A stretch of 64,000 nt of DNA, taken from positions 34,720,001 through 34,784,000 of the forward strand of contig OX597823.1 in the NCBI GenBank assembly GCA_951406725.2. The letters are read 5' to 3'. This stretch comes from Octopus vulgaris (taxonomy: Eukaryota). The translations under genes were made by a program, and so were the position numbers. Each line of letters starts with the position of its first letter. The first letter of the stretch is position 1. The notes below the pieces were generated by a model that ran no database searches, was not told the DNA's origin, and saw only the letters and a list, made by a program, of their open reading frames with translations. Below, in pieces: positions 1-64,000 of this stretch.

Positions 1-102
1 GTTCCACGTCCTTGCGTTGTTGTGTTTTTTTGTTTTCTTGTTTGGATTAACTTTATATATATATATTTATATATATGTGTATGTGTGTGTGTGTGTGTCT
101 CT

Positions 103-259
103 TACACACAGACACACGCACATGTTATTGTAGAGTGAGAAAGAGACAATAAAATAGGGATGAAGAGGGGGTATGATATCTGATAGAGAAAGTGTATATA
201 TATATATATATATACACTTTCTCTATCAGATATCATACACACTTTCTCTATCAGATATC

Positions 260-292
<33 letters not shown>

Positions 293-466
293 TATATATA
301 TATACACACTTTCTCTCTCTTCTGTCTCTGTCTCTGTCTCTCTCTCACACACACACGATGAGACAGGCAGTCATATACATCGCTATATCAGATATCATAC
401 CCCCTCTTGATCCCTATTTTATTGTCTCCTCTCTCGCTCTACAATAACGTGTGCGTTTGTCTGTGT

Positions 467-470
<4 letters not shown>
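103..470. repeat. Inverted-repeat element (~85-bp arms at ~103-187 and ~385-470) embedded in microsatellites
   Basis: GTTATTGTAGAGTGAGAAAGAGACAATAAAATAGGGATGAAGAGGGGGTATGATATCTGATA is mirrored by TATCAGATATCATACCCCCTCTTGATCCCTATTTTATTGTCTCC...CTCTACAATAAC. Internal direct copies of ACACTTTCTCTATCAGATATCATA. Confidence 0.8.
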
Positions 471-542
<72 letters not shown>

Positions 543-1073
543 TATCATTTGGCGTAAAGACAGCGATAGACTGTGTGAAGTGAAATGACTTTCGCGTCGG
601 TCAGAGAGACCACACCCTGATATGGCACCAGAATATGAAAGGCGAGTTCCTTTCCTATCTCACTTTCTGAGATTTTCTGTTTTTTACTTCTTTATTTTTA
701 CTGCCTTTCTTAACATCTGAACTAGTTATTCTTTTACTTGTTTCAGTCATTTGACTGCGACCATGCTGGTGCACCGCGCCTTTAGTCGAACAAATCGACC
801 CCAGGACTAGTTTTTTAAGCCTTGTACTTCTTATATCTGTCTCTTTTTCTAATTTACAGGGACGTAAACACACCAACATCAAGCGATGGTTGGGGGACAG
901 ACACACAAATACATACACTTACACATACACGATGGGCTTCTTTCAGTTTCCATCTACCAAATCCACTCACAAAGCTTTGGTCGGCGCGCAGCTATAGTAG
1001 AAGACACATGGCCAAGGTGTCACGCAGTGGGACTGAACCCGGAACCATGTAGTTGTGAAGCAAGCTTCTTACC

Positions 1074-1291
1074 GAGATGTACTCGCATAGCAAGTAATTT
1101 GATCTGAGATCGTGTGCTGAAACGAAAACAATTGCAGCGTGGAAGGTGTTTATAAGCCATTTAAGAAACACACAAAAGCCGTTCGATTCACTTCAACATT
1201 TAAGTTTAATTTGTCAAAATATTTTCGTCGCTAAAATCCGCGACCTGTTCACTGACAAAAATCCGTGCTGCACATGAAAGTCCAAATCTGT
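1074..1291 (-). mobile_element. 218-bp hammerhead-bearing short retroelement (solo Penelope pLTR / retrozyme-like) with 12-bp TSD
   Basis: Flanked by identical AAGCTTCTTACC at 1062-1073 and 1292-1303. The SINE resumes after the second copy. Contains a hammerhead fold at 1210-1259. Confidence 0.8.
1210..1259 (-). ncRNA. Minimal type I hammerhead ribozyme, G3-C8 core variant
   Basis: Minus strand reads TTTGTCA-GTGAACA-G-GTCGC-GGATTTTA-GCGAC-GAA-AATATT-T-TGACAAA: 7-bp stem I, 5-bp stem II, palindromic stem III, and core GUGAACA instead of CUGANGA. Confidence 0.75.
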
Positions 1292-2336
1292 AAGCTTCTT
1301 ACCATACAACCACTAAGCAATTAGCGATGAGCTCATCCTAAAATAGGCAACGAGTATCAAAATTAGACTGAATTGTTATTATCAGTCCGAATGTGATGCA
1401 CATTCGAACTGGCGAACAGGCTACTCACAGCATTCTGTCATGGAGAAATATACCTCGCTTGTTGACAAATGGTGCGTCAACAAGATCGGCTCGCAACGCC
1501 ATTTACCTAGACTGTGAAATACTAACATTTCGGAGTAATTTATCTCTTCATCGGTCACCTCATCATCCCCTCTGTCTTCGTCTATAAATTGGTGTGATAG
1601 ACTGTCTCACGCATGTCAAACCTTTTTTCACTAGCGCCTTGTTTCTTTTTCAAGCCCTTCCCCTTCCTTACTACGATTCGTGTCGCTCATTTTTTCTTTC
1701 TTTTTTTTTTTTTCAATCTACATATATTAAGGTCTGGCCAGAGTATTTTAATTCCGGGTTGTAGTGTGACGCGGGTAACTGCTTTCCACAGCATCACCCT
1801 ATAAAAAAACGATTACTACAAGCTAAGATGCATTGTATTCAGCTGTTTATTTACGTATTCATCTTGGGCGCATATAAGAGAGAGAGAGGGTGAGCGAGGG
1901 AAAAAGAGAGAGATGACGATGTTTTTATTGCGATTGTAGCTAACAAGCAGTTTATAATATTTTTCTTCGAGTTAATAATTACAATACAAAGACTAAAAGC
2001 TGCAGAGATGTATTTATCGCTCCCTACCGTCCCCTTTGCGCCCAGTACCCAATAAAATTTTCTACCAGCCAGTGGCGTAGCTCAAAGGGAAACAAGGGGA
2101 GCGCTGGCCTTTGAAGAACTTTCTGGAGTCATTACTTTATTCGACCAACCGTTCATGTTTTTGAAGCGGTTTGCTCAATCGTCCGCTGATATCTGAAGAC
2201 CCAAAAACAAACCCTGACCTCATAACCTCTCGACATTAAACGATCCCACGAAGTTTCATATTTTTCACGTCACACCTACTTCGAAGTTTCAGACATACTG
2301 ACATTGTTACTGAGACACAAAGCTAATGGATGAAGG

Positions 2337-2480
2337 CACTAGCGTAACTAGTGAGGCTGGGACGGTCCGCCCCGGGCGGCACTTTTGGATCTGCTCTAGA
2401 CAATATGTGCTTTTTGTGGGGTCCGGGGGCAGCAAACTGGAGGGCCGCCCCGGGTGGCACACACTCTTGCTACGCTAGTG
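2337..2480. mobile_element. 144-bp MITE, hAT-like
   Basis: TIR CACTAGCGTA/TACGCTAGTG; degenerate 8-bp TSD GATGAAGG/GATTAAGT; GC-rich subterminal CCGCCC(C)GGG motifs. Confidence 0.6.
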
Positions 2481-4714
2481 GATTAAGTATATAATTACAT
2501 ATTTGAAATATTTCGTGTAATATTAGAGAAAAGAGTAAAAAAATTGTTGGGTATGTGTCGCAGTGCCTTTTTTCATATGTTCGCTCACTCTAACTTTAGA
2601 ACCTGGTTACGCTACAGCTACAAACCCCTTCCCGGAGTAAGGGACAGTACTTCATCCTTTGAGAAGCACAAGTCCAAAATATAGTACAAAAAATGTAGGA
2701 AATTGAAGGAATTTTTTTTTTTCATAGAATAACAAGGACAGATTACAGATATATTTTTATTATCACACAAAAAATATATACCTCTTCCGATCTTATTGGT
2801 TAAATAATGTAATAACAGAACTCATTGTTAAATATTATCTGGTTTATTGCCTTCTATACATGAGTATCATATTTTCCTGGCTTCCCTATTTGGCATTCAA
2901 GAATGATTTAATTCGTCCACCTGATTTACGAAGTTTTATCATTTCTGTTCTCAAGTTCAAGTGACAGTAGAGACAACTCTACTGAACTGTACCCCTGATG
3001 GGGACTATTATTTGCAAGAACCTATTTGTTAAATTGACGCTGGCAGTACACAGTATTAGGTAAGTTGCGCATGAAGGTGAGAATGGCTACATTAAAATTT
3101 ACGTAAATTTCCATATCTTTTATCACCCGTAAAATATTCATTTACATATGTAGAATTATTTGAATAAAATAACATACATGAGATAGTGAATGTAACGGTT
3201 AAAAAGTCTTTGCATAAAATATTTTAGTTGTTTATATGAAAACAGTCTATGGTTATCAATGACAGAATAAGAAGAAAAAAATGAGAACACCTATCACAAA
3301 CGTGACCGACAGAGTTCTGTATAGTACTTGAGGTTGTTCTGTTTGGGAATTCAGTATTCTAGCTTTTTATAACACTAGGTCAAACTTCTAGACCCTTCAG
3401 TAGAACTATTCTCTGGGAAAATTCACAAAACTTACTTCCAAGTCAACCACTTATTTAGTTACACAACAGCCGATCTGAAAGGTTGAACCATGTACACTTA
3501 GGTGTTGATGCTTTTTACAGAAACATAACTAATTTCCAGAAGTTAGTCTTGCCTTTTATGGCAATTTAGTTGGGACGTGATCCTAAACTGGAGAATCTAA
3601 ACGATATGGTTTAAAACTCGACAGAAACTTCGCTTCACCGATTTTTCTAATACCTTTTCAACCTCGCTCAATCACTAGAACTTGAACTGTTACAACTTAT
3701 TCTTCAAACAATACTTTCAAATGGTTTTATGAGATGGCCATATTGATGTTTATACTTAAGTAAGATGAAGCAACTACTGAATATATGACTAACTCTTAGC
3801 AGTGGAGGGCCTCAGCAGATGCAATTAACTTATGTTAATGCTTACGAAACCTAAGATATGAAAGTTACAATTTATCTGAAAAGGATTCAAAACAGTAAGA
3901 GCATTTTCAGCATCCGTTTCCTCCACTAAGTTCAAGTCTCTCATTGATATGGTGCCAAATAGCAGCAACAGGAAAGTCATCAAGAAACATATTTTTTAAA
4001 TTCCGATTTTCATTCTCATATAACCGATGCTTCTAAGTACTTTATTGAAAAACCACTTTATAAGCAACTAAGAAATCGTTATATTTAGATTTTGCCTCCT
4101 CACTAAGTTTTAAATTACTCTAAATCAAAACAGAAATATCTCGGATAGATAATTATTCAGCTGCTGCCCTGAAGCAGACTTCAAATCTATCTAGTATTAA
4201 TAGCAACAGGTCCATCAACCATAATATTTTAGAAGATCTTTAATGATATTTTTATCGCTGTCTTTCTCATTCGGTTCTCTCAATGGTATGCAATATCTAA
4301 ACATCACTTACGAGAGTGTAGAACAGATTGTAAGTCTAGTCTAGGCCATTTCTTTCTTACGGACAGCATTACAGGACATAACCATGCATGGTCTATTGTG
4401 AAGGTCTCTATAGGTTGTCCTTGATCATATGTGCCTGGTAAGTTCCTCACCAGAGCGCTTGTCTGGACAGGATTTATGGAAAACCACCAATTGCCCATAC
4501 ATGCAAATTCCACTCCACCTCTCTCCATGCAACCAATTATGTTCAAGGGAAAAGCAACAGCCAATAGAACTTGCCACCAGTGACGTTCCATGAAGTGCCA
4601 CGAGAATGTAAACAACTGGAGTGGCTATCGAATCCAGAACGGTGGCGAAGCAACCTTTTACAGCCATACACACATACAACATATATATGCAATCATAATC
4701 ATACATACCGATGT

Positions 4715-4818
<104 letters not shown>

Positions 4819-4959
4819 AATCAGTAAGTTGTCATAATAATACTCAGAGATTCAAATACCGGAGCTAGAAACTTCTAGGCATTTTTCATCATGTATAAAA
4901 TAGAAAATTACTGTTTGTAAATATCTCAACGAGAGACATTCAGTAACAGTACTCTAAAG

Positions 4960-5128
4960 TAAAGATTATTTGGCAACATAACGTGGCAGTCTTGGCTAGG
5001 ACGAATGCTACTGCTATTTAACCGCAAGAAACATCGTCAGCCAACTGGAGATGATGTTTCCTCGGGCTAAATAGCAGTAGCATTCGTCCTAACCAGGGCT
5101 ACCACGTTATGTTGGCAAATAATCTTTG
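4960..5128. repeat. ~75-bp-arm fold-back of a dispersed repeat (single arm also at ~28424-28515)
   Basis: AAAGATTATTTGGCAACATAACGTGGCAGTCTTGGCTAGGACGAATGCTACTGCTATTTA... is inverted by ...TAAATAGCAGTAGCATTCGTCCTAACCAGGGCTACCACGTTATGTTGGCAAATAATCTTT. Confidence 0.85.
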
Positions 5129-6093
5129 CTATATATATATTTATAGACACACACACACACACACCTACACACACACGAACAAGGCTGTAGATGATATCCT
5201 TTACCCGAATTTGTATACTTATTTAATCATTTTTACCAAATTTATTTACCCCCAGAATGTTTAAATTTTGAACTCTCATCCGTCATTTCATATAACGATT
5301 GGAACCGTTCGTTTTGGAAGCCCTTACCTTGGATTTTTGTTCTTTATTTGTCACTTCTCCTCTCGGTACCTGAATCCAACGTACATGATGCAGAGTTTTT
5401 ACATATAACTTTTACATGTACTTAATTTATCGACCCTGGAAGAATGAAAGGCAAAATCGACTTCGGCGGAATTTGAACTCAGAACGTAAAGACGTAAAGA
5501 CGTTCTGAGTTCAAATTCAGTTTCTGCCAGTACGCCGCCTTGTACAGAGCATGATATTAAATAATAAATGAACGACTCAAAAACAGGAATAACATAATGA
5601 CTTTAATTACCTTACAGCTGTTTCTGTTTAAGGAAATGCGCGCAAAGAACTGAATACCAGCGCAACATATTACAGCTTCTTGAGAGCCACTGGTTCTGAG
5701 GAAGCCATAAGATAGCACAATGAGTATTTCTGTAATCAAAAACTATTTCGTTTTTGTATTTGGCTTGCAAAATTCTGGATGTGAGCTTGTGTGTTGAAAC
5801 ATTTCTTGTTGCATGTTGGAAGGGCCAGTATGCCAATAATAAACACACGCACCGGTTCTATTTTTCGTCTTTATTACTTGTTAGTCAGTTGGTTAACTAT
5901 TTAACCAATTAACTAATCGATTGTTTGATTAATCGTTCTGTTATTCAATCAGTTAAAGTTCTTTCGTCACCATTTGCGACCTCGTCAATGACATGCTCTC
6001 TCAACACCAGGTCAGTTTTTGGTCTGCCTATCTCTTAGCTTCAAGGTTCTATATATTAATAGTTGTATGGATGTGAGTGAGAGAGAGAGGGAA

Positions 6094-6138
<45 letters not shown>

Positions 6139-6374
6139 CGCTTTCATATGTGTGTACGCTTTTATGTTTGTGTGAGTGTCTATGTGTATCTATGTGTGTG
6201 TATGCGCGCACGGATACGCATTTGTGTGGCGTAGTTGTGAGTAAATGTGCTAAAGGGGTATGTGTATGTGTGTGTGCGCGCGCTTTCGTATTTGTGTATG
6301 GTGTGGATTTTGTGGACGGTAAAATGTTTATATTTTCATCTATTTTATAGTTAATGCTTCTTTCTTTTTTATTA

Positions 6375-6430
<56 letters not shown>

Positions 6431-6698
6431 AAAGTCTTTGTCCATGTCATTCATATTCTATTATTTAAACGTCAAATGTTAAAATTAAACACAAATAAAC
6501 GAAAAGTTAGAAAGTAACCCGCCACCTCACCCCCAAAAAAGAAAACCGTTCAAGAAAAACCGGTCCCAAGTTACGTAAGCGACCTGCTCTCAATGAAGTG
6601 AATAGTTGCAGGGTTCGAGTGTTGAGCTAAAAAACATTATTTAAGAGACATAAGACGTATCAGTCTGCCTCGTGGTCAAAGTGGAGAAGACGTTGCCC

Positions 6699-7226
6699 CG
6701 GACGCAACATGTTTTTTTTTTCCACTAGAGTTCCGGACCCCAGTTATGAACTCATTTGCATACAGCCAATCAGAGCTCAACTAGCAAACTAATTTATGAG
6801 TGCATAACAAGTGATGGGTGATAAGATAAGGTCACTTGGGCAAGGAATGACCATGGTTCTTTTCTCTTTTAAGAATGCTTGTTGTTCTTGTTCTTGTTTC
6901 AACCGTGGCTGTCTCTCGTAGTTATTTGTTATTTATTTTGAAAAACCGTAAGGGGAGAGGGTTGCAAGCACATCACCCTCTGCCCATATTTCCCTATCCA
7001 CATCTTTACCATAAGGGGCCCCTAACAAAATCCAATAATTGGTATAAAATCAGGCATAACATGGTGGCGATTGGTCGTCTTACAACACCGTTCTTCGTCT
7101 TGAGTTTACTTGGTAGAGTGTGTTTGTTAACTTGACAACAAAGTCAAGGTGATCTTTGATTGGCTGTATGCAAATGAGTTCATTGCCGGGATCCGGAACT
7201 CTCGTGGAAAAACATTTAGCGTCCCG
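6699..7226. mobile_element. MITE-like element with ~75-bp inverted arms containing octamer (ATTTGCAT) and CCAAT motifs
   Basis: TTCCACTAGAGTTCCGGACCCC...TGAACTCATTTGCATACAGCCAATCA is mirrored by TGATTGGCTGTATGCAAATGAGTTCA...GGGATCCGGAACTCTCGTGGAA. Confidence 0.7.
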
Positions 7227-7605
7227 AAAATTTGAGAATAAGATGCACTTGAACAGCCACTCCAACACACGGGGCTCGCACTTGCAGATTAGCCATCTCT
7301 GCTCTGAAAGCAGTGAGCAGGGATGTGGCCCGGGGTCCAAGAACGCCGGGGTCCTCACCGCCTGGATTAGAAGCTTTCTACAAGATACTGTCTATTGCAG
7401 AACAGCATTTCCTCTGACTACATGACACTGTCAAGTCTAGTATGTCTTAAAGAACACTTAGCTACTTCCTTCTACATTCGAGTTTTCTTGACAACACAGG
7501 CACGTTGGTTGTGTGGTTTAGCACTGCGTAGCAGCACTTTGGGCAAGTGTCTTCTACTGTAGCTCTGGGCCAACCAGCGCCCTATGAGTTAACTTGACAG
7601 ACGGA

Positions 7606-7688
<83 letters not shown>

Positions 7689-8053
7689 TGTGTGTGCGTA
7701 CGTGTGTATGTGTGTGTGTGTCTTTGTGATTGTTCGAATATACCATTCAAGCCAAGGGAGACCCAACCAACCAGTGACGATCGTTCCGTGCCTCTCACGC
7801 GCTCTTTCAATGCTTCTCACTTGTAAGACATTTTGAAACGACAAACGGGTGCCTAACAAACATTCAACTCTTCCAAAACAGCCACAACACAAAATAAAGG
7901 TGGGCCTATCCACTCTCACCCCGACAATTACACCTTTCTAGTTCTCACACCATAGAAATAGAGATAAAACACTCTCGGGTAAGATCTCATGCTGCTCCTT
8001 CGACCCCAAACTTTCCATACACATAGGCTGCAATTCGTAACCTAAAAATGCTT

Positions 8054-8393
8054 GGTACCTTTTTGTTATCTCACCCCATAAAAAAAAAATAGGTCATTTC
8101 TCCCTACTAAAAAAATTGCTTAACCCTCAATAAAACAAAAAAAAAATGAAAAAATGAATAAACGTGAAAAGTGAAAAGATTAATCATCTTATTGAATCTG
8201 ATAACATTTTTATAACAAATCCTACCATTCCTATTGAGGGGGCCAAACGTCAACAATGTGTTGAAGTATTGAATCAAAAGGATCTCTTTTGATCCAATCT
8301 CTTGTCGCCATGTTAACTCAACTTTTTAATGGGGAGAAAACCCAATATTTTAATGGCAATTTTTTAATGGGGGTGAGATAACCAAAAAGTACC
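8054..8393. mobile_element. 340-bp Merlin-like MITE
   Basis: TIRs GGTACCTTTTTGTTATCTCACCCC / GGGGTGAGATAACCAAAAAGTACC. Perfect 8-bp TSD AAATGCTT (8046-8053, 8394-8401). GG termini with an 8-bp TSD fit the Merlin superfamily. Confidence 0.75.
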
Positions 8394-8468
8394 AAATGCT
8401 TCACACAGAAACATATATTTATCCTTTACTTATTTTAGAATGTGGGGTGTATGTGTGTGTGTGTGTGA

Positions 8469-8511
<43 letters not shown>

Positions 8512-8929
8512 TTGGAAATTGTATAATTGTAATTGTGTATGTGTTTCTAAACAGTTGCTTCATTAATTACTTTTCTCATTTCTCAAATTTTCCAATAACA
8601 ACATTCGGACATGTCTTCGAGAGAATGTTTATGCGGTCGTTTGGTTAGCTAGAAACAGCAACAAAATCTCCCTCAAATAAACTGTACAGTCATAGTGCTT
8701 AAAATATATGAAAAAGTGTATTAAACCATAGACACACCGTCTGAATAAAATCCAGGATAGTCCTCAAGTAAAATACATAACTCTACGCGAACATCATCAT
8801 CAGCAACAAAACAGAGGCAATATCTACAGAGGAGTGGGTTTAAAGAATGCTGGAGGTCAGTTAAAAGCCTCTGTTTCGTACTTTGCTGAAGACACTGAGC
8901 TGGATTTATTTAATTTCACATCCCTCCTG

Positions 8930-9100
8930 GACGGAACGCCAATCACTCACAGGGTTACTCATTTAAAGCTGAGCGTTTTGGAGCGACGTGAAATGAAGCG
9001 TTTTGCTCAAGAACACAAGGCATTGCCCGGTCTGGGAATCGAAATCACGATCTTGCGATACGTGAATGGAACACCCTGACCACAAGGCCACGTACCTTCA
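8930..9100 (-). mobile_element. tRNA-derived SINE, family C (Meta/MESC-like core); related copies at ~37330-37650 and ~44950-45440
   Basis: Shared GGAGC.ACGTGAAAT.AAG...TTGCTCAAGAACACAA...GGGAATCGAA. B-box TTCGATTCCC on minus. The Meta/MESC assignment is from recalled consensus and was not verified. Confidence 0.65.
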
Positions 9101-10040
9101 CTTAAATATCCGGCTTTCATTAATCTATGGTGCAATTATTCGTGTGAGGGATGAGGAGAGAGACGAGGAAAGAGGGGAAGGCAGAGCTCGATCTCGCCAC
9201 AGGAGAGGAAGGAGAGAGGAGGAGAAAGGGGGAGAGGGGTGACAGAATGCGACCATGGCAGGTTTAAGCGAAATAAACATGAAAACAAAATCTTAGGGAC
9301 CTTCGTTGGGGTGTATAAGAGGAGGTGTCAGCAGGTAGATTGGTGCGAAGGATGGGAACAGAAAGCTAGGGGAGGGTCCATGGACATCTGACGGGTGCCT
9401 CTAGAAGCGTAGCTAAGAGATGAAGAGGGTTCCGCGCTCAAGCGATACTTTTATGAGGGAGGCAATTTTGGGTTTATTGCATAAGTCTGTATATACATAT
9501 ACACATACACCGAAAAAACACAAAACACAGACCTACGCACAGCTGTCTACGTCACAAAATAGCTTTCTACGTCACACTAAGATAATGCACTTAATTATTT
9601 CAAATGAAAACAAACAATACGATTGGTTAAAATTCGCAGATTTAATCTACGTTTAAAGTTATAAAATACATTTTTCTCAAATAAACAAGTTGAAATTAGT
9701 GTTTTCTTTTGAGACACTCTACCAGTATACGAAGTTTCAAATTATTTAGTTAACTAGAAAAATCTGACAATCAGGCCTTGAAAAGGAAAAGATCCAAGGG
9801 GGATAGTTTTCTTTCGAAGACTCCTGAGGTATCCTATATTCGAGTAAGTAATGACGGAACGTCTACTGCAGGGTGCGAACGCAGCACATTCTACAGAACG
9901 GTTGCGTATTTCGTTATCCGAGCAGCCACTTCGTTTCGATAAGGAATTTTAATTACTGAGATATTACTAACATATCTATTTAGGACAATGGCCTCTGTGT
10001 GAGACCCCTCTCTCCCTCTGAATTGTGAATGACTGAACAG

Positions 10041-10099
10041 ATAACAAGGCCGGCAAAATGAAGTGAAGGGTGTTCACTTCATTTTGCCGGCCTTGTTAT
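10041..10099. repeat. Perfect 27-bp-stem palindrome with a 5-nt loop
   Basis: ATAACAAGGCCGGCAAAATGAAGTGAA-GGGTG-TTCACTTCATTTTGCCGGCCTTGTTAT. Confidence 0.95.
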
Positions 10100-10165
10100 T
10101 TGTTTTGGTTACGTGTGTGTGTATTTATATATTCATTTCTATACATACATATATGCATGCATATT

Positions 10166-10201
<36 letters not shown>

Positions 10202-10206
<5 letters not shown>

Positions 10207-10922
10207 GCTGCGATGGGTAATTTTTACATTTTTAATTTCTCGCATGCGCCTTTTTTGTTTTTTATTTTGTCTACTACACAGTATGGTAGGATCTGTTGGG
10301 CACCGTCTGTGAGAAAAACAGCACCATGACGCAATTCACTCTGCCAGAAATTTAGAAACGATATGCTATACTACTTTGCATTCACGCCGGAAGCTCCAAT
10401 ACAAACATTTCACAGTGTTTGGGTGTCAATCTAAAGACAGAGCAATCTGAGGACCTGTACCGAGAGAGATAAAAATCAAACATCCAGTCAATATCGTGGT
10501 GTTTGGAGTGATCACTAGTGATGGAGACGTTATGCCTCTATTCCTCTTACCACACGGCCTCAGACTCAACGCGAAGGCCTACTTCAAGGGGTAGTGCTGC
10601 CCCGGGTCAAGAGGGTGACTGCTGGAAGACTCTATGTCTAGCAACACGACTCCGCCCTATGCCACACAAGCAGGAGAACCCAGTCATGGCTGTCAGATAA
10701 TTTTTGCGACCACATCACTCCTAACATCTGGCCACCTAACTCCCCAAACTGCAACCCCCTTGATTATTATATGTGTGGCGCAGTTGAGCGAGAGACCAAA
10801 CAAAACTCCTTGTAACACACCTAAGATAGACAGAAGGCAAGGATTACGACAGCATTCACCAACCTAAACAAGGAGACCGTCCACAAGAGTTGCAGTAGAC
10901 TCCGAAGTGGTCTGGAGGCCGT
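10202..10922 (+). mobile_element. Decayed, internally deleted Tc1/mariner DD37D (maT-type) transposon, truncated by the gap
   Basis: Translates KHPVNIVVFGVITSDGDVMP...*QHDSALCHTSRRTQSWLSDNFCDHITPNIWPPNSPNCNPLDY, with 37 residues between the last two Asp. A related terminus lies at ~59340-59450 (minus). Confidence 0.85.
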
Positions 10923-11022
10923 NNNNNNNNNNNNNNNNNNNNNNNNNNNNNNNNNNNNNNNNNNNNNNNNNNNNNNNNNNNNNNNNNNNNNNNNNNNNNN
11001 NNNNNNNNNNNNNNNNNNNNNN
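10923..11022. other. Assembly gap (100 N)
   Basis: Run of N. The flanks belong to unrelated elements (DNA transposase on the left, LINE ORF2 on the right). Confidence 1.
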
Positions 11023-12099
11023 GACATGCGCTGAGGTTAAGACATCTGTGGCTCTACCTGGATGGTGAACGGGTGTGGTCTCCGTTAGCAAAACTGATGT
11101 TTCCCAAGTTCACTAGTTTCGGTGGATGGGAAACCTGGCTGAATCGTAGATCGAAACTGGTACATGGTACACGGAGTGTCGCAAGGCTCTCCTGCTATTC
11201 CGTCGCTCGGGCAACGCCTGCGGTGGGGGTTCCACCACATTCTTCTATAGAGGGTTGGTAGAGGCGGAATGTGAAGACACCTTGGGGAAACCCTGGGTCT
11301 CGACGATAATCAGCTGGCCAGTCTGTTCCGACGTACGTTCGAGCCGAAGACACTGGACAACTTCCAGAAGTCTCTGGCATGGCAATGCTACAGAGGAGCT
11401 CTACCTGTTCGGGATAAACTCGCAAGGCACGGTGGCCAAGACAGTCCGATATGTCCAAGATGCGGGCGGGATAGGGAAACCGTCCCGCACGCTATTGTTC
11501 ATTGTTCGGACGTGTCTGAGGTGTGGGTTTATGCCGAACAGCTGTTGTCAAGCACACGAAGAGTACAGCTGTCGACTGAGTCGATTAAAAAAATTGACCC
11601 ACCAGATTTCCTCGCGAAAGAAGGTAAGTTTGTTTTCTCGTTGTGGTAGCAATTGCGAAAGAGGTGATATGGAAGACGAGAATGAAAGGTATACAGTCAG
11701 GCAAGTTCATATCCGGCCCTGGTTTGATGAATTACTTCATCTACCACCTGAAAAGGAAGATAGGGCTGGAGAGAAATGCCTGACTAGGAGAGTGTATGAA
11801 GAACGATGGAAGGATGTAGCACGGAAGTTGAGAATGAAATGACACCACATAAATGTAGATCAAAACGAAACCAAAAGTATCAGTGGTGAGGCGGGGCTCG
11901 TGGGGTCCGAGCTGAACCCGCCCCACTCCACCTGTAGTGTCTTCCGGTCTTTTCCTCATTCGATTTTTTAATTTTTGCAATTTTTGTAATTTTTGAAATT
12001 TTTAAACTCGATTTTTTGTAAAACCCATTCGTGAATCTGACCCCACATCAGGTTGTATTGTCCTCTTATGTTCGCCCCTTGTGGGTAATAATAAAACAC
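11023..12099 (+). mobile_element. 3' end of a Tx1/L1-clade non-LTR retrotransposon (ORF2 C-terminal zf-RVT domain plus 3'UTR)
   Basis: A frame missed by the ORF track reads LAWQCYRGALPVRDKLARHGGQDSPICPRCGRDRETVPHAIVHCSDVSEVW, the zf-RVT CCHC motif of L1/Tx1. The 3'UTR has a GCGGG-GCTCG..CGAGC..CCCGC hairpin and ends in TTGTATTGTCCTCTTATGTTCGCCCCTTGTGGGTAATAATAAAA. Confidence 0.88.
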
Positions 12100-12113
12100 C
12101 CGATAGACGTTAC

Positions 12114-12161
12114 CGATTGTATTGTCCCCTCTATGTGGCCCCTAGTGGGTAATAAAGAAAT
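12114..12161 (+). mobile_element. 48-bp, extremely 5'-truncated retrocopy (3' tail only)
   Basis: CGATTGTATTGTCCCCTCTATGTGGCCCCTAGTGGGTAATAAAGAAAT, flanked by CCGATAGACGTTAC (12100-12113) and CCGATAGGACGTTAC (from 12162). Confidence 0.8.
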
Positions 12162-12177
12162 CCGATAGGACGTTACT

Positions 12178-13936
12178 TCTATGCGTGTTGTTATCTGTGA
12201 CTAGACGGTGAAGTTTTTTCTGTGTAAATTGATTTAATATCGCGCGTGGCGTTTGCCTCCACGTGTGGAAACCTTCCGAAGAAGGTGAATTGACCCTCCA
12301 GTCATGGCGACTTACGCGGGGGTCACCGGGAAAAATAACGATTCGGCGATAATCATAAAGGAGGTTTTCTTTGAGAAGGATAAACTCAAAGAATATGAAA
12401 AGCTCTTCAAAAGGGAGGGTGATAGCGTGAAGCTAATCCCCCCGCGAAAGCAAAAGAGGACAAAGAAAGCAAGACAGTGACATACAGAACCCAAGACAAA
12501 AATACGAAGAAACTGGCAAGAGTGGAGATAGCCGAAATTGAAAAATGTCTGGGAGACATAATGGGGAAAATAACCTATGTGAGTAGAGGCAAGAAATTTG
12601 GTACGGTGGAGGTGAGATGTGCAACGGAAGAAATTGCAGCCTCACTGGCTACCACTGTACTAAGAGCCGAAAAATTCACAATGTGGCCCTCATACAAGGG
12701 AAGAAGAGGGGTCCGGGTTAAAATCCCGAATATACCCCCAGAAGTGAAAACAGAATGGCTGGCAACAGCTATTCTAGGAGCAGCAGAAGAGGAAGTGGAG
12801 GTGGAATCTATTAAGGAGTCCAACGCGGTAAACTGGAGAGGATATGGGGTAGAACTGTGTTTGATGGCCACAAAAGAGGATATTGAAAGGTTCCCCTACA
12901 GAATTGAAATTGAAGAGGAAAAAACCCTCAGTGTAATTGTAGAGGGAAGAAAACCAAACTGTTACTTGTGTGGGACAAGGGGGCACATTAAAAAAGAGTG
13001 CCCGTTATACGAATTCGTAGCGGAGTGCGAGCAGGAACTTGAAGAAAAGAAGAATACTGTAAATGAAAAAGAAAACATAGAAAAGGAAACAAAACAACAA
13101 GAGAAAGGAAATAATAAGTCAATGAAGGAAAAAGAAATAAAAGAAAAGAAAGAAATAGAACCAAAACAGAGTCAGGAAAAAAAAAGGAAAAAGAAACAAC
13201 AGGAAAAAAACAAGAGAGAGATCAGAATCAAACGAAAAGAAAAGACGGCACACAAAAGGAAAAAGAAAAGGAACATAAAACACGAGAGAAAGAGAGAACA
13301 GACAAAGAACCAAAAAGACAAGAGAAGGAAGGAGAAAGAAAAGAAGGCAAAAAGAGAGAAAGAGAGAAACAAAGAGAGGAGAACAAGGAAGAAATAAGCC
13401 CGAAAAGAAAATGAAGGAAAACGTAGGACGGAAACAAGATTACTACTACTACAAGTTAATAACCTTCCATTTCTGCCCTGAAATGAAAGACTTGACATGG
13501 AATACGGAGGGACATATATGGGTCGACAGGAATACCGATCAGTGGCAGGAGACTGCTCTAATCCCCGAAGAAAGAGTCGCTGAGTTCCTCAGAGCTGCCG
13601 GAGAGAGTGTAATATTTTACACGAAGGTTCGAATGAGAGAGCGGCCGCCTGAGGGCTCAGTGATTGACTTTAGAGAATTGAAAGCTATTATGGAATATGT
13701 ATAGAATTGTGAGAAGAAAAAAAAAGTGAAAAAAGAAAATTTTGTGAAATATATGTGACGAAAATGTAACCTCTCGATTCCGGGGATCGAGTGGGCATTT
13801 ACATCTCATTGTAAATATTCTTTCATATGTCATTTTTTACTTTTATTTTTTCCTTTTCTTGTCATTCGCTTTCTTATTTTAAGTTCCCCGATTGTATTGT
13901 CCCTCTATGTGGCCCCTAGTGGGTAATAAAGAAATA
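12178..13936 (+). mobile_element. ORF1-only non-autonomous non-LTR element, copy 1 (HAL1-like; ~32 nt 5'-truncated relative to copy 2)
   Basis: 5'UTR, one gag-like ORF, ~230-nt 3'UTR ending in the Tx1-like tail. No endonuclease or RT sequence. Bounded by CCGATAGGA on both sides. Confidence 0.8.
12304..13704 (+). CDS. ORF1 (gag-like nucleic-acid-binding protein with CCHC knuckle), frameshifted in the assembly
   Basis: ATG 12304 MATYAGVTGK..., CYLCGTRGHIKKEC (CX2CX4HX4C), a K/E-rich linker, and a C-terminal ~90-aa domain ending at TAG 13704. Frame breaks at C6 (12438-12443), A9 (13177-13185) and ~13407. Confidence 0.7.
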
Positions 13937-13945
13937 CCGATAGGA

Positions 13946-15740
13946 GGTTTGAGTTCGGTAGGAACACGTGTCGGAAATCTATGCGTGTTGTTATCTGTGA
14001 CTAGACGGTGAAATTTTTTCTGTGTAAATTGATTTGATATCGCGCGAGGCGTTTGCCTCCACGTGTGGAAACCTTCCGAAGAAGGTGAATTGACCCTCTA
14101 GTCATGGCGACTTACGCGGGGGTCACCGGGAAAAATAACGATTCGTCGATAATCATAAAGGAGGTTTTCTTTGAGAAGGATAAACTCAAAGAATATGAAA
14201 AGCTCTTCAAAAGGGAGGGTGATAGCGTGAAGCTAATCCCCCCCCCGCGAAAGCAAAAGAGGATAAAGAAAGCAAGACAGTGACATACAGAACCCAAGAC
14301 AAAAATACGAAGAAACTGGCAAGAGTGGAGATAGCCGAAATTGAAAAATGTCTGGGAGACATAATGGGGAAAATAACCTACGTGAGTAGAGGCAAGAAAT
14401 TTGGTACGGTGGAGGTGAGATGTGCAACGGAAGAAATTGCAGCCTCACTGGCTACCACCGTACTAAGAGCCGAAAAATTCACAATGTGGCCCTCATACAA
14501 GGGAAGAAGAGGGGTCCGGGTTAAAATCCCGAATATACCCCCAGAAGTGAAAACAGAATGGCTGGCAACAGCTATTCTAGGAGCAGCAGAAGAGGAAGTG
14601 GAGGTGGAATCTATTAAGGAGTCCAACGCGGTAAACTGTAGAGGATATGGGGTAGAATTGTGGTTGATGGCCACAAAAGAGGATATTGAAAGGTTCCCCT
14701 ACAGAATTGAAATTGAAGAGGAAAAAACCCTCAGCGTAATTGTAGAGGGAAGAAAACCAAACTGTTACTTGTGTGGGACAAGGGGGCACATTAAAAAAGA
14801 GTGCCCGTTATACGAATTCGTAGCGGAGTGCGAGCAGGAACTTGAAGAAAAGAAGAATACTGTAAATGAGAAAGAAAACATAGAAAAGGAAACAAAACAA
14901 CAAGAGAAAGGAAATAATAAGTCAATGAAGGAAAAAGAAATAAAAGAAAAGAAAGAAATAGAACCAAAACAGAGTCAGGAAAAAAAAAGGAAAAAGAAAC
15001 AATAGGAAAAAAACAAGAGGGGCATCAGAATCAAACGAAAAGAAAAGACGGCACACAAAAGGAAAGGAACATAAAACACGAGAGAAAGAGAGAACAGAGA
15101 AAGAACCAAAAAGACAAGAGAAGGAAGGAGAAAGAAAAGAAGCCAAAAAGATGGAAAGAGAGAAACAAAGAGAGGAGAACAAGGAAGAAATAAGCCCGAA
15201 AAGGAAAATGAAGGAAAACGTAGGACGGAAACAAGATTACTATTACTACAAGTTAGTAACCTTCCATTTCTGCCCTGAAATGAAAGACTTGACATGTAAA
15301 ACGGAGGGACATATATGGGTCAACAGGATGACCGATCGGTGGCAGGAGACTGCTCTAATCCCCGAAGAAAGAGTCGCTGAGTTCCTCAGAGCTGCCGGGG
15401 AGAGTGTAATATTTTACACGAAGGTTCGAATGAGAGAGCGGCTGCCTGAGGGCTCAGTGATAGACTTCAGAGAAGTGGAAACTATGATAGAATACGTATA
15501 GAATTGTGAGAAGAAAAAAAGAAAAAAGAGAAAAAAGAAAATTTTGTGAAATATATGTGACGAAAATGTAACCTCTCGATTCCGGGGATCGAGTGGGCAT
15601 TTACATCTCATTGTAAATATTCTTTCATATGTCATTTTTTACTTTTATTTTTTCCTTTTCTTGTCATTCGCTTTCTTATTTTAAGTTCCCCGATTGTATT
15701 GTCCCATCTATGTTCGCCCCTAGTGGGTAATAAAGAAATA
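13946..15740 (+). mobile_element. ORF1-only non-autonomous non-LTR element, copy 2 (1795 bp)
   Basis: Highly similar but not identical to copy 1. Begins GGTTTGAGTTCGGTAGGAACACGTG after CCGATAGGA (13937-13945) and ends TAATAAAGAAATA followed by CCGATAGGATGTTACT (15741-15756). Confidence 0.8.
14104..15501 (+). CDS. ORF1 copy 2 (CCHC gag-like), continuous if one base is added to each of two homopolymers
   Basis: Same protein as copy 1. The only breaks found are C9 (14238-14246) and A9 (14980-14988). Confidence 0.7.
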
Positions 15741-15987
15741 CCGATAGGATGTTACTTATTCATCGATACTCAAAAACTGAACTTTCACCAACTGAATACT
15801 CGTCATGTAGTGCCTTACCGCTTTCTGCTGGATTTTACCTCGAGAAAGGAACCCTGAGGAAGGAGGGCTGAATTTCGAATACTTCGTACAACAAACGGCT
15901 GCAGTTTAGGAAAAAAAATGTAATCGCCTCTTTCAATTTAGGTTTTCATTTTTCATGTTTTTATTTGTATTCATTGTTATGTTTATA

Positions 15988-16470
15988 TTGAGTTATCCGG
16001 AAAGTTCGTTCCGATTTTTAAAGGAAAGTACATGGTCACTAAATACTCTTCCCAGAATTGGGGTGGTTTCAAGGCAAATAATTCATCAAGGTATCTTTTT
16101 ACGTCATCTAAGGAATTGAAATTTTCACCATTAAGACTATTCTGCAGAGACCTGAATAAGTGGAAATCCGAAGGAGTAATATCTGGTGAATATGGAGGGT
16201 GGGGTAAGTCACCCCAGCCAAGCTGCAGCAATTTTTGTCTGGTTCCCAAAGCATCAAATGCCGATAATGAATTTTTCTCATCTTTTAATTTAAAGGGTTA
16301 CAGAATTAACACAGGTTATTGGAACATAAACCTTCTTCCACGAAAAGATAGATTAAACTGTGCTCCAAATGGAGGTGTAGTCAAATCCTATTTTATGGAC
16401 TCAAACATGTTCTAAAATAAGTCGAAAGATAAGCTACTATAAATCTGCAAGAACTTTCCGGACAACCCAA
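15988..16470 (-). mobile_element. Internally deleted mariner element (483 bp) with both TIRs and TA TSD
   Basis: TIRs TTGAGTTATCCGGAAAGTTC / GAACTTTCCGGACAACCCAA, TA on both sides. Encodes LGWGDLPHPPYSPDITPSDFHLFRSLQN. Confidence 0.9.
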
Positions 16471-16870
16471 TATTTCTATATTTTTATCATGAAATTCTTA
16501 ATATAAATATGTGGATATTCGTATGGAATAATACCTCATGTGCTACATCTGAATTTTCTTGTCTGAATGTTTTAAGACAAATATCCGAAATTTTTATCGT
16601 ATACCACATTTTATTAATACTTAGCTCATATACGGAGACAAAAATGTTGTACTATATACTGCAGGTTATCTCCATTAAAATTATATTTAGCATTAGAATT
16701 CTTCAAGTAGTATAAAAATGGTTATTGTCTGCATCATTCGAAAGCGAAATAAATTTTGCATAAGGTGTAAAAGATAAAAAATAATTTGTATGGTGTTAGT
16801 AACAAAATATTTTGTAAGAAATAGAACTTTTATCGTCTGTCTTAAATATATTTTCGCCAGTGTATATATC

Positions 16871-19432
16871 TCAGGTCATCCCATAAGTTCTGTCTGAATT
16901 TTGGATAAAGAATACAAGTGATCAAATGTTATATTTAATTGAAAGTTAATCATCAATGTACTTTCCCTAATTATCTATGACTTACCTCCATCTATTTACA
17001 AGCTTTTTAATCCCATCAACGTAAAACTCTTTTGGTTTGAAAGCGAAGAACTCTGAAATGTCAGGTTCGACCTCCCCCTGGCTTGCGAAAGTTGTATCCC
17101 CCTACTAATTCTGTAAACTATGAAACAAATGGTATCCTGAAGGAGTAAGGTCGGGAGAATAAGTTGGATGAAGAAATTTTTCCAAACCGACCCCTTCGAT
17201 CTTCTGTGATGTGATCTTTGCAGTGTGGGGTTGCGCATTGTCCTGATGAAACATCACTCGTTTTCGACTCACTAAAGCGGCTCTTTTTTCCTTCAAAGCT
17301 TGGTTCAAACGCTCTAATTGCTGACAGTAGACTTGAGCATTGATTGTTGCATTGGGTGGTAACAATATAAAGTGAATTACGCCTTTGCAATCGCACCAGA
17401 TAGAGAGTAGAACCTTTTTCCCATGAAGTTCCCTTCTCGGTTGTGGTTGAGAATTTTCCCTTTTACCAAGCCACTGTTTACGACGTCTAACATTTCGATA
17501 GAAAATCCATTTTTCATCACAAGTCTATCGAAAAAGGGTGAAATGAGTTCGCGAGAATGGAGAGAAGAGCAGATACCAACTCGGGATTTGCGGTTGCTTT
17601 CGGACAATACATAAGGCACCTATTTTCCAAGTTTAGGAACCTTTCCACGTTGTTGAAGATGACGATGAACTGTTGTATGGTTTGAAGTAAGCTTTATTGT
17701 CAATTCTTCAACTGATAATGACGGATTTTCTTCAAGTAATGCCTCGAGGAGCTTGTCAAACTCAACTGGACATCCTGTTCGATATTCATCTTCAATTTTG
17801 CAGACGATCTCCTGCAAGTTCTTTCATTCGAGCACTTTGCTATAAACTGAGTGTATGTTTCGAGTCACTTCGGCATCAGAATTACCTTTATTGTACTCAT
17901 AAAGAATTATATGTGCCTTAAATGCTCCTTGGATACTTCCATGTTGAAAGGGTTTTAATCAAAGCAATTTTAGGGTGTCCACGAAGTCTGGGTTTATGGA
18001 ATAAAATCATAACATAAACAAATAAATATAAGAAATAATAATTTTCCTTTTTTACTTTTGTTTAAATTAAATTTTAAAATACTTTACTTTTCTAAATTTA
18101 TTTGTTATTTTTTCTACAGATGATCGAATGATGGCTCTGTCTAAAGAAGAAAGAATCCCAGATCGAATGATGAATCTGTCTAAAGAAGAAAGAATCGAGT
18201 TAGTATTATTAAGTGGACGAGTAGGATGGTCTTATCGCAAAATTGCGGAAGAATTTAATCTTCCACACCCTTGTAGGCAACCTATTTATTTTACTGCCGT
18301 CAGGAAATTGATCAAGAAATTTAAAGAAACAGGCAGTGTTTCGGATAAACCCCGTTCCGGTCGACCAAAGACTTCAGATGAAACTAAAGAGGCTGTCGAG
18401 GCTAAAGTTTCTGCTAGCTAGCCCCCAAAAATCACTTCGTCGGACATCTACGGTGTTAGGTGTTCCAAAACCAACCATCCACAAAATGCTGGTTGAAGAA
18501 AAGTTTCATCGATACAACCTACAGATATTGCATCACTTAAATTAAGACGATCCTGATAGACGAATAAATTGGATGAAAATATCAATTTTACGAAAAACTT
18601 TGTGTTGTTCAGTGACAAAGCTACGTTTTATGTAAATGGTGAGGTCAACAGACAGAATCTTCTATACTGGTCTCGAGGTAATCCACATTGGATGGATCTA
18701 TCCAAACAGCAAGACAGCAAAAAGGTGATGGTGTGGTGTGGTTTTTGGAAAGCTCATGTTCTAGGACCCTTCTTCATTGAACATGTAACGGATGAGACTT
18801 ATGCAAATATATTGAGAGACAAATTAATATCTTAAATTGAGCGCCTAGGCGAGGACCTTCCGAATTGGTTTCAGCAGGATGGGGCCCCTACCCATTTTGC
18901 CACAACTGTTAGAGATTGATTTAATGACACGTTTCCTCCTCACTAGATTGGAAGAAGGGGTCATATGGAATGGTCCCTTCGTTCACCAGACCTTTCTCCC
19001 CTTGATTTCTTTTTCTGTGGTATGTTGAAAGAGAAAGTTTACTCAATAAAGATTACAGATTTAAAACACATGAGAGAACGCATTATCAGTCAGTGTGCTT
19101 AAATTGATGGCAATGTAGACTTATTTAATCAAGTTCACCTGAATTTTGCAAGGCGCATCAAGTTATGCATTGAAAATGATGGAAATCACTTTGAAAATAT
19201 TATTTATTATAATTAAATAAAATTGATTTGTTTTAAAAGTATGTGTTAATTCCCATGTATGCAAACTTTGTGGACACCGTCTATTATTTTGTAAAACAAT
19301 ATTGAATTAGTTTAAACGTACACAAATGCATAAAAATAATTTTTAATTGAATTAGACATTTGCAAATACTATTAAATTTCATTCAACTCTAAAAAACAGG
19401 TAAAATTGGACAGAACTGACTGGATGACTTGA
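16871..19432 (-). mobile_element. Decayed mariner transposon hosting a nested DD41D element
   Basis: TIRs TCAGGTCATCCCATAAGTTCTGTC / GACAGAACTGACTGGATGACTTGA. Fragments FHQDNAQPH...HPTYSPDLTPSGYHLFHSLQN and HTH-like LLEENPSLSVEEL...TTVHRHL. Confidence 0.85.
17971..19283 (+). mobile_element. Near-full-length decayed Tc1/mariner DD41D (rosa-type) transposon
   Basis: TIRs GGTGTCCACGAAGTCTG / CAAACTTTGTGGACACC. Encodes KFKETGSVSDKPRSGRP, FSDKATFYVNGEVNRQN and FQQDGAPTH...WSLRSPDLSPLDF (41 codons between the Asp residues, two of them now stops). Confidence 0.88.
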
Positions 19433-21216
19433 TATATATAATCTATGATATTCTAGTAAGTTTCAAGTTTATAACACCTTGATATCTCATGTTATCTCAT
19501 TTTATATGCCTAAGACGTTTATTTTCTATTCTGGTTTTTATATATTTCTATACATTATATTTGTATCTATAATTTATTTTAAGACGAAACATAATACGAT
19601 CCTTGTACGAATGAAAGAACAAGAATGTCCTCTGGAACGTTTATCTTCCACCGGCGTTTGTAATCGATGGTGACATGTGCGATGATTTTGCGACTATCTT
19701 ATATTTTACAGAGAAATTGGAAGGCCCGAATGTAAGTCAGCGCTTTATGCATAATTCAATATTCATAGTTCTCTATTTCTAACAGAAATTCTGTCCTCAA
19801 TAACTATAGATCTATTTCTAAATGTATTTCTTTTCCTTCATGCACTCCCGTCTGTCTCTTGACAAAGCTTTCTTTCTCCAGCGTTCACCACGTCACCTCG
19901 TTAGGGTTAAACAGCCCTTAGCGAAAATTTTGACTGTCCTGATTTTATTAGCAGCTTTGACGTGCCACGTATCTCAAATTTTATCTAATTTGGTTTGGGG
20001 GAGCAATTGCTTTGACGAAGACACATCTTGTTGCAATGCAGAGCAAGTAAAATTGCCAACATCTGAGGAAGAGTTGTTTGTTTTTTATATTTTGCCTTCA
20101 CGCTATAGTTCTCTGTGTAATTAAGATTCTTCTTCCTCTCCTTCAAAAGCCAAGCCAAGCCAAGCCACCTGTTTATAGTGGTAATAACAGAGCCATAGCG
20201 CTCACTGTGGTCTCGTAGCCGTGGACAGTGAGCCCAATGGCGCCCAGAGCCCAGCTCAACACACTCCTTATACCCTAAGTAAGTCATGTGTAAAATTTGA
20301 ATGAAATTGGTTGTGTAATTCTCAAGTTTTAGGGAAACACACAGACAGACAGACACAAATTCTCAGATACATAAAAGAATGAGAGTGGGTGATGTTTTGT
20401 TTGTTGGACCAATGTATTAAGGTAGTATTGTTTTATTGTTTTAAAACGAAAGAGGCAATGTGTTCGTTTCAAAAATAAAAAATACAAACGTCCGCCAATG
20501 GGAAGACAGTTCATATTCGATTAGAGCACTCTGGGTATAATCATAAAAGTGAAAAATGGAATTTTTAGGCAAATCAAACAGTGAAAAACTAAAAGCAAAA
20601 ACATTAAAAAAGATATAATATAGAAAATATAAAATTGAAAAATTTAAATTAAATTGAAAATAAAAATTAAATTATATTTATAATTTGTTTTAAAATATAT
20701 ATATCTATGAGAAAGTTTAATATACATAACTACAGATATATACACTTTGTATATATACATTATATATACATATTTATATATAGAACACACACACATACAT
20801 TATATATACATATTTATATATAGAACACACACACACACATACATATAAATGAACGCAAGAATATCTGATTCATAATAATTGTTCTCATGCTCGTGTGTTG
20901 TTGGTGACAGACAGATACGTAAAAGAACGCCGATGTAATGGGAAGGTAAGAAACAGAGTGAGTGAAAAAGAGAGGAAATAGCGAGTGTGACAGATACTTT
21001 AAATAACGGTAGTGGAACTATCAAAGTTATAGATAAAGGGGAGTGAGAGGGTACTGGAGGAAATAGCGTGAGTGAGGAAGATGGCCCCTAGCAACCACAC
21101 CTTTTAAGATAGGGATTTCTAAGGTAGCCCACAAGCTTCGTCACCTATTTCTACATGTCCCTGTAAATTTTGGAGCGAATCGGACGGGACGTAGTGGCAT
21201 TGAAAGCGATCCAAGC

Positions 21217-21253
<37 letters not shown>

Positions 21254-21881
21254 CTCTTATTATAAAAGGCAGATTTTATCTGCCTCCCTTTGTCTCTTAT
21301 AGAAATCTACAATATAGGATTTCTTCAATTACAATTTACCTAGCATTTTTAAGAGTAGAATGCATCGGGTCATGCCAGGTCCAGTTTTAAAAATTTCAAC
21401 CCCAATTAAGCAAAATTTAGAGAAAACCCACATTGTGGTGTGTAAGTCAAGTGCTTTTCTTATTGTGGGCTAGAGCACACGCACACACACACACACACAA
21501 AAACGGAGCGATCTGATTCACTCACGCTATCACTCTAATTTCTACTCCTTTCTCTTTGCAAGTGTGCAACGATTAAAGTGAAACTATTTCTATAAAACGA
21601 GAGAAGTGTACCTTAAACCACTACTAAAAAAAAAAACACAGCAAACAGAAACAAATAAATACATAACGATTTACTCCTCACACAATTTCTTCAATTAGAG
21701 TTTACCCATGATTTTTCAAAGTACTTCCATTGGGTCATGCCATACAAAATTTCTTTCAATTTTACCCCCAATTAAGACAAAATTCGAGAAAACTCAATAT
21801 TTTAACATTTCACTCTGCATATTACTCCCACTTCCTCTTTACACACATAGACACGCAAATATATAAATAAAATTGTAAGCT

Positions 21882-21928
<47 letters not shown>

Positions 21929-22388
21929 GTGTGAGTGTGTGTGTGAGTGTGTGTGTGTGTGTGCGTGCGTCTGTGTGTGTGAGGGTGCGTGTGTGTCTGT
22001 GTGTGTGTGTGTGCGTGTGTGTGAGTGTGTGACAGGGATGAGCAAGTCAAACTGGTCATCCTTTTTGCTAGATCACCTAACATCTAAAGTTATCTCTAAG
22101 TAGCAGTCGCCCAAAAGTGTATATAGACACACACATGTATGTATAATGTGTGTGTATATATTTCCATAGAGGTAACCATTCACTCCATACAAAGTTATTT
22201 AGGACGAATTGGACGAATATAAGATCTAAAGTATATCCAAGTAGCAGAAAGATCGCCCAAAAGTGTATATAGATATTTAAATGTATTTATATATTCATCT
22301 ATACACACATGTATGTATAATGTGTGTGTATATATTTCCATAGAGGTAACCATTCACTCCGCACAAAGTTTTTTAGGACGGACGAAAA

Positions 22389-23906
22389 TCTTTATATATA
22401 AAAGAAAGGTTGTGTGTCTGTCTACTCCGATTTAGATTCCTAACTACTCCCACATTTTGCGATGCAGTTTAACCAAAACCGGGTATCTTATAGTCGTGAT
22501 TCATATCGAGCCCTTCTGGGTATTAGCGCGCGTCTATGATGAGTCTACGATTTTAAAAATAATTTACCATCATTTTTTTCCATTTTAATGCATATTTTTT
22601 TAAATAAAGGGAAGTAACACTCAAACTTCACACCAATATGCGTGCTCATATGCGACGTAATATCACATCAGCAGCATTTCCTCACACCCCCTTGCACTTG
22701 GCGAAGGGTATGAAAATGGTAATATTGCCATCGATTCCATTTGTACCATTGTTAAGACGCCTCCTGATTTCAGAGATGCAGTGTTCCCAGATCTACAAGC
22801 TAATTATCAGAATATGGATTGGATTGGCATATGAAGACAAGTATTCTAAATAAATGTTGTTGTTCAAATGTATTGAAACTGTTACTAACGTTCCCCAAGA
22901 AAGTCAATCAAAACATTATTTGCACAATTTATGGAGATACGTGCATGATTTAGAAATATTCTTATCCGGCAGCGCAGTAATAAATAAAAACTAACGTAAA
23001 TATTTATCATATTTTGCAAGAGTTATCTCCCTTACACTTTGTCTAAATGTTATAGTCTTGAAAGATACGGTGGCGTAAGAGAAGTTACACATCATATCTA
23101 TAAAAGGCATGATGTGTGTGCGTGTGTGTGTACATAATTGTAATTTATGCACGTCCACAAATTAGCACACATGTCGCTCAACATTCTATCTGGATTTTGT
23201 CAACTTATTTTTTTCTCGAGGCACCCGCAAATAGCGGTAAAATTCTATTTTCAGCCATAGCATTTAGCCATAAAAAAATCAGCCATAGCTTTCTGACGGC
23301 GTCTAACAAAAAAAAAATACGATAAAAAAAAGTGGAAGAGGAGCAGAGAGTTTCACGGGAAAGACAAAGTGAGAGAGGGAGAGAGAGTAAGTGACGATGT
23401 TTATAAAAAAATATCAGCCATAGATTTTTGACGGCGTCTAACAAAACAAAATAAGATAAAGAAAAGTGGAAGAGAGTTTCACGGCGTCTAAACAAAAAAA
23501 AGGGAACGACAAAGTGAGAGAGGGAGAAAGAGAGCAAGTGACGACGTTCATAAAAATAAAATGTAAAATGTTTTGTTTTTTCTTAAACAAGAGATATAGT
23601 GTTCAAATTCAGGATGTTTTTGAAAGACACTATATTTTATAATCATAGTATATATACTTTCTCACACAACAATTACAATATATTTATTTTAAATCATCTA
23701 TTTATTTTAAATCGTTCATCTTTCTCCCCCCCCCCCTGTCTCTTACACACATTACTTTGGGTGCAAAAGAGTTTTGTTTTTATTTTATGCCGAGTAAAAA
23801 AGTGTTTTGTTGAGAGTCGATATTACTTAGTTTGGTTTGAAATAAGGAACTTGATTAGCTTAATAATCGTAACTTAATCCTGGGTAAGGCCGGGTTATAC
23901 TGCTAG
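22389..23906 (+). mobile_element. Non-autonomous Helitron(s) with a PIF1-like helicase remnant
   Basis: 5' TC+TATATATAAAA-type starts at 22389 and 23097. 3' hairpin CCTGGGTAAGGCCGGG followed by CTAG at 23903-23906. Remnant KLHTNMRAH...LGEG...AVFPDLQANYQNMDWIG at ~22623-22830. Internal ~130-bp tandem units at 23270-23560. Confidence 0.75.
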
Positions 23907-24027
23907 TCTTATATAAAGAAATAAATTATATACAATAATATGAGATAGACAACCGAAGGATGCTAATTTTTACTAGCAAGTAGAACTTTTTCTCGTATAC
24001 CTCGAGCGAAATCTATACTACTGAGTA

Positions 24028-24069
<42 letters not shown>

Positions 24070-24559
24070 CTGAAATGTATAGTATTATATATCCATCACA
24101 GCTGCTCTTACTAATCGGTTTCATGCAAGGGATACAATGGAGTGTTAAGTAACAATCCGATTATATAATCTTGTGTTCATTAGAGTTAGATGATTTATAT
24201 ATATATACACATATAACAATTGATGGATATGTGTCAGATCTTTACAGTCATTTCTGACGAATTTTTTAATTGATCAATGAGTACATCATACCATTGTTAG
24301 AAACCATTTTCTTCAGATAAATACATGAATTTTACAATCAAGAACATTAAAAAAAATTTTTAATCCACAGCCCATACATATTTAGTGAATCCACAATTTA
24401 ATATTCCAACCTAACTAGGTGCCTCACTTTTAAGTGCCTTACTCAACTGAACCATGTTATATATATTTATTATACAAAACCTACAAGAGAAAGAGAAAGA
24501 AAATGGAGTTTACAAGATTCTTTATTAATCATTATGATCGTTTCAACACATTGTACATT

Positions 24560-25050
24560 GATCCCTTGTGGGAGAGATGCTGTGTGAACAGTTGTGGTGC
24601 ATCGTTTGGTGCAGACATACCTCATCGGGTGACTTGTTAACAGGTACCTCGTTGAGAACCCTACCAGCTCAGTATTGCATGTGCTTTGCCCCTTAGCTTG
24701 TATGCTTGCCTTGGGAGGGGCAGCAAGGACTGAACAAGTCTTCATGAGCTGAAAGGTTCCACTTGTGGTCTCTTATCACTCATAGTCATCTTGAGCTGGT
24801 TTCAGCTGCTATGGCTATCTTCCTTGTGGCTTTCTCTAGGTGTTTCTGTTCAAGTCCTATCTTTTGTAGGAAAGAGTGCACTGCGCTAGACAGATGGCCA
24901 TGGCATCTGACTTCATTATGGAATGAGGCCACATGCCATCCTTTGACAAGAGCCTCATCGACCTAGTTCTGATAATTGATTCTCTTTAACTAGTGGGAAA
25001 TATTTAGTCTGTCCTTCCAGGGCACTGAGAGCTCAACCCATAACAAATAT
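24560..25050 (-). mobile_element. Decayed 3' end of a HERO/NeSL-type (RLE) non-LTR retrotransposon
   Basis: VELSVPWKDRLNISH*LKRINYQN*VDEALVKGWH...EVRCHG...IAAETSSR*L* matches the ELxVPWE / EVGCRG / AAExxSRWLW motifs of the restriction-like endonuclease C-terminus. Confidence 0.75.
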
Positions 25051-25300
25051 CCTAGAATGTTTAACACCAGAACCATGATAAAATACCAAGCTGAAAAAAT
25101 TGCATCTTCTTCTTGTGGTTCACTTTTAAATTCAATATAAAAAAAGGTGCAAGAATACATTTTTAGACATTTTATTAAACGGTTAGTTTGATTTTAAATG
25201 AATTTTATTTATTTATTTCCTTTGTTACATGTAATAAATAGTAAGAAACAGTTATCTAAAGTTTCATAGTTTTTGTATCCTAGCCTCAAGAAGAAATAAA

Positions 25301-25375
<75 letters not shown>

Positions 25376-25433
25376 ACACACACACACATATATATATATA
25401 ATATATATGTATGTATGTATATATGTATGTATG

Positions 25434-25490
<57 letters not shown>

Positions 25491-25593
25491 GTATATACAT
25501 ACATACATATACACACACATACATACATGCATGCACATACATAGACACATACACACGTATGTTTGCATGTAAGTATAAGCCACATATACATAC

Positions 25594-25624
<31 letters not shown>

Positions 25625-26499
25625 TATACATTTCAAAATTTAGAAAGAACTATTTAAAAAAGAACTATAATGTTTTTATTAGAAATAAAGTGAACATTAC
25701 ATCAGATTCAATGAAACAATACAAGGAAGGAGTGTTATTACATTTGAAAAATACAGTGCTGGTTCAATGCCTCCGACATATTTAAGTAGAGTGTGATGTG
25801 ATTAGTTCAAACAGAGGTGTCATCATTTTTCTAGTTTCTAATTTACTTTTAAAAAATGATAAGAGCATCAAATTCTGAAATCTGCAATTGTTTGTATTAT
25901 AAATGGAGAAATAAATTAATTAATTGATAAGTAATTAAATTATTAATTTATAAATATTACATCAAATGGTTGTTTGTTTTATTTCAGACATTGTAGCAGA
26001 AGCTATGCTGCCTTCATGGTGTATTTTGAAATATTTCTACAAAATTTAATCATGAAATATCCTCCATACAAAAAAAAAAATTAATAAAAACTGCAACATG
26101 ACTACATCAACAGCAAAAAATGGTGGATGTCATAAAGTCTTAATTTTTAATAAATTGTTTAAATTCTGAAATGTTAAATATAAAACTTGGAAATCCTGTA
26201 TAAATAAATAGAGAATAGAAGAATTTGGAATCATATTTTGTTGCTTTAAGAGAAAAGGCAAACCCATTGCAACCAATGCCAACATGGCAGCAGAAACCAT
26301 AAGGACACAGAATTAGTTATTTGTGTGGTTCCCTGTGGGCTCTGGTCATACTGGAGCACTGATCACAATTAGTTTACTTCTATAGTACATGGAGCCAAGA
26401 AAAAATGTGAAATGAAGTAGTAATGTGTTAAATGTATTTAATAAATTTATCAGTGTAGAATTGGTTGTCCATCCATTGACTCCACCCACTATTCCTGAG

Positions 26500-26830
26500 A
26501 GGGGCATGGACGGAGAGTTTTCAGGTGATTCCTCCATGGGGTCCTATTAGGAGCAATTGTCATTACACTTTCTGGCTGGATTCCCAAGCATGACCACTTG
26601 CGACAATGGACATCATCAAACCATCTGATTCTTGGTCTACCCCAAGCTCTTGTACCAGTTGCCTTGGTTTGAAGAATCTGTCTTGTGATTCTTTCCTAAT
26701 CATAAGTCCATAATACCAGAACTGTGACCTCTCTGTGTGAAGCAGTGGCAGGTCAACCTGGAGAGACTTCCTAAACTTCAAGCTATGCACCCCAATGAGT
26801 AAAGTTACTTGAGAGATCTTTCAGGGAAGC
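26500..26830 (-). mobile_element. RTE-clade LINE 3' fragment
   Basis: Frameshifted remnants ERSQFWYYGLMIR... and ...GTRAWGRPRIRWFDDV, typical of the RTE ORF C-terminus. Confidence 0.6.
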
Positions 26831-27585
26831 CCCATTTCACCTGCTTGTATTTGTGATCATACCTTTTGAGTTATTACCTGTTTGGTTGTGGAATTGTGAT
26901 ATATGAATTTCTATGAACTGAAAGACAGATTTCGAGTGGAAATATTTATATATTGATTTCAAAACTTTGGAAGAAGGCCAGTAATTTCAGGGGAACGGAT
27001 AAATCAATTACTCTGACCCCCAGATGTAAAGATGTACGAAATACCACCAGGCATTTGGTCTAGCATGGTAATGCTTCTGCCTGCTCACCACTGGACGATT
27101 ATTTATTTAATGGCACAGTACCTTATCCATGGCTATTAAGAGAATCGGATATTCTAGTTTTAACTTTAAACCTCTTTCTCTCCATTCAGTGTCAATTAAA
27201 CATTAATAAACACCATCTCATTAAAGTATAAAGGGAAATACTCAAATTAATTCAGACTAGTTTTCTTTTTGTATCTATTCATACGTAATTAAAATAAATA
27301 TTCATTCATAGATTACCCAGTCGAAATTTCCCATATGTTATTAAAAAAAGCTATTGATTTACAGTAATTAAAATACATAATTAAAAAAGTCTTAGTTCAC
27401 ATTTAAAACTAGAAATATTTCCAATGTTCATTTAAATTGTTTAAATGACTACAACCATTTGAATTATTTGACTGCTGAAGGATGGTGACAAGTGACACAA
27501 TATCACTTGGTCAGGGAGATGATAGTCAACAGTAAACAAAAAGTTGGCCAAACAAATACACATTCTCTCTCTCACTCTATTTAAC

Positions 27586-27638
<53 letters not shown>

Positions 27639-27685
27639 ATCGTTTTTTCCAAACAACTCTGATGATCGCAAATAAATCGTATATT

Positions 27686-27735
<50 letters not shown>

Positions 27736-27861
27736 TAAAGCACGATTTATTCATGATTAGAGGCGTTCGCACACTGAGGTACTTTTGTGTCAAATGAATA
27801 TGAGCAAAACAGGAAATAAAGTACGATTTAGTCGTGATCAGAGTTGTTCGAAAACCGAGGT

Positions 27862-27909
<48 letters not shown>

Positions 27910-28011
27910 GGAGTAAACACATAAATGTGAAACAAGGTGGAAAAAAGAGTACTCAAATACCAGTGGTAGAGTAATATGCTTTATTTAAAGCAGCAGAAAA
28001 TTCAACAAAAT

Positions 28012-28045
28012 CTGTTACTCTGAGTTTCTCGTTGCCGTTCATCAG
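28012..28045 (-). ncRNA. Minimal hammerhead ribozyme motif within a Penelope-type fold-back remnant (25-bp perfect arms at 27979-28003 / 28045-28069)
   Basis: Minus strand reads CTGATGA-ACG-GCAA-CGA-GAA-ACTC-A-GAGT-A-ACAG. The 5' strand of stem I is lost at the inversion junction. Confidence 0.6.
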
Positions 28046-28068
28046 AATTTTCTGCTGCTTTAAATAAA

Positions 28069-28120
<52 letters not shown>

Positions 28121-28651
28121 TTAATGTCATGCTGTGCTATTTTTTTTACAGTACCTTAGCTGCTAAAAGTGTAAGGGAGATAACTTTCGTAAACTACGAT
28201 TCCTAGTTACTGTGCTGATTTTTACCACGTCCATGAGATTTGTAGAAAATTTGTTACTATTACTGCTACTTGCCTCCAACCACTCTAAATATTTCGTCCG
28301 GCGTGCTAACATTTCTGCCAGCTCCCCACCTTGAAGCATGTCCGATATCAAAAACTCCATGTGCTTTCCTGTTCAAGTGTTCGGCAAAGTATTTGTAGAA
28401 AACAAAGCAAAACAAACCATAGAGTAAAGATTGTTTGCCAACATAACATGGCAGTCCTGGTTTAGGGCGAATGTTACTGTAATTTAGCCCCAGAAGACAT
28501 CGTCTCCAGCTGGCTGTACGACACGATCCGTGTCTTTATATTTTCAAACAAGGCCATTTAGCACCCCAAATCAGCTCAAAACAATATCTGTGTATTGTGA
28601 TTTACATGAAAAATTATTTACATATCTTATAAGCAATCACTCACGATTAAT

Positions 28652-28682
<31 letters not shown>

Positions 28683-28879
28683 ATAAACAGATAATTTCAA
28701 GGACTCCCAAAATTGCTCACTTTATTACACCGATTACAGTTCCTCATTTACTAATTAAGATCATTAATCCTTCAAGCAAAATTAGTTTCTAAAAAAACAA
28801 ATTTTCCACAAATTTCTTTTTGTTGTTTTCATCATATTTTGTTATTGTGTGACTGTTCACTGCACATAAACCCTTCGTC

Positions 28880-28935
<56 letters not shown>

Positions 28936-28945
28936 CAGCAGCAGC

Positions 28946-28994
<49 letters not shown>

Positions 28995-29979
28995 AAGTTG
29001 TCAGAGCATCAGTAAAATATTACCTTGACATTCTCCATTGAAATGAAGCTGAGGGGTCGACTTTGCTTTCATCGTTTTAAGGTTGATAAAATGAAGAACA
29101 AGAACTGGGTTGATGGAACAGACAAGCCCCTTCCCTCAAAATTAACGGCATTGGGCCTAAGTCAAAAACAAAGAGCAAAGGGCTGGCAGAATCAGTAGAG
29201 AGTTGGCAAAACTGCTTCGTGACATTTCTATCATCTTCTTACATCCTGAGTTCAAATCACACTGAGGTCAGCTTTGTCTTTCATCCATTTAGGGGTTGGT
29301 AAAATAAAATACCTGTGACATACTGGGATCAATGTAATGACTTACTTCCCATAAAACTGGCATTCTGCCAAAATTTTAAATTATTATATTTTAAGTGTTT
29401 TGCAAATTATATTTACAATATAACAGATGGCAATTGTCCACAACTCCACTATTTTGGTCTCGATTTCAATGTCTCTATGTATCTTGAACAGTTGTTTTAA
29501 TAAGTTTCTGCAGCAGCAAGGGTAATATTCATTCCCATGCCCTTACAGAATAATTTCAGTTCTAGATCTCAACTCTGCAAAACTCAGGTTTCCAAAATCA
29601 CTGAGTCATTCTACTAAGAGGACATTATCCCAAAGCTTGTTGCAGTTCACTTCTGAAGCAGTTTATTTGTCAACTGTTTCTAAATTTCATCTTATGTTTC
29701 CATCTGTACCCCAGCCACCACCTACAGTAAATCAATCTGAATGTTATCTGAATTCCGACCTTCCATAGTTATCACCACCCTCAACTTCTCCATACTAATA
29801 TCTAGAACCATAATTTATTGGTAGACAAAACATTTTCGTGCTTTACCAGTGAATAATAGTCATTGTGCTTTCTTAATGAGAGGTAGAAAAATATGGAATT
29901 ATTCTGTTGTTAAAAAGGTGCAGAGGAACAAATCAGGTTAAAGAGAAAAGAAATTAATTAGTTAATTAGTGATATGGTA

Positions 29980-29985
29980 TTTATT
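29980..29985 (-). terminator. Candidate polyadenylation signal of the desaturase
   Basis: AATAAA on minus, ~140 nt downstream of the TGA stop. Confidence 0.4.
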
Positions 29986-30121
29986 GCTCAGTGGGGAACT
30001 GATTAAAAATATAGAAAAATATGTCTTTAGCAACCATATAACCTGAAAGTGTCCAGTGCTGGGCAAGAAATTTTAGTGGTGAAAAAAAAAAAGGTTTGAA
30101 AATTTGACACTATTAAAACAA

Positions 30122-31228
30122 TCATTTGTAAACATGTATCTGGGTAGAGTCACTAATCAATGACTGAGCTGCATATTTCTTGAACATGCTCCAAAATGTT
30201 GGAAGAATTGGATCAGTATAATAGTGCACCAAATGTGGGAAAGCTTTTCGGAAATGGCTAGTGGCTTCTGGAAGATGATAGTGGGGTACTATACTAAATA
30301 GATGGTGGATCTGGTGTGTGCCGATGTCATGGGTTAATCCATGCACCCAACCATAATCCCTATCAATTGAGGATAATTGCCCTGAAACATAGTTCCATTG
30401 ATCATCTGAATACCAAGGGATGTTGACATCATGGTGGTGTAAGAAAGTAAACACCACCATGTACGTGGAAAACACAAAAAGAGGGATGATATAATGGTGA
30501 ACAAGCATTAGAAACCCTTTCTGGTGGTAAAACATATACAAAATATAAGCCATTATGAAGTCTCCTATAAAAGATAAAGTACATCCCAGGATATGGTTCT
30601 GAAATAGAAAATGGAATAGATTAAAATGATTGACTTGTCGTGGCTTATAACCACGCACCAAGTAGCCAAACCATCCTAAACCAAGACCAAATCCAGGTAA
30701 AAGCTGAGTTGATGTTTTTCGAAATTTTTTCCTGATGGGATAATAGACTTCATCTTTATCAATATTTCCAGTGTTTTTATGATGGTTTTTGTGGGACAGT
30801 TTCCAAGTATAGTAAGGACATAACAGAAAAGAATGTAACAGGGTTCCCATTGTATCGTTTAATAAGGGATGATGGGAGAAAGAACCATGTCCACAGTCGT
30901 GTCCCAGAACAAAAATAGCAGTGAACATGGTCCCTTGTAAGAACCAATAAAGGGGTATATGTACAATTCCTGCCGACACAGGTAAGTTATTCATGGCCCA
31001 CTCACTAATTACGTACAGGACTGTCATACTAACGACATCACGAACAACATAATACATTGATGTAGAAACTTTAGGATTGAAACATCGAGCTGGTATAACT
31101 TGTTTGATTTGCGTGATGGTTGGCAAGTTCTGCGGCACACCAACTTTAAAAAGTTCTTCAACCTCCTGTTCCGAAGTGCCAGATGTTTGCATTGAAGTGG
31201 CTCCATCACAGTCTTCTTCCAAAACCAT
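30122..31228 (-). CDS. Methyl-end (omega-x, Delta12/omega-3 type) fatty acid desaturase; 368 aa from ATG 31228, or 375 aa if the upstream exon supplies MLRHIDT
   Basis: Intact ORF with three His boxes (HDCGH, HKNHH, HQIHH), a FAD2/FAD3-like N-terminal motif PTITQIKQVIPARCF, hydrophobic segments, and no cytochrome b5 domain. ATG lies in ACCATGG just after a polypyrimidine tract plus CAG acceptor (exon starts at 31233). Confidence 0.95.
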   Translation of the reverse strand: MVLEEDCDGATSMQTSGTSEQEVEELFKVGVPQNLPTITQIKQVIPARCFNPKVSTSMYYVVRDVVSMTVLYVISEWAMNNLPVSAGIVHIPLYWFLQGTMFTAIFVLGHDCGHGSFSHHPLLNDTMGTLLHSFLLCPYYTWKLSHKNHHKNTGNIDKDEVYYPIRKKFRKTSTQLLPGFGLGLGWFGYLVRGYKPRQVNHFNLFHFLFQNHILGCTLSFIGDFIMAYILYMFYHQKGFLMLVHHYIIPLFVFSTYMVVFTFLHHHDVNIPWYSDDQWNYVSGQLSSIDRDYGWVHGLTHDIGTHQIHHLFSIVPHYHLPEATSHFRKAFPHLVHYYTDPILPTFWSMFKKYAAQSLISDSTQIHVYK

Positions 31229-31290
31229 GGTGTCTGTCAAAAAATAAAAAAAAAAGACAAAACTGAATAAACATCAAGTGATATAATATT

Positions 31291-32072
31291 GTAGGGGTTT
31301 ATGCAGTTTTGCACCTCTCCTTGAAAAATGCAGTTTTTTGAAGACATTTTTTTCAGATTCCTATGCTTTAGATGCCGGAGATTACGAATATGCAAAAAAC
31401 AAATTTTTTTTAATTCTAGCCCCACCCCCCACCCCAATTTAAATTTTTGATTTTGTTTACTTTAAAGAGATTGTAGCAAATTGACGAACATATGCAAATC
31501 GAAATTAAATCCAAATAAAAACATTAAAGTGAAGAGAATTTGCGTTTTACTTGTGTTAACAATAATTTAATGTAAATTAAATATACACCATTTTATGAGA
31601 AACAAACATTAATGTTTAACAATTAATGTTAGAAAGTTTAATAAGGGGCTCAAAATTTCACCCCTCCCCCGATTTTCAATTTTGAACTTTTTCATCCATT
31701 TGTTTATCTGTCTATCTATTTATCCCTGTCTATTTATTCATAAAATATATTTGTCAACTAAATGTAGTGATCCTAGAGAAGACGGTGTTACTGTTGTTTT
31801 TAGTCCCAGGAAGAAATACCTATCTCTTTATACAGATATCTATATGCTTATTGAATTTAAAATTTTGAAAACGTGGTTTCTTGCATATTCGGAATTTCCA
31901 TAATCTAAAACAAGGAAAAAAAATTTCGAAAAAGTTCAAAATCTTTTTTTTGTGTGTGTGTGGGGGGGGGTTGCATATTCGTAATCTCCGACATCTCAAA
32001 CGTAGGAATCCGAAAAGATTTTTCTTTAAATGCATTTTTCAAGGAGAGGTGTGAAACTGCATCAGCCCTAAC
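31291..32072. mobile_element. 782-bp MULE-like MITE with ~110-bp TIRs next to the desaturase splice acceptor
   Basis: GTAGGGGTTTATGCAGTTTTGCACCTCTCCTTGAAAAATGCA...GGAGATTACGAATATGCAA is mirrored at ~31970-32072. Degenerate 9-bp TSD TATAATATT/GATAATCTT. Confidence 0.75.
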
Positions 32073-32884
32073 GATAATCTTCTATTCATACGAACGTAAC
32101 TGATATGAAATATGTCATAAATAACAGTGACAAACTGATATGACACTGCATTGACAAACAACCGCAGAAATTGTGTTCACTTCAATAGACGTCATTGATC
32201 GGTTGAAATTGCCGAAATGCAAGAAATTTAACAATAAATAGCTTACACACTACAGAATTTTCTCTAGAAAGCCAAGAGTAAAATATGTTTTATGTAACAC
32301 ACTACCAGTATACGAAGTTTAAAAGTGTTTAGTAACAAAGAAATTATTTTTAAAATCTGCCGGTCAAAGTGAAAAGATCCCACTATTGAGTCGTTTAATG
32401 AGTTCAATGTCTGTCAAACTAAACAGATGCAAAAATCTTTATACATCGTCACCATTCATGTGACAACTCATACACACATACATACACATCACTGCCACTC
32501 CTACCACCACTCATACACCTTCTTATACCATCATTTCCTCACTACCTCCTATATTGTTACTGTTTCTGCTCTTCCAGGCACAGTTGTTCCCCTTGGTCCG
32601 TCAGATGTAAAATTACTATTTTTTTTTTTATAGTTTCGTTGCTGCACATCGTCGTCATCCTCCTCATCATCATCATTACTATTATAAGTTAGTGAGCTGG
32701 CAGAATCAACAATGCATCAGACAAAAAGCTTAACAACACTTCTTCTGGTTCTTTGTGTTCTAAGTTCAAATTCTGCTGTGATTCACTTTGCCTTTCATCT
32801 TTTCAGGGGTCAATAATTAAGGTACCACTTGAGTACAAGAGCTGACGTTATCAACTTACCCACTCCCCATATATCATAGAAAGG

Positions 32885-32948
<64 letters not shown>

Positions 32949-34325
32949 TATGTTTGACTTTTGCTTTACATTTGTACAAGTTGGCTCCAAGTCTCACCCA
33001 GAGACCTCAAGAGACAAGAGGTTGGAAGTTCATGTTGTTGTTAAGCCTAGTGTGCCATATATTTGGTTTTGTATTTAGTGTTGTACTAGTGAATGCTTAA
33101 AAAAAACATGCGAAAATTATGTTTGTTTTAAAACTTGAGATTACATAGAAAGTATTTAAGGATATGAGCAGTTCCCATGAGCACTATTTTTTGAATTTCT
33201 GCCATTTTTGGGTTTCCTGGTATCTGAGTTAGGTAGCAATCAGCCCCTTTTGCTATCATTCCCAGGGCACCTATGACAACAGGTGTTGTTTTAGTCTTCA
33301 GGTTCCACATTTTGCTGATTTCTATTTCATTTTATTATTATTATTATTATTATAAAGGTGACAAACTGGCAGAACCATTATTGAGCCTGACAAAGTACTT
33401 AGCTGCATTTCATCCAACTTTACCTTATGTTCAAATCCTGCTAAGGTTGACTTTGCCCTGAAAGGATGCATCCTTTCAGGGTCAATAAAATAAGTACCAG
33501 TTGAGTACTGGGACCAATGTAATCGATCTAGACCCCCCCCCTTCCACCGCTACAAATTTAGCAAACATTTTATCTTGAAGTCAACAAATTTCCTCAAATC
33601 TCAAGAATCTTTCTTTGGCTTCTTGCAGGATATAATATGGTACTTTTTCTGCCAGGTCAACAAATATTTTCAGTCTTTTAGGTAGCATTTTTGGGTGTTG
33701 TGCCAAGCGCACCAATTACTACAGGAATAACTGTTGTCTTGGTCTTCTACAGTCTCTTCACCTCTCTGGCTAGAGCATGACATTTCTCAGGGGTTTTTTT
33801 TTTCAGTATCTACAGTTATAGGGAATTGCAAATGATTTTGCCCTATTTGTTTATCTTGTCCCTTATGATCATTTCAGGTCTCCTTACCTCAATGGCATGG
33901 CCAGTCTTTATGGCAAAGTACCACAAGGTCTTGCACTTCTTATTTTCTATCACAGCTTTTGATTCGTGTTCATACCATTTTTCTGTTGTTTTGAAGTCAC
34001 ATGCTCATCTAACATCCCAATGTACTCTTCTGCCTACACAGTCATGTCTCTGCTTATACTCCTTTTGTGCTAGCTTACTGCACTCACTCAAAATGTGACT
34101 GATACTCCCATCTGCTTTTCTGCAGATTTTACATTTGCTGTTTGACCGAGTTTTGATGATCTTCACCTTGATTAGATTTGTTTTAAGGGCTTGTTCCTGA
34201 CTGGCTATAATTAATGCTTCTGTTTCTTGTTTCAAGTTCCCATTTGTCAATCAAAGCCAGCATGATTCACTTCCAGCATTTTTAGCTTGTTGCATGAATT
34301 GGCCCTACAGTTCCATTTCTTTCCA
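32885..34325 (-). mobile_element. Two R4/Dong-clade non-LTR fragments (~32885-33330 with a (TAA)n tail; ~33600-34325)
   Basis: WNLKTKTTPVVIGALG...IQKIVLMGTAHIL and LKQETEALIIASQEQAL...KCKICRKADGSISHILSECSKLAQKEYKQRHD, the R4-type zinc knuckle and RLE domain. Adjoining (ATT)n tracts. Confidence 0.8.
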
Positions 34326-35013
34326 TTTATCATCATCATCATTATTTAGTAGTGCTTTATTGATATTGTTACTATCCCACCACCACCATCCCAGTTCATT
34401 AGTGAGATTCTCATTGACTCTAATTTATTTTTAGTGTACATCCAGTCTGAATCATAGGCACCAGGTACCATTTCCATCCTTGTGACTTGCTACTCCTATA
34501 TTACATGGACAACTCTGTATATTGTATTGTTTGAAGTATCTTGGAAGATATCAAACTGATTTTTCAGTCCTAACCTAGAATTATCAATGGCTTTAATTAT
34601 TGCTAGAATTATTAAAAGCTTTCATTATAACCAGAATTATCAAGAATTTTAATTCAAAATCATAATCATCAAGAACTTAATTATAATTAATAAATATCAA
34701 AGGCTTATAACTATCAAGTTATAAGCATAATTCTTCATTATTATCATTGCTACAAGAGATGCAGGCATGGTTGTGTGGTAAGAACCTTGCTTCCCAACTA
34801 CATAGCTTCAGGTTCAGTCCTACTGTGTAGTGCCTTAAGCAAGTGTTTTCTACTATAGCCTCAGGTTGATCAATTCTTCATGAGTGGATTTGGTAGCAGA
34901 CAAAAACTGAAAGAATCTCTTCATGTGTGTAGGTGCATGTATCTGTGCGCGTGTGTGTGTGTGTAAGTGTGTGTGTGTGTGTGTGTGTGTGCATATATTA
35001 TCTATGTACAGAG

Positions 35014-35103
35014 CCTCCGACAGCTGTTTCTAGAATAGTCAAACATGTGGCTCATCATATTGAGTAAGGATTCCATAGGCTGAGTATTTCATCATCAGAG
35101 AGG
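35014..35103 (-). ncRNA. Hammerhead ribozyme (canonical core, partly decayed stem II) in a Penelope pLTR remnant
   Basis: Minus strand reads CCTCT-CTGATGA-TGAAATACTC...GACTATTCTA-GAA-ACAGCTGT-C-GGAGG: palindromic stem III and a GUC cleavage site. Confidence 0.7.
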
Positions 35104-38100
35104 TGTAAAAGTACAGGAAAGTCTACAATAGAGGATATTAGTGTATTCCAGTTTGTCAAGAATGGGAGAAGGATGAGAGTAAAATAGGAATGAGTTAGGT
35201 AGATCCATGATCGAATGGAAAATATGTATACATATCTATATTATTATCATCATCATCATCATTTAACATTCCTCTTCCACACTAGTATGAGTTGGATGGC
35301 TTGATAGCAACTGGCAACCCTAAAGACTGTACCAAACTCTACTGTCTGCTTTGGCATGTTTTCTACACCTGGATACCCTTCCCAATGTCAACCACCTTAC
35401 ATAGAGCACACTGGCTATTTCTTACATCACACTAAGAAAAGCAAGGTCACCAAATAAGAATGAGAAGGGAAATGGTTTTGAGCCAGATGATGAGAGGTTA
35501 CCCTATGATAGGGGGACAGAAACAGGGATCCTGCTGTAGAGGAGGTATGTGTATGTGTGTCTTGCTGTCTTCACATTATGCGATAGCATCTGGCCCTAAA
35601 AATTTGCCACAAAGAATTTTCATCTAACCCATGCAAATAGTGCGAAATAGATGATGATGAGGATGATGGTGATGATGATAGTGAAGATGATGATGATGAA
35701 GAATTATGAGAAAGTTTAGGGCAAAACAATAAACAAAATACTTTGCAACTGTATTTTGTAACATTCCTGTTTGTTTGAGTTCAATTTTCACTATGGTAAA
35801 TTTCACCTTGGGCCAATCAAATATGTACACAAATCAAATGGGATCAAGTTAATCCAATTATTTCCATATTTTCATGGGTGTGACATGTTGCCTAAAACTT
35901 ACACATCATTATTATAGCAAGATTTCATTTTGATTGTGTTAGTGGAATCATATTTGGAGATTTAGAAATAAATTTCTTCAACTTTTGGCATTTTGGGAAG
36001 AATCCTTTGCAATAATAGCAAATGTCTGTTTTCTGCATCTCTACAATTTGACTCTTGGTTTCAATATATTTTGAATATTTGTATTGCTGTTTCTTATGTT
36101 TCTATGACAACAGAGATAATTCAACTGGCCTCCCAAAATTTCCTCAGTTCTATAACCAACTTCAGACATCTTTTACTCTAGAATATTTCTTTAACTTCTA
36201 CTATATTATTTTGTGGCCTATAACAAATTCTATGTAAGCATTTGGTATAACAATAGCCAGGATGTTCCACACTGTATTTTGTGGGTTTTTCAACCCCAAT
36301 TTTTCAGTTCATTATGGTGATGCTGTAGTTTATAACTGGGAAGGTTTGTGTGTTTATACCCATTATCTTATTTCTAGTATTGAGTTTAGTTTTTAATATT
36401 AGCCTAACTCTTCTATACAACATTTTTCTAATTTTTCTCCTTCATTTCTGTCTGTTTCATTTTACAGTTTTATCTATTCTTAACTGTATTCTGGTCTAAT
36501 TCTCTGATTTTAGTGCATGTGTCTAATTTAATGTTCTCAGTTTTAGTTAATGACTTCTTAATAGTAGCTTCAACACATTTTACTAACCACATATTCAGTT
36601 TTATATTCTGGCTGATTTCATACACAGATTTCTTGTAAGCTCTCTAACTGTCCCTTATAAAACATTCTTAAGACATCCATGCTAAGGAGATATTTTATAA
36701 TTTGCAGCATTTATAACCATTGGTGATTTCATTCAGCAAATGAGTTCATGAAGTCAAAGAGAAGAATCGAAGAAATAATGAGTCTCTTTGGAAGATTCTT
36801 CTTCTTCTTCTTCTTCTTCTTCTTCTTCTTCTTCTTCTTCTTCTTCTTCATCCTCATCCTCATCACCACCACCACCACCACCATCACCATCACCATCATC
36901 ATCATCCTTTTCTAACTCTTTCATGCTGGCATGGGATTGACATTTTGATACGATCTGACAGGTCCAAGTTCTGCTTCATGCTCCAATGTCTTATTTAGAA
37001 TGGTTTTTACAAGTGGGTGCCCTTCTTACACCAACCATCATATATAACTGGGCCCTTTTTCTATGGCACCGGTAGTAGTGAGATGACCATGTAGGACTGA
37101 GTGGGTGGGTGGGGTGGGGAGACTACACTAGGAAGGAGAAGCAATTTTGTCAGGTGATGAAAGGTTAAAGTAAGGAAGAAAGGGTCTCAGAACAGGTTTT
37201 TCTTTGCTGTAAAAGAACTATTATACAGTTGCTTTATATAAAAATAGTGGAAATGAAGTATGAAGGTGGGCTGTCAGGTTAACTGTCAAATTAGCTAATT
37301 CTTTGCCAGCTAAGTATATAAGGGTAAAGCATAAAGGGGTAAAGACCCTCTTTGGTCATGACTGACCCTGGGATTGCACCTAGAAAGTTGCCCTCCTAGG
37401 CACAAGTCTGGGCAAGGTTGTTTTATGGAAGACCAGCAGTCGCCCATGCATACCAGCCTCTCCTCTCCATGCCAAGGGAAAGACAAAGGGGCCGATACAG
37501 CTTGGCACCTGTGATGTTGCAACTCATTTCTACAGCTGAGTGAACTGGAGCAACATGACATAAAGTATCTTGCTCAAGAACATAACACACAGCCTGATCC
37601 GGGAATTGAACTCACTACCACCATGATTGTGAGCCCAACGATCTAACCACTGTGTGTGTTAGTGTGTGTGTGTGTGTATGCGCGCGCGCGTGCGTGTGTG
37701 TGTGTATGTGTGTTAGTGTGTCTGTGTGTTAGTGTGTGTGTGCGCGCGTGCGTGTGTCTGTATGTGTGTCAGCGTGTGTTAGTGTGTATGTGTATGTTAG
37801 TGTGTATGTGCGTGTGTTAGTGTGTATGTGTGTGTTAATGTGTATGTGTTTGTGTGTTTGTGTATATGTGTGTGTGTTAGTGTGTATGTGTGCGTGTGTA
37901 TGTGTGCATGTGTTAGTGTGTATGTGCGTGTGTGTGTGCATGTGTGTATGTGTGTGTGTGTGTGCGTGTGTGTGTGTCTTATTGTAAATGACATGTAACT
38001 TCTTGCTGAGCAACCTGCAGGGATGGTTTGTTTCTAGTGATTAAATATCTCTTCTGTTGTCCATCAGCTGTCCATTCACTGCCTGGACATTGCCTGCGGA

Positions 38101-38821
38101 GTTGCTCAGTGCATCCCATGTCAGATCTCAAAGTGATGGCAGAGCAACATGAGATGACGCGGTTTATCCCAGAACAAAATACACTGACCAGTCTTGAAAT
38201 CAAAAGCACAACGTTGTGATCATCAGTGCAAACTCCTGACCACAAGGGCAACATGCCTTCACACACACACACATGCACACGCACACACACACACACATAA
38301 CTGGCTCATGCCAGTATAGAAAAAGGAGACATTAAATGATGATGAGGAGGATATATTAATATGAGTGAGTTCCTTCGTCTTCACAAATTTATAAACATTG
38401 GCCCCTTTACTGATGGTGTAGGACAGAATCATTTGCTAAATGTGCAAGTATGTCTGGGCTTTTTGACATGTCTTAACATGTGAAATCTTTCTAAATAAAA
38501 GCTCATTCATAAAGTGAAGCACACCATGTATATATTGATCTATATATCATCATCATCATCATTTAACATCCATTGTCCATACTGGCATGGGTCGGATGGT
38601 TTGACCAGGGCTGGCAAGCTGAGGTGTTGCACAGACTCCAGTCTGATTTGGTATGGTTTCTATGGCTGGATGTCCTTCCTAACAACCAACCACTATGAGA
38701 GTATAACGGGTGCTTTTACATATATATATATATATATATAATAAAATATTAGGGAATAAATCCACACTTACAGGGAAAAATCAGATTTAGGATTAAATCC
38801 AATTTTATAATATAAATATAT

Positions 38822-39730
38822 TATATTATATTATATTAAATTAGAGATAAAACCACTATTAGGCAAATCAAACAATGAAAAACATAAGCCAATACATGAA
38901 ATTAATTAATTTATATTATTTTAAATATATATCAAATGTATTAAAAGTTTAATAAAAGATAAAGAGTAAAACACTATGATCATTTCATGGCTGTACAATT
39001 CATAATAATTCGAGTTATGGTTACAGTCAATCTTCAGGTTAATTAAAATATCTAAAATATAATCAGAAATATTTAAACAATAGGTGCAGGAGTGGCTGTG
39101 TGGTAAGTAGCTTGTTTACCAACCACATGGTTCCGGGTTTAATCCCACTGCATGGCACCTTGGGTAAGTGTCTTCTACTATAGCCTCGGGCCAACCAAAG
39201 CCTTGTGAGTGGATTTGGTAGACGGAAACTGAAAGAAGCCCATCGTATATATGTATATATATATGCGTGTGCGTGTTTGTGTGTTTGTGTTTGTCCCCCT
39301 AACATTGCTTGACAACCGATGCTGGTGTGTTTATGTCCCCGTTACTTAGCGGTTCGGCAAAAGAGACCGATAGAATAAGTACTGGGCTTACACAAAAAGA
39401 ATAAGTCCCGGGGTCGAGTTGCTCGATTAAAGGCGGTGCTCCAGCATGGCTGCAGTCAAATGACTGAAACAAGTAAAAGAGTAAAAGAGTAAAAGAGTAA
39501 TATTTTTAAGATATAAATAATATAATAATTTTACTTATAATAAACTCCATTATCAAACTAGAATTGTACAGCCATGAAATGATCGTAGTGTTTTACTCTT
39601 TATCTTTTATTAAACTTTTAATACATTTGATATATATCTAAAATAATATAAATTAATTAATTTTATGTATTGGCTTATGTTTTTCATTGTTTGATTTGCC
39701 TAATAGTGGTTTTATCTCTAATTTAATATA

Positions 39731-39740
<10 letters not shown>
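38822..39740. repeat. ~180-bp near-perfect inverted repeats (Penelope-type inverted pLTR) around a family A SINE (39082-39498)
   Basis: Arms at ~38822-39001 and ~39561-39740, a decayed hammerhead (CTGAAGA...GAAA, minus 38978-39037), and flanking (TA)n. Confidence 0.8.
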
Positions 39741-39779
<39 letters not shown>

Positions 39780-40213
39780 TATTATATATTATATGTATAT
39801 ATGTATATTATATATATATAATATATATTATATATATATTTATGTATATAAATGATGGACTATATATACTCACACACACACGCACAGACACACACAGACA
39901 CACGAGTGAGTAAACGGTCATCATAATCAACTGTTATTAAGGATAGATATATATTTCATATACATACATATATATACATGTACATACATAAATATACACA
40001 CAGATTTGTCCATGTAAGTGAAATTGAGGTCCTAAAGGCATGCCATTTACGCCTGTACCTTTTCACACATTCTGTCCCCTGCAAATCTCTCCCCAACAAC
40101 TCGTCTTACCAACACCTCCACCACCACCACCACCTGCATTCACGATTCACTACATTCCCCTCTCCTCCCTTCCATCTCCCACTCACTCTGTTCATTCCTC
40201 TCTACTACTTCAC

Positions 40214-40438
40214 TTTTTTTTTGCCAACAGGGGGCTAAACATAGAGGGTACAAACAAGGACAGACAAAGGGATTAAGTTGATTACATAGACCCCAGTGCA
40301 TAACTGGTTCTTATTTAATTGACACTGAAAGGATGAAAGGTAAAGTTGACCTTGGCGGAAATTGAACTCAGAATGTAATGGTAGACGAAATACCACTGAG
40401 AATTTCGCGTGCTAATCTTTCTGCCAGCTTGCCGCTTT
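40214..40438 (-). mobile_element. tRNA-derived SINE (family B) whose 3' tail matches the Tx1-like tail
   Basis: Head GGCAAGCTGGCAGAA...TTCTGAGTTCAATTTCCGCC. Tail CTTGTTTGTACCCTCTATGTTTAGCCCCCTGTTGGCAAAAAAAAAG. Other family B copies at ~5415-5540, ~29180-29380, ~32690-32870, ~33355-33540, ~51055-51270, ~53280-53490 and ~60305-60400. Confidence 0.8.
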
Positions 40439-40831
40439 GACTTCACTTATATACTCCTCCTTCTAGCTTGAGGAGATGCCTGCAGACATCTTCTTCATCA
40501 TCATCTCTCTCTCCCTCCCTCCCTCTCTCTCTCTTTTAATTAGTGCATCCTTTACTGCAAGGTACCCATTTCTGTTCCTCTGTTCATACTTTGACTTCTC
40601 ATCACCAGGAACAAAGCCACACCCCTTCAATACAACTCACCTTCTCAGTTGGGTCTTGCAAGTTACTTGGTGACCTGTAAAGTGGTTGGCATTAGGAAGG
40701 ACATCCAACCATTTGCTCCGAATTTTAGTTTGGTTGACAAATTTACTGTAATATTTCATATTTTATAATCACATAAGATCTATAATCTTGATTCAGACTT
40801 TCCATTATTTTAATTATAATCTATTATTTCT

Positions 40832-41152
40832 AAAAACAAACTTTAAGTTTATTCAAATATGTTTGTGAGATATTTTAACTTCGAAAGGCAAATTCACTGC
40901 AGATTACCATAGAGAGAAAAATTCTCACTTTATGCTAATAGGTGTAAAAACTATTCCCTATTGAAGACAGCATAAAATTTCAGAAATGCCTCTAGGGGTC
41001 CACTAGAGGGAGCCACTGGACTGACAACTGTTTTTGTTTTTTTTTACATTTATTACCATAAAGGGAGAATTTTTCTCCGTAATCTGCAGTCAATATCCCT
41101 TTAGAAGTTAAAAAATGACACAAACATATAGAAACTAACTTAAAGTTTGTTT
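40832..41152. repeat. Degenerate fold-back (~110-bp arms) with a decayed hammerhead at 40956-40998
   Basis: AAACAAACTTTAAGTT...ACTGCAGATTAC is mirrored by GTAATCTGCAGT...AACTTAAAGTTTGTTT. The loop holds CCCTA-TTGAAGA...GAAATGCCTC-TAGGG. Confidence 0.6.
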
Positions 41153-41212
41153 ATTTTCCCACCACTGCTTTGAGCTACAATTGATGTATAATTATTTCTG
41201 TGGTACACTTAC

Positions 41213-41309
41213 CTATATGTCGTAACATGTTTAGCTACCTGTTGCAGTACATTAGTGTTACAGGGGTACATTTTGGGTACAGTTGTTCTATACTAATACA
41301 AAGTGACAC
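41213..41309 (-). other. Candidate upstream exon of the desaturase (97 nt; possible first coding exon)
   Basis: Acceptor TTTACAG| and donor ATAG|GTAAGT in unique sequence. AAAC-ATG at 41228 splices in frame (phase 1) to give MLRHID-TMVLEED. Confidence 0.65.
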
Positions 41310-42695
41310 CTGTAAAGTAATGTAAACTTAAGAGATACAATTGTGGAGAGGTTATTTGTTATTCTAATTTCATCATTATCATCATCATGACTGTCATTAT
41401 AGCCATTGTTATGTTTAACCAACCCCTGCCTGGTTATCCCCATCAAGTATTTACTGAAATATATTGACTAACATTGCAGGAGTCTTGCTCACTGTTTATT
41501 CCTTAAGTAGCAGTCAAGTATTGTGTGTCAATTTAGTAATCTTATAAATCACCGTCAATGTGAATGGAAGTTAATTGAAGACGAAAACTACTTCACAGCT
41601 TCCATATGTCTCGATGCATCTTCGCATGTCTACATGAGACTCAGCTGTGGGAGACAGACAGACAGAAAAAATAAGCACAAGAGATAGCGTTAAAGCTGGT
41701 TCTAAGGTAAATATGGTTGAGACAATGATAGAAGGATGGTGGGGGGAGGGGGATAACAGTGACAACATCAATATGTAGTGCATGGGTTGATGCAGATTGT
41801 GAAGTGTGTAGTGTTTGTATGTAAAGTAAACAGAAGACAGACAAACCAACTGACTGTGCAGTATTATCTAAAGACCAAGCTAATCGATAAAATGTGTAAA
41901 GGCTGAACTAATCAATAAACCTGAGTAAAGACCAAACTAATCGATAAACCAACTGAAAAACAAAATATTATGATTAAAAACACATCTTGTGAGCAGAGAC
42001 TGTCAAATTAATGGCAAGCTTGATTAGTTTTTAATTTTGATAGTGCAGAATTCAATATCTCTTCTACTGCCTTCTTTCTTTATCTCTCTAACCCTTACCA
42101 TTATCATCATCATCAGCAGCAGCAGCAGCAACGTCATCATCATCATCATCATCAAAACCACTACCACTACCATCATCATTGTCAACATCATCAACACCAT
42201 CATCATCATCAGTAGTATAACAATATCTTAATGTTTATTTTATGCGCTGACATGGATTGGACACATCTGCAGTCCTGTTTCATCTCTTCTGTGAAACTGG
42301 AGAGTTTTCTCAGATTTTAATTTACCATTTTTCTGAGTAAAATAAGGAATGGTTAAGCACTCCTTCCTTTCAACTACAAAACCAACCCATAATATAATCC
42401 TCATGTATTTCTTCTATTCATATTTGCAACAATATTGCCATTTCTCTAGCAAACCTATACTTTTCAGAATTCCACTTTAAGGGAACCACTTTAAGGCCTG
42501 TTTCCCAGTCCTCCCATTGCTGTTGTTCTGTCATTGTTGCTGCCAGAACTTATTCACTTGCTTGACCTCAACCACAACCCTCCATTTTCAACTCTTCCAA
42601 CTACAAACCTGCCTAACAGTTGACCCTCTTGATTCTGTCCGATGTGTGCAAGTATTTGTGAATGTGTGTGTGTGTGTGTGTATGTGTGTGTGCGC

Positions 42696-42779
<84 letters not shown>

Positions 42780-43128
42780 AGCTATGTTAACAGATGTAAT
42801 GATTACCAGATGCTTAAGAAGTTTACTTCATTATCATGAGGTGCCAGGCTCAATCTCACTTTGAGGCACCTTTGGAAACTGTGTTCTACTATAACCTTCA
42901 ATGGACACAAACCATGTGAGTGAAACTGGTTAAAGAGAAATTGTGTGGAAAGCTCATGGACGGATTGTACTTGTAATTCAAGGGATAAGCACCACTGTGG
43001 TGCTGATCTGTGAAATACACAGCTGTTTATACTTAATGAGTTTGAAGGTGTGGTGATTGACTCAGTGGGGCTTAATATAGAAATTCATTTACGAATGTTA
43101 TGCATGTGTGTGTAGTTTAGACATACAT

Positions 43129-43160
<32 letters not shown>

Positions 43161-44019
43161 GCACAACACACACACATGCAAGCACACATGCACATGCACA
43201 CACACACATGCACCAATACATGCAAGCACACTCACATGCACTCACACACGCACACATACACAAACAAACACACACATGCATGCACGCACACACTACAAAC
43301 ACAACACTATCACCACCACCTTACCCAAACCCCACCCCCCACCCTCTCCTTTGTATGACCAACATGCGAGGCACAATCCTTCTTATCTTCCATCCGAGAA
43401 CAATTTGACCCCCCCCCCATTGATCATCCTTGATTTTGTAGTTTCTGACCCCTTTTCTCTGCTTTTTACTTTCTCATATATTTAAGGCCCAGCAAGACAC
43501 TTTGTACATGTGCGTGTGTGTGTGGTTGTGTGCATGTGAGAGTGTATGTATGTGTGCATGTGTATGTGTTCGTGTGTATTTGTGTGCACATGAGAGCATA
43601 TATGTATGTGTGTGCATATTTGTACAAATGTGTACACGTGTGTATGTGCATGCATATGTGTGTGTGTGTGTGTATGTGTGTGTAAGAGAGAGAGGAAGGG
43701 AGAGAGAGAGAGAGAGGAGTGAACTAGAAATAGAAATTGCTAGAATGGTTTAATGTTTCAGAACAGAGCAACTGTTTATTTCCAGTACTGATGCTGGAAT
43801 TAGCTGATGAAGATAGGTTAAAATATATCTATGTGATAACTAATATAGAACATAATTTTTTACTTGTGTCAGTGACTGGAACGGGGCCATGCTGGGGTAA
43901 TGCCTTGAAGAGTTTAGTTGAACAAATCGACCCCAGGCTCCATTATGTATTTTTCTAAGAGTGGTACTTATTCTATCGGTCTCTTTTGCCAAACTGCTAA
44001 GTTATGGCGACATAACTCA

Positions 44020-44860
44020 AGCTGGCTGTGGACAAATGTACCACCATGCATTTTGAGAGGAAAAATCCAGGGTATACTTACTCGCTCCACAACACTAATC
44101 TCAAAAAGTCTTCTTGTGAACGTGACCTGGGCATTATTGTCAATAGCGATTTGTGTTGGACAAAACACATTGCTAAAATAGCCAAGAAGGCTAGGGTGTC
44201 TTGGCATCACTTACCAAGTCCTTTGTTAGCCGCTCTCCGGCTATCTATGTGAAGCTTTATACAGCTATGGTGCGGACTCACCTGAAATTTGCATCACCGG
44301 TCTGGAACCCCTATCTTGCCCAGGATATTAATCGTCTGGAAACTGTTCAGTGATGTGCAACCAAGAGATTACCCTCCATCAGGCATTTGCCATATTCTGA
44401 ACACCTTACTTCCCTGGGCATAGATACATTGAAACTCCGACGTCTGGCAGCTGACTTGGCAGACACCCATAAAATTATTAACCATCTTACAAACAATAAC
44501 TCTGAGCACCTTTTCAAACTCCATCTGTCTAAGACCTATGGACATGTTTACAAAGTCAGAAAACAGCACAGCTCCCATGACTTTCAGAAACATTTTTTTA
44601 TGCTAAGAGTTGCTGAAGCATGGAACAAACTGCCAGCATCAGTTGTTAGTTGTCGAAGCACTGCATCCTTCAAAACTTCCATGCTTCCAGAGATTCGCCA
44701 ACACTACACCTGATTTTCTCCCCTCCATACACACGCAAGCATGTATCTGACTCATACACTGTTCACTTCCCAAACATTTTACATTACTGCATATGCTTTA
44801 TATGCACTTTTGACAAGTTGTGGTGCACCTGAGTAGGGTATACAATAATTTCATTATTAT
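44020..44860 (+). mobile_element. CR1-clade LINE 3' fragment inserted in a family A SINE
   Basis: CERDLGIIVNSDL...SPVWNPYLAQDINRLETVQ...LKLRRLAADL...FFMLRVAEAWNKLPASVV. Short (ATT)n tail. The SINE body continues on both sides. Confidence 0.85.
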
Positions 44861-45469
44861 AAACAAGCTGACGCTGGCTGTCAAGTGGTAGTTATGGGGT
44901 GGGGGACAACCACACATGCATCCACATACACACATACCAATATATATATAAAGGGTGACCCCCTTCGGTCACGAATGACCATGGGATTGCATCTAGAAAT
45001 TTACCCTCCAAGGCAAGGTTGTTTATGGAAGACCAGCAGTCGCCCATGTGTACCAGCCTCCCCTTTCCCCTCCACTGATGTTATCCAAGGGAAAGGTAAA
45101 GGGGCCAATATAGCTTTACCTTTCCCTTGGTTGTAAAGGGAAAGGTTGTAACACATTTCCCTTTACAATGTGAGGTTGTAACACATTGTAAAGGTTGTAA
45201 CACATTGTAAAGGTTGTAACACATTACAACCTTTACAATGTTGTAACACATTGTAAAGGTGTTACAACATTGTAACACCTTATTGTAACACAAGTGAGGT
45301 TGTAACACATTTCTACAGCTGAATGAACTGGAGCAACATGAAATAAAGTGTCTTTCTCAAGAACACAACACACAGCCCGGTCCGGGAATCAAACTCACAA
45401 CCTCACAGTTGTAAGTTTGATGCTCTAACCACTGAGCCATGATATGCTCAAATTGACTAGATATATATA

Positions 45470-45508
<39 letters not shown>

Positions 45509-45784
45509 GACAGACTTCCACACAGTTTCCAGTCACTCACAAGGCATGATCAGCTCGGCTACAGTAGAAGACACTTACCCAAGATGCTGTAATGTAGGAC
45601 TGAACCTGAAAAAAATGTAGTTTCAAAGCTAACAGCCATGGTCGGGCCTATATCTATGTATGTATGCCTATCAATGTCTGTTAATTTCAGTATATCTGTG
45701 TGTAGGAATGCATAGAAAGGTGTAAATCTGTGTATTTAGTTTTTCTGCTTAAGTGTTTCTACACATGTATGAAGTGTGTGCAGG

Positions 45785-45825
<41 letters not shown>

Positions 45826-46287
45826 GCTACATGTGTCTCTCAGTATGTATGTGTACACATAAGGGTATTCTTTCTTTTATTCTTTTATATTTTGTTCATT
45901 AGACTGTGGCCATGCTATAGCACTACTTTAAAGTGCTTAGCGATGCAAAGAAATCAGCGCCGATTATCAAGCTGCAACAAAACAAACACCAAGATGCACA
46001 AACACTGAGCTTTACAATGGAGACGACAGGGGACCAAGAGATATGGTGCATTGCTGAACCCAAGAAAATCCACTCACCACAGCACAGTTGATGTTCTAAA
46101 ACCAAGGTGTCATGTAAAAGGCATCCAGTACATTCTGTAAAGTGGTTGGCATTAGGAAGAGCATCCAGCTGTAGGAACCAAGCCAAAACAGACTATGGAA
46201 CCTGGCATGGCCCCTGGCTTTGCTAGTTCCTGTCAAACCATCCAACCCATGCCAGCATGGAAAACAGACATTAAATAATGGTGATTA

Positions 46288-46325
<38 letters not shown>

Positions 46326-46326
<1 letters not shown>

Positions 46327-46600
46327 TAGCAGTATTGCCCGGCGTTGCGGTTCGTTTAGACCCTTTAGAATTGGAATTTTTGAAAAGTAAAAATTTGGCA
46401 GTATGTAGCTTGTTATTCTCTTTAAGTGAAATACACCGAAAAATGGCGACACAGCAGTCAAAACATCGTAAAAAATAAGGATTTTCATAGAAAAAAAGGC
46501 ATCTTTTTGCTTTTTGATGTAAATAATTTTTGGTGTTAACATGGTCCGATTTGAATTTTTTCTTCTACGGAAGGAAGAGTTAGCCTTCTTCTTTCATACT
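46326..46600 (-). mobile_element. Non-autonomous Helitron 3' end
   Basis: Minus strand reads CAACGCCGGGCAATACTGCTAG, the same terminal motif as 23885-23906. Confidence 0.6.
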
Positions 46601-46649
46601 CTCATATATATATATATGTATATATGTCTATATATATATATATATATAT

Positions 46650-48016
46650 ATCCTTGCTCCCGCCCACGTTGCCGCACTTGCCCTTACCTCTCCAACACCA
46701 CCCGCCTCACTAGCACCCACCATCGACCCTATCCCATCATCCACTCCTTCACCTGCACCTCCAGCAATATTATCTATTGCATCTCTTGCTCTCTCTGCAA
46801 TTCCTTGTATATCGGACAAACGGGACGCCGCTTGGCTGACCGGTTCGCGGAACACCTTCGTGACATCCACCTTGCGAACAACACACCGGTCTCACGCCAT
46901 TTCCGCTCCACCGGTCACTCCTTGCAACACCTATCTGTGTTCGGTTTGTCCTTACACAGAGGCCATCCGGATTCCCGTTTGCACCGTGAACAGGAATTAA
47001 TCTTCTCTCTTCGCTCTTATACGCCATTTGGTCTCAACTCTCCCCCCTCCTCATCTAACCCCCTCTCCCCCTCCTCACCTATCCTTTCTCCCCCGACCCC
47101 TACTTCTACAGTCCTTCATCCTTTCACCCCTACTCCCCTTCCCTTCTTCCCTCTTTCTCCCTCCCTCTTCCCCTTCCCTCTGCTCCCTCACTCCCTCTCT
47201 CCCTCTTTCCTCCTTCATTCCCCTCCTCCCCTTCCTTCTCCCCCATCCTCTCCTCTTCCCCCTTCTCCTCCCCCTCTTCTTCCCCTCGCCTTCTCCCCCC
47301 TCTTCTCCCCCTCCCCCTCTTCTCCTCACTACACCACATGACTTTACACATCACATCACATATGATGTGCCATACTAATACACACACCAACTAATACATA
47401 CTAATACGTACTAATACATACCAGTACATACTAATACTTACACCAACCCTATACATACACACGTCCAGACCCCGCATACGCACTTATACTCTCTCACACA
47501 CACACACACACACCTATACATACCAATACGTACTAATACATACTAATACATACTAATACATACACCAACCCCATACATACGCACGTCCAGACCAATCTTA
47601 CGCACTAATACTCTCTCATACACACACACACACACACACACACCCTTATACATACTAATACATACACCAACCCTATACATACACACATCCAGACCCCTCC
47701 CACGCACTTTTAGCTGGTCCCTCAACCCTTTTATCAACCCTATTATCTCCCCTTATTTCGCTCTCGCGTCTCATGTTTGATCTTTGACCTCTGGCCGAAA
47801 TCAGATCGCCATGTTGATTCGTTAGCTACTGCACGCATTTTTTTCTCTCCTTCTTTCTGTGTTTTTCTCTCTCTGTGTATCTTTCTGTTGAAGAGCGTAG
47901 GCTCGAAACGTTAAAGACTTGTTTTATTTATATTTCCTGAGCGCCATACTAATACAATTGTTCGTTTGTTTTCCACCTGCCTTCGTCTTTTGTTTATTTT
48001 CATAAAGCTTCCCGTT
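46650..48016 (+). mobile_element. 5'-truncated Penelope-like element (Neptune-type GIY-YIG endonuclease plus pLTR) in (TA)n
   Basis: PCSRPRCRTCPY...FTCTSSNIIYCISCSLCNSLYIGQTGRRLADRFAEH...VSRHF...HREQELIFSLRSYTPFGLN. The pLTR has a hammerhead-like motif at 47881-47916. A second pLTR copy lies at ~51510-51690 (minus). Confidence 0.9.
47881..47916 (+). ncRNA. Minimal hammerhead-like motif with non-canonical core (CUGUUGA plus an extra A)
   Basis: CTTT-CTGTTGA-A-GAGC-GTAG-GCTC-GAA-ACGT-T-AAAG. A decayed copy lies on minus at ~51592-51628. Confidence 0.55.
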
Positions 48017-48399
48017 ATATATATATATATATACATATATATATGATGATATATATATATATATTAATATGAAAAAAACCCTCCAGGCTACATCCCGGAA
48101 ATTCATTTCTTTGCCGTATTTCTACAATGTTTACGGTGATTCGTTTTTATATCTTGATTTTTTATTTTTCATGCAATTTACGCATGCTTGCACGCGTGGT
48201 GAACACAGTTCACGTCAATCAGCTGACTGTGTAAAGTTCATTATTCAATGCATGGGATTAGGCCTAAACAAACACATTATCAATTTTTGCCCTTGCGAGA
48301 TGAATTTCGGAACAGAAATGGCACAGTTCAATTTTCATTCGCCTAAACTTTAAGTGACCCATTTTTGGTGGTTCTACGATTTGTTGGCTAGGAGGAGAT

Positions 48400-49320
48400 C
48401 TTGTCTAATGCCAGGATTCATTTATATTGATGTAACCGATCGTTACTGCCTCCCTTTTTATATCTGTAGTGGCATAGAATGCTACAAATTTGCTCAACTG
48501 TGTGTGTCGTAAGGGTAGGGTGAAAACACATTTGAATTGTTCTTTCAGTGTTTCACTTATCCTCATTGGGTTTCCCATGAGGGACCCATCATTTTGGAGG
48601 AGTGGCCCTACTCTGTAATGCATGGAAGCAGTTTCTTTGGCAAACTTAAAGAAGATTTTGGAATTTGATTTTATATTTTCTATAACCCAGGCTTCTTGGT
48701 TTGCTCTTTTTTTCTTCATGGGAGTATTTCTGATGTGTTTCAATCTTCAGCAATGTTGTTTTCAGGCAAGATTTTTCACTGCCATGAAGTTCTCTTTTGA
48801 GGCAGTTTACAATCTTTGTATTCTGTCCCATTAGAACTTTCCTCTCCCTAAGAATTTTGTTCTTATGTACAACAGCTTTTCTCCCTAGGAAAAACTTGTA
48901 GTATGCAGCTTTTATGATGGACATGAATTCTCTAAGATTCCTGTCAATGTCAGGTGTGGAGAGTTATTGGAACTAATATTGTTTGATGATCTCTTTCTCA
49001 ATCAATTTCCAGTCTGCTTTATGGAAGTTCAGATTGGATAGATTCTGGGTGCTTCTCAAAGACTGCATGTCTATAGATTCATGTGGTCCATACATGTTTG
49101 GGTCTATTATATTGTGATCTGAGACTAGCATCGGTGTCACTTTCACATTATGGATGAGATCACTATCGTTTGTGAAGCAGAGATCAAGTATATTGTTTGT
49201 CCTGGTTGGTTAGAATATTATTTGCCCCATGTATAAATTTTTCATGAGGTTGAGCAGGGATTCCACCTGATTTTGTTTGCACCACATTGTTCTTGAGAGG
49301 GAAAGACCCTTGGCCCTTTG
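48400..49320 (-). mobile_element. LINE ORF2 fragment (APE endonuclease C-terminus and linker, CR1-like)
   Basis: PTRTNNILDLCFTND...VSDHNII, and IKSNSKIFFKFAK...VGPL...ISETLKEQFKCVFT. Confidence 0.75.
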
Positions 49321-49384
49321 GGCGTATAATTAATACATAAATGTATATGTACCCTCACACACACACACATTAATATATTCTTTT

Positions 49385-49772
49385 ATTCTTTAATTTGTTT
49401 CAGTCAGTTGACTGTGGCCATGCTGGAGCACCATCTTTAGTTGAACAAATCAACCCCAGGGCTTAATCTTTATAAGCCAAGTACTTATTCTATTGGTCTC
49501 TTTTTGCTGAACAGCTAAGTTACTGGGATGTAAACACACCAACATAGGTTGTCAAGCAATGGTGGTGGGGGGAACAAACACAGACACACAAACATACATA
49601 CACACACATATGTATGACGGGCTTCTTTCAGTTTCTGTCTACCAAATCCACTCACAAGGCTTTGGCTAGCCTGAGGCTATAGTAGAAGACACTTGCCCAA
49701 GGTGCCACGCAGTGGGACTGAACCTGGAACCATGTGGTTGATAAGCAAGCTACTTACCACACAGCCACACCT
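49385..49772 (-). mobile_element. Full-length family A tRNA-derived SINE
   Basis: Reverse complement of the 39082-39498 copy. Partial copies at ~7499-7610, ~34760-34925, ~42800-42950 and ~53760-53925. Confidence 0.85.
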
Positions 49773-49781
49773 GTGTATATA

Positions 49782-49814
<33 letters not shown>

Positions 49815-50010
49815 ACACTCCCAAAGTCACATTACTAACCTTAAACAAATCAATAACTTCAAATAGTGTCACCAGCTTCCTCTGTTGCTATAGTAATTAA
49901 ATTTCCCTCAACATCCTACTGTCTTTGAAGTGGAGAGCACATGTTTTAAAATCCTATATCTTAAGACTCCACAGGAAAAATAATATAATTCCTACAAAAA
50001 CACGGATTAA

Positions 50011-50806
50011 CCATTTCTGATAATATTTCAGCTGGAATCCACTGCTTTTGTTTCAATTACTTTTGAGAATAATGGAGAATTTAGTAAAATAACTTTGTTA
50101 TTTTTAAACTGGTGTTGAAATATAAATTAACATAAATTGACATAACTTGATGGAAGGATTTCATTTAGATCTGTTGCATGTGAGTCACTAATGTAAGTTG
50201 GAAGGAATGTCTCCTATATGTAATGTGTTCGAGTTGTAACATAATGTGTGTAGTTAGTTTTTTTTAAAAGACAGTTCATAGAAAGAATCCATTTCCAGTG
50301 ATTTCTTAAAGAGGCATGACTAAAGAATGTGCAGAAGGCAATTTTATAAAACAAAAACATTGAAATTTATTCAGTAGTGTAATGAGTGCTAGCAAGTGGT
50401 AACAAGGATAAATCATGCTTATGAATAGGAACCAAATATACGTGTATGCAAGACAGGAAAAATTGCATGACACTGAGGTTTATATGAAGCAGAGTGGAAG
50501 CTGATATTAATCAAATGAGCTGCATGTAGTTGGTGGTGGACACAGAAAATGTGACATGTTGAAGAAAGCAATGTTGCTTCTATGCCATCAAATCCAGCAC
50601 AGAATGCTCAAGCTCTTCCAAAAAGGCACACGATACTGTTGGGTGGAGTTACACCTCCAGCTGATTGGCTGGAGTCTGCCAAACTACAACTGAACTAAAC
50701 CACAGCAACAAAATAGATCTTTCCTGTCTCACTACAGATCTCTTCAATGTAGGAAGTTTGTGTCATAGAATTAGGGACATTCTCAGGAGGATTGGTATTG
50801 AAAGGG
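50011..50806. mobile_element. Possible piggyBac-like MITE (with internal insertion)
   Basis: TTAA-CCATTTC ... GAAAGGG-TTAA termini. Confidence 0.4.
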
Positions 50807-52746
50807 TTAAATGCTGTCATTTAAGCAGTAAACTCAATAGACATAAAGCATGGCACTAGATAAACGATTGCTCTCAGACATTCAATCTTTTAAAGGTTTA
50901 TTCCAATAGAGTTGACTGCAGGTCAATGCAAAACAATTACAAGTGCAACAAGTAGTTCTAAATTTGTGTAAAAAATGTTGAACATCAGCAGATTGAAGTG
51001 TAAAAACAGTAAAAGGGACCTACCTACACCAACTTTTCTATAAGTGTCGGGAAAGGCAGAGTGCTGGCAGAATCATTAGCCCGCTGGACAAATTGCTTAG
51101 TGGTATTTCACCCATCACTATGTTCTGAGTTCAAATTCCACCAAGGTCAACTTTACCATTCAACCTTTCAGGGTCAATAAATTAAGTACCAGTGAAATAC
51201 TGGTGTTAATGTAATCTATTTAATCCCCTCCCCCCAAGCTGCCCTTGTGGCAAAAATTTGAAATCATTATTAGTGTAGAGATGTCCCAAAATATATCCAT
51301 TTTCCATTTTGGTAGAATACTTTGCAGGCACATTTATCTTTCTTTCCATTAAAGATGGATGAAAGTTGAGCCCAAAACAGCTTACAGAAAATAAGAATTT
51401 CACTCCCCTATCACATGGTTTGGGGTTCAGTCCCATTGTGTGGTACCTTCTACTTTAGTCTTGAGATGATCGAAGCCTTGTGAGTGGATTTGGTAGATGG
51501 ATAGTTGGAATTTACAGAAAAACAAAAGATGAAGACAGGTGTATAAACAACAAACAGGTGTATTAATTTAATGCTTGAGAAGGTGAGAAAGTCTTTTACG
51601 TTTCGAGCTTACACTCTTCAAAAGAAAGGAACACGAGGAAATAAACAGAGAGAGAATAAAAAAGCACTTTTGGAGCTAGCAGTTAATCATGGCAGGACAG
51701 ATGGAAACTGAAAGAAACCCATTCTGAATGTATGTATGTATGTGTGTGAGAAGGAGGTGTGTGAGAAGGAGGTGTGTGAGAATGAGGTGTGTGAGGAGGA
51801 GGTGTGTGAGTGGTTGATTCTGCATCCTTGTCATAGCTGCAAATGAGTGTCACTATCATACAACTGATGTCTGCCATTCATTTCCAGTCTTTCGTGAAAA
51901 CAAATCTGATGAAAGGGAAATACTAGTTTGCATGCAAGCAAGTGAGGGATGGGAACAGGAAAGGCACCCAGCTGTAGAAAATTAGTCTCAACAAATTCCA
52001 TCTGACCTGTAAAAGTGCTGAAAAGTGGATGTCCAAATTAGTGGTGGTGATGGTGGTGATGGTGGTGATGGTGGTGGCAGTGGTGGCGGGTTGGCAGTGG
52101 CAATGACAATAGTGCTGACACTGATAATGACTGGCTGATATTTAACTGAGAGAACATGTGTAGCTCTGATGGTATGAGAGATGTATGATGACCATGATGA
52201 CGGAAAGCGAGAGACATTATTGATGAAAACCATAGATATAGAGATGGTTTTATAGCTTTAAAGTTAATTTAGAGCAAAGATATTGTTTTGTATAGAAAAA
52301 GAAATACATAATCAATATCCTTTATGAACATCAATAAAAGGGAAATAAACAGTTGTACTGAATGGAAGAGTAGATGAATGGAACCCATTTAAAAACCAGT
52401 TTAAAATCAGAACAACAGCTTATAATACTTCAATACTTATTAATAAAACAACACTATTATAATTGGTTTTTGAGAGATAATGTATAATGGAATCAAAGCA
52501 TTATAGAATAGGGTCTTTTTGCTGAAATCTCTGAATAAATCAGTTGGACTTGAGGAGCTCCCAATAACTTAAAACACACAAAGATACTTTGTTACTATAT
52601 TTATGCTTTGAAACTGACAATATATCCTCTGTATGCAATGATGGGACTCAAAGGGTTCACAACTGTTCACTTACACTGGTTATTAAAATTACAGAAGTTC
52701 ATAGAACCGGTTTTTAAATTCTCTGTCTTACAATATAATGACTAAC

Positions 52747-52868
52747 CTTTGTGAGAGAAGCAAAGAAGATGTGTCCCCTTCAATGGATGAATAAAATTTG
52801 ATACAAGGGATCAACTAGTGGCTCCCAAGGGACCAACTTCTGGTCCTCAGAGAAAGGATTGAAGTCAA
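52747..52868 (-). other. Candidate non-coding 5'UTR exon (122 nt)
   Basis: Acceptor ATTTTTAAG| and donor AAAG|GTTAGT in unique sequence. Stops in all three frames and no ATG. Confidence 0.4.
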
Positions 52869-53693
52869 CTTAAAAATAATTTGTCAAGAGGTTAATCCAG
52901 CACAATGTATATAACTTACTTATAATTAATTTAATACACTGAACACATAAATGATTATCTTAGTTTACAAATGCATATGCATACGCAAGTGTGTGTGTGT
53001 GTGCATGTGAGTATGTAAAAATCTGAGGGATATATATTATCCTTATTTGAATATTTTCTGTTAGTATGTGTATGAGGGTATTGATTATGTTCCTTTAGAG
53101 AAGCAAGTACACTCTTTAGCTTCATGCATTGGACACCCTTTAGTTCCTTGTTCTAAGAAAGTCTATGGGTATTTGGTTCTACCTCCTTTGTACACCACAT
53201 GACAAATACCAAGCCAGATACCTGCCCCCAATGCAAATTCACCTAAACAAAGTTCATGGATCCAATTAATAATGTTTTCTGATACAGATGCAAGGACAGC
53301 CATTTCGAGGGGAGGGGATAAGTCAATTACATCAACCTCAATATTTGACCTTTACTTTATTTCCTTAAACCCAGATCTATAAAAGACAAAGTTGACCTTG
53401 ATGTGATTTGAACTAAAAGTATAAAATACCAGAACAAATACCGCAAGGCATATTTTACTGGTGCTCTAATGTTTCTGCCAGCTTACTGCCTTAATAATCC
53501 AATTAATCTAATTAATAATATATGGCTCTCAATTCAACTTCTATTAATCCTCCCTATGAGTACAAATCACTCATTAAAAAGCACTCAATCCATAGACCTG
53601 AGTACATAAATAGTGTCTACAACAGCAGAACTCTGAGCCTCACAAAGCATCAATGGAATTTCAATTTCAAAGTCACTATCAAATTTTTTTCTT

Positions 53694-53732
<39 letters not shown>

Positions 53733-53971
53733 TGTGTGTGTGTGTGTGCATGCGTGCATAGGCACAAACATGGCTGCGTAGTTAAGAAGCACACTTTGTA
53801 ACCATGTGGATTTAGGTTCAGTTCCAATGCCCAATACCTTGGACAAGTGTCTTCTACAATAGCCCCAAGCCATCAAATGCCTTGTGAATGAATTCGGTAG
53901 ACAGAAGCACTGTGGAAGCCAAATATATATACATACATACATATATATGTAACAATAGTGAAATTAATTAA

Positions 53972-54087
<116 letters not shown>

Positions 54088-54420
54088 CATACATACATAC
54101 ATACATAAATATATATATATATATATGTAAGTATGTATGTATGTATGTATGTATGTATGTATGTATGCATGCATGTATGTATGTATGTATGTATGTATGT
54201 ATGTATGCATGTATGTATGTATGTATATAGCATTCTACAATGTTTTTATCCAACTTTATTCAACTACCACTTATTGGTCATTTTTTAATGAACTCTATTA
54301 CCCTTTGATGTAAGGCTTTGTTTCCACACCAGGAATTTCTTTCCTAATTCTACTATCGATCTAGTTATAAGGTCATCAGCAGAGAGAAGTTCCCGTAGGC
54401 AGCCAATCTTAAACAAGCAA

Positions 54421-54456
<36 letters not shown>

Positions 54457-54930
54457 ATAGCCAAGTAGTTAGGGTGTTGCATACATAATCAAGTGATTGT
54501 GATTTCAATTCTTAGACTGGATAGTGTGTTGTGTTCTTAAGCAATATACTTCATGTCACATTGCTCTGACGTATGGTACACAGTGCACCTGTTCAGATAA
54601 CATCGATTTGATGGAGGGACAGGTGAGCTAATGTGCAGCATGGCCATTTGATCACTATAAACAAATCATTGGTGCAGGTTGTGCAACAAAAACTAAACAC
54701 TCATGTAGCATCTTCAATGGCAGAGTCCATCATCATATAATATATATATATATATATATATAAAGGTAAGCAGAGTTAGTGGTTGTAGTAACCGACTAAG
54801 AGATAATAGTATTCTGTATTTACTACCTGTATCATTTACCTGTGCTATCCTTGGGCATGGGTATGATGCAAGCACGCTATGCTCATAGGGTAGAGGTAAT
54901 AACTGAATAAACAAAAGTTTATCAGAAATC

Positions 54931-55120
54931 AAATTTAAATAAGCAGAAAATGGAAAAACTTTTGATCAACAAACAAATTAAACCACAATGATTGATTATT
55001 TTTTAATACAAAACATGACATGTCATGTTATGTCATGTTTTGTATTAAAAAATAATCAATCCTTGTGGTTCAATTTGTTTGTTGATCAAAAGTTTTTCCA
55101 CTTTCTGCTTATTTAAATTT
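54931..55120. repeat. Near-perfect ~90-bp-stem hairpin
   Basis: AAATTTAAATAAGCAGAAAATGGAAAAACTTTTGATCAACAAACAAATT...TACAAAACATGACAT is directly followed by its reverse complement. Confidence 0.9.
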
Positions 55121-55146
55121 TATATCTATCTATCTATCTATCTATC

Positions 55147-55213
<67 letters not shown>

Positions 55214-55559
55214 CAAGAGAGAAGGTGGAGATAAGATTAGAGGTTTATATATCCTCACTTGTACTTTAATATATATATATATGAAGCAACAAAAAGAGTA
55301 CATGGAATTTGCCATGGGCAGTGGAGTATCCAACAGTCTTTCTGCAAAAGTTGACATGACAGTAAGTAAAGGAAGAAAACAGCAGAGTTGTACATTGTCT
55401 ATATTTGAGCAAAGGCATGCAAATGATGGGAAATCCAAAACACAGTTATCTTGCATTTATAAATAAGAAGTTGTAGGAGAGAGAAGAAGAAGGAGAAAGC
55501 AATGACCAGAGGAAGAGAAGCTGGTGAGGGTGAGTGAGAGGGAAAGGTTGAGGTGAGAT

Positions 55560-56150
55560 GGGTGCCAAAAATATAAGAATGGAATCACAGAACAAAAAGG
55601 AGTGAAGGGAAAATGTTTATGTAACCCTGCCAGAATCATGGTTCCAAGTTTGAATGTGGAATGTTTCTTCTATATATGGGTAATGGAATGGTTCATTTTG
55701 TTAAAATGGGTGGTGACAGGCTTGCCAGGAATGTGCACTAGCATGCTTCAAATGGTGCTCATGAAAGGGACCAGCAAGGTGACATTCCCTTTCCTCAATG
55801 CACTGTAAATGGGAACTATAATGCTGGTTACTATGAGGTTGCTAAGGTTCCTATCTAAAAAGGGATGATGCAAGAAAGATCAGAGCAGGGTCAAAGAGTA
55901 GGAGTTAGAAGTTGCAGATGAGTGTAATCTTCAAAGGGAAGTTGGATGAATGGAAGAGGAGGGAGAGAGAAGAAATTTAATGTATAGGTATGTGTAGAAA
56001 GGGTAGAAAAGCAGTAGTGAGGTCAATGACCTGGTCCCTATAATGTGCAAAGTCTACAAATGACCAAGGGTAGCTTTGATTGGGATTCAAGACCCAGTTC
56101 AGTGCTGCAGAGTGGGCAAAGCTGGAAAAATTGAGAAAATGGTAAGGCAG
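55560..56150 (-). mobile_element. Highly decayed Penelope-like fragment
   Basis: Minus remnants ..FHEH...PGKPVTTHFNKMNHS (GIY-YIG C-terminal part) and SYPWSFVD. Confidence 0.45.
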
Positions 56151-56315
56151 CTTTAGTCTACTGGAGATGAGAAGGGAACTCTTTTCACCTCCCAATTCCT
56201 TAAACATACTACCACCCTACCACCGGACTCCTCAGATTCTGTTTTATCTTACACACACACACACACACACACACACTCTCACTCACTCACACACATGCAC
56301 ACACACGCACGCGTG

Positions 56316-56346
<31 letters not shown>

Positions 56347-56699
56347 ACACACACACACACATGCTCACACACACGCACACGTGCACACGTGCATACACTC
56401 ACTCACACATACACACACACATGCACTCACACACATGCACATGCACACATTCTCACACATACACACACACATGCACTCACACACATGCACACATTCTCAC
56501 ACATACACATAAATTCTCTCTCTCTCTCTCACACACACACACATACACATGCACTCACACACACACAACGCACATATGTTGGTGTAGAAAACTTTATCTG
56601 ATTACAAGTTTGAACCTGTTGAAAGCTGTTTATTATAAAATTTATAAACCTCGATGGCATTTACTGATGCTAATCATTTCATGATGATTTATCAGAGCA

Positions 56700-57765
56700 A
56701 CAAGCATATTTTAAGATGATAATTTTCAATATGAAGAATCTCTCATGGAATCAAGCAAAGACCAATCACATTATGCTTTAATAGTTTCAAGATTCTACAG
56801 CAAGTGAAACAGTGAAATATGTCTGAAAAGATCCAGAAAATGAAAGGACTTTCAGAAAGAGGTCTCAAAATTTCAAATTTGGCAATTTTAATTTGTTTGA
56901 CAAGCATAAATCAGGACATTCTTCCAAATTGGATGATGAATTGCTTGAGACAACGCTTGCAAGGAATCTTGTTATAAAAGTGATTGAACTTTTCACTGAA
57001 TTGGTATTATAACCAATTCTAATCATTTAGAGAATCAAGGAAAAATTTCAAAGTGGAGAAAATAGACACTCCATAATCTTTCAACAACAAAGCCTCCAAG
57101 TCTTGACTTCCAGGAATCACTCTAAAGATGTAACCTCCAAACACTATCTTTAAACCGAATCATGATTGGAAGAGAGAAATATCACCTTCATGGGGTGGGG
57201 TGGAGTGGGGGTGGGGCGGGGGCTTCACTAACAGAAACTTATATTGAACATTCAGTTGCAACAGGAAGGAATTATTCAGTATGAGATTTTAAGATTAAAT
57301 CTAACAATATCTTCTGAAGTCTACTGTTAGCAACTTCATTGCTCGAAGACTGTTTTGGATAGAAAATGTCCTGCCTAAATACACTGCTTCACTTCCTACT
57401 GTTGAAGATAGTAAACAAATATTTTGGAATTGTCCAGATGGGAAAAACATGCTACACCCTCCATATTCTCCTAACCTTGCTCCACCAGACTTCCATTTAT
57501 TTGATGAGGAAAATATGGCCAGCATGGATGACATAAAACATAAATTAAATATATTAATTCAAAACACAAGGAATTTTTTATATCAAGCATTCAAAAATTT
57601 ACTTAAAAATTGAGAGAAATGATAGAAAATTAAGGAAATCATAAATCATAAATCATAAATCATAAACTAAGGAAATCATAAAGCTAATTAAATTTGCAGT
57701 ATTAAATATCATGGCTGAACATCTAAATATATACTACAAATACAACAGGACTTTCTATGCACCAC
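56700..57765 (+). mobile_element. Highly decayed mariner transposon
   Basis: LHPPYSPNLAPPDFHLF at ~57452-57503. The supplied minus ORF 57301-57534 is its antisense shadow. Confidence 0.7.
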
Positions 57766-57831
57766 ACACGTATGCACACGCACACATGCACATATATTGA
57801 TATATAATATAGTTTTATATATATGCATATC

Positions 57832-57839
<8 letters not shown>

Positions 57840-57863
<24 letters not shown>

Positions 57864-58070
57864 TTAACATCCCCTTTTCCATGCTTGCATGGGTTGGACA
57901 GAATTCGTTGAGGCAGATTTTCTACAGTTGGATGCCCTTCATGTTGCCAACACTCATCTATTTCCAAGCAAGGTAACTATTTCCCCATTGCCAGGCAAGT
58001 TCTTGTAGAATGTTGAAAATAAATGACACTGCTTCTATGACAGTGGCACTCATTTACAGCCATCATACAC
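57840..58070 (-). mobile_element. SINE family D with a (GAT)n tail; copies at ~35250-35420, ~36900-37080, ~38545-38720 and ~46100-46280
   Basis: Shared (ATC)n-ATTTAACATCC...CCATGC...GCATGGGTTGGA...GGATGCCCTTC..A.GCCAACCAC. Confidence 0.65.
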
Positions 58071-58195
58071 ACACACACATGTATACAATAGGCTTCTTTC
58101 TGTTTTCATCAACCAAATCCACTCACAAAGCTTTAGCCAGCTTGGGACTATAGCAGGAGACAGACGGACAGACAGACAGATAAATAGATGGAGAT

Positions 58196-58317
<122 letters not shown>

Positions 58318-58785
58318 CAGATACATACATACATATATACATACATACATATATACATACATACATACATACATACATAGGAAGGTAAATCGATAGATAG
58401 ATAGATAGATATAGATAGAAGTAATACTTGTTGCCATTTCAACAAGGCTGTTCCATACAAACCGACATTACTACATGGCCTTACTACATGAAGTGGCAGC
58501 AAACCTTACTTCTCAGTATAGTTAATACTTTCGTCTCTTTTAGAGGTTTTCTGACTAACTATTTCCTTTATACACACACATCCTTATGGGGAAGGCCAGT
58601 TTATAGGGTTACCTTAGGTTTCCTGTCCATAAAGGGTTTAACTTTATGGCATATTGTCAGATCCCAAAACCTGTTGGCCCAAGACCTCTTAAAAAAAGGC
58701 CCTTAAACCAACCTTCCCCATTTTTAATATATACTGCTCTATATCTTAGAGTGTGCTTTTTCTTTCGGATTTATGTTTCTTACAG

Positions 58786-58824
<39 letters not shown>

Positions 58825-59451
58825 TTGAAAAAATAGTACTTGAATACTGAAGGTAGAGTAATATGCATTTTTTATGAAAGCTGCAAAAACATCTCAAACT
58901 GCTTCTCAGAATTTTACGTTGCCATTCTCTCCCTCTCATATTCCTAGCCTTTCTCTTTTTCCTTCAACCCTTTCTTCTTTTTCTCTGTCGCTCTCTCTCC
59001 CTCTCTCTCTTGCTACTTTCCTCCTCAGCCCATCACTGTCACATGACCCATGGACAGTTCCCCTTTTTCTTCCTTTCTTACACTGGTCCCGCAGCTGACC
59101 ATTCACAAATTCTCTGTCTCTCCGTTCGCCATCCTTCAAGACATTCTAAGCGTTACCCTCAATTTTCATCTCTTGGACCCTAAGGCCATATTTTGTTCGA
59201 CTGCTCATTCTCATCCATTGTCCTAAATCCCATCCTGTGCCATTTTGCTTGTTTTGTTTTGTTTTGCTCTCATCCCTAATTCTCTGCAACAAAACATCTT
59301 TGCGGGCACAGCCAATTAGGAAACACTCAGACTTACGGTGCAAAACTGAGTACCACCAGTTTTTTGTAGTCAACAAAATCAAAAACAAACAATGCACATG
59401 CACGAAATTAGAAATACAAAATGGTGACAATTTATCCATCACACCCTGTAT

Positions 59452-59490
<39 letters not shown>

Positions 59491-59721
59491 CACACACACA
59501 CATTTTCTACCTATTTCATATCTTATCTGAATTAACTATTGCTTAACCATCTGCTAACACCGTCTCCGAAAAAAATTTTTATATACACACGCTGATATAT
59601 GGCCTACGTTGGACTCCTTATTCACATAATCACCTGGAACTTAACTATGGTCTATCTATAGCACTTACTCAGCACATTACCTGACACCTTTGGGTTTCAC
59701 TGACATCATTACCTCTCATAA

Positions 59722-59833
<112 letters not shown>

Positions 59834-60396
59834 TAGATAGATATACACAAACACACATACACACACAGCTTAAATTCTGCATTATTTTGAAGGATTTTTT
59901 TGCACTTTGCATTAATGCAGTTATGTAAGTAATTCGTTTATTATTAAGTATAAGAATATAAATTATTTACATGTTTTTAAGTTACAAAACAATTTGTTGT
60001 AATATTAGAATTTTCTTATTGTCAAATAAAATTTCACTATACTATTTCTCTCATTATTTATAACTTTATACAGTCCTTATCATGTTCTCTTATATCGCAC
60101 TATACACTGAATATGCTTTGTAGAATAATACATTAAGGAGCTGTTTTTATGAGTACTGCTGGATTACTTGAACCCATATATTTTGGCTTAAATTTATGTG
60201 TGTGTGTGTGTGTGTGTGCGTATGTATGTATATATGTATGTGTGATGTACGTATATACATATATCATCATCATCATCATCATTTAGCGTCCGCTTTCCAT
60301 GCGTTGAAATTTAAGTACCAGTTGAGTGCTGGGTGTCAATGTAATCGACTAGCCCCTTCTCGCGAAATTGCTGGCCTTGTGCCAAAATTTGAAACC

Positions 60397-60437
<41 letters not shown>

Positions 60438-60853
60438 ACTAGTTAATCATGTAACCAATTGACTTATTGATTTCTTGAATAATTATTTGGCCAATCAACC
60501 ATCTAGGTTTGCCAAAGTCCTTTTTTCATTGCTGTTTGCAAACTCATCAACGACATATACTCTCTACTCCAAGTTTGCTTGATTGATTGATCAAACAATT
60601 ATTTATTTAATTGGTTAAGCAGTTGACTAGTTGACTGATGACAATAAAAGAACTGAAATAGAAACAGTGTGTGTGTGTGTGTTTCTTATTGGTATGATGG
60701 CCCTCCCAAGATACAACAAAAACTCAATATGCAATTAGCAATAAGTTAGGATATCTAATGTTGTGACATGATAAATAGGGGATTATCAAGAATCTAAGAA
60801 AAATCACATCAAAAGAATATGAAAACACTCATTTAGCATCAGCTTAATACATG

Positions 60854-60915
<62 letters not shown>

Positions 60916-61117
60916 TGTGTGCCCAAGGATGTGTGTGTATACACACACACATATACACATCAGGGATAAAAGTGTTACATCTTATAAGTGAAAAGTAACC
61001 TTTAGAATATAAAGGAAAAAAAAACAGATTCTGATGTCAAACACGTTGAGTGTTTCTTTGATTTGCAGACACCTCAGCTATGACTAAAGGATACCTTCGT
61101 TATTTTGTGTGTATGCA

Positions 61118-61164
<47 letters not shown>

Positions 61165-61953
61165 GTTCCTTTCTCTGTACATGTGCCTGCGTGCATGTAT
61201 GCGTATATGTGTATGTGTACGTAAGTATATGTATATGTATGCATAAATATGCATGTATGCATGTACGTTTGTGTAGAAGCATAAGTATAGGTCTCTCTCT
61301 ATATATATATATGTGTGTGTGTGTATGTGTGTGTATGTATGTATGTATGTATGTATGTATGTATGTATGTATGTATGTGTGTATATATATGTATGCATGT
61401 GTGTATATGTTTGTATGTATGTATGTATGTATGTATGTATGTATGTATGTATGTATGTATGTATGTATGTATGTATGTATGTATGTATGTATGTATGTAT
61501 GTATGTATGTATGTATGTATCTGTATATATATATCAAAACGAATAAAATATTTTTTTTATAAATTCTCTGAATGCAACCAAACAATTGACGTTGGAAGGG
61601 AGTTGTTATCCAGAGATGTCCTTCGATTTATAGGGTACAAAGAAAGGGAATAAGAAAGTTTGTACCTTTCACACGTGCACTAGCGACCAGGCTGAGATGA
61701 AACAGATTCTTAAACTCGAATTACCGGGAACTGAACCGTCACCAATTGCGTCATACGATCTGTACCTTTTTTCAAAAGGTCAAAAATTTTAAAGGGACGA
61801 AAGAAAGTCGTAATTGCGTGTTTACGCATTCCCCAAAGTAAAGTAAATTTTCTTAAACCGGGGAGTGCGGTCGTCTTTCATACATTTCATTAAAGCAATT
61901 CGAAGACACAAAAATGACATGCAAGAACTGCAAAAAAAAGGTAAAAATGACCG

Positions 61954-62055
61954 ACTCACCTGAGATTTTAATTAACTACCATGTAAATAGCCCGATGTTT
62001 TGTTTGTGTATATATGTATATATGTATGTCAGTTACATAAACAGGAATACTGAAC

Positions 62056-62147
<92 letters not shown>

Positions 62148-62220
62148 TTGCGACTGCTTTTAACGGTGATTGTTGTCCCTCGCGATCACTCGCTGCAAGA
62201 GTAGGGCATCGCTCACTGAC
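61954..62220 (-). promoter_or_regulatory. Candidate first exon / promoter of the desaturase transcript
   Basis: Consensus donor CAG|GTGAGT (exon ends at 61960), Inr-like TCAGT at ~62051 and ~62217, and locally CpG-richer sequence. Confidence 0.4.
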
Positions 62221-62495
62221 GCCGTGTAAACTATCAAGACCTCGTTAGAAAAAAGATCGTGGTGTTGATGTCGATGATGACTACGATGATGACGATGATG
62301 ATGATGGTGATGCGGTGATGATGGTGATGGTATTGGTGGTGGTGGAGATGGTAGCGGTGATAGTAGTGGTGGTGGGGGGATGTTAGTGTGCTGATGTGGT
62401 GTATTTTAGTCAATAAAACAGTAAGCTGCACCACTAGTTGAAGATGGACGGATGAGGGAGGGTGGGAAGAAGTACTAGCGCGAAATACCACGAGC

Positions 62496-62526
<31 letters not shown>

Positions 62527-63408
62527 TAGCTGTTGGTGGTGTTAATAGTCATTGATGTGAATTAAAGAAATAAAAAGAAAAAAGGAAAGACTGTCAAAGG
62601 GGAAACATTGCGTTAAAGAACAATCGACAATACACACACACACAGAGGCACATACACACACTCAAGCACATGCACACACACACAAATACACACACACATA
62701 CAGGCACATACACACACATACACAGAGGCACATGCACAAATACACACACACACACACACACGCTCACACAAATGCACACACATACATGTTGTTTCACAAG
62801 TCAAGGTACGAAACTCTCGGACCTTGAGTCACTTTGTAAGTTCAGACGATGAAAATCGTGTGTGTGTGTGTGTGTGTGTGTGTAGCAGATGAAGCAGTAG
62901 CAGTAGTAGTAGCAGCAGCAGCAGCAGCAGCAGGAACAATAACAACAATAGGCATGCGGCTAATGCCGCAGGACTTCCATTCGTCAGATGTCGACTGGAA
63001 GATCTCTCTTATTCCTAACAGGGACCGGCCGAGCAATTCACCTTTACAAACAAGGCCGACGGTTCCTCTGTTTCTCAACAACCCACCCAGGTTACATGGT
63101 AAAAACCGTGTCCGTCTTAACATTGCACAGCAATTGCACCCATTTCCATTATTGTGGTATTTCCATCTACCCGGGTCATTTCTTTATTTTTTATTCGCGT
63201 ATATCTGCTATTTCTCTGCATCGAACCATCGTCTGCTGTGTTATTCTTTCGTGAGGTTTGACAGCCGGGTGGGACAACACGTAATCAACACCACCCCACC
63301 CACTGTCTATGATGCACAACTACGTCATGCTTTTACACACACACAAGGACAGACACGGGTGGAGAGGTAGTGTGTAAGTGTGTATGTATAAGAATACATG
63401 TAAGTCTA

Positions 63409-63462
<54 letters not shown>

Positions 63463-64000
63463 CGTGCGTGCGTATGTATGTGAGTGTGTGTATGAGAATA
63501 TATGTGAATCTGTGCGAGTGTACGCGTGAGGGTACGTATGTGTGTATGTATGTGCTTATATGTGTATGTGTGTGCACGTGTACGTGTGACTAAATGGATG
63601 TACGTATATATGATGTCTACTTTGCAAGCCAAAGTTGTATTTAGAGCCCACATGGAAAGTGGGGTCGGTGACACCTTCCCATCAGAAATTCACGGGTCTG
63701 CATCTTGATCTCCAGGCTTCGGACTGATGCACCAATTGAACACTCTTCTCACAATATGCGCGCGTGCGCGTGTGTACATATGTGTTTGGCCCAACATAAT
63801 GGGACCTGGAGTTGTCAGATCTCAGGATATTGGGCTTCAATAGCTAAAAAGACTGTTGTTGTTTAGCCCCCAGGTCAACACAAATCAAACAGGCCTGTGA
63901 TCAAAGACATTCCATTTGTGACCATACTGCCTTTATGTATATCTAAGACTATATTTTCTACGTTCATTTTCTATTAAGACGGTTATGTTTTCATTTGATT

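Follow-up and report, generated by a model that had tools for sequence, protein, structure and literature searches.

The closest described system is that of Tx1-Mar and SINEU-3 in crocodilians (Kojima 2015, PMC4494074). As described there, a Tx1-type LINE and a non-autonomous partner favour a multicopy DNA transposon, tandem insertions sandwich a target-site duplication (TSD), 5' extensions derive from the flanking target, and transcription from the flank is proposed. The same source sets its threshold for target preference in the Tx1 clade at more than 20% of flanks falling in a single type of repeat. As for how such elements may find their sites, two further papers report that the ORF1 protein of Dictyostelium TRE5-A binds TBP in vitro (PMC5391098) and propose target annealing for SART1Bm and R1Bm (PMC7265360).

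The window analysed here, a stretch of 64,000 nucleotides from Octopus vulgaris, contains a comparable stack (Table 1). The best explanation of the whole, to which we give a probability of roughly 0.65, is that four non-LTR insertions, separated by TSDs, lie at a hot spot in a multicopy DNA transposon, and that such stacks grow at the host-proximal 5' side, likely because something upstream of the nick fixes the site; a host factor bound to a promoter and read through ORF1 is the leading candidate. The firmer part of this reading, insertion with an upstream anchor, is very probable; ORF1 and a promoter are candidates for the anchor's identity at slightly less than even odds.

Table 1. Layout of the stack in the window (positions are those of the window)
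Feature	Position	Strand	Remarks
Assembly gap, 100 N	10923..11022	.	Conceals the LINE's 5' portion and the stack's left junction
LINE 3' end	11023..12099	+	End of ORF2 with zf-RVT (frameshifted here; zf-RVT at 11275-11646) and 3' UTR; the tail lacks poly-A and ends in TAAAACA
Junction word 1, TSD copy	12100..12113	+	14 nt (16 nt in paralog)
48-bp stub	12114..12161	+	Corresponds to the 3' tail of U, the ORF1-only element
Junction word 2, TSD copy	12162..12177	+	16 nt
U1, ORF1-only non-autonomous element	12178..13936	+	Frameshifted ORF1 from 12304 to ~13704, CCHC knuckle at about 12957-13004
Junction word 3, TSD copy	13937..13945	+	9 nt
U2, ORF1-only element	13946..15740	+	Less derived than U1; longer 5' leader (13946-13979) containing an older host-2-type word
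Rightmost word	15741..15757	+	Host side of the insertion site; variant of the host 1 variable patch
Host 1 downstream flank	15741..22829	+	Piece of the multicopy ~25-kb composite

The LINE is a two-ORF APE-RT element of ~5.27 kb. Its ORF2 (1132 aa at locus L083) has Exo_endo_phos, RVT_1 and zf-RVT domains, that is, the N-terminal APE, RT and C-terminal zinc-binding region of the L1/Tx1 group, and the L1/Tx1-type assignment made in a sequence-only reading of this DNA stands. The best solved relative of ORF2 is human L1 ORF2 (E 4e-72; R2, E 1e-24), and no named Tx1 reference was returned for RT placement. As in that group, copies can be 5' truncated and flanked by TSDs, here of 16-19 nt and seen in only 5/13 truncated LINE copies. 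The piece in the window is ~96.7% identical to copies elsewhere, some of which have an intact 1132-aa ORF2. The partner, U, is a 1.8-kb element that encodes ORF1, with a CCHC knuckle in the window's units, and lacks ORF2; its ORF1 is 38-39% identical to that of the LINE, and only a 40-nt 3' tail is common to the two. The U ORF1 is under purifying selection (pN/pS 0.19-0.22) and is unbroken (465-467 aa) in only 3/65 units of this assembly. With a selected ORF1, no ORF2 and a common 3' tail, U is thus HAL1-like. The two units in the window are 96.6% identical. Genome-wide we counted 119 LINE and 122 U tails (241 in all); both families may already sit in Repbase or Dfam.

Does the word that follows these tails belong to the element, to the target, or to neither? 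In the window CCGATAG follows GTGGGTAATAA tails at 12100, 12162, 13937 and 15741, and the lengths of 14, 16 and 9 nt left of the next element were confirmed; a paralogous stack (G000:C10:43.64M) has the same stub, with three extra stub bases, and a 16-nt word, so the word of 14 nt was probably 16 nt long and has decayed or been mis-assembled. The word is not there by chance, since tail plus CCGAYAGG has 16 genomic matches (16 tails at 9 loci, among the 241) and none in the control. An element terminus can be ruled out because the same tails precede many different words. It is a TSD, and not the target of the family. The sequence-only reading was thus right that insertion is targeted and that stacks are built by successive insertion. 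It had also supposed that a sequence-specific endonuclease recognises CCGATAGGAYGTTAC and that the TSD regenerates this site, which is barely credible even though the word stands at all four window junctions and after the 16 tails, and a short preference exists for the first bases past the nick. The exact 16-mer has 12 genomic matches, every one inside such stacks, and comes next in only one of the first 60 family tails examined. An empty allele with exact CCGATAGG was found neither in this genome nor among the joints listed (15 of 26); empty host-1 forms bearing other patches were observed. Other stacks, of up to 22 units, bear different words, and words differ and drift inside single stacks. 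Moreover, the stacks extend in one direction, towards the host flank upstream, and this is not expected of a regenerated site.

The junction word follows the locus and not the lineage: a left word has 8.1 of its 12 leading bases in common with its own right word and 3.3/12 with that of the nearest unit elsewhere (n = 37, 22-mer left out, p = 9e-5). Off-register insertions have leaders that begin with host-site bases, and off-target sites match the on-target word of their own subfamily in the 5 leading nt (3.2 vs 1.9, p = 1e-4; p = 0.007 before one on-target locus was relabelled and one mis-parsed locus dropped); at bases 6-15 the match gives p = 0.10. Could pairing alone make the hot spots, with read-through flanks at both RNA ends homing on the target? 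With AATAAA no more than ~10 nt from where the element ends, transcripts likely carry the next word, and the subfamily-specific match, the in-register chimeric words and the SART1Bm/R1Bm precedent all agree with such homing. The match ends after ~5 nt, however, and pairing alone should make internal junctions that carry the same word just as good targets, which does not fit the polarised growth. We consider RNA guidance on its own quite improbable.

The stacks sit at hot spots within two multicopy, unrelated mobile hosts. Host 1, the one in this window, is a ~25-kb composite bounded by ~265-bp inverted repeats (93% alike) and contains nested mariner/Tc1 and Pif1-helicase remnants; its multicopy status is based on 40 scored among 176 candidates. 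Long terminal inverted repeats and a 9-bp TSD characterise Mutator-like elements; no clean TSD was found in the single host 1 copy having both ends, and no transposase was found in host 1. Helitrons start with 5' TC, end in a 3' hairpin plus CTAG, and insert in AT context with no TSD. Host 2 is a 1-kb Helitron-like element with 944 exact empty sites; Helitron ends were found in two copies only (both ends in L229, the 3' end in L268), and the element contains no Rep-helicase. The idea that both hosts are Helitrons was dropped once host 1 proved to have inverted repeats at its ends, with the Pif1 piece lying inside it. Target sites gave no Rfam match at gathering score, only sub-threshold microsatellite matches, and eight host loci contained no tRNA genes, which rules out a small-RNA gene (snRNA, 5S or tRNA, as for Keno, Mutsu or Dewa) as target.

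The two partners differ in how strictly they use these hosts. The first 30 U tails (17 loci) are followed by the head of another element in 27 cases, by host 2 in three and by other sequence in none, whereas the first 30 LINE tails lead into host 1 (4), host 2 (10), an element (2) or other, unrelated sequence (14). Host 2 thus takes 10/30 and host 1 4/30 of LINE flanks, and stacks or host 2 take 30/30 of U flanks, a target preference by the 20% measure. U is on target at 17/17 loci and the LINE at about half (Fisher p = 0.00025, locus tally).

Left junctions lie 36-39 nt past TATAAAG in 14/14 host-2 junctions listed and 34-43 nt past TATTTAAA in 8/11 host-1 junctions, mostly directly after GAAC, the TATA-like boxes having been read by eye in AT-rich DNA. 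Further nick sites, at about +70 nt in host 1 and at a second site in host 2, have no obvious box at -40. A fixed-distance ruler from the box is unsupported, as the nick tracks GAAC; this and the alternative sites also speak against a promoter view. Separately, one contig of run X1, which is RNA only by guess, extends 33 nt into the host-2 upstream flank, more than a start near the nick allows and so a point against a promoter start; contigs cannot show where transcription begins. The same polarised insertion might instead come about if ORF2 itself read longer upstream DNA (A-tract, TTGAAC and more), with no role for promoter or ORF1. The nick does follow GAAC as the spacing to the TATA-like box shifts (36 vs 39; 38 vs 41 vs 43), an A-tract then TT(G)TGAAC is common to both hosts, and polarity would be accounted for equally well. 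But this local motif is insufficient for targeting, because on C1-C4 no tail lies within 6 kb of 84/97 copies of the 13-mer, and in 33 U units the motif is present but unused. Furthermore, insertions of the same LINEs fall at four or more different sites and are off target about half the time, unlike those of U, and neighbouring offsets are used by other families. Reading by ORF2 is unlikely. As to an endonuclease that reads a fixed target sequence, there is no fixed word, and short preferences lie to either side of the nick.

How do the stacks grow? On a tree of 65 U units those of different stacks interleave, the nearest neighbour lying in another stack for 27/63 and in the same stack for 35/63. 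Age polarity is seen on the tree (190 concordant, 55 discordant and 55 tied pairs, p = 0.00085) and without it (223/33, p = 5e-5), and the 5'-most unit is more derived than the 3'-most in 11/13 stacks, with no reversals and two ties; the direction rests on one outgroup unit and is supported by the native host word at the right end. Among LINE units the copies were too alike to be ordered, and one truncated unit distorted the tree. Since U units interleave, the word follows the locus and the 5'-most unit is more derived, stacks grow by separate host-proximal insertions, and this points to an upstream anchor. The alternative, that the stacks descend from one or two founder insertions through unequal crossover, tandem duplication and host transposon copying with no repeated targeting, is very improbable and, as the main cause, largely refuted. 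Some of this does occur. A second copy of the window's stack lies at C10:43.64M and a partial one at C8, the C10 paralog (43.63-43.64M) holding at least two LINE units of 5.3 kb where the window has its gap. The same-stack neighbours together with 14 near-identical neighbouring units at C7 show that duplication contributes, a mosaic U shows that gene conversion occurs, and identity among LINE units inside stacks is mostly 99.6-99.9%. Some duplication in place, and some copying of stacks along with the host, thus takes place. Against them as the main cause, single stacks mix U from different clades with three LINE subfamilies, the word tracks locus and not lineage, age order is common to stacks on different chromosomes, nick offsets vary among host copies, and the 944 host-2 sites are empty.

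Under the preferred reading, upstream-anchored insertion, the LINE ORF2 would nick and prime reverse transcription, acting in trans for U through the common 3' tail. The upstream anchor would be retained only at the leftmost junction, so that each new copy would push older copies rightwards. The RNA would start in target-derived sequence and the cDNA anneal in register to the 16-19-nt overhang; words would then consist of a target prefix and a donor suffix and would drift along the stack. The 3-5 nt right after the nick would be selected, either through pairing with read-through RNA or because the endonuclease prefers them. Later some runs were amplified locally and whole stacks copied along with the host. 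A bolder version, which we regard as doubtful, is that the half-element finds a host promoter by means of an ORF1 of its own and is transcribed there, new copies being added at the leader end, so that the stack would be a time-ordered tape of elements and chimeric words, much like a CRISPR array. If ORF1 does home on the promoter, targeting could be redirected by swapping ORF1 or the RNA flanks.

Because the partner with ORF1 alone targets more strictly than the LINE that presumably mobilises it, the system is a natural test of site choice by APE-type LINEs (endonuclease vs ORF1 tethering vs RNA-DNA pairing). The ordered stacks log the history of a retrotransposon lineage and illustrate how, in a cephalopod genome, interstitial satellites tens of kb long can arise. 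A LINE that combines intact ORF2 copies with separable targeting would be of interest for site-specific insertion tools.

HeT-A has a Gag-only structure and 5' tags. Like the HeT-A/TART/TAHRE arrays of Drosophila, the octopus stacks mix elements head to tail and extend at one end through one transposition after another, but they are interstitial, TSD-separated and at an endonuclease site, not at a chromosome end (PMC5537684). As in double-insertion tandems of transposable elements, R1 included (McGurk and Barbash, 10.1101/158386), TSDs mark the junctions and unequal exchange can expand arrays later; repeated targeting, long ordered stacks at many loci and a word that changes along the stack set the octopus apart. 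U resembles HAL1 (half-L1) in being non-autonomous, in having ORF1 only and in the tail common with its LINE, and differs in its divergent, CCHC-bearing ORF1 and in being targeted and stacked (PMC5753468). TRE5-A.1 and TRE5-A.2 of Dictyostelium likewise pair an APE-RT element with an ORF2-less derivative, insert position-specifically beside an anchor and form tandems at occupied sites; there the anchor is tRNA genes and Pol III factors, unlike the octopus loci with neither tRNA genes nor Rfam matches at the levels given above, where the basis for such tethering is spacing to TATA-like boxes only (PMC5391098). With Tx1-Mar/SINEU-3 the octopus system shares all the traits listed at the outset, flank transcription being a proposal there; its partner, however, is a 1.8-kb ORF1-coding element and not a SINE, its hosts are two and unrelated, and its stacks, unlike those of Tx1-Mar/SINEU-3 as described, reach 22 units and have age polarity and drifting words (PMC4494074).

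The window lies at 34.72M on chromosome 10 of a 2.8-Gb genome (G000:C10), and at paralogous loci the L1/Tx1-type LINE of its stack is complete: 5.27 kb, with ORF1 and a 1132-aa ORF2 having APE, RT and zf-RVT domains. The nearest PDB relative of this ORF2 is human L1 ORF2, and the nearest named relative is an Argonauta protein (64% identity, 41% of the query covered). The 1.8-kb partner element, U, has as its sole coding region an ORF1 with a CCHC knuckle, which is 38-39% identical to LINE ORF1; U and the LINE have only the terminal ~40 nt in common. ORF1 is unbroken (465-467 aa) in 3 of 65 U units and has a pN/pS of 0.19-0.22. Near codon 48, six C replace the in-frame seven in 45 of the 65 units, which may be an error in the homopolymer or may mark a site of -1 frameshifting; seven are apparently present in one short-read contig. 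A SINE has the same 3' end as the LINE and ~24,000 exact tail matches, and must be left out of any tail count; it often forms 184-bp head-to-tail runs (L001-L030). Family-specific patterns find 119 LINE tails and 122 U tails in the genome. Elsewhere the window holds an ORF with an FA_desaturase (Pfam) domain.

Coordinates of features in the window and in the assembly (G000; C, chromosome; L, sampled locus)
Feature	Position	Detail
Tail-word junctions	window 12100, 12162, 13937, 15741	
C-run sites in U ORF1	window ~12437-12446 and 14237-14249; all U units	
Host-1 stretch past hot spot	window ~15757-15915	
FA_desaturase ORF	window 30125-31273 (-)	383 aa, uninterrupted
U array	G000:C7:100.087-100.126M (L189-L193)	39 kb, 22 U units + LINE head
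Inverted LINE pair	G000:C10:43.62-43.63M (L181, L073)	adjoins left end of paralogous stack
Copy of window's stack	G000:C10:43.64M	
13-mer in U	3' UTR of young U units, ~190 nt from end	no insertion there

Is the CCGATAG-type word at the junctions the target of these elements? The four tails and words are present as the sequence-only reading described them, but the target word that it proposed is wrong. CCGATAGGAYGTTACT has 12 matches (control, 4), every one within such stacks; the tail followed by CCGAYAGG has 16, at 9 loci; and, with tails taken in genome order, the word follows just one among the first 60 (30 LINE, 30 U). These LINE tails are followed by two multicopy elements carrying hot spots, host 1 (4 tails) and host 2 (10, leaving out one microsatellite false match), by another element's head (2) or by unrelated DNA (14). 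The U tails, from 17 loci, lead into an element head in 27 cases and into host 2 in 3, and never into other DNA. Among 17 further LINE tails, picked as singletons, 5 were on target and 12 were classed as other, two of the latter resembling heads of further elements. Truncated LINEs off target have TSDs of 16-19 nt in 5 of 13 cases. The junction word is thus a TSD and not the family target. U was on target at 17/17 loci versus 14/28 for the LINE (p=0.00025), so that U's targeting is the stricter.

Twelve further arrays were added, and the alignment took in 65 full-length U units drawn from 15 loci. The tree is ladder-like and the arrays interleave, the nearest relative of a unit lying in another array for 27 of 63 units and in its own for 35, with one tie. 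The junction word, in contrast, goes with the locus: over the leading 12 bases a left word matches its unit's own right word at 8.6 and the left word of the nearest relative elsewhere at 3.1 (n=59), or at 8.1 and 3.3 minus the 22-unit array (n=37, p=9e-5). Words drift along a stack: each joins the right neighbour's prefix to a suffix from the donor, and word length hardly changes. With direction set by one divergent outgroup and the native host word at the right end, left units are more derived, both by the tree (190 pairs concordant, 55 discordant, 55 tied; p=0.00085) and without it (223/33 pairs, p=5e-5); in the tree-free comparison the leftmost U is more derived than the rightmost in 11 of 13 arrays and the reverse holds in none. 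The targeted stacking system is real, and the earlier idea of growth by successive insertion stands, with insertions occurring at one end. Duplication acts too, as in 14 near-identical units on C7, the second copy of the window's stack and one mosaic U unit. The near-identical units form the left part of the 39-kb array, which resembles a nascent satellite. An inverted LINE pair lies beside the paralogous stack.

Host 1 forms the window's right flank. It is a multicopy element (176 candidates, of which 40 were scored) spanning ~25 kb between ~265-bp inverted repeats, with nested transposon remnants inside. Insertions fall in a variable patch of 10-30 nt occupied by several LINE families at differing offsets, and the window's word is apparently one variant of this patch. 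In runs with other organism codes, contigs show unoccupied host-1 forms whose patches differ, as well as a tail that abuts the second host-1 site. Host 2, which is Helitron-like and 1 kb long, contains an old ORF1 fragment; it has two hot spots, one with 944 exact empty copies. Neither host matches a known RNA gene (Rfam at gathering score; tRNA search in 8 host loci). Other LINE families, with different tails, share the hot spots of both hosts at other offsets (L154, L156, L163, L169, L170, L174, L176; L037, L041). The host-1 stretch past the hot spot, which by eye has a splice-donor-like end in most copies, may be a short first exon.

Since growth is polarised, we infer that what determines insertion is retained upstream of the nick and does not lie within the TSD. 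In host 2, all 14 left junctions listed are 36-39 nt past TATAAAG. In host 1, 8 of the 11 left junctions listed, out of 12, are 34-43 nt past TATTTAAA, usually directly 3' of an A-tract plus GAAC; the other three are ~70 nt from the box. The local 13-mer that precedes the host-1 nick does not suffice by itself: on C1-C4, 84 of 97 copies lack any tail within 6 kb, and it is present but unused in 33/65 U units. ORF2 might read the upstream DNA directly. Because U is stricter than the LINE and has its own ORF1 under selection, we favour instead a promoter-bound host factor read through ORF1, which would fix the site as in TRE5-A. In off-register insertions the leader opens with bases of the host site, which suggests that element RNA starts within target-derived DNA; one contig from a possibly-RNA run reaches 33 nt into host 2, which argues against a start near the nick. 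At off-target sites, the match to the word usual for the subfamily is confined to the first 5 nt (3.2 vs 1.9; p=1e-4 with one locus relabelled and one mis-parsed locus left out, p=0.007 before), as would be expected of short pairing between RNA and primer or of a preference on the part of the endonuclease.

No description of such a stacking system was found in the openly accessible literature searched; a 2026 octopus repeat annotation reports 13 recently active L1-Tx1 families, and its main text lacks the terms 'target' and 'nested' (PMC13282606). Individual features are reported from other systems. Tx1-Mar and SINEU-3 have a Mariner element as target, TSD-sandwich tandems and 5' extensions from the target (PMC4494074); TRE5-A.1/.2 show an ORF2-less partner, tandems and ORF1-TBP contact (PMC5391098); HAL1 is ORF1-only (PMC5753468). 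Tandems from double insertion are general (10.1101/158386), and RNA-target annealing has been proposed for SART1Bm and R1Bm (PMC7265360). The point of interest here is polarised, upstream-anchored growth; growth at one end is also reported for telomeric elements (PMC5537684).

Follow-up and report, generated by a model that had tools for sequence, protein, structure and literature searches.

Stacked ORF1-only units beside an L1/Tx1-group LINE in Octopus vulgaris: a probable multi-copy non-autonomous LINE family

Two adjacent, head-to-tail units of ~1.76 kb (~1.8 kb), each encoding a LINE-like ORF1 and lying behind a frameshifted LINE 3' end, raise the question of what such ORF1-only units represent and how they came to be stacked at one position. 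We investigated this in a window of 64,000 nucleotides of Octopus vulgaris DNA (contig OX597823.1, positions 34,720,001 to 34,784,000), and all positions given below are those of the window. Every piece of the array is on the + strand, in the order LINE 3' end, 48-nt tail piece, unit 1 and unit 2, each of the four followed by a spacer. The array begins at an assembly gap of 100 N (10923..11022) that conceals the 5' part of the LINE and the upstream flank. The gap is followed by the frameshifted 3' end of an ORF2 of the L1/Tx1 group with a C-terminal zinc-binding motif (11024..11842) and by the LINE 3'UTR (11843..12097), which terminates in a ~45-nt tail (12053-12097). Spacer 1 (12098..12113; ACCCGATAGACGTTAC, 16 nt), likely a target-site duplication, separates the LINE from a 48-nt piece (12114..12161) consisting of a unit-type 3' tail alone, identical to the unit 1 tail at 44 of 45 columns and likely a 5'-truncated insertion. 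Spacer 2 (12162..12177; CCGATAGGACGTTACT) is identical to the downstream flank at 15 of 16 positions and leads into unit 1 (12178..13935). Spacer 3 (13936..13961) is composed of ACCGATAGGAGGTT, like the flank at 13 of 14 positions, plus 12 further nt. Unit 2 (13962..15739), near full length, is followed by a spacer copy (15740..15756; ACCGATAGGATGTTACT) that continues into unique flank and is likely the original target. Neither the 48-nt tail-only piece nor the N gap was included in the preliminary description of this locus.

Each unit consists of a 5'UTR, ORF1, a ~230-nt 3'UTR and a LINE-type ~45-nt tail. ORF1, ~467 codons in length, extends from an ATG at 12304 to a stop at 13702-13704 in unit 1 (12304..13704) and from an ATG at 14104 to a stop at 15499-15501 in unit 2 (14104..15501). 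The 3'UTR of unit 1 (13705..13935) comprises an A-rich stretch, a hairpin-like stretch, a T-rich tract and the tail (13892-13935), the terminal letters of which are AATAAAGAAAT. The reading frame is broken at three places in each unit. Two breaks are common to both, one coinciding with a run of C (C6 at 12438-12443; C9 at 14238-14246) and the other with an A9 run (13177-13185; 14980-14988), and one is private, located near 13405 in unit 1 and caused by a 7-nt deletion near 15063 in unit 2. As assembled, neither unit can make ORF1p. The anatomy first proposed, a 5'UTR, a CCHC-encoding gag-like ORF and a short 3'UTR, is retained here, with the exception that the ORF is not open in either copy.

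The similarity seen between the units and the neighbouring LINE lies in their 3' ends. The ORF2 remnant of the LINE matches zf-RVT (E 1e-9) and, by tblastn in several frames, the proteins P0181 and P0186. P0181, a 62%-identical relative of the LINE ORF2 carrying RVT_1 and zf-RVT, has human L1 ORF2p as its best PDB match (E 1.6e-17), R2 reaching only 1.6e-6. This assigns the LINE, of which the C-terminal part of ORF2 is present, to the L1/Tx1 group; the partner originally called Tx1 is narrowed to this group, within which Tx1 and L1 are not separated. Aligned with the LINE tail, the last 45 nt of the two units are identical in 38 of 46 and 40 of 47 columns, a 3' end thus being common to the units and an autonomous-type LINE. 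Outside the tail, the 3'UTRs of unit and LINE are no more alike than shuffled sequences (93 of 1000 score as well), in agreement with the earlier statement that only the last ~45 nt match visibly. Since the 3'UTRs have only the tail in common, the neighbour may be the helper of the units without being their parent. The units, as also stated earlier, lack EN and RT, because the sole tblastn match to an ORF2 relative in the whole window is at 11061-11777 and no stop-free frame in the unit 3'UTR, 231-238 nt from stop to end, exceeds 55 codons. EN or RT domains were found in none of the 27 proteins scanned, and a search, a weak one, for ORF1-ORF2 fused proteins (1092-3115 aa) found none. Stem-loops in the four tails are no more stable than those of shuffles (z +0.4 to -0.6), and a hairpin at 13755-13815 is borderline (10 of 200 shuffles).

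The ORF1 product is arranged as a short N-terminus, two RRM-like domains, a CCHC knuckle, a K/E-rich linker and a ~95-aa C-terminal domain. In unit 1, the tandem predicted RRM folds occupy 12435..12950, identified by AlphaFold2, Foldseek and structure alignment, and the knuckle occupies 12957..13004 (PF00098, E 6.7e-5, exceeding the gathering score); Pfam detects zf-CCHC in both units (E 7e-5 and 4e-5). The AlphaFold2 model of the 205-aa core, built from an alignment of 85 sequences, has a pLDDT of 94.7. With this model, the best Foldseek match is IMP3 RRM12 (E 1.2e-5), and alignment to the VIA La RRM gives Z 9.1 and rmsd 2.8 over 83 residues. The ESM Atlas gives a lead to RNA-binding domains of ZCCHC3 type (0.90). 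The core is therefore predicted, on the basis of the model, to form two RRM folds followed by a CCHC knuckle. According to PMC5203782, Type I ORF1p combines RRM and CCHC and, in animals other than mammals, agrees with the Tx1 clade; the octopus product is a LINE-type ORF1 protein in this sense, and its type fits Tx1. A PDB sequence search with the ORF1 profile returned matches to the knuckle only, retroviral nucleocapsids being among the proteins that resemble it. The fold-search matches listed do not include L1 ORF1p, which excludes nothing. Transposase_22 was matched by none of the 85 aligned ORF1 members at E 0.05, zf-CCHC being present in 26. The C-terminal domain has no significant family match, and its likeness to other octopod ORF1s or to an 89-aa ORF is apparent only by eye (hhalign 14.8, shuffle maximum 15.4).

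A whole-library search retrieved 500 relatives of ORF1 at E 0.001, and of ten that were looked up the seven with organism names are all octopod. The named proteins closest to the window are Octopus vulgaris models (79-100% identity), and an O. bimaculoides relative, P0032 (453 aa, 52%), is in one frame through the position of the first break. Selection was estimated between unit 1 and unit 2 over 451 codons, with codons at breaks and gaps left out. dN/dS is 0.17 in the RRM/CCHC core (5 synonymous and 3 non-synonymous changes, 235 codons, p 0.018) and 0.47 for the whole ORF (p 0.047). Taken separately, the linker has a value of 0.51 and the C-terminal domain one of 0.73, both without significance. 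This comparison, which had been proposed as a check, gives a weak indication that purifying selection acts on the core.

The spacers bear on how the array was formed. Four pieces of three kinds, the LINE, the 48-nt piece and the units, end at the same position, and behind each of the four tails the first 14-16 nt of the flank recur in nearly identical form. The motif CCGATAG is directly 3' of all four tails and occurs six times on both strands of the 64 kb window, four of the six being these junctions. A common end combined with a repeated spacer is characteristic of repeated insertion accompanied by duplication of the target, and implies a strong site preference. Similar behaviour is reported for Drosophila elements, in which repeated insertion with target duplication and double insertion with distinct 5' ends occur (10.1101/158386), and for SINEU-3, a Tx1-mobilised element forming tandems around a 16-nt TSD (PMC4494074). 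At other loci, the spacer is missing from a contig of run X9 that joins a tail straight to a unit 5' end and, among those listed, from the loose ends of X9 and X11 behind a LINE-type tail. The shared target site postulated earlier is thus likely for this array, all four junctions of which have the same spacer; the few junctions listed from other loci, two contig junctions among them, lack it. One loose end does agree with the spacer in 6 of the 9 letters with which it begins, a resemblance noticed post hoc. The target may be a degenerate motif, or else the tail of the element itself. An RNA gene as target received no Rfam match in 11024-16000, sub-threshold matches occurring only at 10021-10278.

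Whether the units are peculiar to this locus was evaluated from O. vulgaris protein models and from contigs of public sequencing runs. Eighteen of 31 O. vulgaris models end at the C-terminus of the units, and these are spread over 7 contigs, 6 of which are chromosome-sized (50-226 Mb). In five series of neighbouring accessions (for example CAI9715245-249), every model is this ORF1 and none of another kind intervenes, which suggests arrays elsewhere, accession order being a proxy for gene order to which isoforms may contribute. A second ORF, of 89 aa, is repeatedly found upstream of this ORF1 in the gene models. Metagenome scans with the ORF1 protein and with the tail pattern yielded no matches. 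Contigs from 4 of the 24 runs listed (X1, X8, X9 and X11), each run from a different study and the four bearing three organism labels, were mapped onto 11024-13976. The runs listed include no confirmed RNA data set. Summed contig depth over the ORF1 end, the stop plus UTR and the UTR is 26, 29 and 26 in X1; 23k, 26k and 32k in X8; 25k, 30k and 25k in X9; and 1.6k, 2.0k and 2.1k in X11. Depth does not fall in any of the four runs at the position where ORF2 would be expected to diverge from ORF1, in keeping with the lack of an ORF2 match between ORF1 and the 3' end of the units. In the three large runs, depth is mostly hundreds of times that of the shallowest contigs listed, depth not being a measure of copy number.

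Individual contigs extend this pattern to other copies. In X1, a contig with 16 differences crosses the ORF1 stop (13547-13750), and contigs of X8 and X9 pass from the unit 3'UTR into a LINE-like tail variant; ORF1 is thus continuous with this 3'UTR across the family. An X1 contig has the unit 5' end behind unrelated flank with no tail in front, and from this contig and the direct tail-to-unit joint in X9 the 5' end of the unit is placed near 13962-13965, two contigs from other loci thus defining the start of unit 2. Contigs in all four runs carry one extra letter at 12437 and at 13407, giving in-frame lengths; the third break falls in a stretch left out as repeat in the mapping. Intact copies may be few, because in X8, X9 and X11 the extra C accounts for no more than 24-41% of the depth and none of the 31 O. 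vulgaris models starts at the first ATG. No whole unit lies within one contig in the four runs and the listing of loose ends leaves out 785, so a minority of copies may have this ORF1 followed by ORF2. Taken together, the 18 models on 7 contigs and the other flanks in run contigs place multiple copies at independent loci and support, on the evidence of proteins and contigs, a multi-copy dispersed ORF1-only family rather than a one-off. Uniqueness of the junction to this locus, which had been named in advance as fatal to the idea of such a family, is thus not borne out.

The origin of the array itself is where an alternative has most weight. The units could belong to a real ORF1-only family while the array arose from one insertion followed by local duplication through unequal crossing-over between tails or spacers. 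Units 1 and 2 are identical at 1710 of 1769 aligned columns (96.7%), with 41 substitutions and 18 gap columns, their 3'UTRs differ by 2 substitutions in 238 columns, and both are one letter short at the same two runs. Moreover, several sites show the family-majority letter of the run contigs in unit 2 and a private letter in unit 1, which may fit either decay after insertion or local duplication. Yet the 5' ends differ, unit 1 lacking 16 nt that stand at the start of unit 2, as do the spacers (16 nt and 14+12 nt) and the tail variants. Duplication of one unit also leaves the LINE and the 48-nt piece at the same site unexplained, and the surplus of synonymous changes in the core suggests that the units diverged in active lineages. 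We consider local duplication improbable, though it is the main rival for the origin of the array. The preliminary description had taken the copies, from their differing substitutions and 5' ends, to be independent retrotranspositions; these differences are borne out, and independent insertion of both units, with the array stacked by repeated insertion at a single site, is likely, subject to that rival.

Other explanations concern the nature of the units or of the assembly and appear considerably less probable. The array, or unit 2, would be an artefact if, for example, two alleles or paralogues had been joined head to tail beside the gap. The position of the array at a scaffold gap, the homopolymer frameshifts, which suggest consensus errors, and the lack of a contig covering a unit are compatible with this, but the junctions differ in sequence yet retain the spacer, which continues into unique flank, and the family and its head-to-tail joints recur in independent runs and in the gene models of another assembly, making an artefact very unlikely. 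Slightly less credible again is the proposal that the units are ordinary autonomous Tx1 LINEs from which ORF2 was lost in a single local event. It is true that the neighbouring LINE has an ORF2 and shares the tail and that its ORF1 is hidden by the gap; however, the unit 3'UTR is unlike that of the LINE outside the tail, depth is steady past the ORF1 stop in all four runs with diverged contigs having the same junction, and several chromosomes carry series of neighbouring ORF1 models. A single loss at this locus is thus largely refuted. We attach equally little probability to an element that encodes gag alone between short terminal repeats, or to host CCHC genes spread by DNA duplication, with the shared tail incidental. 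The 48-nt piece before unit 1 does give the appearance of flanking direct repeats, and a knuckle of this kind is compatible with a retroviral nucleocapsid, but the X1 contig has the unit 5' end without any tail before it, the predicted fold is a tandem RRM and not a capsid, and the tail is common to an L1-group LINE and the ORF lacks introns.

The explanation we favour, and in which we have good though not full confidence, is that the units represent a multi-copy non-autonomous LINE family that codes for a protein of its own; an ORF2 of the L1/Tx1 group probably copies them in trans, and repeated insertion at one site probably stacked them here. An intact copy would be transcribed and its ORF1p would coat its own RNA. 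The ORF2p of an autonomous family with the shared tail would then bind the 3' end of the RNA, nick the target and reverse-transcribe, so that mobilisation in trans would depend on an ORF2 product recognising the tail. Each insertion would duplicate ~15 nt, leaving the site open for the next, and successive insertions would produce the order of pieces and spacers now present. In this scheme we infer the identity of the partner, the order of insertion and the definition of the target. ORF1 proteins of such elements have been suggested to multimerise with those of the partner and enhance transposition (Kojima 2018, PMC5786205). More speculatively, the system may also be split, the helper LINE, whose 5' end is hidden, being dependent on the ORF1p of the units, and there may be several such ORF1-only families, given the recurrent 89-aa upstream ORF.

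HeT-A is arranged in head-to-tail arrays with autonomous partners, and Tx1-Mar is the label of a crocodilian Tx1-linked element. Non-autonomous LINEs in which ORF1 is present are, as summarised by Kojima 2018, HeT-A (Jockey), HAL1 (L1) and Ag-Sponge (CR1), this kind of half-element having been listed to date for mammals, flies and mosquitoes (PMC5786205). The octopus unit resembles HAL1 in being an ORF1p-only, non-autonomous member of the L1 group (PMC5753468, PMC5786205). HAL1, however, is mammalian, derived from mammalian L1, with ORF1p of the Transposase_22 type, whereas the octopus unit is from a mollusc, encodes RRM-RRM-CCHC and is stacked at a shared site. A strict HAL1 identity is ruled out by the complete lack of Transposase_22 among the 85 relatives and by the octopod origin of the named ones. 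HeT-A and Ag-Sponge likewise share with the unit the presence of ORF1 in a non-autonomous LINE (PMC5786205) but belong to other clades, and HeT-A is telomeric whereas the octopus array is interstitial with spacers. The unit would work like HAL1 and HeT-A yet is not HAL1, and none of HAL1, HeT-A and Ag-Sponge comes from Tx1. Crocodilian SINEU-3 is similar in that a Tx1-tied non-autonomous element occurs in tandem around its TSD beside Tx1 copies; SINEU, however, is non-coding with an snRNA-derived head and Mariner-N4_AMi as target (PMC4494074), whereas the octopus unit encodes ORF1.

A repeat annotation of O. vulgaris (2026) lists 80 L1-Tx1 families, 13 of them recently active (PMC13282606), a group that the neighbouring LINE and the ORF1 type fit. 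The main-text parts of PMC13282606 consulted describe no ORF1-only family and its supplement is without the terms HAL1, ORF1, half or non-autonomous; the Zenodo consensus library may hold the sequence unlabelled. In the literature searched, an ORF1-only family is described neither for Tx1 nor for cephalopods; Repbase, Dfam and the Zenodo library, which lie outside this search, may already hold it. We raise only tentatively, as a doubtful extension, the suggestion that octopods contain the first Tx1-type ORF1-only retroelements, homing to their own or helper tails instead of a host sequence and forming mixed head-to-tail arrays on many chromosomes like a non-telomeric HeT-A.

If the favoured explanation is true, the octopus family would be an independent, Tx1-type case, apparently young and with many copies, making retention of ORF1 with loss of ORF2 a recurring strategy. 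The family would allow one to test whether an element's own ORF1p raises its copying and whether the 45-nt tail suffices for capture by ORF2p. It would also explain octopus gene models annotated as 'uncharacterized CCHC protein' as pieces of transposons.

The most variable part of ORF1 in the two head-to-tail ORF1-only retroelement copies, units 1 and 2, is the C-terminal domain (13417-13701 and 15214-15498, respectively), in which 13 non-synonymous changes are observed over 95 codons between the two units. Among 14 O. vulgaris gene models, 17 of 85 columns are variable in this domain, whereas the last part of the core has 1 variable column in 49.

ORF1 also carries a run of C residues that differs in length between the copies, 6 in unit 1 (12438-12443) and 9 in unit 2 (14238-14246), each being one letter too short for the reading frame. 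In none of the 31 gene models from O. vulgaris does the start lie 5' of this run. Slippage, assembly error or recoding are candidate causes which may account for the frame-breaking run. At the 5' end of unit 2, a 12-nt stretch (13950-13961) separates the unit from spacer 3, a copy of the short flank-like repeat, and has no match in the flank or in the sequences observed 5' of other copies; it is possibly untemplated or template-switched.

Other elements are also detected in the window. A near-perfect hairpin at 10036-10104 has 32-nt arms, 97% complementary, and a 5-nt loop. A 489-nt element (15985-16473) with inverted ends of 36 nt is, judging by transposase motifs, likely a mariner with an internal deletion, and a 1.3-kb element (17974-19278) with inverted ends of 26 nt is likely a decayed Tc1/mariner copy. 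The ORF piece at 46523-47000 resembles, and putatively represents, the GIY-YIG terminus of a Penelope-like element. An uninterrupted fatty acid desaturase ORF of 383 codons (30122-31273, minus strand; PF00487, E 1.4e-24) is probably omega-type.

Among proteins P0015-P0025 and P0003, an 89-aa ORF recurs, with identical copies present on 9 O. vulgaris contigs. In gene models P0018, P0019 and P0025 this ORF is fused with the 3' half of the units' ORF1, and in P0003 with the 3' half of a 79% relative. Sequence comparison of the 89-aa ORF with the C-terminal domain of the units' ORF1 did not reveal significant homology. One possibility is that the 89-aa ORF forms the terminus of another element positioned upstream in mixed arrays.

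Follow-up and report, generated by a model that had tools for sequence, protein, structure and literature searches.

Which reverse transcriptase copies the SINE found on the minus strand of this part of the Octopus vulgaris genome? It is well known that a SINE and its partner LINE can be matched through a shared 3' tail. The element in question is short, non-coding, interspersed and present in high copy number, and SINEs as a whole occupy 11.6% of the O. vulgaris genome (available part of PMC13282606). An earlier note on this DNA had proposed that the SINE, a Tx1-like LINE and a group of ORF1-only elements end in the same tail and are all driven by one enzyme. The evidence gathered here makes it rather likely that a high-copy SINE subfamily, which carries the tail of about 45 nt found on L1-group LINE and ORF1-only elements, is copied by the ORF2p of that (probably Tx1-type) lineage. 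The window, that is, the whole stretch of 64,000 nucleotides that was analysed, has a GC content of 37%, is rich in microsatellites, includes one gap of 100 N (10923–11022), and contains no Rfam family at gathering scores.

The SINE copy is about 224 bp long (40216–40439, minus strand) and is made up of a Pol III-type head, a body and the LINE-like tail, as delimited by duplication, contig depth and an alignment of eight copies. Its ends, 40439 and 40216, are set by an exact 9-bp duplication, AAGTGAAGT, present on the minus strand at 40440–40448 (5' copy) and at 40207–40215 (3' copy); among random pairs drawn from the window, 93 of 20,000 share at least nine letters. This is a target-site duplication of the kind left by target-primed reverse transcription (TPRT), and the insertion site, T|AAG, loosely resembles the TT|AAAA of human L1 (available part of PMC6007223). 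The tail as first quoted (40257–40213, minus, by sequence match) was right in position and match, except that its last AAG belongs to the duplication, i.e., to target DNA. The tail proper, whose homology with the tails of the LINE and of the ORF1-only elements is seen in alignment, contigs and profile, occupies 40216–40257 (minus). In the head, pattern matching located an A-box-like motif (40416–40426, minus) and a B-box-like motif (40359–40367, minus), each in all seven copies tested and 51–66 nt apart; the patterns are those which we take to describe these boxes, and one mismatch was tolerated in the A box. ARAGORN detected no tRNA, and a search of two decayed SINE heads against Rfam, at E values up to 10, brought up chance-level matches and no tRNA. 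The name tRNA-SINE given earlier thus agrees with the box motifs and finds no counterpart in the Rfam search of these two heads; it is the A and B boxes alone that suggest a putative tRNA origin. Head and body are common to eight copies in the window, this one included. The tail is present in one of the eight, and the other seven have a different C-rich ending or are cut short. Even in the copy that has the tail, the terminal motif is largely replaced by an A-run.

On the LINE side, all tails belong to a single plus-strand array of decayed copies, between 11.0 and 15.8 kb. The array opens with the 3' end of a frameshifted L1-group ORF2 with a zf-RVT domain (11023–11842; Pfam E 1e-9), whose pieces lie in three frames and share 67% identity with a 1,096-aa ORF2 of Argonauta over 120 aa; everything upstream of this fragment is removed by the 100-N gap. 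The 3' UTR of the LINE is closed by the first tail, T0 (12053–12098), behind which stands a tail-only stub, T1 (12117–12160), the LINE-side tail that was first quoted. Two ORF1-only elements complete the array. The first (12178–13936) comprises a frameshifted ORF1, a zinc knuckle, a 3' UTR and the tail T2 (13892–13936), and the second (13978–15740), 97.7% identical to it, ends in T3 (15694–15740); the four tails were placed by alignment. Because CCGA precedes T1 as well as T2 and T3, T1 is likely an extremely 5'-truncated ORF1-only copy. Pfam recognizes zf-CCHC (the zinc knuckle) in the ORF1-only elements, and the look-alikes of their protein in the Atlas belong to CCHC and ZCCHC3-type RNA-binding clusters. 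ZCCHC3 was also considered as a marker of Tx1 ORF1, a use for which neither the literature search nor the available part of PMC9004415 gave support. Fourteen ORF2 queries had no match in the window outside 11000–11900, so that the ORF1-only elements, as the earlier note had held, bear the same tail as the LINE and lack ORF2. They fit the definition of HAL1-like elements, which lack ORF2 and combine an ORF1 with a LINE-type 3' end. Both copies shift frame near the start of ORF1 (12426–12445 and 14226–14248), although the C-runs of the two differ in length. The near-coincidence of the frameshifts may mean that the pair arose by local duplication or that both descend from one defective source.

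Several other features were noticed in the window. Mariner/Tc1-like transposase remnants flank the LINE array at 10400–10922, 15983–16297 (minus) and 17105–17524 (minus); the last matches Transposase_1 with an E of 4.6e-26 and the other two were recognized by eye. DNA transposons are known as targets of some Tx1 elements. An uninterrupted frame of 383 aa at 30122–31273 (minus) matches Pfam FA_desaturase (E 1.4e-24) and DUF3474, and represents an intron-free desaturase within an animal genome. A frame of 272 aa at 46523–47341 (plus), possibly a Penelope-like fragment, resembles GIY-YIG too weakly to pass the cut-off (E 0.0012). A second, unrelated SINE-like family of 340–385 bp is found at 737–1073, 39087–39470 and 49395–49773, with additional shorter copies; when scored with the tail profile, the ends of its copies in the window gave no match to the LINE tail. 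Palindromic or inverted-repeat, MITE-like elements are located at 4955–5133, 40834–41152, 54924–55127 and 38822–39740.

The LINE belongs to the L1 group, as judged from its protein. The assignment made earlier is confirmed by the zf-RVT domain and by full-length relatives (61–67% identity over the C-terminal part) that combine endonuclease, RT and zf-RVT; the window LINE keeps only the C-terminal part, and this domain order is read from the relatives. Compared with solved structures, the Argonauta relative has its best match in human L1 ORF2p (E 1.9e-53), with R2 at E 3.6e-24. Argonauta hians, Octopus sinensis and one bacterial metagenome-assembled record supply the named matches of the LINE protein, the last of these being a close relative of ORF2 filed under a Herbaspirillum MAG that is likely host DNA in a bacterial bin. 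Scans of metagenome, viral and prokaryote contigs with tail patterns and with ORF2 relatives yielded no further copies with flanks, a blank that carries no weight because these collections are not assemblies of animals. No relative among the listed matches bears a Tx1 or an L1 label. Within the L1 group, the LINE is probably of the Tx1 type, for two reasons: L1-Tx1 is the only L1-group type listed among the recently active LINEs of O. vulgaris (available part of PMC13282606), and within the L1 group it is Tx1 that has site-specific members, since in the accessible text of PMC6007223 only Tx1 and R1 are given as APE-type LINEs with such members. The available supplement of PMC13282606 reports 80 L1-Tx1 families in this species, covering 56 Mb. 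The partner lineage of the SINE is likely the L1 group, and probably its Tx1 type.

Common tails are used to mark SINE partners (PMC3747384, section 1.4, in the part available), and the strength of the likeness must be examined in the first place. The SINE copy agrees with T0–T3 in 34–35 of 45–46 columns in pairwise alignment. Local scores of the SINE tail against the four are 30–33, with shuffle means of 13–14, and 2, 0, 1 and 0 shuffles per 10,000 reach the real score for T0 to T3, respectively. A profile of the four tails, run with nhmmer over the window, recovers the SINE tail with an E of 8.6e-5; the runner-up, in the palindromic element at 40834–41152 (E 3.7), was rejected as chance. None of 25,284 control stretches of 47 nt from the window scores at least 30 against the tails, and the 3' ends of nine other SINEs score 8–18 against the profile. 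Could such short 3' ends, C-rich and then A-rich, be alike by chance or convergence? A blind search of the whole window offers this explanation some room, since its best match is only moderately rare: 200 shuffled tails gave a mean best score of 25 and a maximum of 33, which 1 of them reached, and 3 scored at least 31. Nevertheless, the four-tail profile and the control stretches speak against it, both matches stand at the 3' ends of elements, and the family majority, described below, shifts towards the LINE-side tails, which largely refutes chance. We regard this explanation as very improbable. The similarity between SINE and LINE ends sharply at the upstream limit of the tail, beyond which the SINE scores just 16–18 against the 3' UTRs of the LINE and the ORF1-only elements.

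The family level was approached through the contigs of public runs. Those of four runs (out of 24, with four organism labels) were aligned to 40170–40475 at 80% likeness, and 36,252–78,873 contigs per run matched the SINE. The depth of contigs, which is not to be read as copy number, exceeds 1e5 within 40214–40433 and is at most 1,425 below 40214 and at most 650 above 40444. The SINE subfamily with the LINE-like tail is very abundant. At position 40249, the base of the LINE-side tails makes up 89–93% of the depth in each of the four runs, which removes one of the mismatches of the window copy. Loose ends at 40227 were found in 469, 767, 345 and 268 contigs of the four runs, and their 16 nearest letters, GGGTAGTAAAGAAATA in the sense of the SINE, are identical in all four; they agree in 15 of 16 positions with GGGTAATAAAGAAATA of T2 and T3. 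Pieces of 110–140 nt span the tail into the body, so that the tail is joined to the SINE in other copies too. When the family letters are substituted, a hand count gives about 85% identity with T1 (40/47) and T3 (41/48), against 76% before, and about 79% with T0, the LINE's own tail (38/48), which is below the ORF1-only tails; this family tail is a composite of contig letters and not a true consensus, and the loose-end evidence is drawn from 24 of 1,320 rows. Some variants move away from the LINE-side tails, with 37–43% differing at 40242 and 15–18% at 40247. Taken together, the tails of the SINE, the LINE and the ORF1-only elements are homologous, and more clearly so at the family level; on this point the alignment, the shuffles, the profile and the contigs all uphold the earlier note. 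Loose ends at 40302 reveal a different ending in all four runs. The SINE family has evidently swapped tails, because one of the eight window copies has the LINE-like tail while the rest end otherwise; tail swapping is described for other SINE superfamilies (available part of PMC4824008). Beyond the SINE tail, the plurality letters in two of the four runs are GGTATTT, a sequence of the SINE head (window 40394–40388, minus), and one contig links the end of the tail to head-like sequence just behind the A box (window 40425–40407, minus). Such tail-to-head junctions hint at head-to-tail multimers of the SINE or at insertion into its own copies.

The sequences behind the tails bear on the choice of target. 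CCGATAG(G)A follows all four LINE-side tails (in one array, whose 5' junction is lost in the gap). As CCGATAGGA, it is exact behind three of them and lacks one base behind the fourth, and behind T0, T1 and T3 it extends to about 15 nt. The spacer behind T1 (12162–12176, plus, by sequence match) is CCGATAGGACGTTAC, with variants on the plus strand behind T0 (about 12100), T2 (13937, limited to 9 nt) and T3 (15741). It has the look of target DNA duplicated by successive insertions, and may instead be part of the elements; likewise, CCGATAGGAYGTTAC may be target or element sequence. No Rfam match was found in the 270 nt behind the array. The SINE copy is indeed not followed by CCGATAGGA, as had been noted from the sequence at its 3' end, and none of the four loose-end consensuses at 40227 continues as CCGATAG (24 of 1,320 rows). 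In the earlier note this had been tentatively attributed to relaxed targeting by the same enzyme. The missing CCGATAGGA agrees with that, but a sister family with the same tail explains it as well or better, because the endonuclease mainly determines the insertion site (available part of PMC6007223). Weak target preference under a Tx1 partner would also be possible; in some SINEU families, it amounts to 13–23% (PMC4494074, in the part available).

With these elements, the following route may be drawn. The SINE subfamily would have gained its LINE-like tail by template switching, which is likely because a different ending is found in most copies that share its head and body. Pol III would transcribe the SINE from its A and B boxes, the ORF2p of the L1-group lineage would bind the tail of the transcript, and then nick the DNA and reverse-transcribe from the nick in a target-primed manner, leaving the 9-bp duplication. 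The driver would more likely be a sister family whose preference for a site is weak than a decayed element of the array, because the array members all precede CCGATAG(G)A, which is absent behind the SINE.

Two further explanations accept the homology of the tails and dispute what it means. According to the first, the SINE is driven by a LINE from a different clade, and the tail of the L1-group elements is a secondary acquisition, taken over by a 3' swap from either the SINE or its LINE. The lack of the array spacer behind the SINE would agree with this, O. vulgaris also shows recent activity of RTE, Dong-R4 and CR1 (Table 1 of PMC13282606, as far as available), and 45 nt cannot reveal the direction of a transfer. 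On the contrary, the LINE and the ORF1-only elements share a LINE-type version of the tail, marked by a diagnostic base of its own (TTGTATTG against TTGTTTG), and a weak match persists in their 3' UTRs directly upstream of the tail (score 25), two features which suggest that the tail is native to the L1-group lineage; moreover, no other sequence in the window matches it. A driver of another clade thus appears unlikely. According to the second, the tail is a relic inherited from an L1-group element, and mobilization is relaxed and needs only an A-rich 3' end. Tail folding is relevant here. The five short tails fold no better than shuffles (z from -0.75 to +0.46), and the folding of eight tail stretches yielded no significant structure, so that the conserved stem-loop considered in the earlier note has no significant counterpart in the folds of these tails. 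A 4-bp GCCC/GGGU hairpin recurs in the predictions for T0–T2 and T3 folds otherwise, five sequences being few for covariation; the window SINE copy breaks one of its pairs, which the GGG of the family would restore in the predicted fold. This result fits a relic, as do the terminal motif of the window copy, mostly lost to the A-run, and the poly(A) ends of the SINEU families mobilized by Tx1 (available part of PMC4494074). Against a relic stand the lack of a poly(A) tract on the LINE-side tails and the family loose ends, and the conservation of 45 nt across three types of elements whose upstream sequences are unrelated or barely related. We consider this explanation improbable, and copying by the ORF2p of the L1-group lineage remains the preferred reading.

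The proposal that one reverse transcriptase drives LINE, ORF1-only elements and SINE goes further. The common tail would agree with it, and the lack of CCGATAG behind the SINE speaks against it. Only tentatively can it be suggested that a Tx1-type lineage with stringent tail recognition drives itself, the ORF1-only elements and, in addition, a major SINE subfamily whose insertions evade the target specificity of the lineage. If true, it would provide an animal example of stringent recognition in the L1 group and would name an engine behind the SINE expansion of octopus. The pairing further raises the question of whether a single lineage can separate its recognition of RNA from its choice of target.

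As regards known systems, the arrangement of HeT-A in head-to-tail arrays is familiar. HAL1, HeT-A and Ag-Sponge resemble the octopus elements in that they possess ORF1 but no ORF2 and look like an autonomous LINE at the 3' end (available part of PMC5786205); both octopus copies are frameshifted, unlike this comparison set. Octopus tRNA-derived retroposons were reportedly described by Ohshima and Okada in 1994. OR1 and OR2, named as CORE-SINEs in the accessible parts of PMC4824008 and PMC4758252, are abundant tRNA-type SINEs of octopus like the window SINE, a likeness by description and not by consensus sequence. No partner is named for the octopus SINEs in the available portions of PMC4758252, PMC4824008, PMC5804259, PMC8967140, PMC10294476, PMC3531059, PMC7245038 and PMC9004415, and the literature search, outside which lay most subscription papers, Repbase, Dfam and SINEBase, found no octopus SINE sharing its tail with an L1/Tx1 LINE. 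Repbase, Dfam, SINEBase, MetaSINE or the 1994 paper may already contain this SINE or its pairing. The common tail thus points to a partner LINE for octopus SINEs that is unnamed in the literature found.

The closest animal case is that of the crocodilian SINEU families and Tx1-Mar, in which an animal SINE is likewise assigned to a Tx1 LINE (PMC4494074, in the part available, as for the points that follow). Tandem SINEU insertions are parted by duplicated target, which in SINEU-3 resembles the array spacer, and target preference ranges from 13% to 90% among families. SINEU elements have snRNA heads and poly(A) ends and are linked to their LINE by a shared target, whereas the octopus SINE is linked by its tail and does not share the target; no LINE with the 3' end of SINEU-1 was found. 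More similar in the nature of the link are ZmSINE2 and ZmSINE3 with LINE1-1_ZM in maize and SINEX-3_CR with L1-1_CR in Chlamydomonas (available part of PMC3747384), where a tRNA-type SINE shares the 3' end of an L1-clade LINE over 50–80 nt, which is read as stringent tail recognition. The contrast drawn earlier between stringent pairs and the relaxed L1 of mammals is right and, given these L1-clade pairs, incomplete. In the accessible text of the same source, the 58 SINE/LINE pairs tabulated by Ohshima include three SINEs with L1 tails, from maize and Chlamydomonas, and neither an L1/Tx1 partner for an animal SINE nor a mollusc. Relative to the literature found, which, as far as available, lists plants and algae only, the pairing of an animal SINE with an L1-group tail is new. 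In maize, the tails fold into a hairpin that shows compensatory changes; for octopus, the prediction is a 4-bp hairpin that does not go beyond shuffles. Maize and Chlamydomonas are a plant and a green alga, whereas the octopus case concerns an animal, a LINE that is likely of the Tx1 type, and ORF1-only elements that share the tail. With an animal L1/Tx1 pair, one could test directly whether L1 was stringent early on and became relaxed later in mammals and plants, as has been proposed.
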